A stretch of DNA of 64,000 nt from Promethearchaeia archaeon (GCA_029856125.1 JAHQWJ010000134.1:21783-85782); one strand, 5' to 3'; counted from the stretch's first letter, positions 1-64,000 are shown. The notes: generated by a model from the letters alone, not told the origin. A program made the numbers and translations.

Positions 1-1353
1 AAGAATCATTTCTTGTGTCTCAATGCAATTAAATAATTTTAAATTTTCAAATGAGTAAAGTAATTCAGATATAAGATCGAAATTGGTATCCTCTGAGAAT
101 TCAATAAGCTCTAAGTTTCTATAAATTCGTGATATAATACTCTCCAATAAACCGAATTCTTTCAATTTATCCAATGAATTTCTCATATAATTACAAAATA
201 CCACATAATAAGTCGCTTCAGAGGAAACAAAGCCGTCTCTAAATTGTTTAATTCCCTCAGGAGTTATTCTTTGCTCCAATTCTTCTAATACTGCGTATAT
301 ATTTTCGTCGATGTTTCTTGCGTGAATTAAACTATAAATTTTCAAAATAACAACTAACTGGGAGGTCTCTAGGTTCTTCAAAGAAGATGAGTCAAAAAAT
401 TTCGGATCAGTCTCAATTAACTTATTAAGCTGTTCATTTGTAAGCCAGAGCTTCATATATTGTGTTGATTTTAAAAGATAATATACTCCATCAGTGGCTT
501 GTATTAAAGGTGCTTCAAATTCGTCGATCCCTTCTTCGTACAAATTCAATAAAAAATCTTTAACCTTTTTTTTATCTAACTTTATATTTAACTGATCTGC
601 TAAGTACAACCCACAATAATAGAGATCTGGGTTTCTCAATGTAACTAAAGGTATTGTAATTAGCCATTCATCCATATTTTCTGCAAGATAGTTTTTAATG
701 TGAGTGAAATCAAAATTTTTTTCTAAGTGGAAGAAGCTAATGATTCGATAAGTTATGTAAAGAAGTTGTAATTTTTCTTTTGGATCTGGTAGATCCTCTA
801 AAAGCTCAATTTTACTTTTATTTATTCCTAATTTCTTTTCAAGGTTATCTTGTATTTGAAGATACTTTCTTAAATGTTCTTTCTTTACTGGATATTTATT
901 TATTAATTCTTTTAAGTTTTTTAGTTCTACGATAAATTCTAAGCTCAATAAGTTAGCTGACTTCAAATTTAGCATGAATTGGGTCACATTTTTAATGTCA
1001 ACTAAATAGTCAACAATTTTCTCTAAAAAAATCTCGTAAATTATTGGAGCTAATTTTTGATCATATATTCGACGAATCGAAGAGAGACAATCAATTTCTA
1101 TTCGATTAAGGTTAATAAAAGGATCCAAAAAGGCATGCTCTAAATCTTCTTCTTCGAATCCCATTTTTAGTAAATTAGTTTTGAGAATTTCTAAAAGTTT
1201 GGGAAAAGAATTATCCGTATCATTAATGCATAATACATCTGTTTCAGCGAGAACATTAATCTTTTCGTGAAAAAATTGGTCTAATCTGTTAAACAGAGAA
1301 TCCTCGTTGTCTAAGTATAGGCTAGAAATATTTAACAATCCTTGAAAAATCAT
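1..1353 (-). CDS. Hypothetical alpha-helical protein, truncated at the window edge; possible alpha/alpha-toroid (prenyltransferase-like) C-terminal repeats
   Basis: Not in the ORF track. Manual translation gives an open frame from ATG at 1353 (MIFQGLLNISSLYLDNEDSLF...) to base 1 (...ETQEMIL). The segment GIKQFRDGFVSSEATYYVV loosely resembles prenyltransferase/squalene-cyclase repeats. Confidence 0.75.
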   Translation of the reverse strand, partial: MIFQGLLNISSLYLDNEDSLFNRLDQFFHEKINVLAETDVLCINDTDNSFPKLLEILKTNLLKMGFEEEDLEHAFLDPFINLNRIEIDCLSSIRRIYDQKLAPIIYEIFLEKIVDYLVDIKNVTQFMLNLKSANLLSLEFIVELKNLKELINKYPVKKEHLRKYLQIQDNLEKKLGINKSKIELLEDLPDPKEKLQLLYITYRIISFFHLEKNFDFTHIKNYLAENMDEWLITIPLVTLRNPDLYYCGLYLADQLNIKLDKKKVKDFLLNLYEEGIDEFEAPLIQATDGVYYLLKSTQYMKLWLTNEQLNKLIETDPKFFDSSSLKNLETSQLVVILKIYSLIHARNIDENIYAVLEELEQRITPEGIKQFRDGFVSSEATYYVVFCNYMRNSLDKLKEFGLLESIISRIYRNLELIEFSEDTNFDLISELLYSFENLKLFNCIETQEMIL

Positions 1354-1736
1354 TCACATCTACCAGAAATTTTAATACCAGTTTTGCTATTCTCGGTATT
1401 TATTATAGAATATATAGAGAACAGAAATTAATATTTTATTCTTATTTATTATAGCAAAATGAAAATATCTGTAGATTATTATTTAATTGGGCGGTATTAT
1501 TCAAGTATGAAATTTATCAAAATATACTAAAATAATAATAGCTTCTTAATGTCTTTAATATTAGATTTATAACTTTAACTCGTATTAAAAACCCTTCTAT
1601 AAAAATAAAGAATTAACCATTTGAATTTTTATCTTAATGGATACTTGAAATTTGAAAAAATTGCTTCATAAAATTTAAAATTAAAAAAAAATCTCTATAT
1701 TTATATAAGAAAAATATTGAGGCAAAGATAAAAAAT

Positions 1737-3164
1737 ATGACATCAAATATATTTGGTACTTCAGGCATAAGAATGGTGTTCCAAAATTATAGCGAGACAA
1801 ACCTCATGTTTACGCCGCAAATGGCTTTAGATGTGGGATTAGCCCTTGGTACATATTTAAAAGGGGAAGGTGTCGTCGTTATCGGTAAGGATATTAGAAC
1901 ATCTGCATTACCAATAGAATATTCATTAATTTCTGGGATTATAAGTACTGGATGTAATGTGAAAACATTAGGAATTGTAACTACACCCACATTAGCAATG
2001 TCTCAAAGATTTTTAGATGCGAATGCTGGAGTCATGATTACCGCATCTCATAATACACCCGAATATATTGGATTAAAATTTTGGAATCCTTCAGGTATAG
2101 GGTATTCCCACGAGCAAGAAGAAGAAATATCGCGAATATATGACGAGAAGGATTTTCTTGATATCAAATGGGATCAAATTGGAAAAGTTACCTCTGTTAA
2201 TGATATTAACGATAAGCACATTTCAGATATAATGGATCGTATTGCATTTGATGGGAGTAAACTTAATGCTATAGTAGACCCCGGAAACGGAGCGGGATGT
2301 GAAATTGTCCCAAGACTATTAAGTGATTATTGCGTAAATATTATTACAATCAATGCACAAATGGATGGTAAGTTCCCTGGGAGAAATTCAGAACCTAACG
2401 AAAAAAATTTAATTCAAATCTCCAAATTTCTTAAAATATCAACACAAGAAGATATTGGAATAGCGCTAGATGGGGATGCTGATAGAGTTATTTTTTTAGA
2501 TGAAACTGGTGAAATCGTCGATCCAATTAGGTTATTAGCCCTCTTGGCAAAATATTATATACAAAATAATAAAAATGACATTTCTATGAATGATATGAAA
2601 ATATCTACGCCAGTAAACTCATCAAGCTTAATTGAGGATGTGTTAGAACCACTTGGTTGCGAGGTAATAAGAACAGAAGTCGGAGATATTCAAGTAGCTC
2701 AAGCTTTACATAAGAATGGGGGGTTTTTAGGTGGAGAAACATCAGGTACTTATATTTGGCCCAGCTTCCATTTAGGACCAGATTCAATAGTCACAATTGG
2801 AATAGTATTGCAGATGATGGTCAAAACAGGAAAAAGCTTAATAGAATTATTGAAAGAAATTCCAAAATATCCCTATTACCGTAAACAATTTCAGCTTATA
2901 AAAGATATTCCCTTTACTGATGAAATAAACCAAAAAATTATTACTGAGATGAAAGAAAGCTTCGATTCTATGGGAAAAGAATTAAAATCTATTAATCATA
3001 TGGACGGTTGTAGATTCGATTACGATGATGGATGGATTTTAATAAGGCGTTCAGGAACAAGCCCTTATTTAAGAATTTCTGGTGAATCTAGCGTCGATAT
3101 AAATCAATCAATTGAAATGAATAAAACAGCAGAAGACAAAATGAAGAAATTAAATTTAATATAA
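1737..3164 (+). CDS. glmM: Phosphoglucosamine mutase / alpha-D-phosphohexomutase
   Basis: FGTSGIR N-terminus, catalytic TASHN, metal loop DGDADR, GGETSG and RxSGTxP motifs; clustered with glmS. Confidence 0.85.
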   Translation: MTSNIFGTSGIRMVFQNYSETNLMFTPQMALDVGLALGTYLKGEGVVVIGKDIRTSALPIEYSLISGIISTGCNVKTLGIVTTPTLAMSQRFLDANAGVMITASHNTPEYIGLKFWNPSGIGYSHEQEEEISRIYDEKDFLDIKWDQIGKVTSVNDINDKHISDIMDRIAFDGSKLNAIVDPGNGAGCEIVPRLLSDYCVNIITINAQMDGKFPGRNSEPNEKNLIQISKFLKISTQEDIGIALDGDADRVIFLDETGEIVDPIRLLALLAKYYIQNNKNDISMNDMKISTPVNSSSLIEDVLEPLGCEVIRTEVGDIQVAQALHKNGGFLGGETSGTYIWPSFHLGPDSIVTIGIVLQMMVKTGKSLIELLKEIPKYPYYRKQFQLIKDIPFTDEINQKIITEMKESFDSMGKELKSINHMDGCRFDYDDGWILIRRSGTSPYLRISGESSVDINQSIEMNKTAEDKMKKLNLI

Positions 3165-3188
3165 AGCTTTTATTGAAGATTTATTTTT

Positions 3189-4154
3189 TTATTTGAAGTT
3201 AACTGTTTCTATTTCTATTCCTTTTTGTTCGAGCTTTTTTTTGTTAGCAAGAAGTTCTCGACCGGCAATCTTATCCAAAATATAAATTAAATTACCACCT
3301 TTTTCCGAATATATCTGACCATAAGATATTGGAACATCTGGAGTAGATAAATTTAGTAATGATTCAGTAACAGATTCAGTTTTTCGTTCTCCATTAGCTA
3401 ATAACAACACTGTTTTCGACTTATAGACTAGCTCAGCACCCATACTAATAGCATAACGAGGACATTCATTTTCTGAGTTAAATTGTCCATCGATTACTGC
3501 ATTAGTTAATGTATTTTTATCAAGTTTTATTAACATGACTTTACTTCCTTCAAAGGGAATACCGGATTCATGGAATGCGACATGACCACGTCCACCAACT
3601 CCTATTATTTGTAAATCAATACCACCTGATTTTTCAATTTTTTGGGCATATCCATCTAAAACTATTTTGCGAATCCAGTTTAAGTATTCAGAAGACGTAT
3701 TATCTTTAATAATAATTGACTTTCCTGAGTCAGTTCCTAATTCGGTCCAATCTTCAGGATGGGATGATAATTCTTCAATAAGTTTTTTTTGATCAATTAA
3801 GCAAGCATAAGGTAAAGTTGTTTCAATGAATTTATTGTTAAGAAGCCCAAAGAATTCTTTAATCATAAAGTAGCAATAACTTTGTGGGTGTATCGTGCGT
3901 TGTTGAGCATTTTCTCCCGGAAGACCAATATATTCATCGAGATTAAAACTACGAACCCTACTGCTGTCGAATTTCTTAGCGTTTGCCATTTGGGCAAGTT
4001 CTTTATAAAGACCCGTTGGTGAATTTCCTGTTGCAAGCCCTAAAACATATTCCTCCTTGTCTTGTAATCCTTGGATGATATGTTCTTTTACGATTTCTGC
4101 CGCAACCTTACTTAGCTGTTCAAAATTATCTGTTACAATTACTTTAATCGCCAT
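3189..4154 (-). CDS. nagB: Glucosamine-6-phosphate deaminase
   Basis: VLGLATGNSP, FNLDEY, GGIDLQIIGVGGRGHVAFHE and AISMG motifs, with an internal insertion. Confidence 0.85.
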   Translation of the reverse strand: MAIKVIVTDNFEQLSKVAAEIVKEHIIQGLQDKEEYVLGLATGNSPTGLYKELAQMANAKKFDSSRVRSFNLDEYIGLPGENAQQRTIHPQSYCYFMIKEFFGLLNNKFIETTLPYACLIDQKKLIEELSSHPEDWTELGTDSGKSIIIKDNTSSEYLNWIRKIVLDGYAQKIEKSGGIDLQIIGVGGRGHVAFHESGIPFEGSKVMLIKLDKNTLTNAVIDGQFNSENECPRYAISMGAELVYKSKTVLLLANGERKTESVTESLLNLSTPDVPISYGQIYSEKGGNLIYILDKIAGRELLANKKKLEQKGIEIETVNFK

Positions 4155-4293
4155 AAATAATTCCTCTAAATATATTTTATACTAAAAAAAGTTCTCTTTA
4201 ATAAAAATTTAATTATAGGGACTTCACAAATTACATTTGTTATAACTTCCTTCTGGCAAAATTTTTATTTTTCTTATTCTTTTCTATTTTTAA

Positions 4294-6147
4294 ATGTGTG
4301 GTATTTTTGGAATAGTTACAAAGAATCAAGAAATCTCTGTAGGAAAAGTTGTCTTCGAAGGAATAAAACGTCTAGAATACCGTGGTTATGATTCATGTGG
4401 CATTGTTTCACTTTACAATTCAAAACTATTTATTAAAAAAGAAGCCGGAAAAATTGATGATATTCATAAAAAAGTCAAATTAGATGAGTTTCCTAGTGGT
4501 TCAAAACTTGCGTTAGCCCATTCAAGATGGGCTACACATGGGGCACCTACTAAACAAAATAGCCACCCCCATTTAGATTGTTTAAGCAAGATTGCAGTTG
4601 TACATAATGGGATAATAGAGAATTTTTTAGAATTACGAGATGAGCTCACTTCTATAGGACATACATTTAAATCTGAAACTGATTCCGAAGTCATTCCCCA
4701 TTTAATTGAAGATTTTATGAAAAAAGGTGATAATCTTAAGGTTGCTACTATTAACGCATTAAAAAAATGCAAAGGATCATATGCAATTGCAGTCTGTCAG
4801 ATTAATAATCCTGATTTAATTATAGTTGCTCGAAAAGAATCTCCTTTAATAATTGGAATAGAAGAGGGAAAAACAACTTATTGTTCTTCAGATATTCCTG
4901 CTTTTTTACCCTATACTAAAAAATGTTATATCATGGAAGATAACGAACTTGCTGTTTTGAAAGCGGGAGAAGTAAAATTTTTTGATCTTAAAAACGATAA
5001 TGAATTGATAATAAAAAAAATACAAACTATTGAATGGAATATTGATGCTGCGGAAAAGGGCGGTTATGAGCATTTTATGCTGAAAGAAATTTTCGAAGAA
5101 CCGAATGCATTAAGGTTTACTATGAAAATTTCAGAGCAACTTTTAAGTAAGTTTGCAAACGCTTTATTATCAGCAGATAACATATATATCACAGCAGCAG
5201 GTACATCTTATCACGCAGCACTAGCAGGAAAATTTATAATTTCTAGATTTCTTGGTAAAAACATTCAAGATATAGAATGTTCTGAATTTGAGACTCAATT
5301 AACAGGTAATTTACAAAATAATTCCGTAATTATTGCAATCTCACAATCAGGTGAAACGATTGATACGATTGAAGCGATTAGATGGGCAAAAAAGACAAAA
5401 ACTGTCAAAATCTTAACGATTACTAATGTAGTAGGCTCATCAATTACTAGGTATTCCGATCACGTGATCGTTACAAATGCAGGACCCGAGATTGGTGTTG
5501 CAGCAACAAAAACGTATAGCACGCAAGTTCTTGCTCTTGCTCTGATAGCAGTTTCAATCGCAAAAATTCGAAGAGTAATATCTGATGAAGAAATAATAAA
5601 ATACTACGATGCTTTAGCTGGAATTCCTAATATCATTGAAAAATTCCTTGAAAAAAATGTTGATTTAATCAAATATATCGTAAACAATTTAGAAAAAAAT
5701 ATGAATTATTTCTTTTTAGCAAGAGGTATTTCAATCGCAACTGCCAAAGAAGGAGGATTAAAATTAAAAGAAGTTGCCTGTCGTTTCATCGAAGGTTATT
5801 CAGCAGCTTCTGCTAAACATGGGCCAATTTCATTAGTAAGAGAAGGATTCCCTATAATTTTTATTGCTCCACCTGACGAGACATATAATAGATTAGTTGG
5901 GAATGTAATGGAGTTCAAATCTAGAGGTGGAATGATTATTTCTGTCGTTGTGGAAAACGATGAAAAAATAACAAAATTAAGTGATATAACAATTCGAATT
6001 CCTCAACCCGCAGATAAATATCATAATCTTTTCAGTCCAATTACTTTCATGCCGGCCTTACAATTATTAGCCTATTACGCTGCCTTAGCTCACGATCTAG
6101 ACCCTGATAAGCCACAAAATCTTAGTAAGACTGTAACAGTTCATTAA
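4294..6147 (+). CDS. glmS: Glutamine--fructose-6-phosphate aminotransferase (isomerizing)
   Basis: MCGIFG N-terminal nucleophile, LEYRGYDS, HSRWATHG, HNGIIEN, SQSGET, AATKT, LKLKE, KHGP and C-terminal PQNLSKTVTV. Confidence 0.96.
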   Translation: MCGIFGIVTKNQEISVGKVVFEGIKRLEYRGYDSCGIVSLYNSKLFIKKEAGKIDDIHKKVKLDEFPSGSKLALAHSRWATHGAPTKQNSHPHLDCLSKIAVVHNGIIENFLELRDELTSIGHTFKSETDSEVIPHLIEDFMKKGDNLKVATINALKKCKGSYAIAVCQINNPDLIIVARKESPLIIGIEEGKTTYCSSDIPAFLPYTKKCYIMEDNELAVLKAGEVKFFDLKNDNELIIKKIQTIEWNIDAAEKGGYEHFMLKEIFEEPNALRFTMKISEQLLSKFANALLSADNIYITAAGTSYHAALAGKFIISRFLGKNIQDIECSEFETQLTGNLQNNSVIIAISQSGETIDTIEAIRWAKKTKTVKILTITNVVGSSITRYSDHVIVTNAGPEIGVAATKTYSTQVLALALIAVSIAKIRRVISDEEIIKYYDALAGIPNIIEKFLEKNVDLIKYIVNNLEKNMNYFFLARGISIATAKEGGLKLKEVACRFIEGYSAASAKHGPISLVREGFPIIFIAPPDETYNRLVGNVMEFKSRGGMIISVVVENDEKITKLSDITIRIPQPADKYHNLFSPITFMPALQLLAYYAALAHDLDPDKPQNLSKTVTVH

Positions 6148-6161
6148 AGAAAAGACTATTG

Positions 6162-7415
6162 TTAAATAAAAGATGGAAGATATTTTAATAGGGTATTTCG
6201 AGTATTTTCAACTATACTTAGAAGCCAAGAAGTTCCAACTTTTGAATTATGTTCATTTAAATCTTTTATTACAGTGATATAATCATTCCCGGTTTTCTTA
6301 TAGATGTTATCTAGATTCTTCAAAAATTCATCTCTCCCTTTCTCATTACCCGAATATGATAGACATTCATTAAAACTATTTTCAATTTTTTGTATATTCT
6401 CAACAAGTTCTCTTTTTTGATTTAACAGTTCTTCCGATACGTTATTACCCATAACCGATTTATATAATTCTATAGATTTTTTCATCTTATTAGCTAGTTG
6501 TTTGAATCTTTTAATTCTCTCATTGAAAATAAGCTCGAGCTTTTCAACCGCACCCTCATAAAGCAATTTTTCCATATCACTTCCTTGATAGAACTTAGAA
6601 CGTACAATTATGTACCATTGTCTAAGAGCTATTATATTTGCGATATATTCAATACTATTTATGACTCTTCTTTTAACGCTCCAATATAGTCCAGGATAGA
6701 AATCCATATCCTCTTTTTGAGATTCTTTACCCATTAAAAGTGTATGCCCTTGAGGACAATCTCCTCGGTAAATAACTCCAGCTGCAATTACTGTCTTATA
6801 CCCTATCCGACTTGGACCTACTATTCCTCCTTGTCCTCCTAAAAAGATAGGAGGTTGATTGAGCATAACCCCATATGCTACATCTCCAATTAGAGATGCA
6901 GTTGCTTTATCCTGATTAGGTGTATAATTAAAATGAATATATGAACTGCCCACTTCACTATGGTTTCTTCTGTCTGTTCCGCCTGCCATTAAAATGTCAC
7001 AAAAATTGACAATGCTCCCTAATGTCACAAATGGAAAAAGGATTGTTTGTTTAAGACCTACTGTGTGAGCACCGTTAGCTTCCTCCTCCAGAAGACATCC
7101 TTCTCGGACTTCAGCGCCATCACCCATATTCGCAGAATCCAGAAATGTTGATCCTTCAAAGTACCCACCTTTTAATTCTACATTTTTCCCTAATTGACAA
7201 TTTTTAATAGTAACTGGAGATCTACTGCCCAGCTTAACTCCCGGCATAATAAGTGTCCTTTTGCCAAATATTTTACAGCCTGAGTGTATTGTAACATCCT
7301 CAGATGATATCAGATTAATGTTGACTTCTTCGCTTATTTCAACCGAAGAAGGATTTGGTATTTTGACTCCTTTTTCAATTAAAGCAGTAATTAATGAGTT
7401 TTCATTATATACCAT
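6162..7415 (-). CDS. GlmU-related left-handed beta-helix protein (putative glucosamine-1-phosphate N-acetyltransferase), without a uridyltransferase domain
   Basis: Hexapeptide-like repeats; REGCLLEEEANGAHTVGLKQT and HFNYTPNQDKAT resemble the GlmU C-terminal domain; next to glmS. Confidence 0.65.
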   Translation of the reverse strand: MVYNENSLITALIEKGVKIPNPSSVEISEEVNINLISSEDVTIHSGCKIFGKRTLIMPGVKLGSRSPVTIKNCQLGKNVELKGGYFEGSTFLDSANMGDGAEVREGCLLEEEANGAHTVGLKQTILFPFVTLGSIVNFCDILMAGGTDRRNHSEVGSSYIHFNYTPNQDKATASLIGDVAYGVMLNQPPIFLGGQGGIVGPSRIGYKTVIAAGVIYRGDCPQGHTLLMGKESQKEDMDFYPGLYWSVKRRVINSIEYIANIIALRQWYIIVRSKFYQGSDMEKLLYEGAVEKLELIFNERIKRFKQLANKMKKSIELYKSVMGNNVSEELLNQKRELVENIQKIENSFNECLSYSGNEKGRDEFLKNLDNIYKKTGNDYITVIKDLNEHNSKVGTSWLLSIVENTRNTLLKYLPSFI

Positions 7416-7512
7416 ATGCTATGATCTCTTTTTTGGTTCATCTTTCTCATTTTATTTATAATAAACAAATTTTTAAATCTAGCAAAAACAGATAACTTCT
7501 ATTTAAAGCTTT

Positions 7513-9003
7513 TTACATTTTATCAACACGAAATATGTGGCTCTTCCAACCCTCTAGTTCGACATATAACCCATTTTCATCGAGGTTCGTCCCTTTATAC
7601 TTATACTCTTTTTCATTTAGTAAATCTGTAAAGCACCAATCAGAAATTCCATAAGCAATTTCTTTTATTATTATATGAGCCTTGGAAAGATTTGGATTAT
7701 AGTTGACTACGATCAATAATCTCTGATCGCCTTTTAGCCATTGATATGAGATAATATCTTTAAATGAAGTATCGTTTGAATCCGTAGGTTCTACACCACA
7801 TAAAAGCCATTTTGCATCATCCCAATCTTTTCCAGGAATGATCTTTAAAAGTTTATCGTAGAATTCCGTAATTACTATATTGTCTTCTTCAGTAGGGCCT
7901 CGTCCTAACTGTACCGGTATCTTAATTTCGTATCCGTGTGTTTGGCCTTCATAAATCAGTCTCGCCCCCGGTAATGTTGATGTAATGATTGAAGCAGCCA
8001 TCGAAGCATTAGCTCCAAATGCTACTGCCGCTCTTGGTTCGTCGTGATTTTCAATAAATCGAAGTAGTTTATTTTGGTAATTTATATCAGCGTTAAGATG
8101 TTCTTTTATACTTTGAACATTAGATTTTATTAAACGCTCGTATAACCTTTTATCGTAACAAAAATCAAACCCTTGTTGAATCAAATCCCATTCCATATCC
8201 CAATAAACTTCAGCAATAAACTTAAAGTTTGGATATTTTTTCTTAACTGAGGATATGATATCTACCCAATACTCATTCTCAAGGGGTAAACCTGCTTTTT
8301 CACCCCAAGTTTTTTTGAACACATCATTAACCATTAACATTGCCATATCACACCTAACACCATCACACTGCTCTGCAATCGAAAGTAGAGTGTTGACCGC
8401 TTTGGAACGCGCCTCAGAAGAAAATGCATTTATTTGAACCGTGTCTGTCCAAGGGGGAAAATTAGGATCTTTACCGTGAGCATATACGGTATCTCCTATA
8501 GAAAAAAAATCGTAAGGTTTGGTCATTAAGTCTTCTAAAGTTCCTTTTATAAACACATCTGATTTCTCAAGCGTCCAAAGATGATCAATCGAAACGTGAT
8601 TAGGTACGTAATCTAAAATAAGTAGTAAATCGTTATCCTTTAAATCGGCTCTAAATGATTTGAGAGCATCAGAACCTCCTAATTGAGAACTAACATGATA
8701 ATAATACACCGAATAAGGAGACCCCACAACATCTTGGGTACTATAATATCTCAATGCTTTACGATACTCTTCTTGTAAGCCCTCATGATTCATTGCAATT
8801 TCTCTCCCTATAGGACTACGTTCCCAAACACCCATCAACCATACGACATCAAATAAAGTTAATTCTTGATCTATAATTTCAATGGGTATTGAATCAAGTT
8901 TAATATTATGACCATAAATATTAGAAAAATCCGTTAACCACGGCCATGTATTAATCTCGAATATTTTTGGATGGACTGGCCAAGAAAGTTCTTTAGTAGG
9001 CAT
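7513..9003 (-). CDS. Glycoside hydrolase family 13 (alpha-amylase family)
   Basis: LDYVPNH, catalytic GVRCDMA, FIAEVYW and FIENHDE motifs. Confidence 0.9.
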   Translation of the reverse strand: MPTKELSWPVHPKIFEINTWPWLTDFSNIYGHNIKLDSIPIEIIDQELTLFDVVWLMGVWERSPIGREIAMNHEGLQEEYRKALRYYSTQDVVGSPYSVYYYHVSSQLGGSDALKSFRADLKDNDLLLILDYVPNHVSIDHLWTLEKSDVFIKGTLEDLMTKPYDFFSIGDTVYAHGKDPNFPPWTDTVQINAFSSEARSKAVNTLLSIAEQCDGVRCDMAMLMVNDVFKKTWGEKAGLPLENEYWVDIISSVKKKYPNFKFIAEVYWDMEWDLIQQGFDFCYDKRLYERLIKSNVQSIKEHLNADINYQNKLLRFIENHDEPRAAVAFGANASMAASIITSTLPGARLIYEGQTHGYEIKIPVQLGRGPTEEDNIVITEFYDKLLKIIPGKDWDDAKWLLCGVEPTDSNDTSFKDIISYQWLKGDQRLLIVVNYNPNLSKAHIIIKEIAYGISDWCFTDLLNEKEYKYKGTNLDENGLYVELEGWKSHIFRVDKM

Positions 9004-9196
9004 GATTATTCTTATTATTATATTTTTGAGGATTAATAACTATTTAATATACCACTTAATTTAAAAAATGAATTTTATTATATACAAAATTATAGATTAA
9101 ATATCAAAGTGTAATTTTTTGTTATTTTTTAAGTATAAATATATATAAATTATTAGATAATCATACTATAATTAAGAAAAATAAAAGAAGTGTGTT

Positions 9197-9772
9197 TTGA
9201 AAGTGAGTGAAGAGAAGGATGCAATAAGAAAGTTGATAATGCTCATTTCTGATCTTCGAGCTAAGGATGAAGAACGTTATGAAGCCCATGTCAATTTTAT
9301 GAACGAGACAATTAAAATGATTACCGCTATCGAATCCCAGATGAACAAGCACTGGTCAACGGTATTAGATTCTCTCAAAGAATTGAATGAAAATATCAAC
9401 GATAATTTGGATTCATTACTTACGGGAATTAACCCTAAAGGGCTTAGAGAAACGTCTAAATCTCTTCAAGAAATTATGGACACAATGAATAAAAGCGTAC
9501 AATCAATGAATTTGGAGAAAGTACTTAGCGAGCTTAAAGTTTTAAAAGGTTCTACAACTGTCAACGCACAACTTGTTTCTCAAACCCTTCCAATTGGTCA
9601 AACACCAGAACCAATAACTGCCGATATTAACTTAAACCCTCCAGCTGGGGCTTCTGCAACAACAGAGGAACAAGAAGTTTATGGATTTGTTCCTGGAAAA
9701 AAGAAGAAAAAGAAAGAAGAGGAAGAGTCTGAGCCTCACTTGATGCGCCCTTCTGATCTTTTTAAAAAGTAG
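9197..9772 (+). CDS. Hypothetical protein: helical/coiled-coil N-terminus and low-complexity tail
   Basis: 191-aa ORF with a heptad-rich N-half and a Pro-rich, K/E-run C-tail. Confidence 0.7.
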   Translation: MKVSEEKDAIRKLIMLISDLRAKDEERYEAHVNFMNETIKMITAIESQMNKHWSTVLDSLKELNENINDNLDSLLTGINPKGLRETSKSLQEIMDTMNKSVQSMNLEKVLSELKVLKGSTTVNAQLVSQTLPIGQTPEPITADINLNPPAGASATTEEQEVYGFVPGKKKKKKEEEESEPHLMRPSDLFKK

Positions 9773-9993
9773 GAACAGCAGTAGGTTCGGAACTAATTTA
9801 AGTTTCTCTCAACTCGTTTAAATATGCTATTTGTTTAGTATATAGTAGAAAGAAAGATAATAAATATTCTCTGTTTGCTCTGACCATTTAATTTTCTGGT
9901 TTCTTGTTGAATTGGTATCTGTTTATTATATAATTAATGCATAAAAATCTTAATAGAATTTAAGATATTTTTTGTTTTAGGTATTATTCATGT

Positions 9994-11358
9994 TTAAGAA
10001 TTTCTTGTATCTATTAATCGTTCCATAAATGGCATTAGAGTTGTTCTAACTTGTTCTATATTTTCACCGATTTTTTTGAATTTGATAACTATTGCTGGTA
10101 TGTTATACTCTGCTTTTAGTTTTTCTTTTAGCTTATCATAAATTTTTGAGGTTGATGGGCACCCATATACTTGATTGAAAATCAATCCATCAATGTTCAT
10201 GTTTTCAGCAGTTTTTAAATACGAATTAGTCATGTTTTCATCGTCGCATCCTATTCCTTTTTTTGAAGCGTTTAGTAGAAAACGCGCGTATTCTTCTATA
10301 GGATCAGATTTATGAGATATGGGAATTTCTTCTAAAAATCCTAACACATCCCAATCGGCATAAATTATCCTACCCCCTAATTTGTAGATAATTTCATGAA
10401 TTTCTGGTTCCCATCCTTGATACATGGGAGCAAATAGCAACCTTGGCATATGAGAAACGTCCATTCCTACACCCTTTCTAATCCTTTCTCTCATCTCTTT
10501 AACTAAATGGCTTAAATTTTCTAAGTATCTTTGAGAGTTTGAATTATAATCTTGGAATGTGATAGTTAGGAGCGCTAAAATTTCTGCGAATGTAGCCGGA
10601 TTGCATGGATAAAAGTTAGAATCGCTAATCTCGTAAAGGATAGTTTTATAAAATCGTTTTACTTGATTGCCAATACGAAATTGCTTCTGTAAACTATTAT
10701 CTGATACAAAGTTTCCCGTGATCTTCTCTAGTTCACTAATTCCGTTCTTAACATTATTAATCATTTCCTTTAAAGCAATATCTTCATTATCTGAATTCTT
10801 TGAAGGAACATCGATTATGATTTGACTCGGTACTGTCGTTTTTAGCGATTCTGAAAAAGTATTCCAGCTACCACATCGCATTGCGAATGTAAGATTAGCG
10901 TCTAAATTTTTACCTTTAGATTTATGCATTCCATAAAGAGCGTTAATCCCGTAACATAATTCCGAAGGAACGCCATTACTAACGCCTATGTCATACATCT
11001 CATTATATTTGCTATTAATACTGGTAATGACATCTTCAAGTATCTTATCAACAATTTTTAACACGTCAAATTGGCGAGCGAACTCAAGGAATTTAGAAGT
11101 TAAATCCCATCCTAATACAGATGTAGCAGATTGCAAAGGCATCAAATACTTGCTAACTTCGAAGGTTTCCATTCGAATTGGGAATACGGGGACTGCACCA
11201 ACTGCAAAAGCTAAATCAGGAAATCCTAAAGCAACTGAAATGAGTTTTTTCTTCTCTCTAATTTTTTTTTTCCGTAAATAATCTCTACCCGTCAAAAAGT
11301 TTGAAGCCATTTTTAGAACAGATGTAAAGCTTATAACATCATCAGCGTATATGCTCGT
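9994..11358 (-). CDS. 2-hydroxyacyl-CoA dehydratase family subunit (HgdA/FldB-like), paralogue 2; probable start at ACG 11358 (first ATG at 11310)
   Basis: Collinear with 19240..20598 and keeps the Cys ligands ELCYG, MRCG and YGCP. The 16 codons upstream of ATG 11310 (ACG-SIYADDVISFTSVLK) align with the paralogue's MSLIADEIITFSSVLR. Confidence 0.8.
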   Translation of the reverse strand, partial: TSIYADDVISFTSVLKMASNFLTGRDYLRKKKIREKKKLISVALGFPDLAFAVGAVPVFPIRMETFEVSKYLMPLQSATSVLGWDLTSKFLEFARQFDVLKIVDKILEDVITSINSKYNEMYDIGVSNGVPSELCYGINALYGMHKSKGKNLDANLTFAMRCGSWNTFSESLKTTVPSQIIIDVPSKNSDNEDIALKEMINNVKNGISELEKITGNFVSDNSLQKQFRIGNQVKRFYKTILYEISDSNFYPCNPATFAEILALLTITFQDYNSNSQRYLENLSHLVKEMRERIRKGVGMDVSHMPRLLFAPMYQGWEPEIHEIIYKLGGRIIYADWDVLGFLEEIPISHKSDPIEEYARFLLNASKKGIGCDDENMTNSYLKTAENMNIDGLIFNQVYGCPSTSKIYDKLKEKLKAEYNIPAIVIKFKKIGENIEQVRTTLMPFMERLIDTRNS

Positions 11359-11433
11359 TATAGATTCATCTCAAGTTAGCGTTTAAATTTATCTTTTTTT
11401 AGGAATACAATTAAAAATTAGTTATTTAAATGT

Positions 11434-11464
11434 AATAAAATTTATGAGCTAAATTGTAAGGTTT
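11434..11464 (+). repeat. Direct repeat A, copy 1
   Basis: AATAAAATTTATGAG is an exact 15-nt match to 13464-13478, and similarity continues (..TAAA...TAAGG(G)TTT). Confidence 0.6.
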
Positions 11465-12017
11465 CAAATTACTATATCATCATGGAATCTAGTTAAGTCG
11501 AGTGGAAAAATAGTTGAATTAAAAGTATAATATATAGAAGTATAACACTTGTCTTGGGAACAATCACAAAATAAAATTTAACTGGAAGTATTGTTATTGC
11601 GACAGGTACAGCAGTTTTTACAGAATTAGTTCAAGGAATAAACTATTTGATTTAATTAATGCATGATTATCATTACAAAATGTTTTAGAGTTTTAAATAT
11701 AAGGTTTATTTTAAAAATAATTAGTTTTCTATTTGAAATCTTATAAAATATTTAATTCTCAATTCTCTGTATTTATAAAATTATATATTTACGCAAAAAA
11801 TTAAATAACAACGCTCCTTTATATATATTATATATATTGAGTATTTGATATTCTCACATCTGTAATCTTTTTTAGGAATTTGGCTTAAAAGATAATAATA
11901 AGAAAGGCACTGCTTGTATCAAATTAATTTTTGCCTACATTCGATAGAAAAAAGCTAAATTGTTAATTATAATATGACTAACTTCTTAAGGTAGAATTAG
12001 CAATCAAATACTCTCAT

Positions 12018-13367
12018 GTGATATTTTCGCAAAAAAATAAAAAAAATAAGAGAGTGATAATAATAAGGACAAAAATTATTGAGAAATTAATAACTATGAA
12101 CGAGATTTCTTCAACTATCCAACAAATTTTTAAATCTGAATTCAGGATTTCTAAAAATTCTATTATCTCTGAGGAATACCTATTAATTATAGGTCATAGT
12201 GAAGAAGGTCTTATTTCAGTGGTTCAGGCTTCAATAAATAATAATTTTGAGAGGACTCGCATATCCATATTGGTGTTCAACCCTCATTCATTAGCTGAAG
12301 AATTAAATATACAACAAGAATCGCATAACTTTTTAAGCTTAATTGAAGGAAAATTGATTCGATCAGTAAAGGAGGGCGTTAAAAATAAATTTTGTAACCC
12401 ATTTACAGAACTTTCTAAATTTCAATTAGAGAAAACTCAAGAAAAAAGGAAGATATTTTCGCTCGAAACGAGTATACTAAATGAAATAGTTAAGCACTTA
12501 TATCATATAAATGACTTTTCAGATGAAATTATGAAATTTCCTTTTTCTATAAACCATATTGAAGGAAAGTGGGAAGAATGGGATAAAATTTATTTTCCAT
12601 ATATTGAATTAATTGAAAATAATATAATTAAGACTTATACAAAAGATACAAAAGTGTATCGCAATTATAATTTTGCTGAAAATGGTGATAGTTTTCAAAG
12701 AATAATAGATCTATTGATAGTTACTAAAAAAGAATCTATCCCAGAACTCAAAAATAAAGGTACTGAAGAAATAAATCCCTTTGATTATGAGATTAGTTTT
12801 ATTTATTGTAATAGAATGTCTAAACCATTTAAATATATGAATTTATTAAAATTTGTGAATGAAATTAAGTCATTTTCGGAGAAATTCAAAAATGATAAAA
12901 AAAATAAATGTAATATTATCATTCCACAATTAATTTTAGTATCCCAATTTGGATATGACATAGGAATTAAGGATTATTTGAGAACCCATCTGGTTAGAGA
13001 AGTAGATTATACTATTCCTTTAATGCTAATACCTCCTTTCAATGGTGATGATGAAGTGTGGCATAATTTTATCGAAAATGAGGATTCAAAACCACAAAAA
13101 CGAAACGATTTGGAAAATATTATACGAATAGGTAATAGTGAGCATTCATCATCTTCATTTAAAAATAATATGGTAAAATCGGCAAAAAGCGAATATAGCC
13201 AAATAATTGCAAGAAATAAATTGGCTAAATTCGATAGTGACTTTTTAAATAAGTGGCATTTGATACTCGATGTTTCTAAATCAAAGGAAATTCTAAAAAC
13301 CAATGAAGATAATGAGAAATTTGGCAAAAACATTAATATCGTAAAAGATGAGGTACCTATTTATTAA
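12018..13367 (+). CDS. Hypothetical protein with a possible degenerate PD-(D/E)xK (Mrr-like) nuclease fold; alternative start at ATG 12096
   Basis: IIDLLIV...FIYCNRMSK...LILVSQFGYD follows the Mrr_cat pattern (iDll...vqcKr...gilvttsgF), but the ExK residues are replaced. Confidence 0.6.
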   Translation: MIFSQKNKKNKRVIIIRTKIIEKLITMNEISSTIQQIFKSEFRISKNSIISEEYLLIIGHSEEGLISVVQASINNNFERTRISILVFNPHSLAEELNIQQESHNFLSLIEGKLIRSVKEGVKNKFCNPFTELSKFQLEKTQEKRKIFSLETSILNEIVKHLYHINDFSDEIMKFPFSINHIEGKWEEWDKIYFPYIELIENNIIKTYTKDTKVYRNYNFAENGDSFQRIIDLLIVTKKESIPELKNKGTEEINPFDYEISFIYCNRMSKPFKYMNLLKFVNEIKSFSEKFKNDKKNKCNIIIPQLILVSQFGYDIGIKDYLRTHLVREVDYTIPLMLIPPFNGDDEVWHNFIENEDSKPQKRNDLENIIRIGNSEHSSSSFKNNMVKSAKSEYSQIIARNKLAKFDSDFLNKWHLILDVSKSKEILKTNEDNEKFGKNINIVKDEVPIY

Positions 13368-13392
13368 GGTATTATTCCACAATCATAGAATA

Positions 13393-13464
13393 TTATTTGA
13401 ACATTTCCATAAAAGCTCCAAGTCGAGTTTTTACTTCCTCTACATTTTCTCCTATTTTATTAAA
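13393..13464 (-). pseudogene. Remnant 1 of the dehydratase alpha-subunit 3' end
   Basis: Minus strand reads FNKIGENVEEVKTRLGAFMEMFK*, versus FNKIGDNVEQVKTRLGAFMEMFKY* at the end of 19240..20598. Confidence 0.9.
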
Positions 13465-13495
13465 ATAAAATTTATGAGGTAAAGAATAAGGGTTT
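13464..13495 (+). repeat. Direct repeat A, copy 2
   Basis: Matches 11434-11464. Confidence 0.6.
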
Positions 13496-13510
13496 ATGAT
13501 TTTATCTGAA
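13490..13510 (+). repeat. Direct repeat B, copy 1
   Basis: GGGTTTATGATTTTATCTGAA versus GGGTTTATGATTTTATTCTGAA at 15929-15950; 16 nt exact. Confidence 0.7.
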
Positions 13511-13630
13511 CATCTTCATAAAAACTCCAAGATGAGTTTTTATTTCTTCGATTTTTTCGCCAATTTTATTAGATATAATTGTTAATGATGGTATTTCAAG
13601 TACTCAACATAATTTTTCTTTTAACATAAC
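13502..13630 (-). pseudogene. Remnant 2 (more decayed) of the dehydratase alpha-subunit 3' end
   Basis: Minus strand reads VMLKEKLC*VLEIPSLTIISNKIGEKIEEIKTHLGVFMKMFR*, versus AMLREKVRRELEIPITAITFNKIGDNVEQVKTRLGAFMEMFKY*; it contains an internal TGA. Confidence 0.85.
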
Positions 13631-13654
13631 TTACTACTCTTAGAAGTTTTATTC

Positions 13655-13670
13655 TAATACTCGAGTATTA
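13655..13670. promoter_or_regulatory. Perfect 16-bp palindrome, candidate operator upstream of the ATP-grasp gene
   Basis: TAATACTCGAGTATTA is its own reverse complement and lies ~135 bp upstream of ATG 13806. Confidence 0.35.
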
Positions 13671-13772
13671 TCTCGGATTTGAAAGTATTTATATTTCATG
13701 GTTTCCATCTTGGAATTCGAATGTTTCCCCAAATATAAGAGTTAAGCAAGATTTAATTGTGTATTATAAACC

Positions 13773-13791
13773 AAGAAAATGAAAATATGAA
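13773..13791 (+). repeat. Direct repeat C, copy 1
   Basis: AAGAAAATGAAAATATGAA is identical at 15975-15993. Confidence 0.7.
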
Positions 13792-13805
13792 AAAATCTGA
13801 TCAAG

Positions 13806-14792
13806 ATGACTAAGGAAAAAATAAAAATTTGCGTACTTGAGAAAAAACGAGGAAATTTTTCAATACAAGAGAAATTTGCTAAAAACGAAAATATTATCGA
13901 TACAACTAATCAAGAAGTAGAACATCATTTAAGTGCTTTAAATGAAGCGGGTTATGATGTAAAAATATTAAAATGGAATGACAATATAATTTATGATTTA
14001 AAAAGTCTTGACATTGATATCGTATTTAATGTATCCAGCATTGTTGAAACAGCTATTTTAGAAGAATTAGAGATACCTTATGTAGGGTCTGATATTTTTG
14101 GATGCGTTATAGCAACCGATAAGGTTCTTACTAAAGACTTGTGGTTTAAAAAAGGATTACCAACATCACCTTATATTTTAGCAAGATCAAAAGAGGATTG
14201 TGAAATTTTTAAGAAAAACAAGCCATTTGATTATCCTTTATTTATAAAACCCTCTCAAGGGAGAGGAAGTTCTGGAATCGATGAATCCTCACTTATCTAT
14301 TCATATAACGAATTAATTAAAGGAGTTGAAAAAAGATTAAACACAATAAATCAACCTGTTCTTATTGAAAAATTTTTAAGAGGTAGGGAAATAACATGTG
14401 GAATTATTGGTAATGGAAATCAGATTAAAGCCTTACCTTTATTAGAAATAATACACAAGGAAAAGGAAAAATTCTTGACATTTAATAAAAAAGAGTTAGA
14501 TGACGATAAATTCCAATGCCCTGCAAAATTAACTCCGAAACAGTCTAAAGAATTACAGAAATTAGCTATTTCAGCATTTCAAGCGATAAATCTTAGAGAT
14601 TATGGTCGTGTAGACATCATCTTATCAGAAGAAGGTCCTTTTTTATTAGAAATAAATTGTTTTGCAGGATTAATGTGTACACCAAAAGATAAACCTCATA
14701 GTTACATGGGCTTTATGGCAATTGCAGAAAACAAAAAAAGTAGTGAATTCTTAGATGAAATTATAAAAGAAGCATTAAAAAGAATTGGATAA
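13806..14792 (+). CDS. D-Ala-D-Ala ligase-like ATP-grasp amide ligase
   Basis: IPYVGS, DKVLTK, YPLFIKPSQGRGSSGI, LIEKFLRGREITCG, YGRVD and LEIN motifs. Confidence 0.85.
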   Translation: MTKEKIKICVLEKKRGNFSIQEKFAKNENIIDTTNQEVEHHLSALNEAGYDVKILKWNDNIIYDLKSLDIDIVFNVSSIVETAILEELEIPYVGSDIFGCVIATDKVLTKDLWFKKGLPTSPYILARSKEDCEIFKKNKPFDYPLFIKPSQGRGSSGIDESSLIYSYNELIKGVEKRLNTINQPVLIEKFLRGREITCGIIGNGNQIKALPLLEIIHKEKEKFLTFNKKELDDDKFQCPAKLTPKQSKELQKLAISAFQAINLRDYGRVDIILSEEGPFLLEINCFAGLMCTPKDKPHSYMGFMAIAENKKSSEFLDEIIKEALKRIG

Positions 14793-14834
14793 CTTTCGTT
14801 CAAACTAAAAACAAACTGTATTATGTGAAGTAAA

Positions 14835-15920
14835 ATGCCAATACTTGAAATAAATTTGAGAAAAATTAGACATAACGCAAAATTATTAAAGAATCTTTTA
14901 ACTCAGCGAAATGTATCTATTATTGGAATTACAAAACTTGTCTTAGGAAACCCTACTATTGCAATGACGTTGGTTCAAGGAGGAATAGAGTATTTAGGAG
15001 ATTCACGAATTAACAATATTATTAAAATGAAAAAAAAAAATATTAGAGCTCAATTTGTTTTAATTCGTATTCCAAGCATTACTGAAATTCCTCTTGTTGT
15101 TAAATACGCAAATTATAGCCTAAATTCAGAATTAAAGACCATAAGAATGCTTTCAAATGAAGCCGTTAAACAAAAAAAGATACATAATATAATTCTAATG
15201 GTAGATATGGGAGATTTAAGAGAAGGAATAAATATATTCAATATTGAATTTTTTGTCGAAGAGATTTTAAAACTAAAAAATATAAATTTAAGTGGAATTG
15301 GTACAAATTTCAAATGTTTTGGTGGTATCATCCCGACAGATGAAAATATGAATGAATTTTCAAAATTAGTCTTTAGGATCAAGGATAAATTTGAATTGGA
15401 ATTAGAATTTGTTTCAGGAGGAAATTCTGCAAATTTTAATTGGTTTAAATCGTGTAAAAACATTGGTGAAATAAATAATTTTAGAATTGGGGAAGCCATG
15501 TTTCTAGGAAAAGAAACGATAAATTATGAACCAATTCCAAATCTCTATACAGACGCTTTTAAGTTAATAACAGAGATTGTTGAGTTAAAACAAAGATCTG
15601 TAATCCCCAAAGGGATTATTGTATCAAATGCATTTGGGGAACGTGTCCAAACTTCCCATAAAAAAATTAACAATGGTAAAAAAAGCGATATAATTAGAAC
15701 ACAAGCACTTTTAAATATAGGTAGACAAGATATTGCAGTAAAAGGATTAAATCCGAAAGAAAGTATTAATATTCTTGGAGCTTCAAGCGACTACTTAGTT
15801 GTAGATATAAGAGATAATCAATTTCAGATTGGACAAAAATTGCATTTTGATTTGAATTATGAAGCTCTTTTAAGAGCAATGACTAGTCCCTATATCCATA
15901 AGAAATTTATCGATATTTAA
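14835..15920 (+). CDS. PLP-dependent alanine/ornithine racemase family enzyme (Orr/YhfX-like)
   Basis: GITK (PLP lysine), LGDSRINN, MVDMGDLREG, GTNFKCFGG, SGGNS, RIGEA, GRQD and GASSDY motifs. Confidence 0.88.
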   Translation: MPILEINLRKIRHNAKLLKNLLTQRNVSIIGITKLVLGNPTIAMTLVQGGIEYLGDSRINNIIKMKKKNIRAQFVLIRIPSITEIPLVVKYANYSLNSELKTIRMLSNEAVKQKKIHNIILMVDMGDLREGINIFNIEFFVEEILKLKNINLSGIGTNFKCFGGIIPTDENMNEFSKLVFRIKDKFELELEFVSGGNSANFNWFKSCKNIGEINNFRIGEAMFLGKETINYEPIPNLYTDAFKLITEIVELKQRSVIPKGIIVSNAFGERVQTSHKKINNGKKSDIIRTQALLNIGRQDIAVKGLNPKESINILGASSDYLVVDIRDNQFQIGQKLHFDLNYEALLRAMTSPYIHKKFIDI

Positions 15921-15928
15921 ATTTACAT

Positions 15929-15993
15929 GGGTTTATGATTTTATTCTGAATGGTAACAAAACACATTTTAAAAGAAGAAAATGAAAATATGAA
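15929..15993 (+). repeat. Direct repeats B (15929-15950) and C (15975-15993), copy 2
   Basis: A shortened copy of the 13490-13791 intergenic region. Confidence 0.7.
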
Positions 15994-16338
15994 TATTTTT
16001 TTTATTTAGTAAGGATAAATTTAAATTTATTGAAAAAAGTTCTAAAAAGCATCCATATTATTACATTAGACTCTTAATTTACTTAAAAGACGTAAAATTT
16101 TAAATAATGTGACTGATTTAATAAGAATAGGAAAAATTTTGCATTGAAACTTAAAACGGTATAATTATCTAAATATTAGAATATATTTTTGTATCCAATA
16201 TATTAGGGATATAATTAGAACAACTGGTTTTTTACTGTTATTATTCTATAGAATACTAATAATCACTATTCTGTAATCCAGTAAGTTTCTTTAATGCTTA
16301 TTTCAAATATTGTTTGAAGGGTGTTTTATTCAATAAAG

Positions 16339-18075
16339 ATGACTAACGCTTATTTAGAGAAAAAAAAAAATACAAGGATCTTAACAGCATGTATAGGACA
16401 ATGCGTGCATGTAGCAGGTACATATAATTTCATTCAAATTTCAAAACAGTTGGGTTATAATAATATATTTTTAGGACCTGCTACCCCTATTTCAATTGTT
16501 ATAGATCAAATTAAAAAGTATGACCCTAACATTGTAGGACTTAGTTATCGTTTAACGGCAGACACTGTTAGACCTTTACTAAATGAATTTTTTAAAAATT
16601 TTATAAAATTAGAGAAAAAACCAAAAAAATTATTTTTTGCTGGAACACCTGAAGTAGTTGAGATCGCAAGAAAATATGAATGGTTCGATGAATATTTTGT
16701 TGGAGGAGAATCAAAATTTGAATTAATTTCTATCTTGAGAAATGAGAAATTAAAATCAGAAAGTAAAACAGAAGTCCCTATGGATATTATTTCTCGAATA
16801 CAATGGAAGAAACCTTATCCTGTAATTAGAGCGCACTTTGGATTACCTAATTTCAATGAAACAATAGAAGGAATAAAAAAAATTGCTAAAGCTAAAGTCT
16901 TAGATGTTATTTCAATTGCGCCCGATCAAAATACGCAAGCAAATTACTTCCACCCTGAAAATCAAGATAAAAAATTATCCGGAGCGGGTGGGGTTCCTTT
17001 GCGTACTCAGCAAGATTTCGAAAAGCTCCATCAAGCAAGATTAACCGGAAACTATCCGATGTTAAGGATATATGCTGGAACACGCGATTTCATTAAATTA
17101 GGAAAATTGTATCGAGATACAATTCAAAATGCCTGGGCAGCAATCCCTATTTTTTGGTTTAATCAAATGGATAGAAGGGGGCCGTTAACTTTAAAAGAAT
17201 CGATTAAACAGCATCTAAACGCAATAAAGTGGCACGGAAAGTACAATATTCCCGTTGAAGTAAACGATCCACATCAATGGAGCCTTCGAAATGCTCCAGA
17301 TGCTATAGCTGTTGCCGATATGTATTTATGTGGAATTATAGCGAAAAAATTAGGCGTCAAAAATTATATAGCACAGTATATGTTTAATACACCTCCATCA
17401 AGTTCACTTGATATGGACTTAGCAAAAATTCTCGCTAAAGATGAGTTACTTCAAACGTTATCCAATGAGAATTTTACGATAATTAAGCAAGTTCGGACGG
17501 GATTAGCAAGTTTCCCATTAGATTTGGATAAAGCAAAAGGACAACTTGCTACAGCGACATTTGTTCAATTAGCTATTAGACCAGACATTGTTCATGTAGT
17601 TAGTTATTCTGAAGCTAGTCATACAGCTCGTCCAGAAAATGTAATAGAAAGTTGTAAAATTGTGGATCAAGTAATAGATAGAGTTTATTCCAGTAAAATT
17701 AACATTATAGATAAAAAAATTGAGGAAAGGAAAGAAGAATTAATAAGACAAGCCAAATGGATAGTTGACTTAATACCACATTTAACAAAAAATGAAGATG
17801 AATCGAAAAGTCCATATACCAATTATGAAGTCTTAAATCGACTCGTAAAATATGGTATATTTGATGCTCCACATTTGAAAAATAATAAATTTGCTTTGGG
17901 TAAAATTAAAACCAAAATAATTAATGGTGCTTGCTATTCATGGAATGAATCTCAGCAAAAAATTTACGATGAAATTGAAAGAATAAAAGACATTATTTTT
18001 AATAGCCCATTTAAAAATTCTTGTGACTCATTACAACAAAAAGAAAAATCCATCACAAAGGTGTTGGATAAATGA
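16339..18075 (+). CDS. Cobalamin-binding protein; putative single-chain glutamate-mutase-like (sigma+epsilon fusion) AdoCbl enzyme (frame is open from GTG 16321)
   Basis: N-terminal B12 Rossmann domain (CVHVAG = DxHxxG variant, LGP, VGLS, FAG). The C-terminal barrel segments GVKNYIAQY, FPLDLDKAKGQLATAT and SEASH recall glutamate mutase E. Confidence 0.75.
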   Translation: MTNAYLEKKKNTRILTACIGQCVHVAGTYNFIQISKQLGYNNIFLGPATPISIVIDQIKKYDPNIVGLSYRLTADTVRPLLNEFFKNFIKLEKKPKKLFFAGTPEVVEIARKYEWFDEYFVGGESKFELISILRNEKLKSESKTEVPMDIISRIQWKKPYPVIRAHFGLPNFNETIEGIKKIAKAKVLDVISIAPDQNTQANYFHPENQDKKLSGAGGVPLRTQQDFEKLHQARLTGNYPMLRIYAGTRDFIKLGKLYRDTIQNAWAAIPIFWFNQMDRRGPLTLKESIKQHLNAIKWHGKYNIPVEVNDPHQWSLRNAPDAIAVADMYLCGIIAKKLGVKNYIAQYMFNTPPSSSLDMDLAKILAKDELLQTLSNENFTIIKQVRTGLASFPLDLDKAKGQLATATFVQLAIRPDIVHVVSYSEASHTARPENVIESCKIVDQVIDRVYSSKINIIDKKIEERKEELIRQAKWIVDLIPHLTKNEDESKSPYTNYEVLNRLVKYGIFDAPHLKNNKFALGKIKTKIINGACYSWNESQQKIYDEIERIKDIIFNSPFKNSCDSLQQKEKSITKVLDK

Positions 18076-19178
18076 GATTCTGTGTCATTGGAGCCGGAAA
18101 CGGTGGTCGAGCGTTTGCGGCATATTTATCATCTAAAGGAAATTCTGTGAACCTTTATAACCGTTCATACTCTAGAATTTATGAAATCAAAAAGAAGGGA
18201 GGTATAAAAGCAAAAGGAAAATTAAAAGGTTTTTTTCCCATTGATCTAATTACACAAAAACTACACTTGGCAGTTAAGGATGCAGATATTATTTTAATAG
18301 TAACTCCTGCTTCAGCACATAAAAATATTGCTAAAAACATTGCACCTTTTTTAACAAACGATCAGATAATATTGTTGAATCCAGGTAGAACTTTTGGAGC
18401 AGTAGAGGTTAGAAGTATAATAGAAAAGGAAAGAGGGAATCTCCCTATTTTCATTGCTGAAACCCAAACATTACTTTTTACATCAAGACAATTGAAAAAA
18501 AACAAGGTTCAAATTCTTACACTTAAGGATTCTGTTGAATTTTCGGCTTTTCCAGAGAAGGATACATTTTTCATCAGCGATACATTGAGAGATGTTTTTC
18601 CCCAAATGAAACCTAATGATAATTATCTGCAAGTTACATTAAATAATATTGGGATGTTATTGCATCCAACTCTATCATTAATGAACGCTAGTGCAATAGA
18701 TTATGGAAGAAAGTTCAAATTTTATGCACAAGGGGCATCTTCACATACATGTGAAATTCTTGAGACGCTCCAAATGGAATTCAGAAAGATTTTTGATAAG
18801 TTAAATTTAAAACAAATAAATTTTTGTAAATGGGTGGAGAAATCTTATGGATTTAAAGCAAACAGTATCTATAAAGCTATTCAAAAAGTAAAAGCATATA
18901 AAAACATTGTTGCTCCAAAAGAATTAATAACTAGATATTTCACTGAAGATATTCCAACTGGACTTGTACCTATGGCGTCAATAGGAGAATTCTTAGAAAT
19001 TTCTACACCTATAATTGATTCTATCATAAATTTATCTTCGATTTTATGTGGAATTGATTTTAAAAAAGAGGGAAGAAACATTATGAACTTAAATTTGGCT
19101 GACTATATAACGAAACAAATGAAAGGAGAAGAAGCGTTTGAAATAGAAAAAAGTTCAAAAGCACAAATCAGTACTTAA
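18072..19178 (+). CDS. NAD/NADP octopine/nopaline (opine) dehydrogenase family protein
   Basis: GAGNGG Rossmann motif, LNPGRTFG, LNNIGMLLHP, FKFY and RYFTEDIPTGLVP motifs; 4-bp ATGA overlap with the B12 gene. Confidence 0.92.
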   Translation: MRFCVIGAGNGGRAFAAYLSSKGNSVNLYNRSYSRIYEIKKKGGIKAKGKLKGFFPIDLITQKLHLAVKDADIILIVTPASAHKNIAKNIAPFLTNDQIILLNPGRTFGAVEVRSIIEKERGNLPIFIAETQTLLFTSRQLKKNKVQILTLKDSVEFSAFPEKDTFFISDTLRDVFPQMKPNDNYLQVTLNNIGMLLHPTLSLMNASAIDYGRKFKFYAQGASSHTCEILETLQMEFRKIFDKLNLKQINFCKWVEKSYGFKANSIYKAIQKVKAYKNIVAPKELITRYFTEDIPTGLVPMASIGEFLEISTPIIDSIINLSSILCGIDFKKEGRNIMNLNLADYITKQMKGEEAFEIEKSSKAQIST

Positions 19179-19239
19179 ATTTGTTTTACTTTATGACGTT
19201 ATTATTAAACTTAATTTCTTCCATAATAAGGATTAGTAT

Positions 19240-20598
19240 CTAATATTTAAACATTTCCATAAAGGCACCGAGTCTGGTCTTCACTTGTTCTACATTGTCG
19301 CCAATTTTATTGAATGTAATTGCTGTAATCGGTATTTCAAGTTCTCGTCTTACTTTCTCTCTTAACATCGCATAGCAATTTGAGATAGAATGGCACCCAA
19401 ATAATTGAAAGAATACTATACCATCTGCATTTAAATCCGATGCCATTCTCAAATAAGAATCTGTTAATTTGTCATTATCGCAACCTATTCCTGTTTCTGT
19501 AGCTCTCATAAGAAATCGAGCGTATTCTTCTGAAGGATTCGTGTGTGATCCGGTCGGTATTTCTTCTAAGAATTTTAATAACTCCCAATCAGCGTATAAA
19601 GCTCTCCCTCCTAACTCATAAAGAATCTCGTGCGTTTTTGGTTCCCATCCTCCGAACATTGGGGTCACGAAAATCCTAGGCATTTTTGACACATCCATAC
19701 CAATTCCATTTCTAATTCTTTCCCTCATTTCTTTTTCGAGCGCTACTATGTTGTCTCTGTATCGGGTCGCATTAGAATTATAATCTTGAAAGGTTATACT
19801 TAGCAGTGCCATAATTTCACTGAAAGTTGCAGGGTTACAAGGATAAAAATCAGAAGCACTTATGTCGTAAATAATGTTCTTATACGACCTTTTTATTTGA
19901 TTTCCTATTTTAAAATGTTCTCTTAAGTCATTATCTGTTATGCTATTACCTGTCAGCTTCTCGAATTCGTTTAGGGCGTTTGAAATATTATCGGTAAGTA
20001 ATTCAATTGAGTTTCCCAAATTTCTCGGTGGAATATCAATCCAGATTTGGCTTGGCTTTTCATTAATTGACTTCAAAGACTCTAAATATTTATTATACGC
20101 ACTACAACGAATTGTAACATTTAAACAAGCATCAACATTTCGACCTTTAGTGACATGCATACCAACTAAACTCTTTAATCCGTAACAGAAGTCACTTGAA
20201 ATTCCATTTTCAATTCCAACATCATACATTTCGTTGTATTTTACATTAATAGTGTCAATTACATTCTCTATAATATCGTCGACGATTTTACTAACTTCAT
20301 TTATGCCCAGATTTTTAATAAAGCTTAGAAAATTCGAAACATTCTTCCACCCAAAAATACTAGATGCAGAACCTAAGTAAGAAAGATATTGGCTTATTTC
20401 AAATTTATGCATCCTTATTGGAAAAACTGGCACCGTGCCAGCAGCAAAAGCTAAATCCGAAAACGGCAAAGTAACAGCTACTAATTTTTCTTTTTCTCGA
20501 AATTTCTTCCTTTTTAGGTAATTTCGCCCATTTAACAGATTGTAAGCCATACGTAATACTGAACTGAAAGTTATAATCTCATCGGCAATTAAACTCAT
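19240..20598 (-). CDS. 2-hydroxyacyl-CoA dehydratase family subunit (alpha-type)
   Basis: DFCYG, IRCS and FGCH Cys motifs; C-terminal QVKTRLGAFMEM is typical of the HGD-D family; operon with the activator. Confidence 0.88.
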   Translation of the reverse strand: MSLIADEIITFSSVLRMAYNLLNGRNYLKRKKFREKEKLVAVTLPFSDLAFAAGTVPVFPIRMHKFEISQYLSYLGSASSIFGWKNVSNFLSFIKNLGINEVSKIVDDIIENVIDTINVKYNEMYDVGIENGISSDFCYGLKSLVGMHVTKGRNVDACLNVTIRCSAYNKYLESLKSINEKPSQIWIDIPPRNLGNSIELLTDNISNALNEFEKLTGNSITDNDLREHFKIGNQIKRSYKNIIYDISASDFYPCNPATFSEIMALLSITFQDYNSNATRYRDNIVALEKEMRERIRNGIGMDVSKMPRIFVTPMFGGWEPKTHEILYELGGRALYADWELLKFLEEIPTGSHTNPSEEYARFLMRATETGIGCDNDKLTDSYLRMASDLNADGIVFFQLFGCHSISNCYAMLREKVRRELEIPITAITFNKIGDNVEQVKTRLGAFMEMFKY

Positions 20599-21734
20599 TT
20601 CATCATCTCCAAATACGCTTCTATTCTTGTAGATAATTGACCACGGTTAGCTCTGGAATAATCTCTTTCTAAATTTAGTACTTGAATCCCTTTTTCTTGT
20701 AATGCATCTTTTAAGAAAGACGACATTAGCGAAATATGATCACAAAACTTTATTATATGATTGATGACACCTAACTTTCTACCTTTATTTTTTGTGTAAT
20801 TTTCAGAATATTTCTGTATAACTGATACTTTCTGTTTAAGAAAGTCAGGTACGCTATGGTCACCATAAATATTATTTTTAAACCTAAGAACTAACAAATC
20901 CAAAGGATCTTTCTTTATGTCCATGTGATTGCTCTCAATAACTTGCGAATAATAATGGTTCCCAATCCAAGTATCAAAAAAAACAATGTTACCTCCCCCC
21001 TCCTCAATCAAGTCTATCATATTATCATTAATAAAGATTGAGCAACCAGTAAGTAAAACGTCTTTAGATGTATTAGAAACGGGTTGAGGAGTGTCTTTAA
21101 ATTTTTGAATCAAATTCTCTAAATCGTGAAGAAAATCTGGTCCAAATAGCATTGATTTATGAATTAATTTCAATCTTTCCGAGCCTCGCATTTCCAGCTC
21201 ATTGATTTCTAATAATTTTTTTTTGAAATTATTGAATTTTAATATGCTGTTATAAATATCCTCATCAGGTATTTTTCTATCCAAAATAGCTTCAAGTTGA
21301 TTTCTAAAGTCTTGCAATTCGAGCTTAAAATATTTCAGGCTGTTTTCGTTCATTGTATAAGGAACATAAAAATTCAAACGAGGAATATTAAAGTATTTGG
21401 AAATGATTTCTGAAACGCAAATATCTGATACGCAGTGATTGGAAACTATAATGTAATCAACCAATTCCAAAAACTTGTAGTAGTTTGGTTTAATTGAAAA
21501 TAATCCAATACACGATTGTGCAAATGCACACATGGATGGAGGTAAATAATCGTGACTCGCGTCCATTAGTTCATCGTTCCCTCCAAAGATTAACTTTAAG
21601 GGAAAAAAACCAGCAGCATCAATCAATTCCTCAGGAATATTATCGTGAGCTAGGTAAGCGATAATTTTGATCCCTTCCTGTTTTTTTTCTTTTAGGAAGA
21701 GGTTGAAGTCAGATAGTAGATTAGAGTCATCCAT
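20595..21734 (-). CDS. 2-hydroxyacyl-CoA dehydratase family subunit (beta-type)
   Basis: IPEELIDAAG, SMCAF, KFCD and GQLSTRIEAYLEM motifs. Confidence 0.9.
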   Translation of the reverse strand: MDDSNLLSDFNLFLKEKKQEGIKIIAYLAHDNIPEELIDAAGFFPLKLIFGGNDELMDASHDYLPPSMCAFAQSCIGLFSIKPNYYKFLELVDYIIVSNHCVSDICVSEIISKYFNIPRLNFYVPYTMNENSLKYFKLELQDFRNQLEAILDRKIPDEDIYNSILKFNNFKKKLLEINELEMRGSERLKLIHKSMLFGPDFLHDLENLIQKFKDTPQPVSNTSKDVLLTGCSIFINDNMIDLIEEGGGNIVFFDTWIGNHYYSQVIESNHMDIKKDPLDLLVLRFKNNIYGDHSVPDFLKQKVSVIQKYSENYTKNKGRKLGVINHIIKFCDHISLMSSFLKDALQEKGIQVLNLERDYSRANRGQLSTRIEAYLEMMK

Positions 21735-21846
21735 AGTTATTAAGTCAGCTGTTTAACAGTATTAGTCAGAAAAAGATTAATTCTTTTTAATCTTTTTCCG
21801 ATTTAAAATATAGATAACAATATTAAATTATAAGAATATTTCTCAT

Positions 21847-22626
21847 CTATTGCGAGTTATTCGCTTCTGCGATTAAAGCAGCACCGATAGCACCTGTTAA
21901 TTGGGGAAAATCAGGCGTTTCAACTTCATAACCAAGTTCGTCCTCAAGATATTTTTTCACAGCAGGGTTTTTTGCTACTCCACCACAAAAAACTAATTGT
22001 TGTCCCACTCCGATACGTTTAGCCATTCCAGCAACTCTTCTCGCAATTGATCTATGAATACCGCTGGCAATTTCTTCTTTAGAAGCGCCCCTCGCAAACA
22101 AACTAATAACTTCACTCTCAGCAAAGACCGTACATGTGGAACTTATTGAAGCCGATTTGTTAGATCTTAAAGCCAAATCTCCAAATTGGTCAATAGGAAC
22201 CTCCAAAGCGTGTGCCATAACTTCTAAAAATCTTCCCGTTCCTGCCGCACACTTATCGTTCATTTGAAAATCGACGACATTTCCCGTTTTCTTAGATATT
22301 ACAATAGCTTTACTGTCTTGGCCACCAATATCAATAACGGAATGTACGTCTGGGAAGAAGTATTGCGTTCCTTTAGCATGAGCAGTAATTTCAGTTACCC
22401 GATCGTCAGCTATATCGATCGTATTCCGGCCATAACCGGTACTCATGACGAATACATCAGATTTTTTCAAATCGTTTTTCTCCAATAAGTCGTCGAATAA
22501 ATTATGACCGATCTTTTTAAAATCATAAGTGGAGCGTTCTGTGCGGTGATCTATCATCTTTCCTTCGCCGAGTAAAACGATTTTTGTGGCAAGAGAGCCA
22601 ATATCAATTCCTATAAAAGTTTTCAA
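21847..22626 (-). CDS. hgdC: 2-hydroxyacyl-CoA dehydratase activator (HgdC / BadF-BadG-BcrA-BcrD ATPase)
   Basis: GIDIGS, TGYGR, DIGGQDSK, MNDKCAAGTGRFLE, STCTVFAESEV and GGVAKN motifs. Confidence 0.93.
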   Translation of the reverse strand: MKTFIGIDIGSLATKIVLLGEGKMIDHRTERSTYDFKKIGHNLFDDLLEKNDLKKSDVFVMSTGYGRNTIDIADDRVTEITAHAKGTQYFFPDVHSVIDIGGQDSKAIVISKKTGNVVDFQMNDKCAAGTGRFLEVMAHALEVPIDQFGDLALRSNKSASISSTCTVFAESEVISLFARGASKEEIASGIHRSIARRVAGMAKRIGVGQQLVFCGGVAKNPAVKKYLEDELGYEVETPDFPQLTGAIGAALIAEANNSQ

Positions 22627-22706
22627 TTTTAATCAAATAGAATTTATTATTTTTGTAAAGGAATTGTTTTAAAAATTTTAATTTTTCGATAATATTAGAT
22701 AATTTT

Positions 22707-23429
22707 TTAATCTAACAGAAGCATTGAAACTATTATAGTGAGACCAAAAGCGCCTAGCATTTTAAGAACATTTTTCCACAATGATTCTCGAGAAATGAAA
22801 CCTACAAAAATACCCAGAAGAACAATGCATATAAAAACAATTAAAAAAGAATAGATGAAGAAAATAAATGTTGCTTTTAGAGTAAAAAAAAACGGAATTA
22901 ATGGAACAATTCCACCAAAAAGCGGTGCACTTCCATTTACTAACGATACAACTATGCTAGCAAATCTTTCTGCCTTTTTTTGCAATGTCTTTGTTTTTCT
23001 TCTCTTATTCTTAGATTTTTCTAAATCTAGATTTTTTATTAGGGTTTCATCATTAAATTCAACCGTTAGCATGGCTTTCTCGATTTCTTTGCTATCAAAT
23101 AACTTATCTTCCACTTCTTTTTCTTCTTCTTCCTTCAATATTACCATAGCCTTATCTAACTCTGATTTCAATCTCTTCTGTTCTGCTTTTTCAGATATGT
23201 ATGAACCACTTGATCCCGACATAAACATTGAAATTGATGTTGCGAGCCCTGTTAATAATACAATATGACTATCTACAGTTTGTTGTCCGTCTTTAAATAT
23301 TAGTATAAAAAATCCTAATAAAATACCAATTACAGTTAACATTCCGTCGTAAAAGTTATTTACAAAATAACGACGAGCGATAGATACAAAATCAGTAATT
23401 TTAGCGTATGTTTTAAATTTTTCTATCAT
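22707..23429 (-). CDS. VIT1/CCC1 family membrane protein
   Basis: RRYFVNNFYDG, GSYISEKAE and GGIVPLIPFF motifs; multiple TM helices. Confidence 0.85.
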   Translation of the reverse strand: MIEKFKTYAKITDFVSIARRYFVNNFYDGMLTVIGILLGFFILIFKDGQQTVDSHIVLLTGLATSISMFMSGSSGSYISEKAEQKRLKSELDKAMVILKEEEEKEVEDKLFDSKEIEKAMLTVEFNDETLIKNLDLEKSKNKRRKTKTLQKKAERFASIVVSLVNGSAPLFGGIVPLIPFFFTLKATFIFFIYSFLIVFICIVLLGIFVGFISRESLWKNVLKMLGAFGLTIIVSMLLLD

Positions 23430-23545
23430 TCTGTTTTAACTTTAATAAGATTTAAGCTATTTTTTATGAATTTATTTGTAAGTTTTTTTCGAAATATTTT
23501 TTCTATTCTTAACTTTTTCATATTTTATTTTAGTTGAAGGCTAGA

Positions 23546-24322
23546 TTAAGTAGGAATTACTAATTGTAACAATAGAGAAACTAGTAATGTCACAATACCC
23601 GCTGTAACTAAATGTATTGCGTACTTAGCATGACCCCCGCCAGAGATTTTTCCTAAAAAAATACCTAAATAAATCAATATTGCTGTCAAAACTCCATAAG
23701 AAAATAAGAAATGGAATATAGATAAGGTATCTCCAAAGAAAAACGGAATCAAAGGAAGTACTGATCCTAAAACAGGAGCTCCCCCGTCTACTAAAGATGC
23801 AACAATGGTGGCAAATCTTTCTGATTGTTCGATTATTGAAGTATTATTATTTTTATTATTATTATTTTCCTTTAAAGATTTTTTATTATTAGAATGAGTC
23901 AAATGCATGGGTGTTATCATTGCTTTTTGAATATCTTGTTCTTCTAACATTTCTTTCTCTTTATCGTTAAGACCATTATTCTCTATATTATTTGTATTAT
24001 CTTTCTTTTCTTCTTCAAAAATTACCATATCTTTTTTTAGATCACTCATTTTTTTCTTTCTTTCGGCTTCCTCAGAAAGAAAAGCGCCCCATAAACCACT
24101 AATACCAATTGCTACAGCAGTGGAAAAACCCGTTATTATAATAATGGCTGAACTTACAATTTCTGGATTTGGGAGAAATATTATAAAACTCCCACTAACA
24201 ATACCTGCACAAGTTAGCGCCCCATCAAAGGCATTGTTAAAAAATTTACGGCGAACTATTATTCCTAAATTTGATAGTTCAGAATATTTGCGCCACTTTT
24301 CAATTAAAGATTTTAATTGCAT
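23546..24322 (-). CDS. VIT1/CCC1 family membrane protein (paralogue)
   Basis: RRKFFNNAFDG, GAFLSEEAE and GSVLPLIPFF motifs. Confidence 0.85.
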   Translation of the reverse strand: MQLKSLIEKWRKYSELSNLGIIVRRKFFNNAFDGALTCAGIVSGSFIIFLPNPEIVSSAIIIITGFSTAVAIGISGLWGAFLSEEAERKKKMSDLKKDMVIFEEEKKDNTNNIENNGLNDKEKEMLEEQDIQKAMITPMHLTHSNNKKSLKENNNNKNNNTSIIEQSERFATIVASLVDGGAPVLGSVLPLIPFFFGDTLSIFHFLFSYGVLTAILIYLGIFLGKISGGGHAKYAIHLVTAGIVTLLVSLLLQLVIPT

Positions 24323-24509
24323 TTTTGTTAAAAAACACCGTTATATTTTTTTTCTTAAAATAGAAAGTTTATCTAATTTTTAAAGATAAGGTGTACTCCC
24401 TTATATTATTTATAAATGCTTGAAGCTAATAATCTTTTTTAGTTAAATAATGTTAATTTAATTTAATCATATTATATTCTTAAATATATAAAATTTAGTG
24501 ATTTTCTAA

Positions 24510-25157
24510 ATGTCATCATCAGCGAGAAAGGTTAAAGAAGAAATAATCACGCTACTCATAGAGCATTCAAGAATAATATATAGCGTTACAAGTGATATGG
24601 CCGTATATTACTCTACTTGGGCAGAAGATTTCGAGAATAATAAAAAAACCTTAGAAAAGAAGAAGACTAAGATGCAGTTATCTGAAGAAGAAGGTGATGA
24701 ATTAAAAATCCGTCTCATTAAAAATTTTTCTGAAGCACAGGCATTTAAGATGGGAGCTTACGTAAATTTAGTTTTAAGGATGGATAATATTATAAATTAC
24801 CCTCTTGAATTTGTTGATATGTTAGGGAATATCAACTTAAAAGAGAAAGAAGAAAAAGAAATTAAGAAGAAATACCACAAACTATTGAACCAGGTAATTG
24901 AGATGGTTGATATTTTAAAAACTACTTTAAAAAATTTGAGAGATAAGCCAGATATAGTCTTTGATAACACTACTTCTATTCACGAGCTTGAATCAAAAAT
25001 AGATAAAACATACAGACAATTTCTTGAATTCATATATACTAATGTTGAAGACTTTAGAACATTATTAAGGGTTAGAGATTCGATCGTGCTCTTAGAACAA
25101 ATGGCTGACAGAGTGCACGATATAGCTGATATGTTGAGAGTTCTTTTATATCAGTAA
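24510..25157 (+). CDS. DUF47 / PhoU-like phosphate transport regulator family protein
   Basis: Two helical repeats with EEEGD...D and ELESKID...EQMADRVHDIAD patterns. Confidence 0.8.
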   Translation: MSSSARKVKEEIITLLIEHSRIIYSVTSDMAVYYSTWAEDFENNKKTLEKKKTKMQLSEEEGDELKIRLIKNFSEAQAFKMGAYVNLVLRMDNIINYPLEFVDMLGNINLKEKEEKEIKKKYHKLLNQVIEMVDILKTTLKNLRDKPDIVFDNTTSIHELESKIDKTYRQFLEFIYTNVEDFRTLLRVRDSIVLLEQMADRVHDIADMLRVLLYQ

Positions 25158-25344
25158 TTCTATCTTTTTTTCAAGAGAAAATTTTCTTCGAAGTTGAATT
25201 TATACGAAGATTTTTAAGATTAAATCTTACCTATAGGAAAAATAGCTAAGTTTATTCCCTATAATAGTAAAGTTTATACGTAAAACCTTATTATTGTTTT
25301 TTAAAATATTATTAATAAAGCAATAGATCACACAAGTAAAAGTA

Positions 25345-25716
25345 GTGAACAATTTGAATGGAAAAAGAAAATTTTACGTATTACTCGGATTATTTCAATT
25401 GGTTCTGGTGTTAACTGTATTTCTATCAGTCGATGGCGTTATTACTTTAGTAGCTGCTCAAACTGAGAGTTTTGATTATTACAATTCTCCAACTGCAGCA
25501 GTATTAGCTCTTTCAGCTGCAATCTCTCTTGCTGCTTCTGTTTTAGGAAGTGCAATGGCAATTAGAACTGTAGGTACAGCAGCTATTTCATCGTTATCTG
25601 AAAGGGAAGAAAGCTTTTTTAAAGCATTTTTAATCGTTGCGTTATGTGAAGCTCTAGCAGTATATGGTTTAATCGTAGCAATACTACTTTGGACAAAAAT
25701 CCCTACTCCGATCTAA
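25345..25716 (+). CDS. atpK: A/V-type ATPase proteolipid subunit K (c) with an extra N-terminal hydrophobic segment
   Basis: Hydrophobic hairpin with the conserved Glu in ALCEALAVYGL; first gene of the ATPase operon. Confidence 0.9.
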   Translation: MNNLNGKRKFYVLLGLFQLVLVLTVFLSVDGVITLVAAQTESFDYYNSPTAAVLALSAAISLAASVLGSAMAIRTVGTAAISSLSEREESFFKAFLIVALCEALAVYGLIVAILLWTKIPTPI

Positions 25717-25742
25717 AATTATTGATTTTAAATTCGTTCGTT

Positions 25743-25748
25743 AGGTGA
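25743..25748 (+). promoter_or_regulatory. Shine-Dalgarno-like AGGTGA, 7 nt before the proposed ACG start of atpC
   Basis: Sequence reads ttAGGTGAtttctgtACGagt. Confidence 0.5.
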
Positions 25749-25755
25749 TTTCTGT

Positions 25756-26811
25756 ACGAGTATAATTATTCCCTCATATGCATATACCTTTATCAAGATA
25801 GATTTTTTAAAACATCTAATTATTGATAGGAATACATTAGGAAAATTTAAAACAATATATAATATCGAAAATTTTATCGAAAATCTCACACCTTATTATC
25901 CGAATTTAGAGATTAAAGAATTTACGATTGAAGCTATAGAAAGTGCTCTTTTAGATCACTATATTCGATTAGTCGGTAAAATAATGCATTTTTCTCCACA
26001 AAATATGAGAACTTTTTTAGAAAGTTATTTGCTTAAGTTTGAAATTCAAAATCTCAAACAAATTGTTATCGGATTAATTCTAGGTATGAGTTATGAGGAG
26101 AAAAAGAAGAATATTAATTTTTTAGTGGAGACCTATTTAGAAAATACTGAATTCATTGAGAAAATGTTAAAATTCACAAATTTAGATGAAGTTCAATTAT
26201 TTTTGAAAAAAACAATATACAACATCCCGATTAGAGAAGGACTTCTTTATTTAAAAAAAAAAAGAGAGATATTTGTGTTAGAAGCGTTTTTGGATAAATT
26301 ATATTATACTCACCTTAGAACCCAAGTTAAACGGTTAAATAAGAAAGAGGAAATAATGATTTCATTACTTATTCAATACAAAACTGAAGTTTATAATCTA
26401 AATGTGATTTACAGAGGAATTAAAAATAATATTGATCGTAAATTATTATCACAGTTTCTAGTAGACAATTATCTATTTCTAAATGAGGGTATACTCAATT
26501 CTTTGTTAAATCTCCCTAATGTTGATGAATTTATGTCAAACATCACCTATTATTTAAATACCACTCTAGAAGCAAAACAATTATTTCTTAAGTTAAATCT
26601 TAATAAAAAACATATTATTAGATCAATAGAAGAATTTTATTTCACTTACTATTTCAAGAAATTTGAATTAAAAGTTGACGATATAGATATGTTCACTATT
26701 TCCAAAATTATAGAAGTAATTATAAAAAAAGAAAAAGAAATTAAGTTTGACATTTTACCGAGAGTTATTAAAATCGTTCATAAAAAGTTTAAGATGTTAA
26801 AAAAACTGTAA
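25756..26811 (+). CDS. atpC: A/V-type ATPase subunit C (d); probable start at ACG 25756 (track start ATG 25984)
   Basis: The frame is open 76 codons upstream of the ATG and includes the N-terminal SYAY motif; this gives 351 aa, the typical length. YLLKFEIQNLK and LEAFLDKLYY motifs; operon position. Confidence 0.82.
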   Translation, partial: TSIIIPSYAYTFIKIDFLKHLIIDRNTLGKFKTIYNIENFIENLTPYYPNLEIKEFTIEAIESALLDHYIRLVGKIMHFSPQNMRTFLESYLLKFEIQNLKQIVIGLILGMSYEEKKKNINFLVETYLENTEFIEKMLKFTNLDEVQLFLKKTIYNIPIREGLLYLKKKREIFVLEAFLDKLYYTHLRTQVKRLNKKEEIMISLLIQYKTEVYNLNVIYRGIKNNIDRKLLSQFLVDNYLFLNEGILNSLLNLPNVDEFMSNITYYLNTTLEAKQLFLKLNLNKKHIIRSIEEFYFTYYFKKFELKVDDIDMFTISKIIEVIIKKEKEIKFDILPRVIKIVHKKFKMLKKL

Positions 26812-26863
26812 ATTTGATGGTTACTATAATATCTATAAGAATTAAGAGAATGAGATTAAAATA

Positions 26864-27175
26864 ATGGAAATTTTTAAGTGGGTTGAAGAAATCGAAAAAA
26901 TTTACGATGATTTAATCGAGAAAGCCAAAGACGAGAGTTTAGGGGAGATTACGAAAGTTCAATCTTCTCAGGCAAAAATCATGGAAGAAATGATTTATAA
27001 AAATCAAGAAAATCTTAAGATTGCTTTAACTAAGGTTTCGAAAGAGGTAAGAGGAAAGTCGGAAGAATTTGAAGTATTATTAAAAGATTTATGTGTTAAA
27101 ATAGAACGCTATTATCTTGAAAATAAAAAGGGTTTAACAAATTTACTAATTGAGAAAATAGGATTTGAATTTTAA
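26864..27175 (+). CDS. atpH: A/V-type ATPase subunit H/G (peripheral stalk)
   Basis: 103-aa charged helical protein (EEIEK..D.LIEKAK) within the operon. Confidence 0.7.
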   Translation: MEIFKWVEEIEKIYDDLIEKAKDESLGEITKVQSSQAKIMEEMIYKNQENLKIALTKVSKEVRGKSEEFEVLLKDLCVKIERYYLENKKGLTNLLIEKIGFEF

Positions 27176-27492
27176 TGGTAGATGCTAAAGTATATGTTTT
27201 AGGGTATGACGAAGTCGTAAGTATGTTCGGGCTCTTAGGAATCGAAGGTGAAGTGGTAAAACATAAAGACGATTTCCTTCGAACTTTTCAAAATGTAATA
27301 AAAAGACGATCAATTGTAATGATAATTATAAACATGGAACTACCAGATGATATTCTTGAATATTTAATTGATTTTAAAATGAACAATAGAACGCCATTTC
27401 TCTATATTTTACCGGATATTTTCAATTCGGATATTAAAAACCACGATAAAATATTTGATATAATTCATGAATTAATAGAAGATATTATTTAA
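27175..27492 (+). CDS. atpF: A/V-type ATPase subunit F
   Basis: VYVLGYDEVVSMFGLLGIEG and ILPD motifs; ~105 aa. Confidence 0.88.
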   Translation: MVDAKVYVLGYDEVVSMFGLLGIEGEVVKHKDDFLRTFQNVIKRRSIVMIIINMELPDDILEYLIDFKMNNRTPFLYILPDIFNSDIKNHDKIFDIIHELIEDII

Positions 27493-27508
27493 TGATAGGT
27501 GATGAGCA

Positions 27509-28237
27509 ATTAGCGAAGGAAAAGAATTGAAGGAGAGGTTTGGAAAATTAGGGTTACATTTAATTGATCAAGCTGAAAATGATATAAAAAATATAAACCA
27601 ACAGACTCTCTTTCAAATAGCAGAAATTAAAAAAAAGAATCGGGATCGAGCCGAAGAAAGCTTGTTAAAAATGAAAGAGCATTTTAACGAGACCTTTAAT
27701 AGATTATTAAACAATTCTCTCTCTTCGTCTCTTATAAAAATTAAAGAAGAGATACTAAAATCTAAAAATAAGTTGATGGCAGAACTTATTTCAGATTTAA
27801 CCAATTTAATCGAAAAAAAAATCAATGATAATTACTCAAATTATACCGATTTTTTACTAAAATCTCTTAAAAACATAGCATATGTTGTTGATAAACCGCC
27901 GGAGATTATTATTACTTTAAATTCAAGAGATTACGAGTTCTTTAATAGTAATAAGGATAAAATAGAGAAAATTTTTAAAAATAACATCAAGTTAAATAAA
28001 TCAGAGAAGGATTTTACCGGGGGGTTTATTTGTACAGTACCAGCAGTTAATATCTCGTACAACGATACCATAGAAAATCAGTTAAAGAAGAACACATCAA
28101 TCATAGAAATCGAATTTTCAAAGATTTTTTCTGAATCTGAAACTGATATCAAGCAGTTAGAAAATTTCTATTTAAAATTTATTCAAAATCAAAGACAGTT
28201 AATAAATAATTACTTACAAGATTATGAACGAATCTGA
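27509..28237 (+). CDS. atpE: A/V-type ATPase subunit E; start ATT 27509 (SD-supported) or TTG 27527
   Basis: Coiled-coil N-half and a C-terminal GGFIC...YNDTIE motif; operon position. Confidence 0.82.
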   Translation: MSEGKELKERFGKLGLHLIDQAENDIKNINQQTLFQIAEIKKKNRDRAEESLLKMKEHFNETFNRLLNNSLSSSLIKIKEEILKSKNKLMAELISDLTNLIEKKINDNYSNYTDFLLKSLKNIAYVVDKPPEIIITLNSRDYEFFNSNKDKIEKIFKNNIKLNKSEKDFTGGFICTVPAVNISYNDTIENQLKKNTSIIEIEFSKIFSESETDIKQLENFYLKFIQNQRQLINNYLQDYERI

Positions 28238-30065
28238 GAATAAAATTATCTCTGGATATATTTCATCCATAAATGGCTCTTTAATTGAAATAAAAGGCTT
28301 AGAAGATCAAGTCCGCCTTAACGATTTAGTAAAGGAGTCTAATCATAAAATCTTAGGTGAAGTTATCCAAATTTATTCTGATCATGTTATAGCAAAGGTT
28401 TTTGAAAATACAAATAATTTAAAATTAAATGGAGAAATTATAAGTCTGCAAGAACCTTTGTCTATGGAATTAGGTCCTGGGTTATTAGGTCAAATTTTTG
28501 ATGGGATTCAGAGACCGCTAGAAGCAACTTTTTTAGAATCTGACTCACGTGGGTTCTTAAATAGAGGGGTAGATATTCCATCATTATCCCGAAAGAAAAA
28601 GTGGATTTTTAAGCCTTTGAGAAAGGTCAATGAAAAAGTAAAAATGGGATATGTAATAGGAACAATTCAAGAAACTGAACTAATAAAGCATAAAATTATG
28701 GTTCCTATAGGAGTTTCTGGAAAAATCACATATATTGCTGAAGAAGGAGAATATTCAATAATTGATGAGATTTACCGCTTAAAAAGGGGAAAAGATGAAA
28801 AATCCTTTAATATGATCCAAAAGTGGCCAATTACAAAGCATAGACCTTACAAAGAACGAGGTTATCCTCAAGAACCATTGATTACTGGAATGAGAGCAAT
28901 AGATTTATTATTCCCTATAGTAAAGGGTGGAACGGTAGCTGTTCCTGGGGGGTTTGGAACTGGGAAGACCGTTATCCAACAGTCTCTTGCAAAATGGTGT
29001 AATGCCGATGTGATTGTGTTCGTGGGTTGCGGAGAACGAGGAAACGAGATAGCTGATGTTTTGAAACAATTTTCTGAAATTAGAGATCCTAAAACTGGTC
29101 GCTCGCTTCTTGAAAGAATCGTGATAATAGCTAATACCTCTAATATGCCTGTTTCTGCTCGGGAAGCTAGTATTTTCTCAGGGGTTACAATAGGAGAGTA
29201 TTATCGAGATATGGGTTATGATGTAGCAGTTTTAGCTGATAGCACTTCAAGATGGGCAGAATCTTTGCGGGAAATTTCCGGACTATTAGAAGAAATGCCC
29301 GCCGAAGAGGGATATCCTGCGTATTTACCCTCAAAAATTTCGAGCTTCTACGAAAGAGCAGGTGTAGTTAATGTATACGGTGAGGAAGACGTTGGAAAGA
29401 AAAATTATGGGTCTTTAACTATTATTGGATCTGTATCACCCCCGTCTGGAGATTTTAGTGAACCTGTAACATCAACTACAAAGCGTTTTGTTCAAGCTTT
29501 TTGGGCTTTAGATGCGAGTTTAGCTTATTCTAAACATTATCCCGCAATAAATTGGTTAAAATCATACTCAAAATATCCCGAATTTATATCAGATTGGTGG
29601 TATGAAAGAGATATTTATTGGCCTGAGATAGACATTGATTGGTATGAATGTAGAAATCAGATAAATATCATACTATCTCAAGAAAATGAATTGAAAAATG
29701 TTGTTCAATTAGTAGGCGAAGAAAATTTACCTAAAAATCAACAATTTATCCTTTTTATTGCAAGACTAGTCAGAAACAGTTTTTTAATTCAAAATGCTTT
29801 TGATCTTACAGATTGTTTTACAGGAATTAAAAAATTAATTGGAAGTGTGAAACTTATTTTACTTCTTTTTAACGAGGGTAAACAACTTCTAAATAGAGGA
29901 TTTCTAATTGAAGATATAAAAGATTTGAAAGTTATAAATGAGATTCTAAGGATTGGGCGCTCAGTTTCTAACGATGATTTTAAGGCTTTAGAGAGGTTAA
30001 AAAAGAAACTGATCAATGAAATAGAATCTTTAAAATTACTTCATGGAGTATTTAAGAGAAAATGA
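28224..30065 (+). CDS. atpA: A/V-type ATPase catalytic subunit A
   Basis: Walker [46 protein letters not shown] and [13 protein letters not shown] motifs. Confidence 0.97.
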
Positions 30066-31453
30066 GCGTTATATATCGAAAAATAAAAAAAATTATTGGC
30101 CCTTTAGTGTTCTTAGATAATAAACACGACGTCCAATACGGTGAGATCGTTAAAATCCATTCAAATGATGGTAAGGTGCGAACGGGGCAAGTTATTAAAA
30201 TGGACGAAAGTACCATAACAATTGAAGTGTTTGAAGAAACAGCTGGGTTATCATCAGAAAACTCTACAATAAGGTTTACCGAAAATTCCTTTAAAATTAA
30301 AATATCTAGCGATATGTTTGGCAGAGTATTTAATTCATTAGGAAAACCGATTGACATTAACACTAAACAAGTATTAGATACGGAAATATTAACTGAAATC
30401 GAAAGAGACATAAATGGTTTACCAATTAATCCATATGCTAGAGAGTACCCATCAGAAGTCATTCAAACGGGAATATCGGTAATAGATGGTCTCTTTACAT
30501 TGATAAGAGGCCAAAAACTTCCTATTTTCAGTAGTCAAGGAATGCCACACAATTTATTAGCTGCACAAATTGTTACCCAAGCAAAAGTATTAACTGAGGA
30601 ACCTTTTCTTATAATTTTTTGCGGTATTGGGATTATTCAAGATGAAGCGATTTTCTTTATGAAGAAATTTCAAGAAAGTGGTAACATCCAGAATATAATT
30701 TCTTTTATCAATTTTGCTGACGATCCGATAATGGAACGATTAATTGTGCCCCGTGTGGCCTTAACTACAGCTGAATATTTTGCTTTCGAAAAAGAAATGC
30801 ATGTTCTAGTTATTTTGATTGACATGACTAATTACGCAGAGGCATTGAGAGAACTAAGTTCTGCTAAAAAAGAAATACCAAGCAGAAAAGGATATCCCGG
30901 GTACTTATACACAGATTTTGCCTCAATATATGAAAGGACGGGCAAAATTAAAGGTAAAAAGGGAACGATAACGCAATTACCGATTTTAACAATGCCAGGA
31001 GAAGATATCTCTCATCCAATTCCGGATACTACTGGCTATATAACTGAAGGACAATTGGTTTTAAATCGTAGTATAGATAAAAAAGGCATATATCCCCCGT
31101 TTGAGGTTTTAGCGTCAATTTCACGTTTAATGAAGGATGCTATTGGTGAAAAGACGACGAGAGAAGATCATGCAGATGTAAGCTCTCAATTGTTATCTTC
31201 TTACTCCTCGGCTCTTGAAATTAGAGATCTTATATCTATAGTGGGAGAAGATGGTTTAAATTTTAATCAAAAAGCCCTATTGAAATTTGGAGAAGCATTT
31301 GAAATGTCATTTTTAAATCAAAGCCATACCGAAAACAGAGACATTAAAACAACATTAGATTTAGCTTGGAAAGCATTATCTCATATTCCAAGGCATCAGC
31401 TATTGAGAATTCGTCAAGAATTTATCGATAAGTACTATGTTGGAGAGGTGTAG
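30062..31453 (+). CDS. atpB: A/V-type ATPase subunit B
   Basis: [43 protein letters not shown] and the arginine finger in SISRLM. Confidence 0.96.
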
Positions 31454-32098
31454 ATTAAAGCGTCATTTCGTGAATTTAGACCTACTAAAACCAATTTACT
31501 TGCGTTAAAGAAAAGGTTAACCTTCGCTGTTAAGGGGGAAAACTTCTTAAAATTTAAATTGGAACAGATAATATATGAACTTAAAGAGAATTGGGTTGAA
31601 TACGTAAAAAATCGCGATATTTTCATCGATTTATATAAAGAAACTATGATCAAGCTTAACCAAACCTATAAAGAAATGGGAAAAAGAGATTTTATCCTAA
31701 TTAGCAGTTTAAGCAAGATTCAGTTTCAACCAAAGATAGATATAAAGTATATTAAAAAAATAGGCTCGTTAATTCCGTTAATTGAATATAAATTGATAAG
31801 AGAAGAATTACTACCTGCCTATTCATTTGAGAATACAAGCCATTATTTAGATGATTTAATAACAATTTTAATAAAATTTTTTAATCAAATAATCGTTTTT
31901 GCTATGCTAGAAGATGTAATGCTAAATATCTCTTATTCTTATCGAAAAATAAATCGGAGGATTAGAGGTTTGAAAAATATAATAATCCCCGATTTACAAC
32001 TCGATATAAAAAAAATAAAAGGGATATTAGAAGAAAACGAAAGAGAAAATTACGTTAGATTAAAAAATACAAAAGACTTAATAACAAAAGAAGTTTAA
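31454..32098 (+). CDS. atpD: A/V-type ATPase subunit D; no ATG/GTG/TTG precedes its conserved N-terminus (ATT 31454 proposed)
   Basis: The 35 in-frame codons before TTG 31559 encode FRPTKTNLLALKKRLTFAVKGENFLKFK, the conserved N-helix. C-terminal NRRIRGLKNIIIP...LEENERE. Confidence 0.9.
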   Translation: MKASFREFRPTKTNLLALKKRLTFAVKGENFLKFKLEQIIYELKENWVEYVKNRDIFIDLYKETMIKLNQTYKEMGKRDFILISSLSKIQFQPKIDIKYIKKIGSLIPLIEYKLIREELLPAYSFENTSHYLDDLITILIKFFNQIIVFAMLEDVMLNISYSYRKINRRIRGLKNIIIPDLQLDIKKIKGILEENERENYVRLKNTKDLITKEV

Positions 32099-32115
32099 GT
32101 TAGTGAGATTTAACT

Positions 32116-34398
32116 ATGACAGAAAAAAGTGGTATGGTTTTGTTTAATATCAACATTAACCAAAATTATAAGGACATCCTTTTACAATATTTGGCTCAAC
32201 TTAACTTAGTACACATCAAAACTAAATCGGAGTTAGGCGAAAAATTTGAAAAAGACGATATGATTTTAGAAAAAATTAATATTCTAAGCCAAAGTTTAGA
32301 ATCCTTATTTAAAAATCTTGATATTACTGAATCTGATTTCGAAAAAATAAAAATTAAACCAGATCAAAGGAAAAAATTTGAAGCAAAAGATGTTTATGAT
32401 ATATTAAGCCAATTAATAAATGAAATTAGCTATTACTCTCACCGAATTGATGAGCTAAAAAAGTATCGCACCTCAATTGAAGTAGAGCTAGAAAAAATAA
32501 ATACGATACACGCGAGTTACCTTTTCTTAGAAAAATATAAATTAACCAGAGACAAATTAAAAGTATTCGACCATTTAGAATTTAAAGCTTTTACTACATT
32601 TTCAAAGAATTTAGAGAACATAGAGAATATATTCGAATTTTCTCATTTCCCAAATTTTCTTCATTACGATAATTTAGCTGACGATAGAATAGCATTTTTT
32701 ATAATTTATCCAAAGAAACAGGAAGAAGAATTCAAAAACAGAATCCGCATAATTCACGCAGAGGAAATACCTATTCTAAAAAAATATTTACTTGCTAACG
32801 GAATAAACTTTCCTCGAATTACAAAAGAAATAAAATTTGTTATAACATCTTTGAACAAGAATAATAAAGAGTTGGAAAGAATAAGGGATGATAATCTGCT
32901 TCTTTTTGCCGCCGCCTATGAAATTGTTCAAAATCTAGAAGAATATAACTGGGTTTCACATCAATTCGAAGATTTACCTTTAAATCGAAATAGTTTGAGC
33001 TTTTACCTTCCTAGTGAGAAAAAAGAGGAAATTCGCCAAGGATTGGTGGAAAAATTTGAAGATCGAATAACCATTGAATCGATTGATATCAAAAAACATA
33101 AATTTGTAACATTAAAAGAAGACAAAGATCATGTACATTCGGGTAAATTGAAAGAAAAAAAGGACGATACTGATTCTAAAGAGGAATCTACTGAGCACGA
33201 GGAGAAAGAAAAGGATTTAAGAGACAGTGCCCCTACTATTATGAGAAATAACTTCTTGGTTAGACCTTTTGAAACCATTACTAAAATGTATGGGGTTCCT
33301 ACTTATTCTGAAATTGATCCTACACCTTTGATAGCAATAACATTCCCAATTTTATTTGGCATAATGTTTGGGGATATGGGACATGGTTTAGTTTTAATTA
33401 TATCAGGTTTTGTTGGTTGGTTAGTTTTTAGAAATAAAAAAGGGAAAGATTTTCTAAATTTTTGCTGGATCATTTTTTATTGCGGGTTTGGTGCTGTATT
33501 AATGGGATTTCTCTATGGTGAATTCTTTGGCATGCACGAGATAAAGTTATTAAATACCGTTTTTATGCATTTAGAACCTGTCAATATTCCCATAGTAAAT
33601 ATTACTCTCAATAATCCATTAAATAACATTATGACCGTTTTCAAGTTTGCCGTAATAATTGGAGTATTTCACCTTAATCTGGGTTGGTTTGTGCAATTTT
33701 TGAACTATTGGAATCAATCTAGGAAATTTTTAGGTTTTACCGATTCTTTAGTGAAAATAATGATATTGACTGGGGGAACTATTTTAATTTTTACTTATGG
33801 GTTTGATATATATACCTGGTTAGAACCGCCTTACCCCATTCTTCTGCCATTAGTTCCTGGTATATTATTAATTGTTTTAAAACCATTTGGTAAGATATTC
33901 CATTTATCTTATTTAAAAGAAGAGACGGTGGGAGGACTTATAGGTGAAGGCACTATGGAAGCGTTTGAAACTTTATTGTCAATCATGAGTAATGCGGCTT
34001 CTTATATAAGATTACTAGCTTTAGCCCTAGCACACATATCTCTAATGGTTGCAATTATAGCTATGGGTAATTTAGTTCAAGGTGAAGGTATTGTTAACGA
34101 TATCGTTAATGTCGTGGGCTCTATTTTTGGTAACATGCTTGTTATATTGCTTGAAGGATTATTAGTTTTTATAAATGCAATCAGACTTCATTTTTATGAA
34201 TTTTTCTTTAAATTTTATCAAGGAAGTGGAGTGAATTATATTCCGTTCTACCTAAATGATAATTATTCTGTAATTCTTTTCGAGGTAACAAGCATCAAAG
34301 ACGTAATATCCGAAGAAATTGAAAGAGAAATTGAATCAAAAGTCACACATGATGACATAATTGAGGCAGAAAAGTTAGTTTCTAAAAAATATTTTTAA
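32116..34398 (+). CDS. atpI: A/V-type ATPase subunit I (a)
   Basis: PTYSEIDPT, FGIMFGDMGHG, essential Arg in SYIRLLAL, and RLHFYEFFFKFY. Confidence 0.95.
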   Translation: MTEKSGMVLFNININQNYKDILLQYLAQLNLVHIKTKSELGEKFEKDDMILEKINILSQSLESLFKNLDITESDFEKIKIKPDQRKKFEAKDVYDILSQLINEISYYSHRIDELKKYRTSIEVELEKINTIHASYLFLEKYKLTRDKLKVFDHLEFKAFTTFSKNLENIENIFEFSHFPNFLHYDNLADDRIAFFIIYPKKQEEEFKNRIRIIHAEEIPILKKYLLANGINFPRITKEIKFVITSLNKNNKELERIRDDNLLLFAAAYEIVQNLEEYNWVSHQFEDLPLNRNSLSFYLPSEKKEEIRQGLVEKFEDRITIESIDIKKHKFVTLKEDKDHVHSGKLKEKKDDTDSKEESTEHEEKEKDLRDSAPTIMRNNFLVRPFETITKMYGVPTYSEIDPTPLIAITFPILFGIMFGDMGHGLVLIISGFVGWLVFRNKKGKDFLNFCWIIFYCGFGAVLMGFLYGEFFGMHEIKLLNTVFMHLEPVNIPIVNITLNNPLNNIMTVFKFAVIIGVFHLNLGWFVQFLNYWNQSRKFLGFTDSLVKIMILTGGTILIFTYGFDIYTWLEPPYPILLPLVPGILLIVLKPFGKIFHLSYLKEETVGGLIGEGTMEAFETLLSIMSNAASYIRLLALALAHISLMVAIIAMGNLVQGEGIVNDIVNVVGSIFGNMLVILLEGLLVFINAIRLHFYEFFFKFYQGSGVNYIPFYLNDNYSVILFEVTSIKDVISEEIEREIESKVTHDDIIEAEKLVSKKYF

Positions 34399-34441
34399 TT
34401 ATAAACTTTAGTTCCAAATATTGAAAGAAATAGCTATCAAA

Positions 34442-34966
34442 ATGGCAGAAAAAAACATTTATAAAAAAAAAAAAGACAGGAAATTTCTTAGAATCCTAAT
34501 AATAATCATATTTCTGCCTCTAATGATCTTTTTCTATTTTTTTTTAGTTAACCTCGGGATTAACCCATTCCTAGTAATCTTAATGCTAGCTTTTGCATCT
34601 TTAATCTTTACAGGTTCTTTTTTCATGAAGAAAAGAAAGAGATCAATTTATTCCGAATTATTTCCCGACAAAAAACGGAATAGGATTCAACGCCCCCCCC
34701 GAAAAATAGAATTGAAAATACAAGCTGAGTCAGAGGTTTTTGAAAAACCAAAATTTCGAGACGTTAACCTTGATTTTAAATATCGAAAAACTCTCATTAA
34801 TAAATGCGAAAATTGTGGAATGATAATAACAAGTTATAAAAAACATTGCCCTATATGCGGCAATTCTATAGAACTAAAAGAACTTATTAAGAAATGTAGT
34901 AGTTGTGGGATGACTATTCCAAAATCTACGAAAAAGTGCCCTATTTGTGGGACAAGAACAATATAA
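34442..34966 (+). CDS. Membrane protein with two TM helices and tandem double zinc-ribbon repeats (TTG 34421 is an alternative start)
   Basis: CENCG..CPICG and CSSCG..CPICG follow a hydrophobic hairpin. Confidence 0.8.
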   Translation: MAEKNIYKKKKDRKFLRILIIIIFLPLMIFFYFFLVNLGINPFLVILMLAFASLIFTGSFFMKKRKRSIYSELFPDKKRNRIQRPPRKIELKIQAESEVFEKPKFRDVNLDFKYRKTLINKCENCGMIITSYKKHCPICGNSIELKELIKKCSSCGMTIPKSTKKCPICGTRTI

Positions 34967-35004
34967 TTCAGAGAAAAATTCCCTAGTAAAAGGTAAAAAA
35001 TAAA

Positions 35005-36849
35005 ATGATTGTAGAAAGTAAAGAATCTCAAGAAGGGTTTATATCTGCTGTTAATGGGTCACTAGTGGAAATCAAAGGCTTGGAGAATTACGTTCGTCTT
35101 AACGATCTAATTAAAATAAGCAATCATAACTTCCTATGTCAAGTAATTCAAATTTATTCAGACCGGATAATAGCTCAATCCTTTGAAAATACGAATAGTA
35201 TAAAATTGAACGAAAAAGTTATCAACCTTCACGAACCCTTATCAATGGAACTAGGACCTGGGCTATTAGCAAATGTTTTTGATGGGATACAAAGACCATT
35301 GGACATTACTTTTGATTTCTTTCAAGAAGGAAGATTAAATAAAGGACTTGAATTTCCTTCTCTTTCAAGGACTAAAAAGTGGCATTTTATCCCCAGTAGA
35401 AAGGAAAAAAATACTGTTCTCAGTGGTGATGAGATTGGAACAGTTCAAGAAACTGTAATGTTAAAACACAGAATTATGGTACCACCTGGTTTTTCAGGAA
35501 GTATATCTTACATTGCCGAAGAAGGGGATTATACAATAGTTGATGATATATACAGCTTGAAAAATGATACTGAAGAAAAAACTTTTTGTATGTTGCAAAA
35601 ATGGCCAGTAACCGAGAGAAAGCCTTTCAGCGAAAAAGTACAACCAAGAGAGCCCCTTCTGACTGGCGTTCGTACAATAGATTTGTTATTTCCTGTAGCT
35701 AAAGGCGGAACTTTTGCAGTGCCTGGAGGTTTTGGAACTGGAAAAACTATTATCCAGCAAAACATAGCTAAGTATTGCAGCGCGGATTTAATTGTGTTTA
35801 TCGGTTGCGGAGAACCAGGCAATGAGATAGCTAACTTTCTAAAACAGTTTACTGAAACAATAGACCCTGCTACTGGAAGGCCGTTATTGGACCGTATAGT
35901 CTTAATCGTGAATACATCTAATATGCCCGTATCTGCTCGTGAAGCAAGTTTATTCTCGGGAATTACAATTGCTGAATATTACAGAGATATGGGATACGAT
36001 GTCGCGGTTATAGCAGATAGCATTTCAAGATGGGCTGAATCGTTAAGAGAGATTTCCGGGCTATTAGAAGAAATGCCTGCCGAAGAAGGCTACCCCGCAT
36101 ATTTACCATCTAAATTATCAAGTTTTTATGAAAGAGCTGGTATTGTGGCAACTTTAGGACGCGATCCTAATGGTAAAACTAGAAAAGGATCAATAACGAT
36201 AATTGGTTCAATCTCTCCTCCAGCAGGAGATTTTAGTGAACCGGTAACTTCCGCTACTAAACGAGTTGTTCAAGGAATATGGGCACTCGATCCTAAAATG
36301 GCGTATTTAAAGCATTATCCCGCCATTAGTTGGATTAATTCTTATTCAAATTACCCTGAATATGTAGCAGATTGGTGGGAAGAAATTGATAAAGAATGGC
36401 CTGATATAAAATTAAACTGGTTTGAGTGTAGAAAACAAGTAAATGAAATATTAGCAAAGGAAAACGACCTAAAATACATAATACAGCTTCTAGGACAAAA
36501 AAGCTTAGCTGAAGATCAAAAATTAGAACTCTATATAGCCAATCTAATAAGAAATGCTTTTTTTATTCAAAATGCTTTTAACGAAGTTGATAATTTTACG
36601 AGCAGCAGGAAAATGTTAGGACTTATTAAGATTATACTTCTCTTATATAATGAGAGTAAAACACTACTAAAGCAAGGTTTTGTAATAGACGAGAAAAAAT
36701 GCGATGATATCCTTAACGAGATTATGAGGATTAGCCACTATGTTCCTAATAATAATTTTAGCCCGATCGAAAAACTTAAGGATGGAATACTAAATAAAAC
36801 AGTAAATTTAGTCTATAATATTCATCGAAAGCAAGGATTATCCAAATAG
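35005..36849 (+). CDS. atpA: Second A/V-type ATPase subunit A paralogue (GCGEPGNE variant)
   Basis: Collinear with 28224..30065; Walker A GGFGTGKT and [13 protein letters not shown] intact; CCA (Pro) at 35815-35817 where atpA1 has CGA (Arg). Confidence 0.93.
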   Translation: MIVESKESQEGFISAVNGSLVEIKGLENYVRLNDLIKISNHNFLCQVIQIYSDRIIAQSFENTNSIKLNEKVINLHEPLSMELGPGLLANVFDGIQRPLDITFDFFQEGRLNKGLEFPSLSRTKKWHFIPSRKEKNTVLSGDEIGTVQETVMLKHRIMVPPGFSGSISYIAEEGDYTIVDDIYSLKNDTEEKTFCMLQKWPVTERKPFSEKVQPREPLLTGVRTIDLLFPVAKGGTFAVPGGFGTGKTIIQQNIAKYCSADLIVFIGCGEPGNEIANFLKQFTETIDPATGRPLLDRIVLIVNTSNMPVSAREASLFSGITIAEYYRDMGYDVAVIADSISRWAESLREISGLLEEMPAEEGYPAYLPSKLSSFYERAGIVATLGRDPNGKTRKGSITIIGSISPPAGDFSEPVTSATKRVVQGIWALDPKMAYLKHYPAISWINSYSNYPEYVADWWEEIDKEWPDIKLNWFECRKQVNEILAKENDLKYIIQLLGQKSLAEDQKLELYIANLIRNAFFIQNAFNEVDNFTSSRKMLGLIKIILLLYNESKTLLKQGFVIDEKKCDDILNEIMRISHYVPNNNFSPIEKLKDGILNKTVNLVYNIHRKQGLSK

Positions 36850-36868
36850 GTTTCTTTAAATTCTTAAT

Positions 36869-37471
36869 TTAAGGTTTGAACCATTCAAAGAAGTAGTAAC
36901 TCATTGTTAGCGGATTAGCAATCACAAATTTCTTCCGAACTGATGTAGCTAATCTTCCCGCTCGAACCATATCAATCGCAGTTATTTTTGCATTTTGTGG
37001 CAATACATGAGCGATAAATGGTGAATGTTCTAATCCCGGACCTTTTTTATATACCACAAAATCGGCTCCAAACTTAAGTCCTGGACGAGGAATATAGCCT
37101 TTTTGTCGTAAATCTTGGTAAATTATGAATTTTTCTTCAAATTTATGGTGCATTTTTTTACAGATATCATAAAATTCGTCATGAGAGTAAAATTTATCTA
37201 ATTTTGGGTCAAAGATTGTAATTTTATCATTTTTCAGCAGAAATAGCGCTTCGATTAAGGATAGCTCAGAAGGTTTAGAAAAATACTCCAAACGGGGTTT
37301 ACTTATCCCCAGAGGAGACCCAAAAAAATTCATTTTAACATACAAATATGATGCAAAGAGAGGGTTAAAAACGATTACACGGTTGTTTAAATACTTTGTT
37401 GGTATTCTTTCTGGGATGTCCTTTTCATCAATGTCTTCTAGTGAAATAGGGGGTTCTTTTTCGTCAGTCAT
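36869..37471 (-). CDS. endA: tRNA-intron (splicing) endonuclease
   Basis: LSLIEALFL, YQDLRQKGY..RPGLKFGADFVVY, GPGLEHS and RLATSVRK carry the Tyr/His/Lys triad. Confidence 0.93.
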   Translation of the reverse strand: MTDEKEPPISLEDIDEKDIPERIPTKYLNNRVIVFNPLFASYLYVKMNFFGSPLGISKPRLEYFSKPSELSLIEALFLLKNDKITIFDPKLDKFYSHDEFYDICKKMHHKFEEKFIIYQDLRQKGYIPRPGLKFGADFVVYKKGPGLEHSPFIAHVLPQNAKITAIDMVRAGRLATSVRKKFVIANPLTMSYYFFEWFKP

Positions 37472-37578
37472 CTAATAAGATTTATTAAAAATAATTTAAT
37501 AATTCTTTCAATTTGCTTTCCACCAGATGAAAGTATATAAATTTTTAAATAAATGTTATTTATAACAAGGTGAGAAAA

Positions 37579-38460
37579 TTGGGAATAAGAAAAGCATCAC
37601 ACGCAGGAAGTTGGTACCCTAAAAATCGTGAAGATTTAATAAGGGATTTGGAATATAATTTTTCTGAAAGTGAATTTGGGCCCGGTTTGTTACCTGAAAC
37701 ATTAAATCTAGATACAAGAACAATAATTGGTGGAGTTTCTCCTCACGCGGGATACGCCTTTTCTGGAAGATGTGCAGCTTATACTTACTTGAATCTCTTT
37801 AAAGAAAAAATCCCAGATACTGTTATTGTTTTGGGAACTGACCATGTTGGCTATGGAAAAGTGGCTCTATTAGGAGATGGCGCTTGGGAAACGCCTTTAG
37901 GGAACTTACTAATTGACGACGAATTATCTAAAAAGATTTTAGATACCAGTGATATTATTGTAGAAGATCGTTCTGCTTTCACCGACTTCATGGAACAGGA
38001 ACATAATATTGAAATACAATTACCTTTCATTAAATATTGTGCTAAAGAGAAAGATGTAAAAATAGTAACGCTAAAAATTGGAATTAGAAGGGATTATGGC
38101 GTATTTGAAAAAATAGCCTCTGATATTTCTGCATCAATCAAAGCGGTAAATAAAGATATTGTTATCGTAGCATCGTCTGATATGTCACATAAAGAGGTTT
38201 TTGATGCAAATCAATTAAGTGAGTTTAAGAAATTTGATCAAGATGTTATTGATGCTTTTGTAGAATTAAACCCTAAAAAAACTCTTTCAGCTGCTTCAAA
38301 GACAACCGTATGCGGAGCCCAAACAATAACGACTTTAATGTTAATTTGTGAAAAATTAAACGCTACTAAAGGTGAATTATTAAAATATTATACTAGTAGC
38401 GATATTAAGGGCGGATATGGATATTGTGTTGGTTATTTTTCGGGGATTATTCAAAAATAA
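37579..38460 (+). CDS. MEMO1 family protein (AmmeMemoRadiSam system protein B); TTG 37579 follows AAGGTGA (track start 37570)
   Basis: HAGSWYP, PHAGYAFSG, EHNIEIQLPF, ASSDMSH, TVCG and VGY motifs. Confidence 0.92.
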   Translation: MGIRKASHAGSWYPKNREDLIRDLEYNFSESEFGPGLLPETLNLDTRTIIGGVSPHAGYAFSGRCAAYTYLNLFKEKIPDTVIVLGTDHVGYGKVALLGDGAWETPLGNLLIDDELSKKILDTSDIIVEDRSAFTDFMEQEHNIEIQLPFIKYCAKEKDVKIVTLKIGIRRDYGVFEKIASDISASIKAVNKDIVIVASSDMSHKEVFDANQLSEFKKFDQDVIDAFVELNPKKTLSAASKTTVCGAQTITTLMLICEKLNATKGELLKYYTSSDIKGGYGYCVGYFSGIIQK

Positions 38461-38504
38461 AGCAAAATAAAAAACCTAAAATTAAAGAAAAAATATTGAG
38501 AAAT

Positions 38505-39581
38505 ATGCCTGAGGAAAACGAGGAGAAAGTCGAAGATTTTATTTCCCTTTGGAAAAAGAAATTAGCAACAGAGAACACGCCCTCCTTAATTGGAGATATA
38601 CAAAAAGAAAACGAACAATTACGAAACAAAATTGCTGCGAATATAGATTTGATAACTAAATCTGAGGAAATCCTGAAAAAAGCAGTTGGAGAAAAAGAGA
38701 AACTTAAAATTGAAAAAAATGAAGCTGTAGCAGAAATAACAATGAATTTAAACGATTTAAAGCAAAACAATTCAGAATTGGGAAATAAGGTTAAAAGCAT
38801 GGTAAAGTTACTATTAGAGAAGGATGAAGAAATCAAATCAAAGAATACCTTAATCCTAAATTTGCAATCTCAAGCAACTCCACAAATAGGAAAAGATTCT
38901 ATGACCGAAAATGGAATTATTGACGAATTGAAATCTGAGATTTCGAAAAAGGATATAACCGTACAAAATTTAGAAGGTAAAACCATAGAATTATCAAATG
39001 AAGTAGAACGGCTAAAAAAAGACTACGACGAAGAATTAAAAAGTAAATCTGCCGATGTTGTAGTCCAGGCGATTGCTCCTGAACAAAAGGTGATTAAACC
39101 TATGCCTCCTGAGATTTCTACTGTCCCTCTTGAATCATTGTGCCAAGATCTTCAATCAGATTTGACTAAATACAAACGGATCGTCGAAAATTTAAAGAAA
39201 GAAAAGAACGAACTAAAAAACGCATTAGAAGGAAAGAAAATTAGTCTAACTAATAGTGAATTCGAACCTTTAGAAAAAGAAAACGAATTACTTAAGAAAA
39301 AACTTACAGAATTACAAAATTCTCTCAGTAGCAGTAAAAAAGAAACAGAAATAATTAGTTCTGAGGAATACGGAAAGAAAATCCAAAATCTTGAGAACAA
39401 AGTTAGGGAGAAGGAAAGCATAATAGCTGATTTAAAATTATCATCAATTTCTCCTACTTCAGATCCGAGCAATCCTATAGCGGAATTAGTTGAAAATTTG
39501 CAGAAGAACATAAACAGGTTAAAAATCACGCTTTCTGAAAAGGAAAAAGAAATTGCTAATTTGAAAGTTGAGCTCCTTTAA
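38505..39581 (+). CDS. Long coiled-coil protein of unknown function
   Basis: Heptad-rich segments separated by Pro-containing linkers; ATG 38505 avoids overlap with the upstream gene. Confidence 0.75.
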   Translation: MPEENEEKVEDFISLWKKKLATENTPSLIGDIQKENEQLRNKIAANIDLITKSEEILKKAVGEKEKLKIEKNEAVAEITMNLNDLKQNNSELGNKVKSMVKLLLEKDEEIKSKNTLILNLQSQATPQIGKDSMTENGIIDELKSEISKKDITVQNLEGKTIELSNEVERLKKDYDEELKSKSADVVVQAIAPEQKVIKPMPPEISTVPLESLCQDLQSDLTKYKRIVENLKKEKNELKNALEGKKISLTNSEFEPLEKENELLKKKLTELQNSLSSSKKETEIISSEEYGKKIQNLENKVREKESIIADLKLSSISPTSDPSNPIAELVENLQKNINRLKITLSEKEKEIANLKVELL

Positions 39582-39679
39582 TAAAATTAAAAACTTTTTT
39601 CACATAGAAATTATTCAGCTCTCTGAACACTTTTTATTAAGTAAGTTTTTTGAATAATACGATATTAAATGAAGAATAG

Positions 39680-40648
39680 ATGGCTATTCGTAAGAACATT
39701 TTATTCATTGGACATCATGCAATTGATACGATTATTCGGTTTAAACAAAAAAGAAAACCGTCCTTGGGGGGGACTGTGACTTTCGGGTCCCTTGCTCTTA
39801 AAACTTATACAAATTCAACAAAAATTAGCGTTATTTCTAATTTAGGACTTCAAAATTTTAATAAATCTTTATTAAAACATTTTAACGATAAGAATATTGA
39901 TTTTAGGGGTGTAAAAACGTTCGAAACTGATAACACTAATTTTGAATTAAATTATTCAAATCATTCGAGGAGATTAACTCTCAAATCCTGCAGCCCTAAA
40001 CTAAAATTTGAAGATATCCCTGAAGAAATCCTGACATCGCCCCCTGATATTCTTATACTAGCACCTCTGTGTAATGAAATTTCTTTTGAATATGTATCAA
40101 AAATAGTAAATACGTTTCCAAATACCTTTATTGGAATCGATTTGCAGGGATTTATTAGATATATTGATGACGACGGAGAAGTATCGTATGTTAGAGATGA
40201 AGCCATTATCTCAAATATGATAGCGATAATTAATTTGATTGGAGATAGATTAATTCTTAAGGGATCTGAAGTTGAGATGAAACTATTATCAAATCATAAA
40301 GAAGCTCAAAAAATAATGGAATATTTCAAGAATTTTGAGAATAAAGCAATATACATTATGACAATGGGAGAAGCAGGATCATTAATATTAAAAAATGGTG
40401 AAAATCTTTTAAAAATACCTGCTTACAAACCAAAGAGAGTTTTAGATGAAACAGGAGCAGGAGATGTATATTTAACAATATTTTTGTATGAATTACTGAA
40501 TTCTGATATGACTTGGGAAGAGATTGAAAAAAACGCTCATTTAGCTTCAGCAGCAGCCTCTTTTTTGGTCGAAAAGAAGGGTCCAAAGGGATTTGAAACA
40601 AGAAAAAGAATTTTAAAAAGAGTAGCAAGCAATAATTATATTAATTAA
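39680..40648 (+). CDS. PfkB/ribokinase family carbohydrate kinase
   Basis: GGTVTF, DLQG, TMGEAGS and DETGAGD motifs. Confidence 0.9.
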   Translation: MAIRKNILFIGHHAIDTIIRFKQKRKPSLGGTVTFGSLALKTYTNSTKISVISNLGLQNFNKSLLKHFNDKNIDFRGVKTFETDNTNFELNYSNHSRRLTLKSCSPKLKFEDIPEEILTSPPDILILAPLCNEISFEYVSKIVNTFPNTFIGIDLQGFIRYIDDDGEVSYVRDEAIISNMIAIINLIGDRLILKGSEVEMKLLSNHKEAQKIMEYFKNFENKAIYIMTMGEAGSLILKNGENLLKIPAYKPKRVLDETGAGDVYLTIFLYELLNSDMTWEEIEKNAHLASAAASFLVEKKGPKGFETRKRILKRVASNNYIN

Positions 40649-40668
40649 ATCTTATCTAGATAGAAATA

Positions 40669-41259
40669 ATGCACATAAATAGTCATTTTGCCACAGGGCT
40701 AATATTTGCTTCAATTTTAAACTATTTCTACAGCTTTTCTTTATTTGAATTCGTTTTCATCGTTTTTTTTTCTTTTATTTGCGATCTTGATGTCTTTTTT
40801 GCTAAATATGCAAGAGATCACAATCACAGGATGCTTATTTCTCATTCGATAATTCCTGGTTTTCTTATGCTATTGCTTGGAATAATTATTAATTGGCCAG
40901 TACTAGCCTTTAGTGGTGCAATATATTCAATCCACGTTATTATAGATACTTTTGATTGGGGTACTAATTTTTTCTATTTTCAAAAAAAGCAAATTGGCTT
41001 GAAATTGCTAATATCAAAGGAGGAATTTGAAAACCTACCTAAATATTTATCAAAATTCAAAAAAGCAGAATCTTTTTTCGACTCAAAATATTATAGTAGC
41101 AAAGTGAGTTTGGGAATCGAAGCAATATTATTCATACTTATGTGTATATTTACTATCTTGTTTGCCTTTCAATTTATTTTTATTATAACACTTTATTTTT
41201 TAGGACTTTTTTTCCATTTAACTCGGCATTTTAAATTAAAACGTATTGAAAGCAAGTAA
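40669..41259 (+). CDS. Membrane-bound metal-dependent hydrolase-like protein (YdjM-like)
   Basis: H near the N-terminus, DLD, HRMLISHS and HVIIDTFD motifs among TM helices. Confidence 0.65.
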   Translation: MHINSHFATGLIFASILNYFYSFSLFEFVFIVFFSFICDLDVFFAKYARDHNHRMLISHSIIPGFLMLLLGIIINWPVLAFSGAIYSIHVIIDTFDWGTNFFYFQKKQIGLKLLISKEEFENLPKYLSKFKKAESFFDSKYYSSKVSLGIEAILFILMCIFTILFAFQFIFIITLYFLGLFFHLTRHFKLKRIESK

Positions 41260-41349
41260 GTTCTATTTTAAAGACTTTCATTTATGTTTTAATAAAAGCA
41301 ATCATTTGTTTTTTTAATAGTTTTGAAACATTAAGTACGTTAAGAAAAG

Positions 41350-42711
41350 ATGAAATTAATTGTAATAGGTGGAAATCCCGCTGGATTGAGTGCTGCGAGT
41401 GCAGTAAGAAGAGCACATCCGGATTGGATAATTGATGTGTACGAAAAAGGGCCTTACATTTCATATGGTTCATGTGGGCTTCCTTATTATATAAGTGGTA
41501 TCATCGAAGATCGAGATAAGTTAATTACTATTACCAGAGAACAATTCCTAGAAAAAAGAAACATTCCAGTTCACATTTATCAAGAAGTTTTATCCGTAAA
41601 TTTTGATGAAAAAATAGTGAAAGTTAAAGATATTAATACTAATGAAATTTTCGAGGGAGCCTATGATTACCTGGTAATTGCGACTGGTGGTAAATCCAAA
41701 ATGCGTCCGGAAATAACTCTTGAACATAATCATATCTTTCATGTACATACTATCGAGGATGCTGATGAAGTAAAAAATTTCCTAAACGGTAGTGGACTCA
41801 AATCTGGAATTCTTATTGGAGCTGGTTATATAAATCTGGAACTGGTCGAAGCTTATAAAGCACAAGGCATTAATAATTTAACTATCGTTGGACCTCGGCT
41901 GATTTTTAGGACAAAAAGCCAAGAATATATTAAAAAAGAACTTGAAAAAAATGGAATCAAAATGGTTCTCGGAAAATACGCTAAAAACCTAGAAATTGTT
42001 TCAGATAAACGATTAAGAGTCAATTTTGAGGATGGAGAGTCATTAGAAGCAGATTTTATACAGATTTCAATAGGAGTAGTTCCGAATACGGATATTTTTG
42101 AAGGTACAAAATTGAAAATGATGAATGGTGCAATAGTTGTAGATGAGTACATGAGAACCAACATTGAAAATGTTTTTGCAGCTGGTGATTGCGCAACAGT
42201 TTACCATCAAATTTTAAAAAGAAATACATATCTCCCTCTTGCCCCGGCTGCAAATAAACAAGGGAGAATTGCTGGAAATGTAATTGCAGGTAATAAAGTT
42301 GATCCTTTTTTTGGGATAGTTGGAACTTCTGTTTGGAAAGTATTTGATTTGTATTGTGGAAAAACCGGGATTACAGAAACAGAAGCTAAAGAATTGGGAT
42401 ATGAAACGGATTCAGTTTTAATAGAAAGTAATGAAATCGCCCATTATTATCCAAATAGAGGAAATCAGTTCCAACTCAAAATGACTACATATTTATTATT
42501 TGACGTGAAAACTCACCATCTGTTAGGAGCAGAGATTACGGCGCCTTCTCCGTTAGGTGGAAAGAAAATTGATGTTCTAGCAACAGCATTAGCAGCGAAA
42601 ATGAAAATAGAAGATATTCAAAAGCTTGATCTTTCTTACGCACCTCCCTTTGCTCCCGTTTGGGATCCGATTCTTATAGCTGCGAACGTGGCTCGAAAAA
42701 AATGCCGTTAA
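41350..42711 (+). CDS. CoA-disulfide reductase / NADH oxidase family flavoprotein
   Basis: SYGSCGLPY redox Cys, ATG, GAGYI, AAGDC and DLSYAPPFAPVWDP motifs. Confidence 0.9.
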   Translation: MKLIVIGGNPAGLSAASAVRRAHPDWIIDVYEKGPYISYGSCGLPYYISGIIEDRDKLITITREQFLEKRNIPVHIYQEVLSVNFDEKIVKVKDINTNEIFEGAYDYLVIATGGKSKMRPEITLEHNHIFHVHTIEDADEVKNFLNGSGLKSGILIGAGYINLELVEAYKAQGINNLTIVGPRLIFRTKSQEYIKKELEKNGIKMVLGKYAKNLEIVSDKRLRVNFEDGESLEADFIQISIGVVPNTDIFEGTKLKMMNGAIVVDEYMRTNIENVFAAGDCATVYHQILKRNTYLPLAPAANKQGRIAGNVIAGNKVDPFFGIVGTSVWKVFDLYCGKTGITETEAKELGYETDSVLIESNEIAHYYPNRGNQFQLKMTTYLLFDVKTHHLLGAEITAPSPLGGKKIDVLATALAAKMKIEDIQKLDLSYAPPFAPVWDPILIAANVARKKCR

Positions 42712-42758
42712 AGATTATTAAAAAAACGATTAATAAAATAAAATAATGGTGAAAAAGA

Positions 42759-43235
42759 GTGGATATTTTTAAATTAACAATTTTTCAACGAGAAGGTGAA
42801 ACATTAAAAGAAAGTAATCGAAAAAGAGTTCAAACGATACAAATCCCTGATAGTACTCACCTATCTGAAATTTATTTTCAACTACCCATTGCTTATGATG
42901 GTCCCAAAGGAGAAGATGGGTTACGGAAGTTTTATACTCCCGAACATTTTTTTATTGCCGCTGTATCTGGTTGCTTTTTTACGACTTTTTCTGTCGTTTC
43001 AAGTAATTCAAATTTAAAATATAAAACGCTTAGCATTAGCGCAGAAGGTCGCATTGATACCTCAACAGGTATTAAAATAATGGAAAAAATAGAAAATAAA
43101 ATCACGTTGACAATCCCTTCTACCGAGAAGAAAAAGAAGGCTTTGAAAATTTTAGAGTTAACAGAAAAAGCATGTCCTCTCGCTAATTCCGTGAAAACAA
43201 AGATAGAAAATACCTATAATATCTTAGTTGAATAA
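42759..43235 (+). CDS. OsmC/Ohr family protein
   Basis: TPEHFFIAAVSGCF and EKACPLANS (two Cys). Confidence 0.85.
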   Translation: MDIFKLTIFQREGETLKESNRKRVQTIQIPDSTHLSEIYFQLPIAYDGPKGEDGLRKFYTPEHFFIAAVSGCFFTTFSVVSSNSNLKYKTLSISAEGRIDTSTGIKIMEKIENKITLTIPSTEKKKKALKILELTEKACPLANSVKTKIENTYNILVE

Positions 43236-43417
43236 ACAAATAAATTCTTTTTTTTTAATGAATCATCAAATTAATTAGATTTTACCTGTAATCATATCTT
43301 TATCTTATAAATTAAATAAAAAAGATTTAAGAGCTAAATGATAGTTTCAAATTATATCCATTTAAGTGGATTGAAATTAAAATTTTAATGCAAAAAGATC
43401 AAATAGAAGTGAATTAG

Positions 43418-43855
43418 ATGTCTGAAGGAATGAAAACTAAAGTAGGATTATCATTAGAGGAAGAAATGATATTTTCATGCGAACTTGGGAACATGAAAGT
43501 AAAAGATTGCTACATTGACGATAGCCATACTGAAGAAGTTGATATGCTCGGTCCTAATCCTACTAGGATGCTAGGCTTAGCGTTGTTAGGATGCTTGAGT
43601 GCCAGTTTCATCTTTTGTTTGAAGAAAAAAAATCTTACCTTAGATGATTTAAAGGCTGAAGCAGAATTAACGATTGCTCGTAATAAAAAGGGATTTTGGA
43701 GGGTTATGAAAATAGATGTTGACCTAAATATTAAAATTAGTGATCCAGATACGCGTAAGAGAGCAGATCAATGTAAAAAGATGTTCGAACAATACTGTAT
43801 AGTCACTCAAGCCGTAAGAGAAGGAATCGATGTCGAAGTCAACCTTAATTATTAG
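43418..43855 (+). CDS. OsmC/Ohr family protein
   Basis: GPNPTRMLGLALLGCLSAS and FEQYCIVTQAV motifs. Confidence 0.85.
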   Translation: MSEGMKTKVGLSLEEEMIFSCELGNMKVKDCYIDDSHTEEVDMLGPNPTRMLGLALLGCLSASFIFCLKKKNLTLDDLKAEAELTIARNKKGFWRVMKIDVDLNIKISDPDTRKRADQCKKMFEQYCIVTQAVREGIDVEVNLNY

Positions 43856-43895
43856 TTTTTTTTATAATTCTCTTTATTTGTTAAAACTAACTAGA

Positions 43896-44894
43896 TTAAT
43901 CTTTAATACCTTCATCTGTTATTGAAAATACCGCTTCTGCTTCGGGTAGATGTGGAGCGTCAATCATTTTTGCTACCCTCTGTTCTCCCTTTCCTTTTCT
44001 TAGATATATTCTTACCGTAGCACCATGAGCGATAATATGCCCTCCCGTAGCCACTGTTGGATTACCATAGAATACATCAGGTTTCGACGAAACTTGGTTA
44101 GTGAAAATTACAGCTAGCTCATCAAACACTTCTGTTAGTCGTAATAAATCGTGAATATGAACGTTAAGAGTTTGTTGTCTATTTGCTAAAGTGCCCCTTC
44201 CTATGTATTCGCTTCGAAAATGACCTATTATCGAATCCACGACTATTAATTTAATATTTTTTTCTTTAACTATTTTTGATGCTTCTTGGATTAATAATAC
44301 TTGATGATCGCTATTGTAAGCGCGCCCAACGATGATATTTTGCAGTGTTTTGTTATAATCTAAATCTTTCGCTTCTGCCATATGAATTATTCTCTCAGGC
44401 CTAAAAGTTGCTTCTGTATCGATGTAAAGCGCATTACCTTCTAAACCTCCTTCTTCATAAGGTAGTTGAACATTAACGCAGAGTTGATGAGCAATTTGAG
44501 TCTTACCTGTTCTATATTCTCCATAAAACTCAGTAACAGAACCGGGTTCAATACCCCCTGCTAAGATTTCATCTAAGTTTGCACTATTTGTTGTCAAGCG
44601 GTTCAGATGTTTTCTTTTTTCCCAAATAATATCAGCACTTTTAAATCCCATGTTTTCAATATCTTGAGCGGCTTTAATTATTTTCTGAGCAGTTTTTTCC
44701 CCTATCCCCGCATCTTCCATCAATTTAGTAATGGGATAAACAGCTAAAATCCTAATTGAAACAATCCCCGCATCTTTTAATTTTTTTACGGTAGTATCCC
44801 CTACTCCAGGTAAGTCCTTTAGATTGTAAACTACCTCAGTTTTAATTGTACTACTTTGTTCGTCTTCTTTAGATTCTACATTTTTCTTAGCCAT
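43896..44894 (-). CDS. radA: DNA repair and recombination protein RadA
   Basis: N-terminal HhH (LPGVG), Walker A GEYRTGKTQ, DTEATFRPER, FRSEYIGRGTLANRQQ and YLRKGKG. Confidence 0.96.
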   Translation of the reverse strand: MAKKNVESKEDEQSSTIKTEVVYNLKDLPGVGDTTVKKLKDAGIVSIRILAVYPITKLMEDAGIGEKTAQKIIKAAQDIENMGFKSADIIWEKRKHLNRLTTNSANLDEILAGGIEPGSVTEFYGEYRTGKTQIAHQLCVNVQLPYEEGGLEGNALYIDTEATFRPERIIHMAEAKDLDYNKTLQNIIVGRAYNSDHQVLLIQEASKIVKEKNIKLIVVDSIIGHFRSEYIGRGTLANRQQTLNVHIHDLLRLTEVFDELAVIFTNQVSSKPDVFYGNPTVATGGHIIAHGATVRIYLRKGKGEQRVAKMIDAPHLPEAEAVFSITDEGIKD

Positions 44895-44994
44895 TGTCTT
44901 AGTACCACTTATGATTTTATATTATTTCTATTGATTTCGATAATGTATGATTCTATATATATAAAAATAATAACAAAAAAATAAAAATTATAGT

Positions 44995-45687
44995 TTATTT
45001 CTTTTTCTTGACTTCCTTACCGCTCCTAGTAATAATAAGCAATACAATAAATAGGAGAACGCTCATAAGAAAAGTTAATACTCCCATCGCTTGGGGTAGC
45101 CATATATAACTTAGGTATAGAAAAGGGAGGATAAACAATCCAACTATTATTACGAATACCGGAAGAGGTACCTCTTCATCTCTAAGATCAACAAGCATAG
45201 GAACGATGACTAATCCTATCAACACCGAAGCAGTAACTCGGAAGATCAACAATATTCCATCATTCACCCAGAGTTCAATACCATATGCCGCAGTGTAAAT
45301 ATCAGGAAAATAGAAAAATCCATACGGCATAGTATTAGTTTGCATAGTTATTATTGACACTGGTAAAATCGCAGTTATAATGACTTGGATGATTACTCCT
45401 AATACCAAGTACAATAATATATCGTTGATTTCTTTTGGATCGTTTTTTCGTACAACGCCAAACAAATCCCGTAATAAGCACAAATTCCACAGTATAAACA
45501 ATATCACGTACACACCAAGAACATCAAATTGAAGAAACCATAGGAAATTTACCGGTACTAAAGCAACAATATACGCTAAATAACCATACCTTTCGTTTCT
45601 CTTGAAAAGATCGAAAAATAAAAAGATTCCAAATATAACAAATAAAGTTCCTGTGATAATTATAGAATTTATATCAAATACCGCCAC
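44995..45687 (-). CDS. Polytopic membrane protein of unknown function
   Basis: About 7 hydrophobic segments in 230 aa. Confidence 0.75.
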   Translation of the reverse strand: MAVFDINSIIITGTLFVIFGIFLFFDLFKRNERYGYLAYIVALVPVNFLWFLQFDVLGVYVILFILWNLCLLRDLFGVVRKNDPKEINDILLYLVLGVIIQVIITAILPVSIITMQTNTMPYGFFYFPDIYTAAYGIELWVNDGILLIFRVTASVLIGLVIVPMLVDLRDEEVPLPVFVIIVGLFILPFLYLSYIWLPQAMGVLTFLMSVLLFIVLLIITRSGKEVKKKK

Positions 45688-45772
45688 AATAAAAACTCCA
45701 TTCTAATTATTATTTTTAAATTTAGTATTAATTTAACTTTACAGATAATTAAATTTTAGTGTTTTTGTGTGT

Positions 45773-47158
45773 TTAAAATTTAGAAATTATTTTTGATAGT
45801 TCAGATATCATTTTTTCTGATTTATTTTTATTATCTGACTCTGCAGAGAGTAATATCGCATTTCTATTAAGAGCAGCTTTAATATTTACGTATACATCAT
45901 CATCAATTATTTTTAATTCATTGATTATATCTTGATACTTTAAGTTATGTTCATCTGCAAACTCTATTAATCTGTTGTGTATTGTTTGCAATACATCTGA
46001 TGAAACTGGTATTGATTTATTGACTTTTATGCCCTTGGGAAACCCTTTTGTAATAGAACTTATTAAATCCTTTTGAAGTGCCATTATTTCTAAAATTTTA
46101 AGTAAAATATAGTTACCATCGCTTATAGGAGCATAATTAGGAAAATAAAATTTCAAGGAATCTGCTGCAGCAAAACAAGCTCTCTCTTGCCTTATTTGAC
46201 GCGAGAGCTCCCCAGGATAATTTTCTACAAGTTTGAGTGGATGTCCACTCTCCTTTATAAAATTTTTAACAACGCGAGAGATAGAAGGTGTCGTAATTAT
46301 CGTGCTACTTTTAGCCTTTTGGATTCCTTTATCATAAGCGACGAAGAGCATCAACATATCTTCGAAACTAATTTCTAAGCCATTTTCATCAACCACCAAT
46401 AAGCGTGATCCATCAACGTCAAAACATACTCCTAAATGGCTATTTGATGCTTTTACGATATCCGCAGTATTCTTAATGGTATTTATGCTTGGAACAGGAA
46501 CTAGTGATCTCTCTCGATAATGAGTATTTAGTGCAATTACTTCAATCCCTACTTCATTGAACAAGAGTGGAGTTATTTTACCCGTTGGACTGAAAGAACA
46601 ATCTACTACTATTTTTAAATTAGCCTCTCTAATAATTTTTTTGCTGACAAATTGCTCTAACGATTTTATATACACATCTTGAGTCTGAGGGATTGCAATG
46701 ATACGTCCAACCCTTCTAGGATCAACGCGTCTAATTTGTGTTGGGTACGTATTGTATGATTCAATGATTTTTTTTATTTCTAGAGGTGCTAATTCTATCC
46801 CTCCAGCATCTACAAATCTTACTCCGACATCTTCGCTATATAGATGACCTCCTGAAAAGTAGGCACCTCCACTTGCTCCAAATCGTCTTATAGTGAATTC
46901 TAATAATGGAAATGTACATTCTGTCAGATTTAATACATTTACTCCCGTACTCATTACTCCTGCAGTATAACCTCTCTTTAACATGCGGCTATCGTTATGA
47001 TAATCTCGTCCAATAACAATAGTCTCGTCTTTCTTAAAAGAACTCCCATGAATAGAACCTATAGAACTCGCGATCTCGGGTGTAAATATATAATTAGCCC
47101 TTCCTACAATTCGACCATTTTTATAAAGTTCATCTAACTTTTGTACGCGTGAAGTCAT
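45773..47158 (-). CDS. Phosphohexomutase-fold protein, probably catalytically inactive
   Basis: IGRD, VVDCS and FDVDGSR show the PGM/PMM fold, but the phosphoserine motif (TASHN) is replaced by FSGGHL and DxDxD is incomplete. Confidence 0.8.
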   Translation of the reverse strand: MTSRVQKLDELYKNGRIVGRANYIFTPEIASSIGSIHGSSFKKDETIVIGRDYHNDSRMLKRGYTAGVMSTGVNVLNLTECTFPLLEFTIRRFGASGGAYFSGGHLYSEDVGVRFVDAGGIELAPLEIKKIIESYNTYPTQIRRVDPRRVGRIIAIPQTQDVYIKSLEQFVSKKIIREANLKIVVDCSFSPTGKITPLLFNEVGIEVIALNTHYRERSLVPVPSINTIKNTADIVKASNSHLGVCFDVDGSRLLVVDENGLEISFEDMLMLFVAYDKGIQKAKSSTIITTPSISRVVKNFIKESGHPLKLVENYPGELSRQIRQERACFAAADSLKFYFPNYAPISDGNYILLKILEIMALQKDLISSITKGFPKGIKVNKSIPVSSDVLQTIHNRLIEFADEHNLKYQDIINELKIIDDDVYVNIKAALNRNAILLSAESDNKNKSEKMISELSKIISKF

Positions 47159-47304
47159 TTTAACCTCTCAAGTTTTGAATTGTCGAATTGTAAAATATAA
47201 TTAGTATAGCTTGTTTTAAAATAATAACTTTCGTTTAAAAATACATTTGTCAATTAACGTTAGGGCACTTTTAATAAATATTAGAGTAAAGAGTCGTAAT
47301 TCTC

Positions 47305-50300
47305 ATGAAAATCTCAAGAGATGCAAGGAATAAGTACGAATTTGCTGAGTTTAAATTTTCAGAAAAAGGCAATATTGAATTTAACGGAAATATCCATTTA
47401 GTTAGGATGTTTGTTCAAAAATTAAATCAAAAAAGAGATTTAATAAATTATCCGGAAATTGCTATTCGAATTGGCGAATTCAATGGAATGGCATTAATGT
47501 ATGATATTAATAAATTCTTATTCAATTTGTACAAAGAAGAAACTCAGAATTCGCGGTTAAATAATGAGCTTTATGAATTTTTAGAAAACAAAATTGGTAG
47601 CTCTAAATTAGAAGAGGCAATTTACTCCTTGATAGAGGAATTTCCTCCAGATATTGTATACCAAGAGGAAGAAAAAATTGACGTGTTCTTAAAAGATGAA
47701 GTGGGGGGAGTTGAAAACGAAATCCATTTCGTTGATGAATTTGTGAATCTCTGGCTTGGAAATATGAATCCATCCTATTCTCCTTTTATCGAGCTATTTG
47801 ACGATGAATCGCTTGAAAAACAGACGGAGTATAGGGAAATTATTAATGAGATCTCTACTTTTTTTGAAGAAAAAGCTAAATTTGGCCCTAATAATCAAAA
47901 TTTAATTGAAATGTTGAAAGAACCTGCAGAAAAATATCCACATTCAATTCGAGAACAATTAATGTACATTCATGATAACTGGGGATCGTTATTAGGAAAG
48001 TATACTTTCCAAATCTTAGTTGCTCTTGATATTATAAGGGAAGAAGAGATGTTAAGGGGGTTAGGTCCTGGAAAGTCAGAAGCTTATGAATATGATTCTA
48101 TGGAAATAGAAAATTATACTATCGACAAAGAATGGATGCCAAAGGTAATCATGATTGCTAAAAATATTTATGTATGGATGGACCAGCTTTCAAAAAAGTA
48201 CAATAGAACAATTACAAAATTACATGATATTCCCAATGAAGAATTAAATCAACTGAAAGAATGGGGTTTTACCGGTCTTTGGCTCATTGGATTATGGGAA
48301 AGAAGTCAAGCGTCAAAAACAATTAAACGATGGTGTGGTAATCCCGAAGCAGAAGCAAGTGCTTATTCAACTTACGATTATGTTATAGCGCATGATTTAG
48401 GAGGTTACGATTCTTATGACAATTTAAAAAATAGGGCAATCGAGAGAGGAATTCGCCTTGCTTGTGATGTGGTGCCTAATCACACTGGAATTGTTTCAAA
48501 ATGGGTATTAGAACACCCCGATTGGTATATCTCTCTGCCGTACTCTCCGTTTCCATCTTATAGTTTTTCAGGTGAGAATTTATCTGGGGATCCTAACATA
48601 GGTATCTATCTGGAAGATAAATATTTTACTAGAACTGATGCGGCGGTTACATTTAAGCATGAAAATTTTCGTACTGGTGAAATCAAATATGTGTATCATG
48701 GAAATGACGGTACTAGTTTTCCATGGAATGATACAGCTCAATTGGATTTTTTAAATCCAGAAGTTCGAGAGGCAGTTATTCAGACTATTTTACACATTTC
48801 TAAAATGTTCCCTATTATTCGGTTTGATGCTGCCATGACCCTCACGAGAAAACATTACCAAAGATTATGGTTTCCAGAACCTGGAACTGGAGGCGCTATC
48901 CCTTCAAGAGCGGAGCATGGAATCTCCAAAGATGAGTTTTATAAAGCGATGCCATCAGAGTTTTGGCGAGAAGTTGTTGACAGGATCAATAAGGAAAATC
49001 CAGATACATTGTTATTGGCAGAGGCATTTTGGTTGCTTGAAGGATTTTTTGTGAGAACATTAGGGATGCATCGAGTGTATAATTCTGCTTTTATGAATAT
49101 GCTTAGAGACGAGGATAACGCCATGTATCGTTTAGTATTAAAAAATACGCTCCAATTCGATCCAGAAATACTTAAAAGATTTGTAAATTTTATGAATAAT
49201 CCAGACGAAGAAACCGCTATAAAGCAATTTGGCGATGGAGATAAATACTTTGGCGTTTGCGTAATGTTGGTAACCATGCCAGGGCTTCCAATGTTTGGTC
49301 ATGGGCAAATCGAGGGATATCACGAAAAGTATGGTATGGAATACAGACGGGCTTACTGGGATGAAGAAATCAATTTAGGCTTACTTGAGCATCATAAAGA
49401 AATTTTATTCCCGATAATGAAGAAACGCTATCTTTATGCTAATGCTAATAATTTTTTATTGTATGACTTTTGGACCGGTAATGTAGTCAACGAAGATGTT
49501 TTTGCGTATTCTAACCGAGTTAATAATGAGTGTGCATTAATTATTTTTCACAATAAATACGCTGAGGTAAGTGGTTTTATCAAGAATTCAGTTGGGTTTG
49601 CACAAAAAGTGGACGATAATAAAGAGATAATCCAGAGAACCTTAGCAGAGGGTCTAAAATTACCTATAGAGGGATATTGTATCTTTAAAGATCATCTTAC
49701 TGGATTGGAATACATAAGGCAAAATAAGGAACTCCATGATTATGGTTTATATATAGAACTACATGCATATCAGAAGTTCTTGTTTATGGACTTTCAAATT
49801 ACCAACGATAATGAGTTTTTCCATTATGCTCAGCTCCATGATCTCTTAAATGGAAAGGGTGTCCCTAATATACGTGAGACTCTACACGAACTTGTATATC
49901 AACCCTTGCATGAATCTTTTAAGATTTTAATCAATACGAGCTCGTTAAAAGATCTATTAAATCCAAAAAAAGTAAAAAAAGAAGCAGAAGTGATTTACAA
50001 TAATCTAGATGCATTTCTGCTTGAAGTAAAAAAATATTCAACAAGTCAAAAGGATTATACGGACATTAAGAATGATATCGTATTGAAAATTGAAGCTATA
50101 CTAAAAGTAAAACATAATACAGGAGTCTTAAGAATTCCAGAGGAATACCGAGATGTTTTTATTAGCTTGCTTCCATTATCTGAAGTTGAATGGGGAATTA
50201 TATTTTCATATCTTATTGTTCAGCAATTAGGGCGATTCGAATCAAATGATAATTACGCTCTCCTAAGTCGAAGTTTATTTGATGAATGGAGGTTATCTAA

Positions 50301-50718
50301 GTATATTAACAGCACACTTAATAATTTGAGCAAAGATAAAAAGGATGAGAGGCTCGAAGCAGATTCGATTATTAAATTGATGATCGGTTTACAAAATTGG
50401 TCTAATTTAGTTATAAATGGTAAAAAAGATTTGTACTCCGTTTTCCAACTGTTTTTTAGCGATCCCGAAGTACAGTTATATTTAAAAGTTAATCGGTATC
50501 AACAGTTACTTTGGTACACCGAGGAATTATTTGATAATTTTATTAAATGGATGTGGCTAATTGCTATTATTGAATTACTTGCTAAGCCTATAGGAGACAC
50601 AAATGAGGAATTAAAGAAGTTATTAGATTATTATTTAATAATTAAAAAAGTTTCAAAAACTACAAACTTTCAGGTTACTAGATTATTAGACGATTTGCTT
50701 AATTATCCTCAAACCTAA
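47305..50718 (+). CDS. Large GH13 alpha-amylase family protein with long N- and C-terminal helical extensions
   Basis: CDVVPNH, IRFDAA, LLAEAFW and MNNPDE motifs; shares LWLxGxWERS and PWxDTxQ with 7513..9003. Confidence 0.88.
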   Translation: MKISRDARNKYEFAEFKFSEKGNIEFNGNIHLVRMFVQKLNQKRDLINYPEIAIRIGEFNGMALMYDINKFLFNLYKEETQNSRLNNELYEFLENKIGSSKLEEAIYSLIEEFPPDIVYQEEEKIDVFLKDEVGGVENEIHFVDEFVNLWLGNMNPSYSPFIELFDDESLEKQTEYREIINEISTFFEEKAKFGPNNQNLIEMLKEPAEKYPHSIREQLMYIHDNWGSLLGKYTFQILVALDIIREEEMLRGLGPGKSEAYEYDSMEIENYTIDKEWMPKVIMIAKNIYVWMDQLSKKYNRTITKLHDIPNEELNQLKEWGFTGLWLIGLWERSQASKTIKRWCGNPEAEASAYSTYDYVIAHDLGGYDSYDNLKNRAIERGIRLACDVVPNHTGIVSKWVLEHPDWYISLPYSPFPSYSFSGENLSGDPNIGIYLEDKYFTRTDAAVTFKHENFRTGEIKYVYHGNDGTSFPWNDTAQLDFLNPEVREAVIQTILHISKMFPIIRFDAAMTLTRKHYQRLWFPEPGTGGAIPSRAEHGISKDEFYKAMPSEFWREVVDRINKENPDTLLLAEAFWLLEGFFVRTLGMHRVYNSAFMNMLRDEDNAMYRLVLKNTLQFDPEILKRFVNFMNNPDEETAIKQFGDGDKYFGVCVMLVTMPGLPMFGHGQIEGYHEKYGMEYRRAYWDEEINLGLLEHHKEILFPIMKKRYLYANANNFLLYDFWTGNVVNEDVFAYSNRVNNECALIIFHNKYAEVSGFIKNSVGFAQKVDDNKEIIQRTLAEGLKLPIEGYCIFKDHLTGLEYIRQNKELHDYGLYIELHAYQKFLFMDFQITNDNEFFHYAQLHDLLNGKGVPNIRETLHELVYQPLHESFKILINTSSLKDLLNPKKVKKEAEVIYNNLDAFLLEVKKYSTSQKDYTDIKNDIVLKIEAILKVKHNTGVLRIPEEYRDVFISLLPLSEVEWGIIFSYLIVQQLGRFESNDNYALLSRSLFDEWRLSKYINSTLNNLSKDKKDERLEADSIIKLMIGLQNWSNLVINGKKDLYSVFQLFFSDPEVQLYLKVNRYQQLLWYTEELFDNFIKWMWLIAIIELLAKPIGDTNEELKKLLDYYLIIKKVSKTTNFQVTRLLDDLLNYPQT

Positions 50719-50734
50719 GAACATTTGTTAGAGC

Positions 50735-51883
50735 TTAGATATCAGTACCTAGATCAAGAGTTTTATCTCTTATCTGGGTGTCATTACTAATTCGACTATT
50801 TGGTGCTACTATAGCATTATGTAAAACTACATTATCACCTATGTAGCAATTATTACATACAATGGACTCGTCTATTCGGCACCCTGCACCAATAGTTACA
50901 TCGTCCCATATTACGCTTTTCTCAATAATTGTATCTTCTCCAACTTTTACCCGATTTCCTATTGAAGTTAAAGGCTTAATTACTGATCTATTAAGTAACT
51001 CTACGTTTTCACCAAAACACGAAGGTTTTTCGATCGTTGTATTTTGCCCAGAATTAATTATTCCCATTACAAAAACTCCATCGTATTCATCACCATTTGG
51101 GGTAATTGGCCAGGAATACTTCCTTAATAAATCCCAATTTGCCCATAAATATGTTTGAGCGTTTCCGCAATCAAGCCAATAATAATTTTGTACAAAACCA
51201 TAGAGGTCATAATCATTTTCAAGGAGATATGGAAATACTTCTCCTCCAAAATCCATCAAATCTGTTTCTTGAAGTATTTGATCAATTTCCTTTCTGAAAC
51301 AATAGATTCCCGTATTTATTATATTTGTATGGAGGAACAAATCCGTTCTTTGAGCCATGCTGCTTAAATATAACTCCATAGGAGCAGGTTTCTCTAAAAA
51401 TAAGTAAATTTTACGATTGTTGTCTAAAAGAACTACCCCATATTGACTTGTGTGGCTTTCGCTGGTTTTCATCGAAATTGTCGTCAATCCACCTTTCTCG
51501 GTGTGAAAGTCCATAAAATTAGCCATGGGAAGGTTAGTCACAATGTCAGCCATGCTAACAACAATATTCTCAGAATCGATTCTTTCTCTGATTAAGCGGT
51601 AAGCGTCAGCAGTACCCTTACTTTCTTGAATAACGCATTCTAACTCAACATCCCCTAATTTATCTGCCGTCCAAGTTTTTTCTATATAACTTTTTAATTC
51701 TTTACCCATATACGCTAACGCGAGTATAATATGCTTTATATTAGCATACTTCAGATGGGCAATAGAATAATCTACCATAGCTTTGTTTGTTACCTTTACT
51801 AACGGTTTAGGAATTAAAGATGTTAGAGGTAAAAGCCTTTTACCTTGACCTCCAGCTAGAACTATGGCAGACCAATCTCTCAA
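50735..51883 (-). CDS. NDP-sugar pyrophosphorylase (mannose-1-phosphate guanylyltransferase / GlgC-like) with a C-terminal beta-helix
   Basis: LAGGQGKRLLPLT..PKPL, GTAD, YGVV, FLEKP, DFG and YWLDCG motifs plus hexapeptide repeats. Confidence 0.9.
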   Translation of the reverse strand: MRDWSAIVLAGGQGKRLLPLTSLIPKPLVKVTNKAMVDYSIAHLKYANIKHIILALAYMGKELKSYIEKTWTADKLGDVELECVIQESKGTADAYRLIRERIDSENIVVSMADIVTNLPMANFMDFHTEKGGLTTISMKTSESHTSQYGVVLLDNNRKIYLFLEKPAPMELYLSSMAQRTDLFLHTNIINTGIYCFRKEIDQILQETDLMDFGGEVFPYLLENDYDLYGFVQNYYWLDCGNAQTYLWANWDLLRKYSWPITPNGDEYDGVFVMGIINSGQNTTIEKPSCFGENVELLNRSVIKPLTSIGNRVKVGEDTIIEKSVIWDDVTIGAGCRIDESIVCNNCYIGDNVVLHNAIVAPNSRISNDTQIRDKTLDLGTDI

Positions 51884-51953
51884 CTCAATCTTCTCAAAAA
51901 AGTTTTCATTATTTATATGGTGAATAATAGATATAAATCTATTTCCACTCTCA

Positions 51954-53186
51954 CTAATTAATATATTTTTGAATCGAATTCCTTATCTCTTTTGCGGCGA
52001 TATGGGGTAATTTTCTTGCAACTCTCATGTCATCTACCATTTCAGCGCCCCCAATGATTTCATGCGGGATGATATCTCCAAAAAGATGGAAATTTGCGTC
52101 GTAGTGAAAGGGACAACAGTTAAATAGAATATTTCGGTTTTTGTCGATTGAAATATCATCTAAACCTTGGAAGATGATCCTAAGGATATTTGCTAAATCA
52201 CTTATCTGGTTGACTTTTAATTGAGAAAACCTCCGTAAGTGTTCATTTGGATGAAATCGAATGTGGTAGTTCCTCACTGGACTTCCTGTTGTGTAAAAAG
52301 TCCAATATTCTGTTTTTAATATTACGCGATCGCTATCTCCGTGAGAAGTCTGACAAAGATGACAATTATCCCCCATCTCTTTAAATGCTTCAAGATGGCC
52401 TTCTAATCGGCTTCCGTGACCATCCATGTTCAAATCGATATAGACTTGACCGTGTATGCGAGGTTGGGAACCACCAACTTTAAGGCCTATGTTGAAAAAG
52501 GGTGTTACTGGAATATCGTAATAATCTCTTTCAATCGCTTCTTCCACACAATAAAGAATTGCTGCTTTCATTGAAAGAAAAATTCCTGCTAATACATCTT
52601 CAGGTATTAAATCAAAGCATAAGGAAGGGTAGAAATCTCTAGAAATCGTAACTAAATTTATTCCCCTCGAGAGTTTCAAATGTAAAGGCAATTTATCTGT
52701 GATTAATTTTTCAATATCAGGATCAACAATCCGAGCCATAGACGGATATCTGTTAATTAATGTTAAAGCTTTACAATCCTCTGGTGTTCTCTTGGCTTGA
52801 TGGGGCATTTCTAAAAATGGATTGTCTTTTCTCTTCTCATCTTCAGTAATAATAATCGTAAAACCATCACCTAACTGTTTACCCCAGTCATCATGAATTG
52901 GCTTTCCTTCTATAATCGATGTAAAGATATCTTTATACGTGAACGCAAGTTTCTTTGAGCAATCGTAAAATTGTCTTTTTTCTTCAATGTTTGTAAAACC
53001 CTTTGGTCTTTCCCCACGAATGGGGCTTAAATAAGCGTAATGACCATAGAATTTAATTTTCTCTTTTCTAAGACCAAAATCTTCAGTTCTTATAGTCACA
53101 GTTGATAAAGGATCCCATCTTTTAATTGGGACATCGTAAGTTGTTTTTCCAACAAAATTTTCAGTTGAAATGATACCCCACTCCAT
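51954..53186 (-). CDS. GalT/HIT superfamily nucleotidyltransferase (galactose-1-phosphate uridylyltransferase-like); may start at ATT 53216
   Basis: RGERP, NRYP, GGSQPRIHGQ (HxHxQ variant) and CHLC motifs. Confidence 0.7.
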   Translation of the reverse strand: MEWGIISTENFVGKTTYDVPIKRWDPLSTVTIRTEDFGLRKEKIKFYGHYAYLSPIRGERPKGFTNIEEKRQFYDCSKKLAFTYKDIFTSIIEGKPIHDDWGKQLGDGFTIIITEDEKRKDNPFLEMPHQAKRTPEDCKALTLINRYPSMARIVDPDIEKLITDKLPLHLKLSRGINLVTISRDFYPSLCFDLIPEDVLAGIFLSMKAAILYCVEEAIERDYYDIPVTPFFNIGLKVGGSQPRIHGQVYIDLNMDGHGSRLEGHLEAFKEMGDNCHLCQTSHGDSDRVILKTEYWTFYTTGSPVRNYHIRFHPNEHLRRFSQLKVNQISDLANILRIIFQGLDDISIDKNRNILFNCCPFHYDANFHLFGDIIPHEIIGGAEMVDDMRVARKLPHIAAKEIRNSIQKYIN

Positions 53187-53542
53187 AAAATCGGGAAATA
53201 TTCTTTTGCTCGAAATATTATTACACCCTTTACTATTTATAATATCATAATTAGAATTTACTTATCTTAAATATTTAACTTAAAGACAGTTAAAGAATGA
53301 TTATTTCTATAATTGAAATTATCAAATTCGTATTACTTAGAAAATCTTCTAGTTAAATTGAAAATTTTTGTTAGTATAACATAAAAAAACAGATTTTTGT
53401 TCATTTATACAAAAATGTAGTGCTTACAATACCATTAATTTACCCATAGTTCTAATAAAATAAAAAAAAGATGAATATCTTCAAACCAAAATTTGTTATT
53501 ATTTATGAGAAAATCCGTACTTCAATAAATGTTTTTAGCTTT

Positions 53543-53833
53543 TTAGTGTTCCAACCTCTTTAAAATTTTATAAGTTCTAAATTCTCGCACCGGTTCAGAT
53601 CTTTCATTTACAGTTTCTACTGGTACTCTTACAAAATTTTTATCGTCAAAATCTTCAATTTCTACTTCATTATATTTTGCCATATTATTAGCAAGCTTAA
53701 GTTCTTTTATTAGGAACTCTCTAACAGCACATCTTATCAATTCTGATCGACTGGGGTACAACCCGTCTCGCCCAATTAATTTTTTTATTGCCTCTATATA
53801 ACTTTCAGGTACATTGACTGTAACAATTTTCAT
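53543..53833 (-). CDS. Ribbon-helix-helix (CopG/Arc/MetJ) transcriptional regulator
   Basis: MKIVTVNVP beta-ribbon and GLYPSRSELIRCAVREFL. Confidence 0.88.
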   Translation of the reverse strand: MKIVTVNVPESYIEAIKKLIGRDGLYPSRSELIRCAVREFLIKELKLANNMAKYNEVEIEDFDDKNFVRVPVETVNERSEPVREFRTYKILKRLEH

Positions 53834-54383
53834 AAAATCGCCTTAACCATATTTTTTTCTGATTATTCGTTATATAATAATTTATTACAAAATACTATAT
53901 AAATATTTTTTTTTAGTGGGTTAATATATTTTTATAAAATCCATTTTGCCAAATCTATAATTTGAGGTATATTTTACTCCATTAATTCATTCTGGTTCTA
54001 AACTTTCCGCTAAAGTTAAAGATTATCATTTTAAAGTAATATATGAAAATATTTTTGAAAATTTTTTATGGTATCTGAATTTTTTTTATTTTTTTTTTAA
54101 TTATTATAGTACAATTAATGTCCAACTTTTAAATCCGTAAAAAAATTTATATATCCTCTTTTTCGCGAGAAAATGCGGAAATTAGCAGAGCTTAAATTAA
54201 TATAGTTCTTATTACAAATGAGGCGTTCATGTGCATAATTTTTTATAAGTAATTGCTCATGGTTAATTATTCTATCCTAATATCTCTCTTGTTCTCTAAA
54301 GCTTCGAAGCATTATAGGTCTATTGTTTTTTCATAGGATTAAAGAATATTTTAACTCCTTTTGACATATGTTTAATTAACATT

Positions 54384-55409
54384 TTAATACTCTTCTTTCA
54401 GATCAATAACATTAATTAAATCACTTCGACCTTGACTTATCCGATTAATATTTTCAATAACTTCATCCCATCGTAAGAGATCGCTAAAAGGCGAATAGCC
54501 CCTATGCGGAGATAGAACAATATTATCGAGATTATGAAAAGGAAATTCGTACGGATATTTTAAACCTCCTTTGTTAGCTTTTGGGTGATAATTGTACCAA
54601 ACATCTATAGCGGCCCCCAAAATTGACTCATTTTTTAAGGCGTTGTATAAATCTTTTTGATTTATTATATCTCCTCTTGCAACATTGATAATCAGTCCTT
54701 TAGGACCTAAAAGTTTAAGCTCTCTTGCTTTAATCAATCCCGAAGTCTGTGAAGTATGTGGGATAGCTATTATTAAAACATCTACTTCTTTTAAAAAATT
54801 ATCTATCTCAGTAATACCATATTTCTTAGCTTCTGTCGGTAATTTATCTTTTTGTTTATTCCAATTTTTTCTTAGAATATGAAATTTTATGTCAAAACCA
54901 GCAAGAAATTGATGAACTTTTTTGTTAATCGCACCATAACCTAACAACCCAACTTCACGAAAACGCAGTGGAATCGAAGAAGCATCCCTATCACCAGTCC
55001 TCCATTTCCCTTCTTTCATCCAGATGTGATGTGGTATAGTTTTATTGGTAAGTGTTAGGAGTAATGCTGCAGCATGTTGAGCAACAAAATAGGAATTTCC
55101 ATGACCGTTGATTAGGATAACTTTTCTAAATCTATTTAATTCAATAAATAAATCTAGTAAGTGTTTAACACCTGCTCCTGGATTAATAAATACCTTCAAT
55201 TTTTTCCCGGACTCTAATAAAATTTTTGACGGTCTCCATCCGATTAGAACATCTACATCCGAAACTATGTTTTTTAGATAGTCATCCGATGTATCTTCTG
55301 GAAACATAAGTTTTACGTTTGAAAGGGGCTTTAAACGTTCTTTCAAATGATTTTGGACCTCAATAGAAACTTTGGAGCTAAAACAGACATTAATTTTCTT
55401 ACCATTCAC
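54384..55409 (-). CDS. D-isomer-specific 2-hydroxyacid dehydrogenase
   Basis: PGAG, LGYGAI, PHTSQT, INVARG, AIDVW and SPH motifs. Confidence 0.9.
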   Translation of the reverse strand: MNGKKINVCFSSKVSIEVQNHLKERLKPLSNVKLMFPEDTSDDYLKNIVSDVDVLIGWRPSKILLESGKKLKVFINPGAGVKHLLDLFIELNRFRKVILINGHGNSYFVAQHAAALLLTLTNKTIPHHIWMKEGKWRTGDRDASSIPLRFREVGLLGYGAINKKVHQFLAGFDIKFHILRKNWNKQKDKLPTEAKKYGITEIDNFLKEVDVLIIAIPHTSQTSGLIKARELKLLGPKGLIINVARGDIINQKDLYNALKNESILGAAIDVWYNYHPKANKGGLKYPYEFPFHNLDNIVLSPHRGYSPFSDLLRWDEVIENINRISQGRSDLINVIDLKEEY

Positions 55410-55545
55410 TTTCTCATTCCATCTCTTTTAAAAATATTATACGTCAATCTCTAATAGTGAATTGATTGTGTTTTAAATAAATTTTTATATTCAAATCGTT
55501 CCTATAATTATAGGATTATTAAATCTAAATAGGAAGGTTTTAAAA

Positions 55546-56973
55546 TTGTCTGAAGCAAAATTGTTTGAAATCTTTATAAACAGTCTGGATTTTGATGTAA
55601 GTAATTATTTAGTAGAAGAACTTACAGAATTACAAAGTGACATCGTAAACGATGCTACCTCCATTTTAAAAGATAATATCGTAGGAGACGTAAAGTCCTA
55701 TGGGGGATCTGTTAAAAAAAATGAAGAAAAGTTCAAAGAGTTTATGAAAAAGGCTGAGGCTGAATTAGAAAAAGACAAATATAAAGAAATTAAAAAAAAA
55801 CTTAAAGAATATCTTAAAAAATTATCAGAATTAATTATTAAGACTTGTGTTGCCATAATTCCTGTAAAAGAACTTCCTTGGGCTGAAGTCATTTTTCGTA
55901 CTATTCCTCGTATATCGTATTATGACAAAGTTCAACTAATGGATAGTGCTATTGCCTATTACGGGGAAGTAAAATGTTTTGTTGGCAGAACAACCGTATA
56001 TGGGAAAATTAAAGGTCAAGAACCTTTGTTCGCACCTTTTACGGGAAATGTTGATCTAGGGGGATATAAACTTGAGGAATCCCAGAAAGAACCTAAATCT
56101 CACATTTTTCCCTATGTGAGTGCTATAATTAATTCACTAGATTCTACGATTACTAAAAATCAATTATCGAAATATCACGAAGAATTTCAAAGACACGGCG
56201 ACCCAATTTGTGATTTCTTGATGAAGGATTCTGATTTAAACGACTCCATGGGAAATATTACGACTGCTATAGAATCTGAGAGGAGTAAATCAGATGTTGC
56301 TGTTTGTAGTATTATAGTTCCTCTTCCTTCCGAAAAAAAAAGTCTCGTTCTTATTTCTGATGAAGGTCAAGGACAGTCCCGGTTTGGAAATTGTTTTGAA
56401 GCTTTATTAAAATTGTCTGCTGTATCTTGTCAGATTCCTTCACCAGCGCCACAACAGCCTATCTCCGGGGGACAGGTATCTGGACCTCCAAGTGGAGGGG
56501 TTAGAACGCCAGGGGGTCAAGAATTAAAAAGTTGGACTGCTGAAGAGCTCGCCAGCGAAGCTCAAAAAAGGTTAGCTACACAACCAAATCTTCCAACTTG
56601 GAAGGAAGAAGACTTGCATAAATTAGCTGAAGAGCGCGGTTCGGGAATCCCTGAGGGGATGGAAGTATGGAAAGAAGAGGACTTGCAAGATTTAGCGGAA
56701 AAAAGAAGAAGAGGGGGGCTAAATATTCCTGAGTGGAAACCCGATCAAGATATGGTAGAATGTGCTAGTTGTGGATATAGTTTAAGACCGGGATGGAAAA
56801 AATGCCCCGTCTGTGATACTCCCGTTGGAGAATCTCCTGATAAAGGAACAGATAAACCTATAGAACCTACTAATGATAATAGGGCAGACAAACCTATAGA
56901 ATCTTCTAATGAAGTTCAAAATGACGATCCAGAACAAGAAGCTGATTCTTCTGAAGAAAATTCCGATCCTTAA
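55546..56973 (+). CDS. Hypothetical protein with ~22-aa Trp-anchored repeats, a zinc ribbon and an acidic tail
   Basis: WTAEEL / WKEEDL / WKEEDL / WKPD repeats, followed by CASCG..CPVC. Confidence 0.75.
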   Translation: MSEAKLFEIFINSLDFDVSNYLVEELTELQSDIVNDATSILKDNIVGDVKSYGGSVKKNEEKFKEFMKKAEAELEKDKYKEIKKKLKEYLKKLSELIIKTCVAIIPVKELPWAEVIFRTIPRISYYDKVQLMDSAIAYYGEVKCFVGRTTVYGKIKGQEPLFAPFTGNVDLGGYKLEESQKEPKSHIFPYVSAIINSLDSTITKNQLSKYHEEFQRHGDPICDFLMKDSDLNDSMGNITTAIESERSKSDVAVCSIIVPLPSEKKSLVLISDEGQGQSRFGNCFEALLKLSAVSCQIPSPAPQQPISGGQVSGPPSGGVRTPGGQELKSWTAEELASEAQKRLATQPNLPTWKEEDLHKLAEERGSGIPEGMEVWKEEDLQDLAEKRRRGGLNIPEWKPDQDMVECASCGYSLRPGWKKCPVCDTPVGESPDKGTDKPIEPTNDNRADKPIESSNEVQNDDPEQEADSSEENSDP

Positions 56974-57138
56974 AAATTTATTTTATAAAGCTTTTTTTGC
57001 GCTAGCTAAGCTTTTCCTTTTTGCTTATTAAGGGGTCAATAGTATGAAGTTTATAAGAAAGAACATCTGTTAATACAAAACTTTTTTTAAGCATTTTTTA
57101 TTTACTTCCTTAAGGGAATAATTGATTAGGAAACTTCT

Positions 57139-58161
57139 TTGTTATCTAAAATATTTTTGTTAAAGCGCAAAAATCATCTTGATTTAGACAGTCTTGATAT
57201 TTATAGCTATCCCGAAGACATACACAAAAAGGATAATAAAGAAATAGTGTTACAAATCATCCAAGGACACGAACAGGAATCCTTAAAAGATAATAAATCA
57301 GAAAGTAGAGAACATTCTACGCAGAACACTTCTATTCCGTTTGTAATTGGTAATCCCGTTTCTCAATTGATTGGAAACCAAAACCTTTATACTATATGCA
57401 TTAATGCTGAAATGCTTATCGGATTAGTATTTGAAAAAGAAGATAATCCTTACGATTATCGAGAAATTTTTGTTGATATGTCTAACGAATTGTTAAATAT
57501 TGAAAGATGCTGCTCTTTTAAAGACGATATCGAAATAGAAAACTTCTTAATAACCTTGTTTATTGATATAAAAAGATATGGGGATGAAACTCTTGAAAAA
57601 GCTCATGAAGTTTCCTTTCATCCCTCGGGATTGTTTACAAAGGTCTTTCTTTTTGGAATAGACGACGTTGGAAAAAGTTCCTTTACTAGGAGAATTAAAA
57701 CAGGTAAGTTTAACGACAATTTTTTTACGCCGAGCAAAAGATTTAACATTGAGTATATCCAGAGACAAGATGGGCTTCTCTCAATATGGGATAGTCCAGG
57801 GCAAAGCACTTTTAGGGAAAAATGGTTGTTAGGCCTTCAAGATTCAAACATAATTATTTTTATAATCGATGTTGCCAACCAATTACGCTTTGACGAATCA
57901 AAAACCGAGTTTTGGAAAATATATAACGAAAATGATCTAAAGGATACTCCTCTTTTAATTCTTGGGAATAAGATTGATTTAATTAATCATAACGATAGCA
58001 ATAATGATGCACAATTAAAAAGAACGGAAAAAGAAATCATAGACTTCTTTGAATTTGATAGTTTACAGCATAACAATTGGAAATTTGTTTTTACATCTGT
58101 TAAAACTAGCTATAATATTGAAAAAGTATTAGACACGATTTTTACATTGGTCTCAGCTTAG
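57139..58161 (+). CDS. Small GTPase (Arf/Ras-like) with an N-terminal longin-like domain
   Basis: G1 GIDDVGKSS, G3 WDSPGQ, G4 NKID, G5 TSVK; N-terminal IGLVFEKEDNPYDY region. Confidence 0.85.
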   Translation: MLSKIFLLKRKNHLDLDSLDIYSYPEDIHKKDNKEIVLQIIQGHEQESLKDNKSESREHSTQNTSIPFVIGNPVSQLIGNQNLYTICINAEMLIGLVFEKEDNPYDYREIFVDMSNELLNIERCCSFKDDIEIENFLITLFIDIKRYGDETLEKAHEVSFHPSGLFTKVFLFGIDDVGKSSFTRRIKTGKFNDNFFTPSKRFNIEYIQRQDGLLSIWDSPGQSTFREKWLLGLQDSNIIIFIIDVANQLRFDESKTEFWKIYNENDLKDTPLLILGNKIDLINHNDSNNDAQLKRTEKEIIDFFEFDSLQHNNWKFVFTSVKTSYNIEKVLDTIFTLVSA

Positions 58162-58286
58162 AAAATCTATACAAATTTTGATTTATCAATAAATTTATAA
58201 GCCTAGCCGATTAAATTTCTATTATATTAAATTTGTTTAATGATATTGCTCGTTGAGAGATATAACAATAATAAAAGGATTTAATT

Positions 58287-58883
58287 ATGTTTAAACGTCT
58301 CAAAAAAGAATTGCAGATAAATATTGAGGAAAAAGAAGGACAACTATTTTTAGGCGAAAAAGATAAAGATATGAGGATTGTAATGCTCCGTCCAAATGAG
58401 ATAATGGAATTTTGCGAATTTGCTGGAACAAACGCCGATGATATCTTGATATGGGTAGGGAAATCTCTGGGCAAAATATTTTTGGAGAAGTTTTTTACTA
58501 ACAAGGATTGGAGTAACGATCCTATGGAGACTAAAAAGGAAGTTGTCTTGGGAACTCTCGAGGTTTTAACGGTTATGGGATACGGGGGGCTTACGGGAAT
58601 GTTTAAAAAAGACCACATTATCATAGATGTATACGATTCTTTAGCAACCCAAGAAATAGGCAATATTTTGGCTAAAAACTTATGTTTATTATATCTTGGA
58701 ATTTTTAACAGTATATTTGATATGCTTGGGATTGATGTTGATGGAAGCGAAGAAGAATGCGTTTTAACAGGAGGCGAGAAATGTTCATACAAATTTGATC
58801 TCCTCTCAGGAGAAATTGATGATGCATTAATAGACCAACAGCTTTCTGACGCTGCTGTATCTGATTTCTTAGCTTCACTTTAA
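58287..58883 (+). CDS. V4R domain protein (Bet3/TRAPP-related superfamily)
   Basis: MGYG, LCLLYLGIF and EEECVLTGGEKCSYKF give the V4R Cys pattern. Confidence 0.85.
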   Translation: MFKRLKKELQINIEEKEGQLFLGEKDKDMRIVMLRPNEIMEFCEFAGTNADDILIWVGKSLGKIFLEKFFTNKDWSNDPMETKKEVVLGTLEVLTVMGYGGLTGMFKKDHIIIDVYDSLATQEIGNILAKNLCLLYLGIFNSIFDMLGIDVDGSEEECVLTGGEKCSYKFDLLSGEIDDALIDQQLSDAAVSDFLASL

Positions 58884-59075
58884 AAGGCTCATTGGATTGA
58901 TTTGGAGCGAAAATACAAGGGAGTAGACTTTCCAAACGATTTGGAAAAGTTCATTCGGGTCGAAGCTGATATTCCTATCAATCTAAAAACAGAAGTTCAA
59001 GAATACCTTAAGGAAAAAGATTGGCAGCCCAAAGAAATAATAGATCCTACCCTTTTAAAACGAATTTGTAGATAA
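58884..59075 (+). pseudogene. cdhA: Orphan 3' fragment of the CO dehydrogenase/acetyl-CoA synthase alpha subunit
   Basis: Frame beginning right after the V4R stop: KAHWIDLERKYKGVDFPNDLEKFIRVEADIPINLK...KEKDWQPKEIIDPTLLKRICR* resembles the archaeal CdhA C-terminus (HYIDL..KY...PDD...FVR.EADLP...PT.L.R). Confidence 0.7.
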
Positions 59076-59184
59076 TTTTGATATTTTTTTTCTTCCTTTA
59101 AAATTAATAAACTTTTAAAAATATAAAATTCAGGTTAATAATCACTTTTTTTTGATTTGCACAATTAACTATAAAGACAATATT

Positions 59185-59394
59185 ATGGTAGATAAACAAA
59201 TATTAAAACTTTCCAAATTATGCGAACATTGGGCGAATCATAACGATTCTCATAAAGATAGTTTTATAAAATGGAGAGAAATAGCAAGAGAGAAAAATTT
59301 ACTTACTGTAGTAGAAAAATTAGATAAAGCGATCGAGATGATGGATAAAAGTACCGAATTTTTACTTTCAGCAAGAAAGAATCTTGAAATGTAA
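59185..59394 (+). CDS. Small helical His-containing protein, possibly a nickel/CODH accessory factor
   Basis: KLCEHWANHNDSH...W motif of small proteins found near CODH/nickel genes; follows the cdhA remnant. Confidence 0.65.
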   Translation: MVDKQILKLSKLCEHWANHNDSHKDSFIKWREIAREKNLLTVVEKLDKAIEMMDKSTEFLLSARKNLEM

Positions 59395-59443
59395 GTAGAA
59401 ATGTTAGAACTTAAGGTACATGTATTTTAAAGGAACAAATTTA

Positions 59444-60001
59444 TTAAGGCCTATAGCTGGCGCTTGAGCCTCTATCTTTGGATATTTCATAGACTGTTCT
59501 ATTCTTAAATGTATTATTGTCGATCGTCAAGATAAAATCATTAATATTAGATTTTTTAAATTTTAATTTTTCTTTAAATTCCTCTAAATTCATTTCGTTT
59601 AGAATAGTTCTCTTAATCTCTTTGAAATCATCAAGATATAATAAATAAAATTTTTTAACTTTACTATGAGAAATAATCAAGTTTGCTAGACTCTTCATGT
59701 CTTCAAAATCATCTTCTGGAATAAGATAATGGTGGCCTTGATACAGAATCCCATCGTTATTCCCCTTAAATTCCTCAAACATTTTGTAGATAGGTTGGCA
59801 TATATGGCAATCCGCATAAATTGGCATCTTATCTCGATAGGTTAATTTATAGAATATATTATAGGGAGCCTTTTTCATACTTTTTATTCTTTCCTTTATT
59901 AAATTTCTCACACTTTCCTTATCTGTTTCTTTCCAAGTTCCTTGTGCGAAAATAAGAACACAAAAATGTGCATATGCTCCTGTTTTTCTATGCTTCACCA
60001 T
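59444..60001 (-). CDS. Hypothetical protein
   Basis: 185-aa ORF with a CHIC motif; no family recognised. Confidence 0.6.
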   Translation of the reverse strand: MVKHRKTGAYAHFCVLIFAQGTWKETDKESVRNLIKERIKSMKKAPYNIFYKLTYRDKMPIYADCHICQPIYKMFEEFKGNNDGILYQGHHYLIPEDDFEDMKSLANLIISHSKVKKFYLLYLDDFKEIKRTILNEMNLEEFKEKLKFKKSNINDFILTIDNNTFKNRTVYEISKDRGSSASYRP

Positions 60002-60128
60002 GATATAATTTCTCTTTTTTATTTTTTCAATTCTTTTATTCTCGATTTAGTAAATATGACATTTTAATTTCAGTAAAAGAAGATTTGAGTGAATAGTGAT
60101 TAACTTATAACTTACAAAAAATGGTTGA

Positions 60129-61337
60129 TTAAAGAAATAAATTAATTAAAGGTAGCAGTTGTTGTTTAAAGTAATCGATTTTCTCCCTGAGTAGATCGAA
60201 ATTATCACTAAGTATCCATAAATATACCGGTATTTTTAGCTCAGAATATTCAAAAAGTTTCTCTCCTCGAATGGCAAATCCATTTAAGGGAAAATCAAGA
60301 GTGATAGAAGGTTCTCTAGTTAATCCTATCGAGCTATGAAAGTTCGAAAGTGTTTGCATAATTAATGCTGTATTATTTAGTAAAGCCTCATCAATATCTG
60401 AGCTCGTGAAGCTTCCAAAGATTAAACCGTCCATCGAAATTAAGCTCGAAGCTTTACCTTCAATAGTCTGAGTAAAATCCTCTAAGATGTTCTCGATTAT
60501 CTCTGAAGTTTCAGAAACTAATTTCAAGGCTTCGCTAAACATTTGCATGATCGTTTCTTTTTGATAAATAGTTGTATCAGAATAGCTGATTACTAAATTT
60601 TCATATTCGCCTACTATGTTATTGAATTTATTCTTTATGGCAGATACATTATTTTGCCATTCGAGAGATGTACGAATATCTTTATCGCTTTTTGAGAGTA
60701 CTACGTGGATTGGAGGGAATTCATTTAATTCAATCAATGCTTTTAAAACTTGACGGAAGTAATTTGCAGCTTCAGCAAATCTATCATTATCTTGTGTGTC
60801 AATAACGTAAAGTACCAAATCAGCTTCAGTAAAGAATAATTCAGGTCTGTTAAAATAAAGTTTTTCTCGATATTGGACCTGACCGCCTAAATCCCACGAG
60901 AGTATTGGATATCCAAAAAAGTCCAGTTTTTCGCGTTTAACGCCCCTTGTAGGGAGAAGAGACTTAATAATTGAAAATTTATCTTGAAGAATTGCTAAAA
61001 TGCTAGTTTTTCCCCCATTATCCAACCCTATCATTAAAATTTTCTTATGCGTTTTTATTTTCTCTCTGATGGCTTTTTCAAGTACTTGAGCAATTTTTAC
61101 CCATTTCTGAAGAATTTTAGGAGGAATTTCTTCAATAGTTGGAAGAGTCTCGATCGATAATTTCGCTAGATCTTCAATATTTTTTACGTTATTTTCTACT
61201 AATTTGTCTGAGGAAATTTGATCAATTCCAATTAACGAATCTGGCTTGAGTTTTAACGCTTCATCTAATTCGTTGATTATTACAGACCTTTTGAAAAAGT
61301 CTTTAATCACAACGCTTTTTGTCTCCTCTTCAGACAT
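60129..61337 (-). CDS. Small GTPase (Arf/Rag-like) with N-terminal HhH-like and C-terminal roadblock-like domains
   Basis: G1 GLDNGGKTS, G2 PTRG, G3 WDLGGQ, G4 SKSD, TTIY; C-terminal SSLISMDGLIFGS; N-terminal LIGID...LVENNVKNIEDLA. Confidence 0.85.
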   Translation of the reverse strand: MSEEETKSVVIKDFFKRSVIINELDEALKLKPDSLIGIDQISSDKLVENNVKNIEDLAKLSIETLPTIEEIPPKILQKWVKIAQVLEKAIREKIKTHKKILMIGLDNGGKTSILAILQDKFSIIKSLLPTRGVKREKLDFFGYPILSWDLGGQVQYREKLYFNRPELFFTEADLVLYVIDTQDNDRFAEAANYFRQVLKALIELNEFPPIHVVLSKSDKDIRTSLEWQNNVSAIKNKFNNIVGEYENLVISYSDTTIYQKETIMQMFSEALKLVSETSEIIENILEDFTQTIEGKASSLISMDGLIFGSFTSSDIDEALLNNTALIMQTLSNFHSSIGLTREPSITLDFPLNGFAIRGEKLFEYSELKIPVYLWILSDNFDLLREKIDYFKQQLLPLINLFL

Positions 61338-61510
61338 AATACATCGGATTTAAAATCAATTTTACTTTAATTTATAGTGTAACTTAATTTTATAGTAAAA
61401 TATCTAATTAATAAAATTTTAGTTTTGTGAAAAAACATAATTATTTATTATTTTTTTTGTATCTTATAATTAGAAATAATTAAGGGCTTTAGTAAGAGCT
61501 TAAATGGTAT

Positions 61511-62710
61511 TTGAATTTGTCCGAACGGCACCCTGAGAATATTGTTGTTTGCATCGACACCTCTAGATCTATGTACCGAGCAGATTATACCCCAAATCGA
61601 TTTGTAAGTAGTATTGATGCTTTGAAAAAGTTAATTAGTGAAAGAATTGTTCAAGATTCCTCAAGCGCGTTTGCAATTGTAAATTTTTCGAATAAACCAA
61701 ATAAAATAATTGATTTTACAAACGATAAAAATAAACTTTTTGAAGTATTAGATGATTTAGAAGTTTCTGGGAAATCAGCTTTGGGAGAAGCCTTAGGACT
61801 TTCTATTAAATTAATCATTTCTGAATTACGAAAGATCGCCGCTAAGGTTCCTCGAATCCTCATTATTTCGGATGGTAATTTTACTACATCATCTATTGAT
61901 CCATTGAAAATGGCACGGTTAGCTCAAGGATTAAATGTAAAAATAGATACATTTCGATTGGGTGAACTCTCTCCTCTCAATATCTTAAAAAGGATGAGCG
62001 ACCTCACAGGAGGAAACTATTATTACAATAATGACGCTCAATCTTTACTGCAAGCAGCTCATGACTTAGCAGGATCTAATATTAAAACTTATGGCGACGG
62101 GGCAATTTCCGTTATTGAAAATCCCGCTTTTCTTAGAAAAATAGCAGCAGATGTTTTAAGAGTTCAAGATCTGACAAGAGATCAAGAACAACGACTGTTA
62201 CAGATAAGAGGCTTAGCAGATTATAAAAAATGTTCAATCTGCTTTTCAGATTTAAACCCCTATACAAAAAGTTCCTTTTATGTTAGCGGTCGTTATTGCC
62301 CTAATTGTCAAGCACCATATCATATCCATTGTTTATCTTCATGGGCTAATTCCCAAAAAGACAGAAAAATGAAACAGGCGGGAACAGTTCGATGCCCCCA
62401 TTGCTTCTATTTATTGAAAATTCCAACAGAAGTGTCTCAAGTCCAAAAGCTCACATCTCTTGTCAAACCAAGAATAAAATCTAAAAAAGAGCCCAAACCG
62501 CCTGAACTTTCTCATGTAGAACTATTCAAATTTAGCGATTTAGATTCGGAGGATACATTTAAGTCTTGCCCTGTATGTAATTTTATTTTCGAGGAGGGAC
62601 AAATTATCTTAAGATGCGACAATTGTAAAACCCTTTACCATGATCACTGTTTTAAAGATTTAACTGATAGTCGCTGTAAAAACTGTGGAGTAAAATTACA
62701 TCAATTTTAA
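61511..62710 (+). CDS. vWA domain protein with two C-terminal RING-type zinc fingers (putative E3 ligase; Ssl1/Rpn10-like vWA)
   Basis: MIDAS DTSRS, D..PNR and ISDG; CSIC..CPNC..HIHC..W..CPHC and CPVC..CDNC..HDHC..CKNC. Confidence 0.85.
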   Translation: MNLSERHPENIVVCIDTSRSMYRADYTPNRFVSSIDALKKLISERIVQDSSSAFAIVNFSNKPNKIIDFTNDKNKLFEVLDDLEVSGKSALGEALGLSIKLIISELRKIAAKVPRILIISDGNFTTSSIDPLKMARLAQGLNVKIDTFRLGELSPLNILKRMSDLTGGNYYYNNDAQSLLQAAHDLAGSNIKTYGDGAISVIENPAFLRKIAADVLRVQDLTRDQEQRLLQIRGLADYKKCSICFSDLNPYTKSSFYVSGRYCPNCQAPYHIHCLSSWANSQKDRKMKQAGTVRCPHCFYLLKIPTEVSQVQKLTSLVKPRIKSKKEPKPPELSHVELFKFSDLDSEDTFKSCPVCNFIFEEGQIILRCDNCKTLYHDHCFKDLTDSRCKNCGVKLHQF

Positions 62711-62808
62711 CATCAACAGCTTTATTGTATCTACTCAATTAAATGAGATAAATTATAATTGATGTAAAATATAATTTCTTAAATAGATATTTACGCTTTG
62801 AACCAACC

Positions 62809-63690
62809 ATGAATGAGGACTATTATCTTTACGGCAATGTTAAGCTAGGATATGGAAATTTTAGAATATCTCCAATTTTAATTGGCACGATGTTCTACCA
62901 AGGTCAAACATTGGTTGATAGAAAAAATGGACTACAATTTGATGAATCTAAAGCAAGAAAAAGAATCGATGCTCAAAAGAGTCTAGCCTCTCAATATAAA
63001 CTCTCAGATTTAGTCGAAATTTCTGCAACAACACCTGATGCAATGGTTAAATATTTAGATTTTTATTTAGATTTTTATGAACCTCCTTTCGTTTTAGGTG
63101 GTAGTTTCGAAGCAAGAATTGCTGGAGTTGAACATTTAGTCGAACGAGGGATAAAACCAGAGGATTATATTTACAATTCTATATCAAATCTTAAAAATAC
63201 AAAAGAAACTGAGTTAATCAAGAAATACAAAATAAAATCGGTTGTAGTTTTAATACTTGGTTCTACTAACATGCGATCGAGTCAGAGATATGCTTACATT
63301 ACAGAGAATAACCAACCTGGAAATACTAACATAATAGAAGGCTTAAAGAAAATAGGGGTTGAAAAAATATGGATTGATGGTGGAGTTATTGATATTGAAA
63401 GTTTTTCGCACATCCTTGAAACTCAACAAATTGTTAGCAGCGCTCTCAAACTTCCTGTAGGTACAGCACCAACTCTTTTTCTCTTTAAATATTCATCGCC
63501 AAGATTAAACAAAAAATTTCACACAAAGGCTCGAAAAGCGAGCGTAATGTTTATTGCTTCTTGGTATTCTAATTTTATTTTTTACGGAGCAATTGAAGAC
63601 GCAAGAGAATGCTTTGCGTCTGTCTATCAGGCTATTGAGCTTAAAAAAGTAATGAAAAAGGAGAATATTAAACTATTTGACAATTTGTAG
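62809..63690 (+). CDS. mtrH: MtrH-family (tetrahydromethanopterin S-methyltransferase subunit H-like) methyltransferase
   Basis: PILIGTMFYQG..V.....FDESKA, IYNSI, LPVGTAP and FYGAIE motifs; no other mtr genes nearby. Confidence 0.75.
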   Translation: MNEDYYLYGNVKLGYGNFRISPILIGTMFYQGQTLVDRKNGLQFDESKARKRIDAQKSLASQYKLSDLVEISATTPDAMVKYLDFYLDFYEPPFVLGGSFEARIAGVEHLVERGIKPEDYIYNSISNLKNTKETELIKKYKIKSVVVLILGSTNMRSSQRYAYITENNQPGNTNIIEGLKKIGVEKIWIDGGVIDIESFSHILETQQIVSSALKLPVGTAPTLFLFKYSSPRLNKKFHTKARKASVMFIASWYSNFIFYGAIEDARECFASVYQAIELKKVMKKENIKLFDNL

Positions 63691-63838
63691 AATATGAATA
63701 GAATTCTATTTTTTAGTATCAAAATTTAAATAAGCTTAATTTCATTCAATATCTAATGAACTATCGCATTTGGATTACTTAATAGACTTAAATATTTAAT
63801 CTATACTAATTTATCAAAAAATCTTAGGGAATTTTATT

Positions 63839-64000
63839 ATGTATAACAACGACGATAAAGAGGAAAAGGAAGTTGAAGCGATCAGATTAATTGATTATGC
63901 TGAAGAATTAGCCGATAAAGGGAAGGGAGATGAATCGATTAAAGAATATGAGAAAGCAGCTCAGATTTACCTTGATTTAGGGAGTTACCTTAAGTTAGAT
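63839..64000 (+). CDS. TPR-like helical protein, truncated at the window edge
   Basis: Not in the ORF track: MYNNDDKEEKEVEAIRLIDYAEELADKGKGDESIKEYEKAAQIYLDLG... Confidence 0.65.
   Translation, partial: MYNNDDKEEKEVEAIRLIDYAEELADKGKGDESIKEYEKAAQIYLDLGSYLKLD

Follow-up and report, generated by a model that had tools for sequence, protein, structure and literature searches.

A conserved B12 mutase-opine dehydrogenase gene pair with an inserted ligase-racemase cassette in a Promethearchaeia genome: a candidate pathway for a D-amino-acid conjugate

The locus and its insertion history

The window, a stretch of 64,000 nucleotides (64 kb) from a Promethearchaeia archaeon (GCA_029856125.1, JAHQWJ010000134.1:21783-85782), contains four co-oriented, intact ORFs on the plus strand. 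The first (13806..14792, 328 aa) encodes an ATP-grasp ligase of a non-canonical Ddl subfamily, and the second (14835..15920, 361 aa) a PLP enzyme of the alanine/ornithine racemase family. These are followed by a single-chain B12 enzyme of 578 aa counted from the ATG (16339..18075, with an alternative GTG start at 16321), in which an N-terminal cobalamin-binding domain precedes a GlmE-like (MutE-like) TIM barrel, and by an opine dehydrogenase (ODH; 18072..19178, 368 aa). The stop codon of the mutase gene shares an ATGA at 18072-18075 with the start codon of the dehydrogenase gene, an arrangement of translational coupling. The common orientation and the overlap, both noted in a preliminary description of this DNA, are seen directly in the sequence. 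The four genes fall into two conserved pairs: a core pair (mutase and dehydrogenase) and an accessory pair (ligase and racemase).

The same description placed all four genes in an accessory island. This holds for the ligase-racemase pair and, separately, for an upstream ORF, orf449, which are insertions, but not for the mutase-dehydrogenase pair, which occupies the position ancestral for this family. The ancestral order, orf191-HGD-mutase-ODH-HGD-HGD-activase, is found in five loci (L025, L026, L029, L030 and L040), and in the present species the ligase-racemase cassette is inserted between the dehydratase gene and the resident mutase. The cassette is bracketed by two copies of an exact 19-nt direct repeat on the plus strand, one at 13773..13791 (15 nt upstream of the ligase start) and one at 15975..15993 (55 nt past the racemase stop); where 0.06 would be expected, the 64 kb window has two exact copies. 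The repeat is confined to contigs of the source population, where it lies in the same two places. At 13391..13573 on the minus strand, the 3' end of an HGD-D dehydratase gene survives as two remnants (repeat family D1, 80% identical to 19241-19314), and a further, shorter remnant lies at 15929-15950. By their sequence, these remnants are read as the scars of earlier insertions.

orf449 (12018..13367, plus strand) carries no recognisable domain and matches no family in Pfam or NCBIfam. Two loci (L118 and L121) do not have it, and in a third (L117) it is found downstream of the dehydrogenase. Given this variable placement within the population, orf449 probably represents an independent mobile insertion outside the pathway. 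Homologues with 32% identity occur near the cluster in L005 and L035.

Predicted properties of the four enzymes

The ligase matches the C-terminal Ddl domain (Dala_Dala_lig_C, PF07478, 103.9 bits) and scores below the cut-offs of all NCBIfam Ddl/Van models (best 147.9 bits, cut-off 243). The catalytic R/D/E/N residues of Ddl, which we take to be Arg255, Asp257, Glu270 and Asn272 (E. coli numbering), are kept in the motifs GRvD and lEiN when aligned to Yersinia Ddl (4zqi). In the omega-loop, where we assume the canonical pair to be Lys215-Tyr216 with the Tyr as specificity residue, the Lys is kept and the Tyr is replaced by Glu230, a residue shared by all 15 family members compared.

The racemase is nearest to the Orr model (NF040742, 369.5 bits), yet below its cut-off of 480, and on sequence it can be assigned at the family level only (alanine/ornithine racemase, PF01168, 87 bits). 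Some of its bacterial homologues are fused to VanX/VanY-type peptidases (dipeptidases). The gene adjoins the ligase in most loci, including eight of the ten ligase-bearing Asgard genomes and most metagenome loci, and is tied to the ligase rather than to the mutase-dehydrogenase pair.

For the mutase, an AF2 model (pLDDT 88) was compared with known structures using Foldseek. The top match is glutamate mutase E (1cb7_B/6h9e_B, E 1e-16, TMt 0.65-0.67), followed by lysine and ornithine aminomutases (KAM, OAM) and MCM. The protein passes the Pfam model PF06368 (32.9 bits, cut-off 26.6) and fails the equivalog TIGR01503 (22.2 bits, cut-off 390.1). Its B12 loop reads CVHVAG, with C22, H24 and G27 nearly invariant in 20 sequences, so that a Cys occupies the position of the canonical Asp (CxHxxG instead of DxHxxG). 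The B12 domain lies at the N-terminus of one chain, with no separate S and E subunits, and the conserved-motif alignment reveals no invariant PLP-binding Lys in this domain. Some homologues are fused to the MutL reactivase and one (P0364) is a mutase-ATP-grasp fusion in an operon of the order ODH-fusion-Peptidase_C26. At least 10 other B12-binding proteins are encoded in the source genome, as is a CobA-type adenosyltransferase. Searches of this genome, which is 99% complete, for a PduO-type adenosyltransferase, MutL and a c-di-AMP cyclase gave no match; this, like the Cys in the B12 loop, counts against the functional reading given below. The protein is, judged from its modelled fold, of the adenosylcobalamin-isomerase type and probably uses adenosylcobalamin, as had been proposed; the glutamate mutase fold and the MutL-fused relatives both argue for this.

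The substrate-binding residues of GlmE, presumably Arg66, Arg100, Arg149, Glu171, Tyr177 and Tyr181, appear not to be kept. An hhalign comparison of the mutase (A1) with three true GlmE sequences (from L108-L110) aligns R66 with H166, R100 with Q200, R149 with Y245, Y177 with A267 and Y181 with I271, and places E171 in a deletion; the match is weak (probability 49%, 19% identity), so that the true counterparts may lie a few positions away. Arg164 and Arg243 of the mutase lie two residues before the positions matching R66 and R149 in this weak alignment.

The dehydrogenase exceeds the PF02317 (Octopine_DH) cut-off of 30 with 130.5 bits and resembles CENDH (1bg6) over its full length (residues 3-344, E 5e-76). 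At the positions aligned with H202, R292 and D297, which we take to be the catalytic residues of CENDH, it has the identical His, Arg and Asp. With these residues kept, it is predicted to be an NAD(P)-dependent opine dehydrogenase.

Recurrence of the core pair and of its association with the ligase and racemase

The mutase is present in 98 and the dehydrogenase in 101 of 251 Asgard genomes. According to our reading of the coordinate tables, the two are adjacent in roughly 90 (about 40%) of the 251, in either gene order, the others lying at contig ends. Chloroflexota, Bacillota, Poribacteria and Methanomicrobia contribute 80 genome loci with the same pairing, and the dehydrogenase adjoins the mutase in nearly all genomes. 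The core pair mostly occurs without the ligase and racemase (88 of the 98 mutase-bearing Asgard genomes), the ligase being present in only 10 of the 251.

Given the clear insertion of the cassette in this species, the two pairs could be unrelated, a mobile ligase-racemase cassette having landed by chance beside an old mutase-dehydrogenase pair with which it shares no metabolite. Several distributions fit such an accident. Among the 251 Asgard genomes, the ligase-racemase pair adjoins the mutase only in the source genome (G000) and in a 95%-identical relative (G125); eight genomes of family f6 carry both pairs on different contigs, which implies that clustering is frequent but not obligatory; two loci (L004 and L006) have the ligase and racemase alone; and among the ligase-racemase loci with long flanks, about half show no mutase in the vicinity (L147, L148, L149 and L192 are examples). 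Against this, all ten ligase-bearing Asgard genomes also carry the mutase, and in one locus in a different genomic context (L113) a close ligase (75%) and racemase (67%) stand beside a divergent mutase (45%) and dehydrogenase (43%). Of 72 metagenome loci, 23 contain the mutase or dehydrogenase, a proportion of 8/16 where both flanks reach at least 1.5 kb and 6/10 at 3 kb or more; as these loci were picked by their ligase, the frequencies are not genome-wide rates. The linked loci span GC contents of 0.28-0.64 and at least seven gene orders. Mapped onto the mutase tree, linkage is scattered over two deep subfamilies and requires 10 changes, at least five of them forced by supported branches. 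In addition, non-canonical Ddl-like genes are co-oriented with the ODH-mutase pair in five loci (L057, L065, L096, L102 and L045), the L102 ligase falling within the clade of the window's ligase, and the fusion described above joins a mutase and an ATP-grasp domain in one protein. The juxtaposition of the two pairs is not a one-off, and a chance assembly is unlikely. The preliminary description had allowed that the pairs might never co-occur elsewhere; L113, the metagenome loci and the scattered linkage show that they do, and this repeated association also lends support to its claim that the four genes act as one set.

We therefore favour, with a probability of roughly 0.55, a single functional system of two modules that operates by an opine-type and ligation mechanism. 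Because many unrelated anaerobes, archaeal and bacterial, carry the four genes together, the cluster probably makes one small, shared molecule derived from amino acids.

A proposed pathway and its relation to known systems

The neighbouring genes provide clues to the nature of this molecule. In 15 of 17 Bacillota loci a c-di-AMP riboswitch lies immediately upstream of the operon, which includes the ligase in L057, L065 and L096. This clue is valid for Bacillota only, because the riboswitch is absent from all eight Chloroflexota loci, all 13 four-gene loci and the entire 64 kb window. The place of the ligase is filled differently in other lineages, by an asparagine-synthase-type amidotransferase, a GshB/RimK-type ATP-grasp or a GCS2 ligase.

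Our best guess for the product is an opine-type conjugate containing a D-amino acid, possibly an osmolyte. The dehydrogenase would reductively join a glutamate-like acidic amino acid to a 2-oxo acid, giving an N-carboxyalkyl (opine-type) secondary amine. On the mutase, this N-substituted compound would next undergo a radical rearrangement of its carbon skeleton; such a substrate would be in keeping with the loss of the GlmE residue to which the free amino group of glutamate binds. The racemase would provide a D-amino acid, which may be basic (D-Orn or D-Lys) in view of the invariant Glu that replaces Tyr216 of Ddl in the ligase, and the ligase would attach this amino acid to the rearranged compound through an amide bond. 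The product might be metabolically inert and act as a compatible solute or as a counter-ion to potassium. This last step, the most speculative, is suggested by the position of the Bacillota operon behind a c-di-AMP riboswitch. In its full form the proposal would make the mutase a new class of adenosylcobalamin carbon-skeleton isomerase, acting on an opine-type amino acid supplied by its partner dehydrogenase, and the four genes the source of a new D-amino-acid opine conjugate that anaerobic archaea and bacteria use as a compatible solute or as a counter-ion to potassium, under the control of c-di-AMP in Bacillota. We put this forward tentatively; taken as a whole it is doubtful.

Some of the neighbours suggest breakdown instead of synthesis. 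The enzymes may serve the uptake and degradation of D-amino-acid peptides or opine-like compounds, such as debris from bacterial cell walls in sediments: the dehydrogenase would split the secondary amine by oxidation, the racemase convert D- to L-amino acids and the mutase open the carbon skeleton for fermentation. The VanX/VanY-type fusions of the racemase homologues agree with such a route, as do the recurrent hydrolases (Peptidase_C26, HDAC-like) and transporters (MFS, CitMHS), the 2-hydroxyacyl-CoA-dehydratase-type genes and activase beside the core pair in Asgard family f1, and the 2-oxoacid:ferredoxin oxidoreductase, ptb and buk genes that adjoin it in Tissierellia. However, the HGD linkage is limited to that one Asgard family, the commonest partners are ATP-consuming, amide-forming enzymes (ATP-grasp, AsnB, GCS2), one of them fused to the mutase, and c-di-AMP OFF-switches are typical of osmotic and cell-wall genes and not of catabolic operons. 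We consider a catabolic role rather unlikely.

The Tissierellia locus, where the pair lies between genes for branched-chain 2-oxoacid oxidation and a fab operon, and L112, where a homologue is followed by aconitase/LeuCD-like subunits, would also suit a bypass formed by the core pair alone. This would lead from 2-oxoglutarate/glutamate through 3-methyl-oxaloacetate to 2-oxobutyrate, an isoleucine or branched-chain precursor, with an amino acid as carrier and the ligase and racemase as an unrelated add-on; on paper the reaction would be redox-neutral. These contexts are single or lineage-restricted, and the recurrent ligases, AsnB, hydrolases, transporters and riboswitch would be left unexplained, which makes a bypass very unlikely.

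A further alternative is a metallophore like staphylopine or pseudopaline, with the ligase in place of the nicotianamine-synthase-like CntL. By analogy, the dehydrogenase shares its Pfam family with CntM, and the racemase would be the counterpart of CntK. However, neither a CntL-like gene nor a DapF-type histidine racemase occurs among the ten neighbour proteins of the window or the recurrent neighbours elsewhere, and the neighbours scanned include no metal-uptake transporter. The racemase is PLP-dependent and not of the DapF type, CENDH is by far the nearest solved structure to the dehydrogenase, and control in Bacillota is by c-di-AMP and not by a metal sensor. A metallophore is highly improbable, and the comparison with CntKLM is only an analogy. 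The same is true of pyrrolysine PylBCD, also invoked in the preliminary description: the cluster lacks the radical-SAM PylB, and its mutase is of the B12/GlmE type with no radical-SAM domain.

The preferred two-module conjugate pathway shares individual elements with other systems. The best structural match of the mutase barrel is glutamate mutase (GlmS/GlmE with GlmL/MutL; Clostridium cochlearium, PDB 1CB7, 6H9E), which likewise binds B12 in a Rossmann domain with a His ligand, but which differs in its subunit organisation, in its DxHxxG motif and in its partner enzyme, methylaspartase instead of an opine dehydrogenase. Ornithine fermentation (Orr-OraSE-Ord) follows a like logic, in which a racemase acts together with a B12 TIM-barrel isomerase and an NAD(P) dehydrogenase, and OAM/KAM are the second-best structural matches of the mutase. 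The cluster differs in lacking the PLP Lys in the B12 domain, in its dehydrogenase family and in possessing a ligase; no OrtAB thiolase was found among the scanned genes near it. The Alr/Ddl and VanT/VanC-type pairs similarly place a PLP racemase gene beside a Ddl-family ATP-grasp gene with intact catalytic residues, whereas here the host is an Asgard archaeon without murein and the ligase falls below the Ddl/Van cut-offs, with Glu for the specificity Tyr. The dehydrogenase shares full-length similarity and catalytic residues with CENDH (Arthrobacter, PDB 1BG6), but its gene is partnered with that of a B12 mutase; we know of no characterised opine dehydrogenase encoded in this way.

The NAGGN osmolyte pathway uses the ATP-grasp enzyme Ngg and the amidotransferase AsnO. 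Its likeness to the cluster, by analogy only, lies in the ATP-grasp and/or asparagine-synthase-type amidotransferase and in the osmotic link through c-di-AMP in Bacillota. The AsnB found near the cluster matches asparagine synthase B and fails the NAGGN amidotransferase model (290 bits, cut-off 570).

The core association itself was predicted earlier. Zhang, Rodionov, Gelfand and Gladyshev (2009, BMC Genomics 10:78, PMC2667541) described an uncharacterised, predicted B12-dependent protein family with a distant N-terminal B12-binding domain, 'always adjacent to' a pfam02317 octopine/nopaline dehydrogenase and, in several organisms, near a D-Ala:D-Ala ligase and an asparagine synthase. By this description the window's mutase belongs to that family: the B12 domain, the pfam02317 adjacency and the Ddl and AsnB neighbours are all reproduced here. 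The earlier statement that no pathway with this combination is described thus stands for the pathway, but the gene association dates from 2009. That study covered 11 bacteria in four phyla, gave neither a fold for the catalytic domain nor a function, and made no mention of a racemase, archaea, fusions or a riboswitch; to its prediction the present analysis adds the GlmE-like fold, the racemase, the archaeal hosts, the fusions and the c-di-AMP riboswitch.

Gene order and the core pair

The four genes lie in one orientation, as the preliminary description had it, at 13806-14792 (ligase), 14835-15920 (racemase), 16339-18075 (mutase) and 18072-19178 (dehydrogenase, ODH), and the overlap of the last two indeed reads ATGA. 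Their source is an Asgard (Promethearchaeota) genome of 3.69 Mb, 99% complete and with a GC content of about 31%. The ligase (328 aa) is a Ddl-family ATP-grasp protein. The racemase (361 aa) is of the PLP type, and its nearest match is ornithine racemase, with a score under the cut-off for that enzyme. In the mutase (578/584 aa) a B12-binding domain occupies the N-terminus, and there is a weak match to MutE; the dehydrogenase (368 aa) is an Octopine_DH protein. Convergent to the cluster are two dehydratase-type genes (HGD-D), an activase gene and VIT1 genes, and a third HGD-D gene lies upstream. The three HGD-D paralogues (2-hydroxyacyl-CoA dehydratase/double-cubane reductase-like) and the activase occupy both sides of the cluster (9994-11310, 19240-21734 and 21847-22626). 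Asgard family f1 keeps the synteny of these genes with the mutase and ODH; other families and bacteria do not.

Mutase and ODH form one conserved pair (here the core pair), and ligase and racemase another. When 251 genomes of the phylum were searched for all four genes, the mutase was found in 98 and ODH in 101; the two adjoin one another in about 90 genomes, with either gene first, as read from coordinate tables, the remainder being at contig ends. The ligase was found in 10 of the 251 genomes and the racemase in 15, the two being adjacent in 8. In a genome of the same genus (L026, G104:C23) the core pair occurs twice in tandem, at 3178-5957 and 13907-16686, about 9 kb apart.

The mutase family comprises 639 representative clusters from Asgard archaea, Chloroflexota, Bacillota and others. 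Cultured carriers of the operon are Caldanaerobacter subterraneus, Thermoanaerobacter thermocopriae, Tepidanaerobacter acetatoxydans and Bellilinea caldifistulae. In a 54-row mutase tree the Asgard sequences are polyphyletic: family f1 is a clade of its own, those of f8, f13 and f23 group with one from Methanomicrobia within the bacterial (Bacillota) portion, and those of f6 branch near Poribacteria. This topology suggests that the core pair has been transferred between domains.

Insertion of the ligase-racemase pair and its linkage to the core pair

The ligase-racemase pair is an insertion in the window's genome, since relatives of the same family (L025, L026, L029, L030 and L040) keep the order orf191-HGD-mutase-ODH-(...)-HGD-HGD-activase without either gene. 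An exact 19-nt direct repeat (two copies in the window versus 0.06 expected) flanks the pair on both sides; it occurs nowhere else in the window and is seen only in contigs of the window's own population. Pieces of HGD 3' ends remain at 13391-13573 and 15929-15950. An open reading frame with no recognisable domain, orf449 (12018-13367), is probably a separate insertion of variable position. Within the population it lies upstream of the ligase in the window and downstream of ODH in L117 (6713-7987), and is absent from L118 and L121; homologues (32%) are found near the cluster in other Asgards (L005:8024-9325, L035:4592-5899). Its shifting position, and its end beside HGD gene-tail remnants in the window, suggest a mobile gene landing at HGD 3' ends. 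On two metagenome contigs of this population with 96% ligase identity (L121:4562-5088, L122:4381-5369) the racemase match is in two pieces and may be frameshifted.

From the 251-genome Asgard sample and loci L002-L006 the two pairs were initially read as independent cassettes, a reading that was overturned by loci anchored on the ligase and by the mutase tree. In another Asgard genome (L113) the order is ligase (75% identity)-racemase (67%)-small ORF-mutase (45%)-ODH (43%), in another genomic context, so that a cassette closely related to that of the window stands next to a core pair only distantly related to its own. We then considered 72 metagenome contigs picked by ligase, leaving out the window's own population. 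The mutase and/or ODH is present on 23 of them, mostly no more than 0.4 kb away; with 1.5 kb or longer on both flanks the figure is 8 of 16, and with 3 kb or longer it is 6 of 10. Linked contigs span GC contents of 0.28-0.64 and at least seven gene orders, and their mutases fall into two deep subfamilies, about 42% and about 30% identical to that of the window. On the 54-row tree the label 'ligase-linked' has to change 10 times, and supported branches force at least 5 of these changes; the sister of the window's mutase is a mutase without ligase linkage. The two pairs therefore co-localise repeatedly, and the earlier proposal that the four genes belong together is supported: the pairs do co-occur elsewhere, in L113, on the ligase-anchored contigs and across the tree.

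All 10 ligase-bearing Asgard genomes also contain the mutase. One homologue, P0364, joins mutase and ATP-grasp in a single fusion protein and belongs to an operon ODH-fusion-Peptidase_C26. Ddl-like genes of non-canonical type run in the same direction as ODH-mutase in several Bacillota and on one Poribacteria contig, and the Ddl-like ligase of L102 groups inside the clade of the window's ligase. The ATP-grasp neighbours in Tepidanaerobacter (L062, L079, L087) were not counted: they are housekeeping Ddl genes on the opposite strand (451-462 bits). Clustering of both pairs is frequent, not obligatory. Chance juxtaposition of two independent cassettes, a minor alternative, has on its side eight f6 Asgard genomes with the pairs on separate contigs and several long ligase loci without mutase, to be set against the recurrent linkage in at least seven gene orders.

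Fold, cofactor and active sites

The structure model of the mutase is confident (pLDDT 88). Its best structural match is glutamate mutase E (GlmE; E 1e-16), followed by lysine and ornithine aminomutases and methylmalonyl-CoA mutase; a PDB sequence search with the family profile returned B12 domains only. Some relatives are fused to MutL, of the reactivase family of glutamate mutase, and this supports the mutase being an adenosylcobalamin isomerase. The window's genome has a CobA-type adenosyltransferase candidate and at least 10 other B12-binding proteins. In its sole CobA/CobO-type match (G000:C118:19321-19863) the matched frame contains a TAG. Neither a PduO-type adenosyltransferase nor MutL was found in this 99% complete genome.

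A true glutamate mutase was rejected because the equivalog score is 22 versus a cut-off of 390, the B12 loop reads CxHxxG and pocket positions are lost. In a weak profile alignment with true GlmE sequences from Clostridia genomes, none of the positions Arg66, Arg100, Arg149, Glu171, Tyr177 and Tyr181 is kept, and two conserved mutase arginines sit two residues earlier on the same strands. Model and alignment together indicate a mutase fold with an altered pocket. Selenocysteine in family f8 mutases was also rejected: the reported in-frame TGA is a stop just upstream of the start (L014, G046:C42), and f8 mutases with such a TGA probably start at a non-ATG codon. Large and small subunits resembling aconitase/LeuCD are encoded in translational coupling with a 732-aa mutase homologue (L112:163-4105), which has a weak C-terminal Peptidase_M15_3 match.

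Judged by alignment, catalytic residues are intact in both ODH and the ligase. ODH aligns end to end with N-(1-D-carboxyethyl)-L-norvaline dehydrogenase (E 5e-76) and keeps the His, Arg and Asp aligned with its proposed catalytic residues. The ligase keeps the catalytic residues of ATP-grasp enzymes; the specificity Tyr of Ddl is replaced by an invariant Glu in window-type ligases. In Bacteroidota, homologues sharing about 50% identity with the racemase carry fused D-Ala-D-Ala peptidase domains of the VanY/VanX type (PF02557, PF01427; P0210, P0214, P0223, P0231, P0238).

Regulation and a possible product

Asparagine synthase B lies beside the core pair at 11 bacterial and 5 Asgard loci. Other recurrent neighbours are membrane and transport genes (DUF5698/DUF2179 proteins, CitMHS with CBS, MFS transporters), Peptidase_C26 with GCS2, an HDAC-like amidohydrolase and a second ligase and racemase. 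In Bacillota the operon is under predicted riboswitch control, with the c-di-AMP riboswitch RF00379 directly upstream in 15 of 17 loci (E 1e-19 to 1e-27); in L057, L065 and L096 the ligase, too, lies downstream of it. The riboswitch was not found in 8 Chloroflexota loci, in 13 four-gene loci or in the window, nor was a DAC cyclase in the window's 99% complete genome.

Exactly this B12 family had been predicted by Zhang, Rodionov, Gelfand and Gladyshev (2009; PMC2667541). In their account it is 'always adjacent to' a pfam02317 dehydrogenase and has D-Ala:D-Ala ligase and asparagine synthase genes nearby, and they called for experiments. No later characterisation was found in the literature searched, and no open-access paper joins Asgards, glutamate mutase, opine dehydrogenase, ATP-grasp and the c-di-AMP riboswitch in such a combination.

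We infer that the four enzymes share a metabolite. ODH would make an N-carboxyalkyl amino acid, which the mutase would rearrange; the racemase would provide a D-amino acid and the ligase would add it to the product. More speculatively, this product could be an inert compatible solute or a potassium counter-ion. Rival readings of the same gene set see in it a catabolic route, the making of a metallophore or a 2-oxobutyrate bypass.

Knowledge of the reaction would account for a Ddl-like ligase and a racemase in wall-less Asgard archaea, and would assign a function to a c-di-AMP-regulated operon of cultured thermophilic Firmicutes. Once worked out, the reaction would be a new radical rearrangement and would probably lead to a new small-molecule class. 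To our knowledge, only about a dozen adenosylcobalamin isomerase reactions have been described, and we know of no B12 mutase partnered by an opine dehydrogenase; the present family is large and widespread, with a different pocket and a nearly invariant enzymatic partner of its own.
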